A DNA stretch of 20,000 nt from Halocafeteria seosinensis. Lineage: Eukaryota. The DNA lies in contig LVLI01000141.1 of the NCBI GenBank assembly GCA_001687465.1, positions 183,034-203,033 on the forward strand. Direction: 5' to 3'. Shown here piece after piece: positions 1 through 20,000 of the stretch (within the stretch, counting starts at the first letter, position 1; each line of letters starts with the position of its first letter). Position numbers and translations under genes: made by a program. The notes under the pieces were generated by a model. That model was not told where the DNA came from, did no database searches, and was given only the letters and a program-made list of their open reading frames with translations.

Positions 1-2
1 CA

Positions 3-1073
3 AGTGCCGTTCCGCACAGCCAAGCTGTGTGGAATACGCTATTGGAATTGTGTCTAAGTGATGATGTGTCAGACCCCAAGACTATGCAAAAAGTGCAGGA
101 AGAGGTGGCGTTAAACCGCACGAATTCAACAAAGCCACCGGTTAGGGAAACAGACCAGTCGGCGATATCAGACTTTGATGAGGAGACAGCTGAGCTGAAT
201 AAGGAAGCACGGGAGGAAGCACTAGACTCCGAAGTGCTCAATGAAATCTTGCGAAACAGGCAAGCAAATTACGATCAAGAGCACGCCCTTGTTTTGGTCC
301 AACTACATGATTACTACAATGGCATCGTTCATATGGCTGATAAAATGCAGCTGTATGACTTACTCTTACAAACTCAGATTACTCACGCAAAGGCCGCGTC
401 ACGGCAAGGAAACTCGGAGGAAGCGAAGATGACGCGACAAGAGATATTGGCCACTGTAAGCCAACATGGTATAGCGGATCGTGACTTGTATGTAAACGCT
501 CTGCAATATTTTGTCGATAGTTATACTGCATCAAACGACAAAGAAACTGAAAAAGAAGAGACGACTTGCATCAAGACCGTTTTAAAAGAAATCAAATCAA
601 AAGGAGTGCTCGAGCCTCTACAAGTAATTGATATCGTGTCCAGTAATCCGCGAACGCCGTTTGTATTAATCAAGAACTATATAACCGACCAGTTGAAGGA
701 AGAAGAGAAGACAACAGCAGAAGACCAGCGCATCGTGGAAGGACTGAGGACGGAAGCCCGACGATATAAGGAACAGGCCAACGAGTACCGGAAGAAGGTG
801 AAACAAGTGCAGGAGGAGGGGTCGAAGGCACTAAGAGACACACGATACGGTACACGATCCATGGCGCTCGGACCCACATCGCTTACCGCTGAAGAAGAGC
901 AAGAGATCTATCAAAAGCAGCAAGCTCAAAAGAAGTTTGGCGACCCGAAGCGTCTTCTTCAAGACCTTTCCACAGCCGCCAGTATGGAAACAGTTACGGA
1001 ATATTTTAAGCACGGTTTATTTGATAAAGAAGCTTTGGAGAAGACTGAACCTGAGCGCGAAACGGACGACTAG
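3..1073 (+). CDS. VPS11: Vacuolar protein sorting 11 homolog (HOPS/CORVET core), C-terminal part; 5'-truncated at the window edge
   Basis: Frame is open from base 3. It has a clathrin-repeat-like helical region (VWNTLLELCL...YDQEHALVLVQLHDY...LYVNALQYF...LEPLQVIDIVSSN...IKNYI), a coiled coil (EDQRIVEGLRTE) and a VPS11_C-like tail (RLLQDL...ETVTEYFKHGLF). TAG stop at 1071-1073. No RING cysteines seen. Confidence 0.8.
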   Translation, partial: SAVPHSQAVWNTLLELCLSDDVSDPKTMQKVQEEVALNRTNSTKPPVRETDQSAISDFDEETAELNKEAREEALDSEVLNEILRNRQANYDQEHALVLVQLHDYYNGIVHMADKMQLYDLLLQTQITHAKAASRQGNSEEAKMTRQEILATVSQHGIADRDLYVNALQYFVDSYTASNDKETEKEETTCIKTVLKEIKSKGVLEPLQVIDIVSSNPRTPFVLIKNYITDQLKEEEKTTAEDQRIVEGLRTEARRYKEQANEYRKKVKQVQEEGSKALRDTRYGTRSMALGPTSLTAEEEQEIYQKQQAQKKFGDPKRLLQDLSTAASMETVTEYFKHGLFDKEALEKTEPERETDD

Positions 1074-1092
1074 AGTGCTTGACACAACGTAC

Positions 1093-1098
1093 AATAAA
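1093..1098 (+). promoter_or_regulatory. Candidate polyadenylation signal of VPS11
   Basis: AATAAA 20 nt after the stop codon; a second AATAAA lies near 1247. Motif only. Confidence 0.3.
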
Positions 1099-1327
1099 CA
1101 CAGTACCGGTAAAATTCTCTTAGATGTATCACGTCCTTGTCGCTCATTGCCTGTTAACGTGAAGCCAACGAGCTATTCCCCCGCGAGCAACCAGTGGTCG
1201 CCGACTACTTGAGTTAAGACGCGCTGAAATGTCGTGTTCAGGATTCAATAAAACAGGAAATGCGTATTGTCTAATTTAGAGTTGATTATTCGTTGCATTC
1301 ATTCTTGAAGTTGTTTGGATCCATGAC

Positions 1328-1686
1328 ATGGCGGAGCAAACAGAGGAACGAAGGGACGACAAGCTCTCGTTTGAGCAAATCTCCCAGTTAAAGCTACAGA
1401 AAGTACGTTAATGACTGCTATTTTCATTCCATCTCTTGTGCATCAAAATCAACCCTGGAGTTCACGTTTGTCTTACCCTTCAACGACACAGAGTGAGATA
1501 AAGCACCAACATAAGGCTTACTTGGAGAGTCACCCAGAGCTCCAGAGGATCCTCAACGACTTTACAGCGTCCGTCTTGGCGGAGAAGCCAGAAGATGTTT
1601 ACGCTTTCGCACAACGATATTTCGAACAAATGCGCCCACTGGTGAAGGAAGAAAATGGGCAACAATCGGCAGACAAAAGGGAATAG
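1328..1686 (+). CDS. Small RIIa/dimerization-docking (DD) domain protein, RIIAD1/CATIP-C-like, 89 aa; exons 1328-1402 and 1492-1686
   Basis: ATG at 1328 and a phase-0 intron 1403-1491 (GTACGT...ACAG). The spliced product MAEQTEERRDDKLSFEQISQLKLQK|SEIKHQHKAYLESHPELQRILNDFTASVLAEKPEDVYAFAQRYF matches the DD motif YL..HPEL..LL.DF...L..KPEDV..FA..YF. Confidence 0.8.
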
Positions 1687-2166
1687 AGGGGGCGCCGATG
1701 CAGACCATGTTACAGCGTTAAAGCTTCCATCACTAGCATCGTACCAAATCTGGGAAGTCGGATTCATATAGAACGACAATATTCTCGGAACACAATTTTC
1801 TCAAGGCCACTGTCCTTGCAGGAACACCCGTGTACGATACCCCATACTCGGCAGTTCCCGGGCAAATCTCTTGGAACTGAGTATGATTTCAAGCCAGAGA
1901 ACATGATAGTATAAGGTCAGTTCCCCTGTATGTGTGTCTGGCAAGCGACACGATTGATGTATTTGCACCCTTTGCGATCCACGAAGAAGAATATAAAAGA
2001 AAGGAAAAGTGAAATCAATAGCTACAGCTCGACAATTTATACAAATTAGCATGTGTGCGTGTGCATACTCAGTATTGTGTTTGTTTCAGTCAAGGAATTC
2101 TGGGTGTTACAGAAGAAATTTATCATCTAGCCGAAACAATTTGTCATATGGATGTCTTGTGCGTCA

Positions 2167-3093
2167 TTAAAATCTCTGTTGTAGTCGAGAGGCCACTTGT
2201 CTCATCTGGTTATATACCTTTCCGGGAGGCGCACCGAGTATCAAGCTGCAGATAGCATCTCTTGCAACTTGAATGTTACTGTAGGCTCCCAGGATATGTA
2301 TCTTAGAATCTGCAACGACGATTCTCGTGCGGGTAGCATTCTCTATAGCATGCCGTGTCTTCCCCTGGTGGCCCGCAATCCTACCGATGGCACGGCTCAA
2401 ATGATCCCCTTTCAGTGACTTAACATCTTGAATCTCGAACGACTCTGTTGCCAATTAACATACATGTTGTATAGTTCGTATCTATGAATATAATAACTGC
2501 TACCAGTGCCTTACCGATGTATAAGTCTTCTAATCGAAGCAAAGCCACAGCGTCGTTAACTTCGAAACCTAACATAAAGGCTCGGACAAAGTCCTCAGCT
2601 TTTTGGAGCGCAGAGAAGTCCTCTGTATACTCCGAAGTCTGTATCAAGCGGGAAAAAAACACAATCATTATGGCTCGCTTTACAGCACAATACGCATTAT
2701 GTGAGAGATCGTACCCTCATCTCGACACATCTCGTCTTCGGGTTAAATCTAATCTGTAGCTTCATGTATTCCACGACGGGTCGCATTATGTCCTCCCATT
2801 GCTCACGTAAGGGTGTATATCGGTGCTGAGGCACCCTAATGGAACGAGTCTCTGATTGTTTGGTCTGCAAACGAATAATAGTTGCATAAGAGCCTCCCTG
2901 TCTATCTGGGTGTCAGGCTAGACAATCCACATACTGCCACGTCCGCTGCACGAAGAGCTGGAAATGAAGGTCGACTGTCTGTCTTGCCCGGTCCACTAGC
3001 GCTAGCGTCTCCACTACCGCTGGCATGTGTTCCATTGCTGGCTGAATGCATTTCCACGTCTTGCGACGGGATCTCTTCCTCCGCTGCGCTCAT
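2167..3093 (-). CDS. PNO1: Pre-rRNA processing KH-domain protein PNO1/Dim2, 236 aa; exons 3093-2935, 2864-2715, 2638-2515, 2444-2167
   Basis: Three GT-AG introns (2865-2934, 2639-2714, 2445-2514) join into one frame with the hallmark motifs [95 protein letters not shown] and [11 protein letters not shown]. Confidence 0.96.
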
Positions 3094-3429
3094 TTTCTTC
3101 TCTTCCTAAGCCTTATCACTCAGGTCAGACTGTTGCAGACGATAGTGCCGAACTATATGACTACTCAACGGGCTTCTACAAACACCTATGCGCATCATGC
3201 CACGCACATCCTCGCTGTATATGGAGGATGGCGGTCTGACACCTTCAGGTTGAAGTTATACTGAAACATTTGATTGCCATGTTGTCCGCCCTTATCCCGT
3301 CGCGGGTTTAATGCTCAGCAAGCCACTCATCTTGTCGTATTGGAAGACATATGAAGACTCCTATGTATAATATTGCTTACACGCTCTAAGAATTGTCAAC
3401 CTGTTATAGGCCTAGAGAGATAGACAAGG
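3094..3429. promoter_or_regulatory. Short divergent intergenic region, probable bidirectional promoter (PNO1 / lipase)
   Basis: 336 bp between head-to-head ATGs, with an AT-rich TATAATATT near 3367. Positional inference only. Confidence 0.4.
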
Positions 3430-4590
3430 ATGAAAGGGCTCTTGTTGAACTTGAGCCTCTTGGCGTTGTGCCTCTTATCCATGTGCGGGTCTGCCGTCGG
3501 AGGATACAACCAATCGGAAGCCATTCGCTACGTTTGGGTACGTATACTAATTCGTCATTTGCCTACCGTCTCCTTCTTGATGCCACAATGTTTCTGTTGT
3601 CTGAATGCAGCTGTCGGCCGCGGCTTACTGCAGTGCGGAGAGCATTCGGCACTGGAACTGTGGACGCCCATGTAGGTTCACGGCGTGGTATTTATAGTGA
3701 AATGCATATGGCTTTAACCTGTTTTCGTTTTTCAGGCGAGGAAATACCATCCATGCGAGACGTGAAGCAGATATACAACGAAGATTACGATGCTCAAGTA
3801 TACGTTGGGCAGTTCAAAACAAGTTCTGCTGCTGCTGGTAAGCTCCCTTCTTTTTTAGTGTGCTATACGCGTTACTATGTATGCATACTCTTGTCAAACA
3901 GACACCGTCATAAGCTTTCGAGGGACGATCCCTTCTTCTATACAAGACTGGATCGATGATCTCTATTTTACTGAAGAGGCTCCGTATCCCTACTGCTCAG
4001 GGTGTAAGGTACACAGCGGCTTCTATGATACATACAGTGCGCTAAAGCCACAAATCAAGGAAGCGCTGAATGACCTTGGGGTGGATTCTTCGACGAACAT
4101 CCAAATCACAGGGCATAGTCTTGGAGCGGCGCTAGCGGCACTGTGCGCCTTTGATTTGAGACACGAAGGGTACACTGTGCATCAAGTCTTCACGTTCGGA
4201 CAGCCGCGTGTGGGAAATAAAGAATTCGCTGAGACGTTTTCATCGACTGTGCACCAGTCCACTACGTATAGGGTTGTACATTGGGCAGATATTGTCGCTC
4301 AGCTTCCCTGGCAGTCTACGTTTGGCGTGCCATTTCATCACGTCCCCACCGAAGTTTGGTACAACGCAAATAGCTCTTCGTATACGGTGTGCAATGGCAG
4401 TGGTGAGGACCCGAATTGCAGTGACTCACTGGATCTTGCGCTGTCTGTATCGGATCATCTTCACTACATCAATATTCCTATTTCCGGGAGTTGTGACCCT
4501 GGTTCGTTCAGTTTCAACGATGCCGCTTCGTTCGAGATATTGAGTGCAGAAGCCAAAAAACAACTTGATCGTATAGGGAAATCAAACTAA
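3430..4590 (+). CDS. Secreted class 3 lipase (alpha/beta hydrolase, Lipase_3 family), 319 aa; exons 3430-3537, 3611-3671, 3736-3837, 3902-4590
   Basis: Signal peptide MKGLLLNLSLLALCLLSMCGSA. GT-AG introns 3538-3610, 3672-3735 and 3838-3901 restore LSAAAYC...WNCGRPC, VISFRGT and CKVHSGF. Nucleophile motif GHSLG at 4111-4125, TFGQPRVGN, catalytic Asp in HWADIV and His in SDHLHY. Confidence 0.93.
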
Positions 4591-6316
4591 ATGAAGAAGG
4601 ATGCTTATCCAATAGAGAAATCAATTTTGTCCTAATCATTCAGAGAAGAAAGGTAGGAATAGGTAGGCAATGTATTCAAGGGTCTGGTAGATAAGTCGTG
4701 GAGCTTACGGTAACGTTTGCCGGTGTTCATCCATTAGAGTATCATATTACCCGAATTGATGCGCAGTTTTACCAACCCTCCTCACCCCCGCCCAGAGGAA
4801 ACTCCTGTTTAGATTAAAACACTTATGGTATGCTTGCTAGAGCACCAAAAGGACGTAACCAGTTCGAAAACGGCATATGGCATACTGCCTGCGGACGTGA
4901 GGGCTACAATCCTCGTTGTTTAGCCTACAAAGCGCCCGGGAGACAGGAGAGAGACCGACAGTGATCTTGCTACAGCTGCGCTTTTTATACAATTGCATAA
5001 ATCCCCGTTATTCTGTGTATTAGAATTGCTCTAACCGGAAGAATCTACTCTGCATGTCAGGGAGTAGTATCAAAATAGGTACGGAGAGAACTGGGACGGA
5101 AAAGGCCTCAATGCTGTGTAGTATAGTGTGTACCAGCCCATCCCGTTCGAGACGTGCGCAATAAAGACTTGGCTGATAGTTTTTCGTCAAGTGTTGGCAC
5201 GGCACATCATGCCGCACATGTGAGGAGATTGATGCCCAATTTCCGTGACAGTTTCCTGCCTTCAGCATTTGATACGTCCTCTGGTCATCATGGTAGTGCA
5301 GGTTCCTTATCATACACTTAGAGTCTCTATATGAGGTTAACATCAATTAGATCAGCGATCCTATTTACGGGATTGTGGTCGCGGCCTGTTCAGTTTCAAT
5401 GCGCAGCTTCGATCCAGATAAGTGCACAACCAAGGAACAAATTGACGGTAGAGCAGAGAGCTCAAATCAATGAGAAAGTCGAGCAACTGTCTCTTCGTAC
5501 CGGTACTGCTGTTTTCTTTCCCATGTGATCCGAATCGCCTTCATGCTGTTACCAGCATCATTGTGCACGCCCGAAATCACGCGGAGTTTACCAGTATTTC
5601 TCGTCCTCCACCTCCAAAGGCTGTCCCTGTCTCAGTCAAAGGACAATTAGTGCACTTTTGCTTCAGCGCAAAGAAGGAATGCAACTTGTTTCGAACATAC
5701 TAACTTGAGGCACCGATGGGGAAACAAGAGGTCATAACCGGAGGCGGAGTTGCCAACTGGATGTGCCGCATCTACCGGTACGACTCAACCCCTGGAAACT
5801 TCAACAAAATGCAACATTTGTCCAAATGGGCTTGAGGAGAAGAAGCGTGCATGGCACCATATCATGACTGTTACTTCCAGAAAATGCCGGATGAGAAAGG
5901 AAAAGAGCGACAACTTTGTATGCTGGCCAATGCGTCAGGTCGCAGCCGAAAGAGCCGTACCGCCACGAGCGGCGCACCGGCTCTCGCAAGCTGCCAGTCA
6001 AGGAATATGCGCCGATACGTTTGGAATCATACCCGGGTAATAAAGCAATGGGGTTGTTTGTTTTTCTGTCTTCAAAGTGGTTAAAAGTGTAACAAAAGCG
6101 AAGAAGAGAGTTTTCGTGAGTAACGTTTGCGTCATTCCTCCCTTTTGTGGTTGTTTGTATTTTTGAAAGGAAGCACGCCATGCGACCGAACTGACCCGAA
6201 AGAGCCAACGACGTTGACGTGTTCTGTGTATGTGTTTTGTGTAGAATTCGTGTTACACACGTACTGGCATAAGAACACCCCTCATCCCCTGCGACACTAG
6301 GACTAAAAGAGGCAAA

Positions 6317-9300
6317 ATGGCTTTGTATAGCCGAAACGAGAATCGCGTCGTTGAGCCTGTGAGCGATTTCCCGGAGAAGAGAGGCTGGAGGACAACAAAG
6401 AGGAAACGATATTTTAGTACCCGAAGAGAAGCTCATCGGACACATATAACCACCTTTTTAGCAGCGTTATGCGCAGTCTTCAGCGCGATATCGAGCGCGG
6501 ACATTACTATGAGATACGAGGATTCCATAGACCCCAGACTTCAATGCGAGGGTAAGTAAACGCCAGCACGAGCGGCGCTTCGCCACCGCCGCTTCAACTC
6601 GTGCGATATGTTGTTTCTGCAGAAGGACAAGCCAGTTTCATCCTGGAAACCGGCGAAGATTATTCTGAAAAGTGTTTTAAATTCATTGACATTGGTACGT
6701 GAACCAGGGCTAGGGTGGGAGCAAGTGACTGGACGGTCTAACGTTCGTGTGCTTTGCCGCAGTAATACCAACGGAAAATTTTGGAGATGTCGACAAACTT
6801 GTTCTCGATGTCGATAAGGGCAGTGCTCAGTTTCTTTCCCCTGTTGCTGCGGATAGAGCGGTGGTAGTGCTCAATGAGACATTCGAGGATTCCTGTGGTA
6901 TGTGGCCTTGTGGCCTATCGAGTACATACAGGTGCACCACCCAAATTCCCATTGAATTGTTTGCGACCCGTTTATGCAGTTGAACACCCAATTCCGGGTG
7001 GAGGAGAAATTTGCGGTGGACGAAAAGACTGGATGCTGCTAGTAGTTCATCCCGATACCGACTTTGCAACAGCATCTGATATCGAAGTGGGTATCGATGT
7101 CCGCTTGATGGCCAGTTCTAGTGCTACGTCTACCATATATATGCGCGGTGCATTGAGTAGTAGCTGTGCTAATCCTGATGAATTTACGGCTAACAGCACT
7201 GATGCCACCGAGTGGGTCGTTCCCGGAATTGCGCATCGAGTATCCCGGCAAGATGTCAGCATAGATACTGATTTGCCAGGTCGCCATTACGAAGTGCCCT
7301 TGGATTCCCACAAGCGACCATATAGTGTCAACGTTGAAATATCCGAGTGCATAGACGTTTTGAACGCAACGTGGACTTTGCAGTCACCTGGTGGAATTAG
7401 TGAGATAGAGGACCAATTCAGCGTCTCAGAGGGCCCGCTGAAACAAAGGCAATGGTTTAATGAATTGCGCCGAAATAGTATTACGACGTTTGAGATATTA
7501 GATTCTGATGGCTCCGTAGGAGCAAAAACTGCCCGCTCATTTGGATTAGATACCGAGTTCCTCGTCTCTCAGTTTGAAAATATTCCTGACACGGTACCGG
7601 TGCTACACGCTCAAACGAGGAAGATGGAGCACTCTGCAACTATAGTTCTCGAGGGAGAGGTTATTGATTATACCTATATAAATGAGACGGATGTTCTGAG
7701 TGTTGTCCCTCCCCGTTCAGAGCTCACTGCCAATTGGCGGGCTGTGAAAAGGACTTTGACTGACCCAGTTGGGCGTAAGATAGCAGGAGCGACCCTGACA
7801 CAGCGAGGGTCTATCTTCTTTACCGAACATTTACTCTTTCGCAACGCTTCGGTAAACGTTGCCCACGATGGTGAGTGGCTTGTAAGTGACGAAACTTTCA
7901 TAAACGCTTCTATGCAATGCGGGAGGCACTCTCTCGAGCTAAGTCGCGGTGCTCATTTTACCGTGGATGCACCTTTCCTTGGTCCTTCACGTGGTAACGC
8001 ACCCGAGTTCAAATTCGATTTGGATTCCATTTTCCAAAAAATGGGGTTGATGGATTATGCGGGAAGCAAGGCATTCCGTGGATTGGCTTGCGACCTAGAG
8101 TTTTCAGTCGAAATAGGAAACTCGTCGTCAGATGGCTCCCGTGTATACCACTGGCAGGAACTAGAGAGCACGATGTCTTTGGACTTTTTGGCATGTGATC
8201 CTGTAGAGTTCAATGGCTATCCGGCCTTTCCGAACAGGTCGCATGCTTGTGATCAGTTCTCATTGGAGACTCTCGACCCAGACTCCCGGAACAGCATCTT
8301 CCTGGAAGGGGCTAGCCTCTCTCATGAGCTCCTTGCCGTGGATGGAGAGCCGTTTGAAGAAGATACACAAATTTACCCTGGAAGAGAACTCACGTTCCTC
8401 ATCGAATACGAGATGCCGTTTACAGCCGAGGGAGAACTGAGCATCGCAGTAGATTTGGACACGAATTACTTGGTTTCCCCGCAAAATTTTCATGATAACG
8501 CAACCTATCCTTTACGCACCCGTTCTGGTTCTGGACGCATCCCTCCTTTAGGTTTTTTTCAATACGGTGTTAACGATAATCACTTCGGTTCCATATCCGA
8601 AAGTGTTCCGCAGTTACATATCTCGGGCACACGATTCACTCTTACGTGGCCAGCTGTTCAGGATAGTGACAATCGGCAAAGCACTATTCATATTCTTTAT
8701 ACGCTCCCTGTAAGGGACATTCCTTCGGCCGATGGAACAGATATAATATCCACAGCCAGAGCTAACTCGGATGCTAGAACGGCGGCTTCTCAGGAAGCCA
8801 TCAACGAAGCCAAAGTGGAAGCGTCAATTCAGGTAGTAAATCGACAACCTGTTCTGAAAATAAGAGCGGGTTTCGCCGGAGTCACAGGTAACCGAGAAAC
8901 CAGTGGGAATACGCTTCGTCCGAATGATGGAGAGCCTCGACTGAGCAACTGTGGGGGTACTTGTGGTATATCAGACCTCTTCGTCTTTGAGAGATTCGCG
9001 CGAGCATCTTGGCCCTTCGTCAGCAGTGGGGAAGAAACGTCTTTATCCGAGTCCGGAATTCTTGACATGCCTCAGGAAATAACGAACCTGGATGCTGGCG
9101 ACGTCGCTGTCTTCGCTGTCGGACTTGTGAACTTGGGGGGATCTTCTGCTTTCGATGTAAAGTTCGAATGTTGGACGCCTCTAATGTCTCAGAATGCAAC
9201 GATGTTCCCTCTGTCTGCTAATATCTCGCTCGTATCTAACGGAAGCTCATTTGAGATTTCAGGCAAAAGCGGCAATCTGTTTGTAGATGATGAAAACGTG

Positions 9301-12300
9301 CTCTTCGTCAACGCAAGTGTCTCGAAACTAGCTGGGAGGACTCAGCCGTCAGGTGCGCCGGTTGCCACCGGAGAGAACACTTTGGTCTTACTTGTCGAAA
9401 CCACCGCTGAACCGTTGCTGCAATGGTCCGGCTTCACGTCGAATGCGTATAACACGCAATCTGTAGAATGTCGCATCTTGGAGTACGCCTCTGTTCCTGG
9501 AGGACCGGATTTTACAGAATCCAGCTTGGATCTTCCTGATTTTGAGTCTGAACCTGCCGTTGGACGAGCAGCTACTGCTACCTTTGCAGACTCTTGGATT
9601 ATTGGGGAAAGTAGCAACCCTTATACAAGCGATAACTTAGTTGGTGCTGACAACTGTGTGGAGCAACACCACGGAGAAGAGACTCGGCTCGGCATGCTGG
9701 TCGAATTTCCCGAGGGCTCTACGGATAAAGCGATTGCCAGTGTTGACATGAGACCACCAAATTCATTGTTCATTCTTGAAGAGTCAGTTCTCTTTTCCAG
9801 GACTTTTCTCGGAGCTCCTGGCCATGCTCAGAATTTCTCCGATCAGAGTGTGGGAGTGCTTGTAGGAGCTAACATTCAGGCTCGTATCGACATCGGGATG
9901 ACCCAGGGCGGCAACATCTCGATCAAGTTCACTGACGTCGTGAACTGGCCTGATAACAAATACAGCAGTGTGGACTCGTTTGATACAGACAAAATCTATT
10001 TTGAGTTTAGCACGCGGGTGGATGTAGACTTCGTCAAAGTTACTGGCCAGGAAGCCGTTTTGCAAGTTTCATCGCCTAGTCCGTCTACTGCGGAATTGAC
10101 CGGGAGCTCTTCGACTCCGATCTGTTTCGATGGCACTACGCCTGCCGAAGTGGTGTTGGTGGAAGCGAAGAGTAATATATCCGGGGTCATTAGTGCTTAC
10201 GACTTCTTTGAAGCGTCGTTCACTCTTCAGTTGGACGGCATGGACCAAATTCCTGCCTATGGCAACTTCACTCTGGCAAGTGAATCGCAGAATGCTACGT
10301 TTAGTGGAGTCTTCTGGGAAGATGGATCATGGACTACGGGTGTCGATGGAGAATGTAGCCGGCAACTAGCTTCTGGGTCACTCCATGTTTCACAGCTCTC
10401 GTTTGGATGCGAGGGCCAGTTTCCTCCTGGGGCACAATTGAATTTTACGGCAGTTTTTGTAGTCCAACCGAATTTAATTAGACCGTTGGGCAACGTGATT
10501 GGATCAGCGACATGGGCGTGGCAGAGCGCACCCGGTAGTTTGGAAGACGATGGAACATGGATGAATGTCCTGCGCCGCCAGAGCGATATTGACGCTGTCA
10601 GCCTCAACGTTGCTGGCCTGGTGAACGGCGGCCTGAGTATTACCAATACGAGCTTCGAACATACTGCAAGCTCCCGATTTGATCCGGAGATAAACGATGT
10701 TACGTTTGGAGAAGTAATCACACTCAGTGTTGCTATCCAACCACCAGAGTCTCAGTTCGATGCTGGCTTAGTCTTGAGAGCGAATGATACTTTAACCGGA
10801 GGCGTAGAGGTACACGACATTCGACTTCCTTCGTCAAAGGTAGGAAGGTTTGTCACTGTGGACACAAACTCATCTGACATTTTTTCCAGCTCGAGTGGGA
10901 ATGGAACACATGTCTTTGTGTCACTCGGTGAAATCTTGATTGACACAGGCAATGCATTTTCTACGCCTCATGATATGGAGTTTACGGTTGAAATTGACGT
11001 GTTGTTAAATGCATCTTCAGAGTTGGAAGATGGGGATATCGTTGGTCTCGATGCAAGAATTTATTACGTTTGGCCGCTTGAGGATCTCAGAAGAGATGGT
11101 GTCAGCGAACTTCTTGGTACGACAAAATTTGAAGTTGTGGAGCCTACCCTAGTCCTAGGGCATGAATTACAAGTTCCATCTCTTAACATAACGGGAGACG
11201 AGGTTGTGACGATTGAACTGGCGTTATCGCACGAGGATGGTATCCACGTTGTGGCACTCGGGGATACATCGTTAACTGCGGGAAACAATGAATTAGTTAG
11301 CGCGGGATTCTCGGTCACCATACTCGATACGACGTCAGAGTTTTCCTCATTATATTCTGTTTCAGAAGTGATCGTCAATGGCAGTCAGCAATCAATAACC
11401 CATGGCACTCGGGTCATTCACACTATCAGGGAATTTCACCAAACGTCAGGTCCATTATACATCGACTATAAGATTCGTCTAAACTCCGATGTTGAGAGCG
11501 GCAAGACATTCACGCCCAGGTTTGAGTTGTCATGGAGCTCTGGGCCTCAAGACACTGTCAGGGACGAGTTTGGGTTATCTTCCAGTGTTCTAAGGGACTA
11601 CTCTTTTGCAACGGAAACCGAGAGAAATTTCAAAATTGCTGAGCCGGTGGTCCAATTGTTGTCGGCGAATGACGATGGTCTTGTTGACTTCTTGGGTGAT
11701 AATGAAGTCACTTTCGGAACTGCGATCTTTTTCAATTTCTCCTTGTCTGTAGTAGAGGCACAGGTCACAGATGGACTGCTGCATCTCGAAGTGACAAATA
11801 TTTTCTTTCTTGAGCTAGATACTGTTTTTGTTCCACGCGGCATCGGCTTCGAAAACTGCACACATGATAAGACGGATTTGTCGTTGACCAAGGATTCTGC
11901 TGATATTCGGTTTTGCCCGTTTCTAAGTAACACTACGGGAGGTGCGCGATACAATATCTTTTACTTTACTGGGAAAGCTTACGTAGATGGATGCAACATA
12001 CCTCAAAGCAATCGAGGAGAGGTTGGTCACATTGAGGTCTCATTTTCTTCCAAACTCACCAGCTCAGGTGTCGTCCACTCAGCGGAGAAAAAGCTTGTGG
12101 AACCGCATGGTGTTTCTCTCAACGCGGTTGTATCGCCAGTTTCGGGTTTGTTCTCGGGCGTCTTTGTGGACACACAGATAAGAGTCTCTTGGGAGGACGA
12201 GAAAGACTTATCGCCAGCCTACAATGTAACATTGATTGACGACGGTGTCGTTCTCGACGAAGCCGATGCGTTGATTCTTGTGTTAAGACAGATCTCGGTA

Positions 12301-15300
12301 GGTGGAGTCGCCGTGGAGAACAGCAAGCCTCTGGTTGCGGTAGATATCCTGTCACCCTTAGCGGAGCTAAACGCTACATACGACACTATTGTGAGTCAGG
12401 ATATAGAATTTGGAGAAGAGGGGGACCACGAAATAGGCCTTCAACATTCGTCGCATCCTAACCCGATCGTTGGCTGTCAACAGAACTATACTACCATTGT
12501 TCCTTATTCCGTTTTCGTGGGTGTTCCGTGGGTCAATTTAACTGTTGAAAACGATAGGGAACTAAGGCCAGACAGTGGCAACATTATGACAGCTGGATCC
12601 ACGCTTAAATTCGATGCGTCGCTGAATGTTCCTCCGGGCAAGGCTAGTGAGTCGGCACTGAAGTTTACACCCAGTGAGAACTCTTGTATCCAATTTGATA
12701 GAGTAGAAGCTTGGGAGGTAAGCAACTCCAGCTTTTTGTTCGTTCAAGGCAAGTCCTGGGACTCGGTTTTTCAGCAGAATGTTACCCTCTCGGGAGACAC
12801 CTTTATTGTGCACTTAGGAACGTTGATTTCCCGAAGGTCTGAAGAAGACGACGAAGTGAATGTGCTCCATGTTGTTTTCTCGGCTTCTGTGTGTAGGGGG
12901 AATTCATTCCCAGGAGTCAAGCGAACTGTTTCATTCCAGCTAGTGTCGAAAGATATCGCCGCTGAGGCTATTACCGCCCAGACCTCTCTGTTTTACGTTC
13001 AACCATACCCAGAATTGACGTTGTTCCCGCAAAGTGTTGTGGGAGTTGAAGGACTTCAGAAGTTTAATCTTACATTGAAACTTGCAAACCAGGCTTCTCC
13101 GTTTTCCTCACAGGGGTTTAATATAAGTTTATTTAGCCTTAGGAGTTACTCGTCGTTCAGGATATCCGAAGTGTTCCTCGTCGATCATATGGCATCCAGT
13201 AAGAATGTAGGTGGCAACGTGGTGGCCAATATGTCGATAGTCGAGTTTGGGTTCTTAGAAATTGGCAATGTGATCAATGCTTCTTTGGAAATCGAGGTGC
13301 TGCCGACCATTCAGCTTGGAACTGTGACGGAACTTGAGTTCGCCATGCACGTCAGTACGCATCCTTCCGCGGGCGGAGTTTGCATACCCTCGGAGTTTCC
13401 TCTCTCTCGCATCGAAAGTGCAGTCCCGCAGGTTCAGCTGTCTTTGGATGTAGAATCCGTTGAACCTCCTTTTACTCAATCCCTTCCCGGAGACACGGTT
13501 TCTTCTCCTCCCGGAGCAAAATTGTCCATCAATGTATCAGTGGTATTCCCTGTCGGCAAGGTTGCGGGGTTTCGGGCTACAATTGAGTCTGATGATGCGG
13601 TAGTGTTTTTAGTGTCCACAGATTATTTTAACATTACCTCCCTCGGCCAGTCCTCGTTTACACTTGAAAATGTTAGCATCAGCTCAGATACTGTCACGGC
13701 TGAAGTTGGTGATGTGTGGAACAATGGCTCCTCCGATGGTTTGTCATTGTTTCAACTGGTGGCAACTGGAATCGTTACAAATGCCTCAAGTGTCGTTCGA
13801 GGAGTAACGTCCCCTGTCCGTTCTCGCGTGCAAGGAACTTTGCTTACGGTGACAGAGAAGGAGTCTACTGTTCTAGTCTCCGAGCATAACGTTACTACCA
13901 TCCAAGGTCCTGGGGCCACTATGTTTGTTGAACCAGTTGAATACGTATCTTGGTCATTCCAGCTGGAGAATGAGGGTGGGGTACCGGTACTTAGTCCTCT
14001 TTTTGATGTGTCGTTGTCTACGACATCCTTGAATTCATACGTTGTCAGAAGCGCAACTGTCTTGGCTGAAGAAGATGTCGTTCTGTGCCCAGATCTTTCT
14101 ACACAAGCGTGTATGTTGCCAGCTATAGATGTGGGGGATCGCGTAACGCTAAACAGCACTGTTTTTTTGACAGTTGAGGCCGAAGTGAATTTAATCCAAG
14201 AGATTTTTTTCCGAGTGACGGGCTATAGTAGACCCAAACCAGGTTTATACAGTCGAGAATATGATGTCACGCAAGGTCTATCTGGTACTTTAAGGATACC
14301 ATCGCCGGCGTCGCTACTCAACGTCGCAATATTAAGCGAATGTTGCAGAGATGGCATGGCGGCCATTGGGGCTACCATACAGTTAACGCAGGTGCTTGAG
14401 TTCGTAGGCGGCAGCCTGACGAATGCATCGCTTTGTCTACAATGGACACCAACTAGTGCTCTTTCTTCGGTGCAAACAAAACATGTTGAGAAATCGTCAG
14501 GCGTAGAGTTTGTCGCTGCCGATTTTCTGGAACTCGGCGTCCTGCAACAGCCAAACTCAGCGTTTCTGTATCTGGGAGACTTAGTGATCAACAACACGCA
14601 TCACGGTGTATCGGACAACGTCACCATCGAGTTCACTGCTATTGTGAACACTGTCAGAGAAAACGGAATCGGCTCGACGGTCAACGTTACTTCTAGTCTG
14701 TCTTCATCAGCCGTTTCAGGTAAAGATACATTTTCGACGGCTGATTTTGTTATTACGGCGCCGCATATTACTCTACGGCACAACTATGGGCCAGATTCTG
14801 CAATACGGGGAATGACAAGACACAATATATCTGTTGAGGCAGTAGCTCAGTCATCAAACCTGAACTCTGACGCGTTCAATCTGACGCTTCATGATGAGAA
14901 CCTGGGACCCCGTTATCGTCTCACCAATGTTTGGCTGTTGTTTGGAAATGGAACCATGGATCACATATGGAGGAGCAAATGTGTGTTCAACAAATCATGT
15001 TTCCATTTTCCAGAAGGCCAATATATTTTAAGCGGCGAAGACGATGACACAACATTACTTGAGCAATTGACACGAGGCGATGGTGTGTGTATAACATATG
15101 AGGTGGAGGTTCGATTTGATATTTTACTGAACAGTAGTATCTCCGTATCCCCGACTCTTGGATGGCAAAGCGTGTCGAATTGTTTTGATGGAAATTGTCG
15201 AAAGTATACAAACACTACCGAGGATGTAGTATTCTTACATGTGCTATCTCCGACGTATGACGTCGCTAGTCTTGTCTTGGAGAAACCTGCTGGCTTCAGT

Positions 15301-18300
15301 GGACTGTCGAGTGATTCCGTGCTGGTGGGACAACCTTTCCATGTTATTATAAATATTTCTTTTCCTTTTGGCAGAGTTGCGGGCTTCGAGAGTGAGCTCG
15401 TAGTCAGTGGTGTGTCGTTTGACTTTTCCGAGTCCGTTTCCATTACCAACGAGGGAGTTGATCTCTTGTCCACGGACAGTGGAAAACTGGTGACAGACGT
15501 CATTTCGATTCAGGAAAGGGTATCATGGTCTATAGGGGACATTCTAAACGACGCCTTTGCTGAAAGCAGGACAAATGAAAAGTTGTCGCTGTCGGTGGAG
15601 GGTCGTGTAAGCAGTACCGAGGGAATGCTAACCAGTGGAAGCGTATTCGACTTTACCCACATATCGTATAGCACGAGTTTGCATAGGGAATACAATAGGG
15701 TTGTGTCGCAGGAGCATGTTGTTCGAATTCCTTTGCTTGAGGAATTTGTCGTAAGCCCGACAACCGTTCGACGACTCAATGCTACGGACTTGGTCACATT
15801 TGAAACACGGATTGCTCATGCGAACAGTTCACAAGCTCCAGCTTATCGGGTAGTATTGTTTGACAGACGTCTGGCTTCTCAAAATTTCGTCCTGGAATCA
15901 GTTCGTGTTAATGGTGAACCAAGAGATGGGACGAATTCGACTGTGATCACCGAAATTGACGTATTGGATGTGTTATCCGATGTCAACATCGAATGGTCGT
16001 ACAGATTTAGTGAACTGCTGCCCGCTTCAGTAATCATCGACATGGATCTAGGTCTGGACTACTGGACGTATCCCAATACCTCATTCGGCCTAAAGCAGCG
16101 GCTCTTTCCTGCGGCAAACCCTAAATTGACGACCCAAGATGCGGTTGTGCTGTCATCAATCTCGCCCGTCGAGGAACACACCCAAACTTTGGAGAAATAT
16201 GTAAGCATTGGAAGTGAGATTACTTCGGAAGTTGAGATGATTTTGCCGGGTGGATCACTTTTCAATTTCGAGCTTAACACGAGTATCCTTTTCGCTGAGG
16301 GAAAGCATGGTTTATCAGGATTGTTTGATTTCAGTTTGGATCGAGTTGAGATAATGGAAGAGAATGCTAATATCGAGTTTGAGTGTGATTCTCGCGTGCC
16401 ATTAAACCAAGAAGAGTTGAATCGAGTGTTGGAAAAGGGTAGTGATACTCTGTCGTATTCTTTGTGCGATGTACGTGTTCTCGGTGTCCCGGCTGCTCGT
16501 GTGATATTATTCTATAGTGGATACATTGCGAATGTACCGAAGAATCGTCAAAGAGAAGCATTAAGTGTGAGTTCACAGTTAACCTACGATACGTTGGAGG
16601 ACCTATTGCGATCTGCTTCGTCAGCACTAACGATTGTGGAGCCATCGTTGGCGAACTCGTCGTTAGAAGTAGCTCAATGTGGAGAGCTAATTGGTTCGGA
16701 CGAATCCGTTACGTTGAATATAACTATTCCAAGAGGAGTACTTCCTGAAGGGGTAGCCTATGATGTCATAATTATCGACGAATCGGTGTCTAATGTGTCG
16801 TTCGTGGTAACTGATGTTCGCCAGGATAGTGAGACACTTACAGTCCCAGATGCAACTCACGTCGGTGGATCCTTGAATCCGATCTTTCCTGATAAAGGAA
16901 GTAGTGTTTCGTTAGAATATGAAATTGTTTCAGTGAATCGTGTATCATCAAACCTTACTGTGGGTGAGACGATCTATTTTTCTTACTCATCTGTGTCGAA
17001 TCGGAGTTTGGGTCGAGAATATCGAAGTAATGTGTCGTTTGTCCCATGCGATGTGGTAACAACTGACATAATTCTATTGAACGAGAGTGTAATTAGTGAG
17101 AATGTTGCTCACAGGGATGATGTTGTTGTAGCGGGTGGAAGAGTGCGGTATGAATTTTGGTTATTTGTGCCTGGGTATTTTGTAGCTTCTCCCTCTGTGT
17201 CTTTGGACTTTGAGGATAGTTCAATGGTTGATTTGGAAGCAGTATCTCTATCAGATATTGTTGTTTCCATAGTCATTCCTTCCGGAGAATTGCATTTGGC
17301 GACGGGCGGCGATATTTGTAGCAATGTTGACTCCGCTGTAGTTCAGATTGACCGTGCCCATGACAAGTTGAGTATACTATTTTGTGATTTGGGTGTAGAG
17401 GACATCGCATCGGGTGGAGTGTACATGAAAGTTGAGAGTATATTTGAGTTGGCAGTGAATGATTCGACAGTTTCCGGAAGACATTTAGAGTTTTCAAGCA
17501 ATTTTGGGAAGTTGACCGTTGGGAAGGAAGTTTTCTCGTATAATCTTCCAGTGGTTGAGCCCGAAGTACATCTTGAGATTTCTGGGGAGACTACGTTTAA
17601 TACCGAAGGGTTAATGCGGCACAATATTTCAGTAGAAGCCAGGGCTCTTGGGGAGTTGTTGTCTCACTCTGACGCCTTCAATCTGACACTCCGAGATGAT
17701 CACTTGGGGTTTGCCTACCGGCTCACAAATGTTTGGTTGTCCTTGGACGATGGGACAAAGGATCACGTATGGAGCAGTAGCTGTGTATACAACAAGTCAT
17801 GTTTTCATGGTGAGGCTATCGGGTACATTGTAAGAGGAGAAGGCAGTGAGCATGATATAAGTTTGATCGGAGTACTTCGCCAAGGTGATAGCGTGGCTAT
17901 AACGTATGAAGTGGAAGTACGGTATGACATTGTATTAAACAGTAGTATCTTCGTATCTCCTACGATTGAGTGGCAAAGCGTATCGAATTGTTCTGACGGA
18001 GCGTGCCGAAAGTATACGAACATTTCTGGTGATAGCGTCTCGATGCATGTCTTCCCACCGACGTATGAGATCGGAGCTGTGGTCATGGAAGAACCTTCCG
18101 GATTCAGAGGGTTATCAAGTAATTCCGTACTGGTTGGGCAGCCGTTTCAAATAATTATCAATATCTCGTTCCCATTTGGAAAGGTAATTGCTCTGGAGAG
18201 TGATCTCGTGGTTAATGGTGTATCCGTTGTGTTTCCTGAGCTTGTTTCGATCGTACATTCGGGAGTTGAATTGTTGTCATTGGATAATGGTGAGGTGGAA

Positions 18301-20000
18301 ACCGCTGAACGCTCGAGTCAGGGTCAGGATCAGGGTCGGGGAAAGATATCCTGGTTCATAGGAGATGTTCTAAACGACGGTTTTGCTATGAATGAGATGC
18401 ACGGGAAACTGTCACTATCAGCGGAGGTCCGGCTAAGCAGTAGCGAAGGCGAGGTGATGTCGTCGAGTGGTGAAGTATTCAATTTTACTCATACTATAAA
18501 CAGTTCGAGTTTGCGACGAGAATCTAACACGATTGTTTCTGATGATAATATTGTTAGGATTCCGTCGTTACTGAAATTTGATGTAAACCCGTCGACTGTG
18601 AATCAGCTAAATGCTACTGATCGGGTCACGTTTGAGACTCGAATTTCTCATGCAAACATTTCAGAGGCTCCAGCGTATCTGCTGGAACTATTTGATCAGA
18701 GTTTGCACTCTCCATATTACACCTTGGAGTCTGTTACTGTGAATGGTGATCCTATTTTAAACGTGAGCTGGGGATTAAACTCAACTGTAATAGCCCGGGT
18801 TGATTCGTTAGATCGTGCATCGGAGCTTGTTGTGGAGTGGACATACAAGTTTAGTGAGCTACTTCCTGCCTCGATAATCATTGATTTGGAGTTCTGTGTT
18901 GATTACTGGACGTACCCTGATATTTCGTTTGGATTCAAACGAGGAGTATGCGCTGTAACAAACACTGTTTTGATAACGCAAGACGCTGCGGTATTGTCAT
19001 CTGTCTCATCTGCTATGGAAGACACGCAAATCTCGGAGAAATATGTAAGCATTGGGAGTGAGATTACTTCGGAGGTTGAGATGATTTTGCCGGGTGGATC
19101 ACTTTTCAATTTCGAGCTTAACACGAGTATCCTTTTCGCTGAGGGAAAGCATGGTTTATCAGGATTGTTTGATTTCAGTTTGGATCGAGTTGAGATAATG
19201 GAAGAGAATGCTGATATCGAGTTCGAATGTGATTCTCGCGTGCCATTAAACCAAGAAGAGTTGAATCGAGTGTTGGAAAAGGGTAGTGATACTCTGTCGT
19301 ATTCTTTGTGCGATGTACGTGTTCTCGGTGTCCCGGCTGCTCGTGTGATATTATTCTATAGTGGATACATTGCGAATGTACCGAAGAATCGTCAAGGAGA
19401 AGCATTAAGTGTGAGTTCACAGTTAACCTACGATACCTTGGAGGACCTATTGCGATCTGCGTCGTCAGCACTAACGATTGTGGAGCCATCGTTGGCGAAC
19501 TCGTCGCTAGAAGTAGCTCAATGTGGAGAGTTAATTGGTTCGGACGAATCCGTTACGTTGAATATAACTATTCCAAGAGGAGTACTTCCTGAAGGGGTAG
19601 CCTATGATGTCATAATTATCGACGAATCGGTGTCTAATGTGTCGTTCGTGGTAACTGATGTTCGCCAGGATAGTGAGACACTTACAGTCCCAGATGCAAC
19701 TCACGTCGGTGGATCCTTGAATCCGATTTTTCCTGATAAAGGAAGTAGTGTTTCGTTAGAATATGAAATTGCTTCAGTGAATCGTGTATCATCAAACCTG
19801 ACGGTGGGTGAGACGATCTATTTTTCTTACTCATCTGTGTCGAATCGGAGTTTGGGTCGAGAATATCGAAGTAATGTGTCGTTTGTCCCATGCGATGTGG
19901 TAACAACTGACATAATTCTATTGAACGAGAGTGTAATTAGTGAGAANGTTGCTCACAGGGATGATGTTGTTGTAGCGGGTGGAAGAGTGCGGTATGAATT
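6317..20000 (+). CDS. Giant (>4,480 aa) secreted or cell-surface protein with tandem DUF11-like/Ig-like beta-sandwich repeats, adhesin-like; exons 6317-6551, 6623-6694, 6763-6897, 6980->20000; 3'-truncated
   Basis: I translated frame +1 from 6982 to 20000 and found no stop; the N at 19947 is a third codon position (AAN). Three phase-1 GT-AG introns (6552-6622, 6695-6762, 6898-6979) join upstream exons in frame, including the hydrophobic stretch ITTFLAALCAVFSAISSA. Recurrent motifs are GE.(V/I)T......P.G, VVEP.L, DAGD.(V)..F....N....A(F/Y)DV and W.S.P...R.Y. Confidence 0.9.
14818..19034 (+). repeat. Diverged in-frame internal duplication: 14818-16190 versus 17617-19034
   Basis: Both copies read RHNISVEA...SDAFNLTL.D..LG..YRLTNVWL...NKSCFH...ITYEVEVR.DI.LNSSI.VSPT..WQSVSNC.DG.CRKYTN...SVLVGQPF..IINISFPFG...LNATD.VTFETRI.HAN.S.APAY. 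About 60% aa identity by eye. The offset grows from 2799 to 2844 nt through in-frame indels. Confidence 0.92.
16191..20000 (+). repeat. Near-identical direct repeat with a 2844-nt period: 16191-17156 = 19035-20000 (continues past the window)
   Basis: Base-by-base comparison gave 14 substitutions in 966 nt plus one N and no indels. The period of 2844 nt equals 948 codons. Confidence 0.97.

Follow-up and report, generated by a model that had tools for sequence, protein, structure and literature searches.

What does an open frame of more than 13 kb encode in a protist genome, and where did it come from? We addressed this question for a 20,000-nucleotide stretch of a Halocafeteria seosinensis contig (LVLI01000141.1; hereafter the window), in which a giant gene for a secreted surface protein had been predicted from the letters alone. 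The account that we favour, at a probability of about 0.64, is that the gene is a likely ancient acquisition from bacteria, and that its product is likely a secreted, membrane-tethered and N-glycosylated adhesion filament of at least 27 domains, collinear with a bacterial DUF11/pilin-D2 family.

Gene structure and N-terminal signal

Frame +1 contains no stop at 6982-20000, and each of the other five frames contains 111-299. Its last stop is 6865-6867, and from 6868 it stays open up to the window end; the sequence holds a single N, at 19947. The open frame of more than 13 kb in the original prediction is real, and the sequence supports its proposed connection to three short 5' exons: the four exons listed below join in frame through GT-AG introns and yield 4,487 residues without a stop.

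6317..6551, + strand: exon 1, with the ATG, a long basic n-region (aa 1-44), a hydrophobic segment (aa 47-62) and the start of domain N1
6552..6622, + strand: predicted intron 1, 71 nt, GTAAGT...CAG
6623..6694, + strand: exon 2, within domain N1
6695..6762, + strand: predicted intron 2, 68 nt, GTACGT...CAG
6763..6897, + strand: exon 3, within domain N1
6898..6979, + strand: predicted intron 3, 82 nt, GTATGT...CAG
6980..20000, + strand: exon 4, aa 148-4487, open at the window end, with the stop and putative anchor beyond it

The neighbouring genes have seven introns of 64-89 nt, also GT-AG, with joints in runs X2-X4. When 399 open GT-AG models were scored against a profile of the bacterial N1 domain, intron 2 was common to the eight best models and intron 3 to the four best; the acceptor of intron 1 could lie at 6622, 6625 or 6631. 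Spliced N1 scores 6.8 against this profile and the unspliced frames score -27 to -49, this first bacterial domain being alignable only through the predicted introns and not in the unspliced sequence. Runs X2-X4 have zero cover at 5977-7304, spanning the 5' junctions, and because no contig crosses these three junctions they rest on sequence and homology. Exon 4 may hide a short, stop-free intron of 3n nucleotides where the X2-X4 contigs give no cover.

The signal-like N-terminus described previously is present as the basic n-region followed by hydrophobic residues 47-62. The hydrophobic stretch at aa 47-65 stops where the bacterial mature protein starts, and cleavage is predicted, by inspection, after SSA at aa 62. 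This stretch also has the highest 19-residue hydropathy of the chain; because this maximum is only 1.75, the part of the protein within the window has no transmembrane helix, in agreement with the earlier remark that none is visible. The protein is very acidic (predicted pI 4.4) and is composed chiefly of S (12.0%), V (10.5%), L (9.0%), E (7.2%), G (7.0%) and T (6.7%).

Domain map and internal duplication

The chain comprises at least 27 complete domains, plus one cut by the window end. In the stalk, pilin-D2-like (B) and DUF11-like (A) domains alternate, the complete ones measuring 136-177 aa, and the original picture of beta-rich domains of ~160 aa in a rod-like extracellular protein is one that we judge right.

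6503..8277, + strand: tip region, domains N1 (aa 63-232), N2 (aa 233-392) and N3 (aa 393-580)
8278..10602, + strand: domains B0 (aa 581-763), A0 (aa 764-1011), B1 and A1 (to aa 1355)
10603..19998, + strand: stalk of 20 complete alternating B/A domains and a cut 21st
14752..20000, + strand: six-domain unit of ~940 aa, duplicated in tandem (14752-17550 and 17551-end)
16191..17156 (copy 1) and 19035-20000 (copy 2), + strand: near-identical tract of 966 nt, with 14 mismatches plus the N

These internal repeats were found by chunked phmmer, self-BLAST having returned the diagonal only. In the older part of the duplication the copies are 51-65% identical, and the dN/dS of 0.07-0.16 between them shows that the gene is under purifying selection.

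Collinear homology to bacterial giant surface proteins

The original prediction could match the protein to no named eukaryotic family. This stood in so far as we too found none, but full-length collinear bacterial homologues had been missed. Sequence comparison identifies the protein as a collinear homologue, from the signal peptide onward, of a bacterial family of DUF11/pilin-D2 giant surface proteins; the idea of an orphan protein was rejected, since the bacterial N1-N2-N3-B0-A0-(B-A)n architecture is matched domain by domain. The family was defined in this analysis, by DUF11/CLIPPER domains alternating with pilin-D2 domains (TIGR04226) in the order N1-N2-N3-B0A0-(BA)n. Of 70 bacterial ORF rows, 35 show this order, representing 29 distinct genes, and many of the remaining rows are cut by locus ends. 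This homology gives the fold, the domain map and the likely origin of the protein, and reveals the loss of the isopeptide triad.

A bacteria-only B0-A0 profile scores the protein at 103.6 bits (300 shuffles reach at most 4.6), a profile from 91 bacterial units at 149.6 bits (no more than 2.5 in 20 local shuffles) and the bacterial A profile at 83.9 bits (no more than 3.9 in shuffles); aa 581-1141 score 105.8 bits. Reciprocally, the protein's own A and B profiles find bacterial domains at up to 29.1 and 33.6 bits, with 101 (A) and 112 (B) bacterial domains above 10 bits and no reversed sequence. Alignment to bacterial A domains gives z 5.8-8.1 in six of the 11 A domains. Towards the N-terminus, N1 aligns to its bacterial counterpart with z 4.9, a value reached by 0 of 150 shuffles, and N3 with z 2.5 (one of 150); N2 (z 1.0) is not significant alone, and the order from the mature N-terminus is shared with the bacterial family. 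A local HMM and hhalign comparison of aa 56-600 with the bacterial N-terminus gave no match. Over aa 149-1012, identity to 20 full-length bacterial rows is 18-22%.

All six bacterial proteins scanned pass the DUF11, TIGR01451 and TIGR04226 cut-offs, and this protein reaches none of the curated Pfam or NCBIfam models. The PF01345 (DUF11) gathering score was not reached by the whole protein or by domain, with only DUF7927 appearing, below its cut-off (E 0.011-0.064); five overlapping pieces gave no match at the TIGR04226 NCBIfam cut-off, and aa 149-1355 matched no Pfam family. The top Atlas matches were DUF11 at 0.92-0.93, which is weak by Atlas's own note.

Signal peptide, domain order and spacing are all like those of the bacterial giant DUF11 or 'isopeptide-forming domain-containing fimbrial protein' genes (TIGR04226 with PF01345/TIGR01451; loci L020, L037, L040 and L080), with which the protein shares 18-25% identity and a period of ~300-330 aa. 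Unlike them, the protist gene has three predicted introns, lacks an intact triad and falls below all curated cut-offs. Its B-A run exceeds, within the stretch that their loci cover, that of each of the 29 bacterial genes with a full N-terminus. The composition of the product differs as well: N-glycosylation sequons number 91 against 38.6 expected (a 2.4-fold excess, p 1e-16), compared with ratios of 0.70-1.33 across 63 bacterial proteins, and Cys makes up 1.15% of residues against a bacterial median of 0.15%, or about eight times as much.

Structure models

Overall pLDDT is low in both structure models (43.8 and 53.5), 25 of the 26 sequences in the alignment behind the second being bacterial, and N1-N3 were modelled mostly at pLDDT <60. 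In B0, most blocks reach pLDDT 75-88, and the model gives this domain a pilin-D2 CnaA fold: it matches the D2 domains of the Gram-positive pilins EbpB, LrpA, BcpA and RrgB at Z 11.5-12.8 (RrgB, Z 11.6), as a CnaA-type beta-sandwich with rmsd 2.5-2.8 A over 127-135 residues. Against EbpB, VIA Z is 12.8 and rmsd 2.5-2.6 A over 127-130 residues. The A domains are strand-rich in both models, but at pLDDT ~50-60 and 35-80. Matches that span two domains, to PrgB and AgI/II, give rmsd values of 4.5-6 A; the PrgB stalk is matched at Z 13.4 with rmsd 6.0 over 237 residues. Foldseek matches of the first model to Cna, Als and Sdr (TM 0.2-0.3) were set aside, the model being too poor to use. In contrast to the sortase-linked subunits of Gram-positive pilins, the protein is one long polypeptide, with no LPXTG within the window and no isopeptide residues.

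Loss of the isopeptide triad

Of the 22 repeat domains tested, not one has a complete Lys/Asp/Asn triad, whereas in bacteria it is complete in 272 of 313 A domains and 202 of 276 B domains. In the A domains Asp is kept in 9/11, Lys in 1/11 (in a poor alignment, z 1.4) and Asn in 0/11; in the B domains Lys and Asn are each kept in 0/11. B0 has His596 at the Lys position and Ser738 at the Asn position. The conserved Lys is substituted in N3, B0 and A0, and aligned to a gap in N2. The triad columns are unsure in seven of the 22 repeats because alignment z is <3.5. Some prokaryotic DUF11 domains are also described as having no isopeptide bond in a 2025 survey (PMC12617251).

Eukaryotic context and relatives

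The gene is flanked by eukaryotic genes; spliced joints occur in two of these four and in PNO1. Run X1, which is DNA-like, has cover in all 30 bins, with a depth of 77-107 near the gene start against 98-132 in the flanks. GC3 is 0.45 in the gene, against 0.50 for host genes and a median of 0.80 for the bacterial homologues; the correlation of its codon usage with 739 host codons is only 0.24. A quick tree did not place the protein, which had a branch length of 3.9 changes per column, and named no donor; the case for the direction of transfer, and for its age, therefore depends on distribution.

A phmmer search with a 1,200-aa query found two matches only among 1.84 billion representatives. As this search missed the bacterial homologues, distant eukaryotic relatives could be missed equally. 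Word-based searches gave no match, either for residues 1000-2600 (against proteins of 2376-7562 aa) or for the repeat alignment (against proteins of 603-2000 aa). Scans of PDB sequences, plasmids, metagenome and viral contigs, and of genome contigs with a eukaryote-type alignment, gave no match either, and show little because near-exact words are required. Our literature searches brought up no eukaryotic DUF11/CLIPPER adhesin; papers on DUF1118 and DUF1194 were false matches.

One relative, P0001, shares 32% identity over 692 columns and has the same domain order. At its C-terminal end, a stretch that is 59% Ser/Thr is followed by a hydrophobic helix (KD 2.51) and then a tail; its sequon ratio of 1.23 represents little excess. 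P0003-P0005, which scored on the Gly-rich or Ser/Thr parts of P0001 and had no match to this protein, were dropped.

Discussion

We favour a scenario in which a bacterial fibrillar adhesin was acquired long ago and refitted to the eukaryotic secretory pathway. Three introns would have been gained within the first domain, the signal peptide would route the protein into the ER, and glycans together with some disulfides may have taken over the stabilising role of the isopeptide cross-links. Pilin domains measure ~4-4.5 nm each, and on this basis the domains could stack into a rod at least 110-120 nm long, with the loop-rich N1-N3/B0-A0 end as a putative binding tip and, beyond the window, a probable anchor consisting of a Ser/Thr stalk and transmembrane helix, as in P0001. 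Among the roles proposed earlier (adhesin, prey capture, coat or scale), ancestry favours an adhesin or coat filament. More tentatively, and with the whole combination seeming to us somewhat improbable, this may be the first genuine eukaryotic lineage of CLIPPER/pilin-D2 fibrillar adhesins: captured whole, with introns gained and N-glycans and disulfides replacing isopeptide bonds in every domain, forming a recombining multi-copy filament family with passenger domains in its stalk loops, and gripping bacteria or surfaces.

Origin and fold could be as we propose and the product still be a released structural protein of a coat, cyst wall, scale or slime matrix with no specific ligand, similar to colossin A. 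The tip without a recognised adhesive domain, the strong acidity, the low contig depth in the spliced runs (which would fit a stage-specific gene) and the description of colossin A as a structural slug protein (PMC3188802) are all consistent with this; nonetheless, P0001 carries a Ser/Thr stalk, transmembrane helix and tail, and the present gene retains every one of the family-specific N-terminal domains, in order, and has not been pared down to plain repeats; we consider a released protein unlikely. Less likely still is that the gene is an ordinary member of an old and wider eukaryotic family, of vertical or very early transferred descent, that the searches missed. Public databases contain uncharacterised proteins of invertebrates whose repeats alternate in a similar way, the branch is very long, and the searches were too weak to detect even the bacterial relatives. 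Set against these points are the paucity of matches among so many representatives and the 13-kb exon, which fits an intron-less source, the neighbouring genes having introns every few hundred bases. In addition, the eukaryotic isopeptide-domain matches described in the 2025 survey, whose scope was intact triads in proteins of <1,280 aa, had no homologues in related eukaryotes (PMC12617251).

That survey ascribes eukaryotic occurrences to false positives or contamination (PMC12617251), and the homologues of this protein are bacterial, no RNA-like contig covers the 5' junctions and one X1 contig has a one-letter gap at 12465. That the gene is bacterial or viral DNA fused to a contig of eukaryotic origin, or a pseudogene in decay, is nevertheless very improbable: predicted introns split a homologous domain, sequons are in excess and Cys has been gained, dN/dS is low, X1 depth resembles that of the flanks, and GC3 is near the host and far from the bacterial homologues. 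The gene appears to be a genuine eukaryotic descendant of an isopeptide-domain protein, one to which standard libraries are blind.

The A domains are homologous to the CLIPPER (DUF11) stalks of fibrillar adhesins, which likewise stand in tandem behind a signal peptide; CLIPPER is described from bacteria and archaea (PMC12617251), whereas the present gene stands in a eukaryotic context and its product lacks the Lys and Asn that form the bond. Colossin A of Dictyostelium is similarly described as a giant protist protein with bacterial adhesin stalk repeats and a candidate for horizontal transfer (PMC3188802). Its repeats are Cna_B, a family that, like SdrD_B, had no match in this protein, which instead has alternating domains that are CnaA-type by homology and a whole bacterial N-terminal architecture. 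The gene would show how a complete prokaryotic surface protein can be refitted for the ER, and offers a natural experiment, over more than 20 domains, on what stabilises a CnaA stalk after cross-link loss. It also raises the prospect that some further giant orphan proteins of protists are bacterial adhesins in disguise, recognisable with family-specific profiles only.

The filament would have expanded by duplication, and recombination between copies could vary its length and surface. The near-identical tract is the product of recent gene conversion or unequal crossover, and the X1 contigs stop 30 letters into each of its copies, at 16220 and 19064.

A giant open gene in a compact eukaryotic region

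The window is a compact eukaryotic region, in which family matches identify four genes, each with an approximate start, upstream of the giant gene:

3-1073, VPS11 gene, 3' part
1327-1686, RIIa-domain gene
2167-2990, minus strand, PNO1
3426-4590, class 3 lipase gene

Three of these neighbours together show seven GT-AG introns of 64-89 nt as joints in X2-X4, sequencing runs treated as spliced libraries by their behaviour; they are not recorded as RNA, and their contigs give neither strand nor level. No gene is evident in the 1.7 kb at 4590-6316, where spliced-run contigs extend past the lipase gene to ~5480. Loose ends occur there at 4781 in X2 and at 5319 in X1, a DNA-like run. Every one of the window's 30 bins is covered in X1, with a depth of 77-107 near the start of the giant gene versus 98-132 in the flanks.

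The original prediction of a long open frame +1 from 6982 is borne out: no stop occurs from 6868 to 20000, and the other five frames hold 111-299 stops from 6982 on. Its four exons (6317-6551, 6623-6694, 6763-6897 and 6980-20000) indeed join without a stop, into 4,487 residues. GC skew reaches 0.23-0.33 in five of the six bins of 17001-20000, compared with ~0.05-0.1 over the frame's first half.

Homology to bacterial giant surface proteins

From aa 1356, pilin-D2-like (B) and DUF11-like (A) domains of 136-177 aa each alternate. In Pfam the protein matched only DUF7927, below cut-off, and in NCBIfam nothing; in the Atlas, DUF11 clusters came top for each half, with scores of 0.92-0.93 that its own note calls weak. 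A bacterial genome scan with a B motif generalised partly from bacterial proteins gave at least 138 loci. A profile of 91 bacterial units from this family matches our protein at 149.6 bits (20 local shuffles, at most 2.5), mostly outside the motif used for fetching, and the protein's own A profile, from which the motif is absent, finds 101 bacterial domains above 10 bits versus 0 reversed, among the matches listed. DUF11, TIGR01451 and TIGR04226 are present in all 6 bacterial proteins scanned.

Residues 581-1141 form one continuous alignment to the family, at 105.8 bits with 25 bacterial rows picked for matching this stretch, and a bacteria-only profile of the first B-A pair (B0-A0) scores the protein at 103.6 bits (300 shuffles, at most 4.6). 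Of the 70 long bacterial ORF rows among the matches listed, 35, from 29 distinct genes, show the order N1-N2-N3-B0A0-(BA)n. Full-length B0-A0 matches, centre genome counted, were found in 4/401 genomes of Pseudomonadota (locus L053), 3/201 of Planctomycetota (L031) and 8/201 of Chloroflexota (L050); our protein alone as query gave 1/151 in the phylum of L020. Members (L002-L080) come from Chloroflexota, Pseudomonadota, Planctomycetota, Verrucomicrobiota, Acidobacteriota and Thermodesulfobacteriota, and their C-termini vary (runs of DUF11 or SdrD_B). A literature search on this bacterial family found no paper.

Searching 1.84 billion representatives with phmmer matched two proteins from ENA contigs, both of which we infer from their build to be eukaryotic. 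P0001 has identical domain order and 32% identity over 692 columns; P0002 has a signal-like stretch at its start and matches aa 2149-2350. Within its stalk domains P0001 carries passenger inserts (aa 92-207 and 340-635), a nameless stretch of ~115 aa and Gly_rich_2 (PF21722, E 2.9e-22).

Predicted introns within domain N1

A local HMM test of aa 56-600 against the bacterial N-terminus found nothing. By global profile alignment, applied after the likeness had been spotted by eye, N1 reaches z 4.9 (0/150 shuffles; score 6.8 versus -8.4 for the best of 37 other segments), compared with 1.0 for N2 and 2.5 for N3. Against the bacterial N1 profile, unspliced frames score -27 to -49. The alignment places the bacterial mature N-terminus at aa 72, directly after the predicted signal peptide. 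On this alignment, the predicted introns fall inside a bacterial domain. The second and third introns proposed originally are common to the four best of 399 open GT-AG models; the first acceptor may lie elsewhere, as the proposed model ranks third behind two that place it at 6625 or 6631.

Fold, isopeptide residues and predicted glycosylation

Modelling on the basis of ten repeats gave a poor result (pLDDT 43.8). A second model, of aa 149-1012 and using 25 bacterial rows, had a mean pLDDT of 53.5, and most blocks of B0 reached 75-88. Modelled B0 resembles the pilin D2 domains of EbpB (Z 12.8, rmsd 2.5-2.6 Å over 127-130 residues), LrpA (Z 12.4), BcpA (12.1) and RrgB (11.6), and PrgB, covering two domains, heads the structure match list. 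Integrin legs, with a similar score but an rmsd above 11 Å, reflect a shared Ig arrangement.

The Lys/Asp/Asn triad is complete in 272/313 A and 202/276 B domains of the bacterial proteins, among the matches listed; PMC12617251 describes this pattern forming an isopeptide bond in a CLIPPER crystal structure. Our protein is homologous to the DUF11/TIGR04226 family but fails the isopeptide test, and we do not file it as CLIPPER: none of its 22 repeats (7 of these alignments at z <3.5) has a complete triad. Its A domains keep Asp in 9/11, Lys in 1/11 (a poorly aligned domain) and Asn in 0/11, and its B domains have neither Lys nor Asn; in N3, B0 and A0 the Lys is substituted, and in N2 its position lies in a gap. 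N-glycosylation sequons number 91 versus 38.6 expected (p 1e-16; ratio 0.70-1.33 in 63 bacterial proteins), and Cys makes up 1.15% versus a bacterial median of 0.15%. The four P0001 domains tested have also lost the triad, but this protein has little sequon excess (ratio 1.23).

Selection and copies

A ~940-aa unit of six domains is present in duplicate. Compared over five 100-codon blocks, the old part shows 51-65% identity between the copies and dN/dS of 0.07-0.16, with synonymous sites near saturation. The giant gene is a working gene; that it is an artefact we consider scarcely credible.

Positions 16191-17156 and 19035-20000 agree at 98.5% over 966 nt, which points to recent gene conversion or unequal crossover. 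X1 contigs run 30 letters into both copies, one letter under the bridging rule, and end at matching places, the pattern of a collapsed repeat. That 23 of 101 X1 contigs are only 90-95% alike, that depth rises, and that two contigs track the frame as far as 12011 and 17264 before differing, together suggest additional copies, paralogues or mosaics. The 30 letters shown beyond these two ends are open in frame (hand translation DSLLIAQWT and HPEEIDHP). In another contig an insertion and a deletion compensate each other (12067, 12072) and one letter is gapped at 12465; this contig is possibly a broken paralogue.

Proposed origin and function

We infer that the gene was transferred from bacteria, because its relatives span many bacterial phyla, eukaryote-type relatives are few, and a 13-kb exon sits amid intron-rich genes. 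An old, widespread eukaryotic family is quite unlikely given that scarcity; yet the searches, too weak even for the bacterial relatives, may also have missed distant eukaryotic ones. Uncharacterised invertebrate proteins may carry similar repeats. A quick tree (64 rows) gives the protein a branch with 3.9 changes per column and points to no nameable donor, and codon usage is uninformative on origin (r 0.24 versus 739 host codons; bacterial homologues median -0.38, best 0.49). No eukaryotic member of the DUF11/TIGR04226 giant-protein kind was found in the literature searched. Dictyostelium colossin A, as PMC3188802 presents it, sets a precedent, being a giant protist protein made from a bacterial stalk domain.

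The protein likely works as DUF11/TIGR04226 family members do. We put a probability of about 0.64 on a secreted, tethered and glycosylated rod of at least 27 CnaA-type domains, whose N-terminal domains would bind a partner and in which glycans and disulfides would stand in for isopeptide bonds. As originally predicted, a signal-like segment is present (solely at aa 47-65), and no transmembrane helix was found in the 4,487 residues encoded within the window; in P0001 the C-terminus comprises a Ser/Thr stalk, then a hydrophobic helix and lastly a tail. Release as a structural matrix protein appears an unlikely alternative to the tethered rod.

Possible traces of expression

Low-depth X2-X4 contigs lie inside exon 4 at 7412-8559 (all three runs), 8797-9064 and 12433-12776, and leave the 5' junctions uncrossed. 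At 7412-8559 depth is 6-10 with nearly bare flanks, and two of the three contigs end at a T7 run (8553-8559); they may stem from a transcript that is short or antisense, or be an effect of the library.

Follow-up and report, generated by a model that had tools for sequence, protein, structure and literature searches.

Can a flagellate gene that carries the motifs of a bacterial surface adhesin be a genuine host gene and, if so, what has it kept of the adhesin? The question is raised by a 20,000-nucleotide stretch of the Halocafeteria seosinensis genome (the window), in which the initial annotation had placed a domesticated, isopeptide-forming bacterial adhesin at positions 8341-11160. That interval proved too narrow. 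The list of open reading frames shows a frame that is uninterrupted from 6868 to the end of the window, and our gene model starts at 6317 and runs beyond the window end, giving a product of more than 4,487 amino acids (the window protein). The motifs noted earlier span one fifth of this gene.

Gene model and host context

The model has three predicted introns followed by a 13-kb exon (Table 1). The gene had been credited with spliceosomal introns of its own, a claim that stands as a prediction: the three donors rank first to third among the 94 GT sites in 6000-7300 (that of exon 1, at 6552, is first), and the first 8 bases of intron 3 are identical to those of a confirmed PNO1 intron, but none of the three was seen spliced, and no contig from the RNA-like runs X2-X4 covers 5977-7304, where all three lie. 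These three runs, from one sample, are called RNA-like only because their contigs skip introns. The coding score of exon 1 is weak (-9.5 bits), yet the highest of its three frames, and intron 3 scores as non-coding in the exon 4 frame, though it is free of stops there. Introns 1 and 2 have GC contents of 0.58 and 0.59, versus 0.34-0.46 in 7 confirmed introns of the neighbors. An alternative, intron-free start is present at 6874. Given the predicted splicing, on which it depends, residues 47-61 (6455-6499) form a hydrophobic segment (hydropathy 1.75) that we read as a predicted signal peptide or signal anchor.

Table 1. Features of the window, with positions counted from its first nucleotide
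Feature	Position	Strand	Remarks
PNO1	2167..3093	-	3 introns spliced; lineage marker of host
Class 3 lipase	3424..4590	+	3 introns spliced; nearest gene upstream; start approximate
Exon 1, predicted	6317..6551	+	Start codon, basic N-terminal stretch, hydrophobic segment
Intron 1, predicted	6552..6622	+	71 nt, phase 1, GT-AG; stop met on read-through
Exon 2, predicted	6623..6694	+	Coding score weak: -3.1 bits vs -0.6 in another frame
Intron 2, predicted	6695..6762	+	68 nt, phase 1, GT-AG; donor 2nd of 94
Exon 3, predicted	6763..6897	+	Coding score +15.6 bits; other frames -19.4, -14.1
Intron 3, predicted	6898..6979	+	82 nt, phase 1, GT-AG; donor 3rd of 94
Exon 4	6980..20000	+	Open to window end, ~4,340 codons
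Best-conserved stretch, residues 582-1164	8281..10029	+	108.4 bits, single domain hit
CnaA-like domain, predicted, residues 588-769	8299..8844	+	Structure model
Stalk domain with the last three motifs of the initial annotation, residues 1367-1540	10636..11157	+	34.1 bits, bacterial stalk-domain profile
Internal duplication, ~948 aa, three domain pairs	14719..19998	+	52-69% protein identity outside the near-identical part
Pair of beta-sandwich stalk domains, predicted	15220..16137	+	Mean pLDDT 79.6

The neighboring genes bear introns, as had been proposed: 7 of their introns, all GT-AG, are spliced out in X2-X4 contigs, and the host PNO1 groups with that of Cafeteria, a stramenopile. Contigs of exon 4 are present in the same runs that splice the neighbors, at a depth of about 2 to 10. 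In run X1, all 30 bins are covered, and a single contig (6670-7886) joins exons 2 to 4 with the introns retained; this run also hints at paralogs. GC3 is 0.45 in the giant gene versus 0.49-0.50 in two neighbors; GC is a weak argument against a bacterial source, the GC3 of the bacterial relative L024 being 0.43.

Could the gene belong to a bacterial contaminant that was fused to the host contig through misassembly? None of the contigs listed crosses 5133-5683, where the loose end of one X1 contig falls (5319); X1 may be the window's own source, and the introns of the giant gene are a prediction only. However, X1 depth is continuous, low-depth contigs occur in the runs that splice, host-type donors lie at three in-frame sites, the sequon excess described below is beyond the bacterial range, and no close relative appeared among 1.84 billion representatives or in a metagenome scan. 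We consider contamination highly improbable. Together with the spliced neighbors, the sequons, donors, and X1 depth uphold the earlier view of a host gene. An assembly break between 4590 and 6980, which would have undermined that view, is countered by the continuous X1 depth, although no single contig crosses the whole interval. The gene is integrated in the host genome, with the link across 5133-5683 made by depth in place of one spanning contig.

Kinship with bacterial surface proteins

The initial annotation quoted ten motifs, all of which lie in one reading frame and follow one another as listed there (at 8371, 8662, 8845, 9085, 9370, 9484, 9673, 10648, 10696, and 11134). The proposed homology to bacterial surface proteins bearing DUF11, TIGR01451, or TIGR04226 was borne out by profiles that scored well above shuffled controls. 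A profile of 24 bacterial proteins gave 43.2 bits on the window protein, with 60 local shuffles and one reversal reaching at most 3.6. A second profile, built from 29 diverse bacterial proteins and excluding the cluster mates P0036-P0046, the Fabomonas protein discussed below, and proteins lacking the N-terminal module, gave 151.1 bits (62 controls, at most 1.0). The stalk part by itself scored 55.0 bits (100 shuffles and a reversal, at most 6.3). Homology runs from residue 582 onward, and residues 582-1164 are colinear with the N-terminal module of bacterial adhesins. For the stalk domain at 10636-11157, the nearest of 149 other stalk domains are those of bacterial P0019 and P0020, followed by Fabomonas.

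TIGR04226 and TIGR01451 do recognize the bacterial relatives (L001 passes both), and the two relatives that were tested both lie directly upstream of an outer-membrane efflux gene. The window protein fell below the cut-off in every profile scan that had been suggested for it: no Pfam match, PF01345 included, was found at the gathering cut-off for the whole of exon 4 or for 20 pieces covering 6982-17580, and no NCBIfam match, TIGR01451 and TIGR04226 included, at the curated cut-off. Because Pfam, NCBIfam, and phmmer gave nothing, the window protein is not a formal member of DUF11, TIGR01451, or TIGR04226; judged from the profile scores and the predicted folds, the kinship is real nonetheless. 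Since profile scans miss them, such genes may outnumber their annotations.

Single-sequence methods found little. phmmer returned no match among the 1.84 billion representatives, and such searches also miss bacterial homologs; a search among longer proteins yielded none of 7,979 candidates, and a PDB sequence search yielded a single row with an E value of 0.25. The ESM Atlas returned DUF11 clusters at 0.94-0.95, which are a lead only, with a recognition of 1889 against the tool's line of 2300. A metagenome scan with the window protein as query gave none of 19 candidates. The scan with alignment A1 gave 37 loci, about 52-72% identical to the Cupriavidus-type core and at most about 30% identical, over short stretches, to the window protein. 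None of 72 viral contigs matched. In a phylum sample, 7 of 401 genomes matched; these 7 loci entered no later analysis.

By linkers and profile hits, exon 4 encodes an estimated 27-28 beta-sandwich domains, mostly in alternating pairs of about 310 amino acids. The CnaA-like fold expected from the initial annotation was recovered in predicted models, which match pilin D2 and CLIPPER structures at Z scores of 9.5-12. The model of residues 588-769 aligns with EbpB (9lj6; Z 12.1, 129 residues aligned, rmsd 2.5) and with CLIPPER (9ifr; Z 9.5, 120 of 123, rmsd 2.9), and that of the stalk pair at 15220-16137 aligns with CLIPPER (9ifr; Z 11.6, 121 of 123, rmsd 2.6) and RrgB (2x9w; Z 11.9); the alignments behind both folds included bacterial rows. 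These models predict the CnaA-like Ig beta-sandwich that characterizes CLIPPER/DUF11. Within the internal duplication, 16173-17156 matches 19017-20000 at 98% DNA identity, with 12 synonymous and 6 non-synonymous changes in 327 codons, and the remainder is 52-69% identical in protein.

Toward the tip, residues 149-587 fold at low confidence and have little or no profile match. The N-terminal 440 amino acids of exon 4 have low pLDDT and a best ESM Atlas score of 0.80; the first domain scores 3.3 bits to the profile (outscored by 1 of 500 shuffles), and the third had no match in the profile search. By fold, profiles, and ESM Atlas, the tip yielded no adhesive domain.

In principle, convergence alone could have given the bacterial motifs to an Ig-like repeat protein native to eukaryotes, and both the failure of the curated profiles and the integrin legs among the top Foldseek rows would fit this. 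The integrin rows were dismissed, with an rmsd of 13-16 and a TM score below 0.35, and a colinear match of 108 bits that spans 580 residues and several different domains largely refutes convergence, which we regard as the least probable of the explanations considered.

Isopeptide triad, sequons, and cysteines

The label "isopeptide-forming" does not apply to the window protein because the residues that form the bond are missing. In 13 domain hits, judged by alignment only, the Asn of the Lys-Asp-Asn triad occurs at 0 of 11 aligned positions and the Lys at 0 of 2, whereas the Asp occurs at 9 of 9. In the second domain type, read by eye, 5 hits extend to the column, and none of them has the Asn. 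The full triad is present in 136 of 190 bacterial domains, among which protein L003 was counted twice; it is not universal in the CLIPPER/DUF11 family, according to a survey of that family (PMC12617251).

N-glycan sequons are enriched 2.3-fold (91, where 1,000 local shuffles average 38.9 and never exceed 57), and those of 64 bacterial proteins amount to 0.56-1.33 of expectation. A partner within 30 residues is found for 36 of the 52 cysteines (25.8 expected; p = 0.01); with the duplication removed, the pairing weakens (24 of 36; p = 0.043). The halophile-like acidity of the protein is not special, its bacterial relatives being equally acidic.

With CLIPPER/DUF11 (PF01345; PDB 9IFR; PMC12617251), the window protein has in common the predicted CnaA-like sandwich, tandem repeats within a long protein that is likely exported, and the conserved Asp. 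It differs in having no PF01345 match and no Lys or Asn, and its gene is eukaryotic, with predicted introns, a sequon excess, and cysteines. The fold is also common to the CnaA domains of Gram-positive pilin D2 and antigen I/II proteins (RrgB, BcpA, EbpB, and SpaP; Z 10-12), but at 6-18% identity, with no PDB sequence match and no isopeptide triad, and sortase assembly is not expected. Module order and paired stalk domains are the same as in uncharacterized bacterial "isopeptide-forming domain-containing fimbrial proteins" (TIGR04226/TIGR01451; L001-L024 and P0003-P0022), from which the window protein differs by its lost triads and an identity of 15-20% over the N-terminal module, so that no close donor is apparent. 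Among these are Cupriavidus and Pseudomonas proteins with the order DUF4347-stalk-VCBS; within the window, neither DUF4347 nor VCBS was seen, and the Cupriavidus protein has two stalk pairs where the window protein has many more.

Origin and possible function

One eukaryotic relative was found. Fabomonas tropica EP00163 P012695/P012696 (P0036/P0034; EukProt, unannotated), an ancyromonad protein, shares the N-terminal module and stalk pairs with the window protein, scores 678 bits on the 29-protein profile, and is also rich in sequons (78 versus 48). Unlike the window protein, it is less diverged, passes TIGR01451, and retains intact Lys-Asp-Asn triads in four domains. It is a membrane protein whose C terminus adds a further repeat, then a hydrophobic helix and a proline-rich tail; by analogy, the likeliest surface anchor of the window protein would be a C-terminal membrane helix encoded beyond the window. 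The two are 18.6% identical, not above the identity of either to bacteria. A patchy eukaryotic distribution had been named as potential support for gene transfer, and 1 of 35 profile matches lies in EukProt, the other 34 lying outside it and the named ones being bacterial; the eukaryotic range is thinly sampled, and eukaryotic relatives may be undercounted because the profile used for searching was weighted 9 to 1 in favor of bacterial over eukaryotic sequence and limited to at most 100 words.

Nesting within a bacterial clade, also named as potential support, varied among the trees. The core tree, from which three near-duplicate rows (P0001, P0002, and P0018) were omitted, places the window protein with the DUF4347 clade (97/92); FastTree (0.95) and the mixture tree (47) place it with Fabomonas. 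The trees are unrooted, and placement shifts with the data. As a donor, the DUF4347 clade was rejected: the diagnostic sites are divided, 4 against 5 of 40, and one stalk domain points to other bacteria. The trees settle neither the donor nor one versus two transfers.

A single, very ancient acquisition close to the eukaryotic base, with vertical inheritance in this lineage and loss or non-detection elsewhere, would account for the joining of the stramenopile and Fabomonas proteins in 2 of 3 trees. An AU test did not reject a single clade of the two eukaryotes (p = 0.41), Fabomonas has 49 rare residues in common with the window protein and the next row 39 (this comparison, like the mixture tree, used 20 of 31 rows), and Fabomonas has the third-closest match to the 10636-11157 stalk domain. 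Yet the two eukaryotes are the longest branches and drew an attraction warning from the tool, 0% of 200 core bootstrap trees unite them, they are barely alike in sequence, and phmmer, the longer-protein search, and the profile search produced no further eukaryotic match. We regard this history as unlikely, though it is the strongest of the competitors. More doubtful still is that a gene of the origin we prefer encodes a spacer or coat, such as a glycocalyx or a shield against viruses or predators, in place of an adhesin. The heavy predicted glycosylation, the lengthening by duplication, and a tip with no identified adhesive domain would suit such a role, but the entire bacterial N-terminal module seems to be kept in order, and such domains build fibrillar adhesin stalks, as described in PMC12617251.

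Overall, this is a real host gene of likely bacterial origin that encodes an adhesin-like, non-isopeptide-forming stalk. With a probability of about 0.65, we favor a host gene homologous to bacterial CLIPPER/DUF11-type surface adhesins, likely acquired in ancient times, whose product is a predicted secreted, glycosylated rod for attachment. The ancestral gene would have passed from bacteria to a eukaryote long ago, and its stalk may have been lengthened by internal duplication, with N-glycans and short-range disulfides replacing the lost isopeptide bonds. About 28 domains of roughly 4 nm each would make a rod of more than 100 nm, which might keep the tip off the cell for attachment, with a putative role in holding surfaces or prey. 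A more specific account, in which distant flagellates domesticated CLIPPER-type fibrillar adhesins, the Fabomonas copy with autocatalytic intramolecular isopeptide bonds and the stramenopile copy with N-glycans and disulfides in their stead, is one that we put forward tentatively. A precedent for the process is offered by the diatom Trailins (Choice-of-Anchor-A), likewise giant stramenopile proteins, which their description (bioRxiv 10.1101/2023.03.06.531300) reports to be adhesive, to be present in adhesive trails, and to have a domain acquired from bacteria. That domain is a different one (PF20597), and the window protein, whose function is putative, seems to keep most of the bacterial adhesin architecture.

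The CLIPPER survey judged its eukaryotic matches to be false positives or contamination, using a database limited to 1,280 amino acids, and posed the existence of intramolecular isopeptide domains in eukaryotes as an open question (PMC12617251). The domain family is now found in two distant protists, triad-less in the window protein and with the triad in four Fabomonas domains. The Fabomonas bonds, if they form, would be eukaryotic isopeptide bonds, which the 2025 survey accepted for no eukaryote. If our reading is true, the pair is a natural experiment in rebuilding a bacterial stalk for the eukaryotic secretory pathway, and the window protein is a candidate means by which small flagellates hold on to surfaces or prey.

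Kinship with bacterial adhesins

The initial annotation had read part of this stretch as a candidate bacterial DUF11/isopeptide-forming fimbrial adhesin transferred to a eukaryote. The ten motifs on which it relied lie in a single frame and in the order claimed, but this frame extends far beyond the span assigned to them. With the predicted introns removed, the giant gene encodes 4,487 stop-free residues and runs off the window. Ser, Val, Thr, and acidic residues abound in its product, the window protein, which has a single hydrophobic segment, close to the N terminus. A duplication of approximately 948 residues occupies its in-window end; the part of it that is nearly identical in DNA might reflect recent conversion, unequal exchange, or an assembly effect.

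Features of the window (positions counted within the window)
Feature	Position	Details
VPS11 C-terminal part	3-1073	two cysteines
Additional strong donor	6228	fourth strong donor, 7.5 bits, 5' of the start
Predicted start	6317 (+)
Predicted introns		3, GT-AG, 71/68/82 nt, all phase 1; join open frame to start 6317
Open frame	6868 to window end
Alternative intron-free start	6874	possible
Exon 4	6980 past window end
Ten motifs	8341-11160	residues 602-1541
Contig linkage, run X1	6670-7886	single contig
Exon 4 contigs, runs X2 to X4	7412-8559	all three runs, low depth
Exon 4 contigs, runs X2 to X4	8797-9064	low depth
Exon 4 contigs, runs X2 to X4	12433-12776	low depth
Raised depth, run X1	7969-12616	approximately 2x neighbors
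Variant, run X1	12067-12465	small insertions and deletions; loose end 12011
Near-identical block	16173-17156 and 19017-20000	984 nt, 98% identical; inside older duplication (52-69% protein identity)

Scans of the window protein with the curated profiles PF01345, TIGR01451, and TIGR04226 gave no match, and single-sequence searches were negative. A tblastn search against plasmid records returned three weak matches (E 1e-4 to 9e-3) in proteins of 3,259 and 3,763 aa. The Cupriavidus protein has a DUF4347 domain followed by a stalk that passes TIGR04226 and TIGR01451, plus VCBS repeats, and an outer-membrane efflux gene lies downstream of its gene. With a bacterial profile to which 22 further genomic loci were added, the window protein scored 43.2 bits, versus at most 3.6 for controls. 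A mixed-alignment search retrieved 35 proteins; those with a named source belonged to Pseudomonas, Verrucomicrobiales, Anaerolineaceae, Wenzhouxiangella, Microbulbifer, and Acidiferrobacterales. A 29-row bacterial profile gave 151.1 bits versus at most 1.0 for controls, bearing out the claimed resemblance to bacterial surface proteins with DUF11, TIGR01451, or TIGR04226 domains; the best stretch was residues 582 to 1164 (108.4 bits). A repeat-domain profile gave 55.0 bits for the stalk past residue 1170, with controls no higher than 6.3. The first 580 residues can be aligned to the bacterial module by eye, but of their domains only the first obtained a score (3.3 bits, bettered by 1 of 500 shuffles). 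We conclude that the window protein is almost certainly homologous to bacterial adhesins.

The giant DUF4347-stalk-VCBS protein is itself conserved in Cupriavidus and Pseudomonas (L001 to L024) and apparently uncharacterized; an outer-membrane efflux gene adjoined its gene in both loci tested.

Gene structure and probable host ownership

The giant gene lies beside genes for the VPS11 C-terminal part, an RIIa-domain protein, PNO1, and a class 3 lipase. The description of these neighbors as intron bearing held: contigs of three runs from one sample (X2 to X4) skip seven introns in three of them. The top named PNO1 matches were stramenopiles, except for two records labeled Symbiodinium sp. KB8, and a record identical to the searched part of the window PNO1 joined Cafeteria at 91/87 in a 27-row tree with no outgroup. 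From these sequences, we take the host to be a bicosoecid-like stramenopile. The two KB8 records (P0049 and P0072) also group with Cafeteria, one being identical to it over the aligned columns, and are likely contaminants of that assembly. The VPS11 C terminus usually carries a RING finger, which is apparently missing here.

The seven confirmed introns supplied a matrix for scoring donors. The predicted donors of the giant gene ranked 1 to 3 among the 94 GT sites in 6000-7300, and of the 933 GT sites that exon 4 contains, only 5 scored as well as the weakest of them. The claim that the gene has spliceosomal introns of its own is a prediction with host-like donors. Against it, the acceptors score low (the weakest was matched or bettered by 272 of 789 AG sites), exons 1 and 2 have weak coding scores, and introns 1 and 2 are richer in GC than the confirmed introns; exon 3 has a coding-like score in the predicted frame. 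The additional donor upstream possibly marks a 5' UTR intron.

Contamination, which the initial annotation had argued against, fits poorly with the host-type donors, with the 91 N-glycan sequons of the window protein (mean of 38.9 and maximum of 57 in 1,000 local shuffles; 0.56 to 1.33 of expectation in 64 bacterial proteins) and with contigs of run X1, which covered 30 of 30 bins. In its favor, no listed contig bridges the whole space between the genes, and an X1 contig ends loosely at 5319. The gene is probably the host's own. Exon 4 contigs in the splicing runs are a weak sign of expression. The first stretch listed is the best covered in all three, with little or nothing on its flanks, as a shortened transcript or truncated paralogue might produce. 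Many X1 contigs in the region of raised depth match at 90 to 99%, a pattern perhaps due to a paralogue or decayed copy; depth gives no copy number.

Predicted stalk fold and isopeptide residues

Both structure predictions used alignments containing bacterial rows. A 1,073-residue model (pLDDT 46 overall) was confident at residues 588 to 769, where the predicted fold matched pilin D2 domains (Z 11 to 12) and CLIPPER, a DUF11 stalk domain (9ifr; Z 9.5). A predicted stalk pair (pLDDT 79.6) had a Z score of 11.6 to 9ifr, with 121 of 123 residues aligned. The full Lys-Asp-Asn triad occupied the expected columns in 136 of 190 bacterial domains of one type. In 13 matches of that type in the window protein, Asn was absent from all 11 positions aligned to its column and Lys from both of 2, and Asp was present at 9 of 9; Asn was likewise missing from a second domain type in an alignment read by eye. 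The label "isopeptide-forming" must therefore be dropped, and the window protein, if it works at all, would act like a CLIPPER stalk without the cross-link. Several stalk domains of L001 to L024 also lack triad residues. The cysteines of the window protein tend to lie in close pairs; the Cupriavidus relative is nearly cysteine free.

One of the 35 matches was a transcript product, in two isoforms, of the ancyromonad Fabomonas tropica. It shares the N-terminal module and stalk pairs of the window protein, in the order hydrophobic leader, module, stalk pairs, another repeat, hydrophobic helix, and long proline-rich tail. It scored 678 bits with the 29-row profile and passes TIGR01451. The tail and a sequon excess suggest that it is probably not a bacterial contaminant. 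In its record P0036 (EukProt EP00163), four CLIPPER-like domains within residues ~1391 to 2621 (starting at 1391, 1894, 2197, and 2491; a fifth is possible) have the full Lys, Asp, and Asn, making them candidates by sequence for eukaryotic intramolecular isopeptide bonds. Residues ~3230 to 4300 of P0036 hold about seven repeats of ~140 aa with an Asp-Pro-Asp-Asp motif, ending in Gly-Asp-Trp-Gly; they had no match in Pfam or NCBIfam.

Origin and proposed function

In the core tree, the window protein grouped with the DUF4347 clade (97/92), its own branch being 3.9 long, and it joined Fabomonas in 0% of 200 bootstrap trees. Two trees of the whole module, from FastTree and a quick mixture model, placed it with Fabomonas, weakly and with a long-branch warning; an AU test did not reject that union (p 0.41). 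One stalk domain was nearest to bacterial P0019 and P0020 and then to Fabomonas. Because the family was recovered from several bacterial phyla but only two eukaryotes, in a search biased to bacteria, we favor a bacteria-to-eukaryote direction. The gene was likely acquired by a transfer later than the last common ancestor of eukaryotes.

The family seems undescribed in eukaryotes until now. A search of listings and abstract openings, in a mostly open-access literature, turned up no study of DUF11/CLIPPER-type adhesins from protists. The CLIPPER survey PMC12617251 has supplementary tables that may hold eukaryotic matches bearing on novelty. An earlier case of stramenopiles gaining adhesive parts from bacteria is reported in bioRxiv 2023.03.06.531300.

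The initial interpretation thus survives in its observation and in the bacterial kinship, but not in isopeptide formation. Most likely, the window protein would enter the secretory pathway, be N-glycosylated, form local disulfides, and rise from the cell surface as a ~28-sandwich rod tipped by the bacterial N-terminal module. Bacterial origin and rod taken together have a probability of about 0.65. Flagellates of the bicosoecid-like type eat bacteria and attach to surfaces. Adhesion is, by a narrow balance, the more probable job of this protein. With the Fabomonas homologue, intramolecular isopeptide bonds in eukaryotes become a directly testable question.
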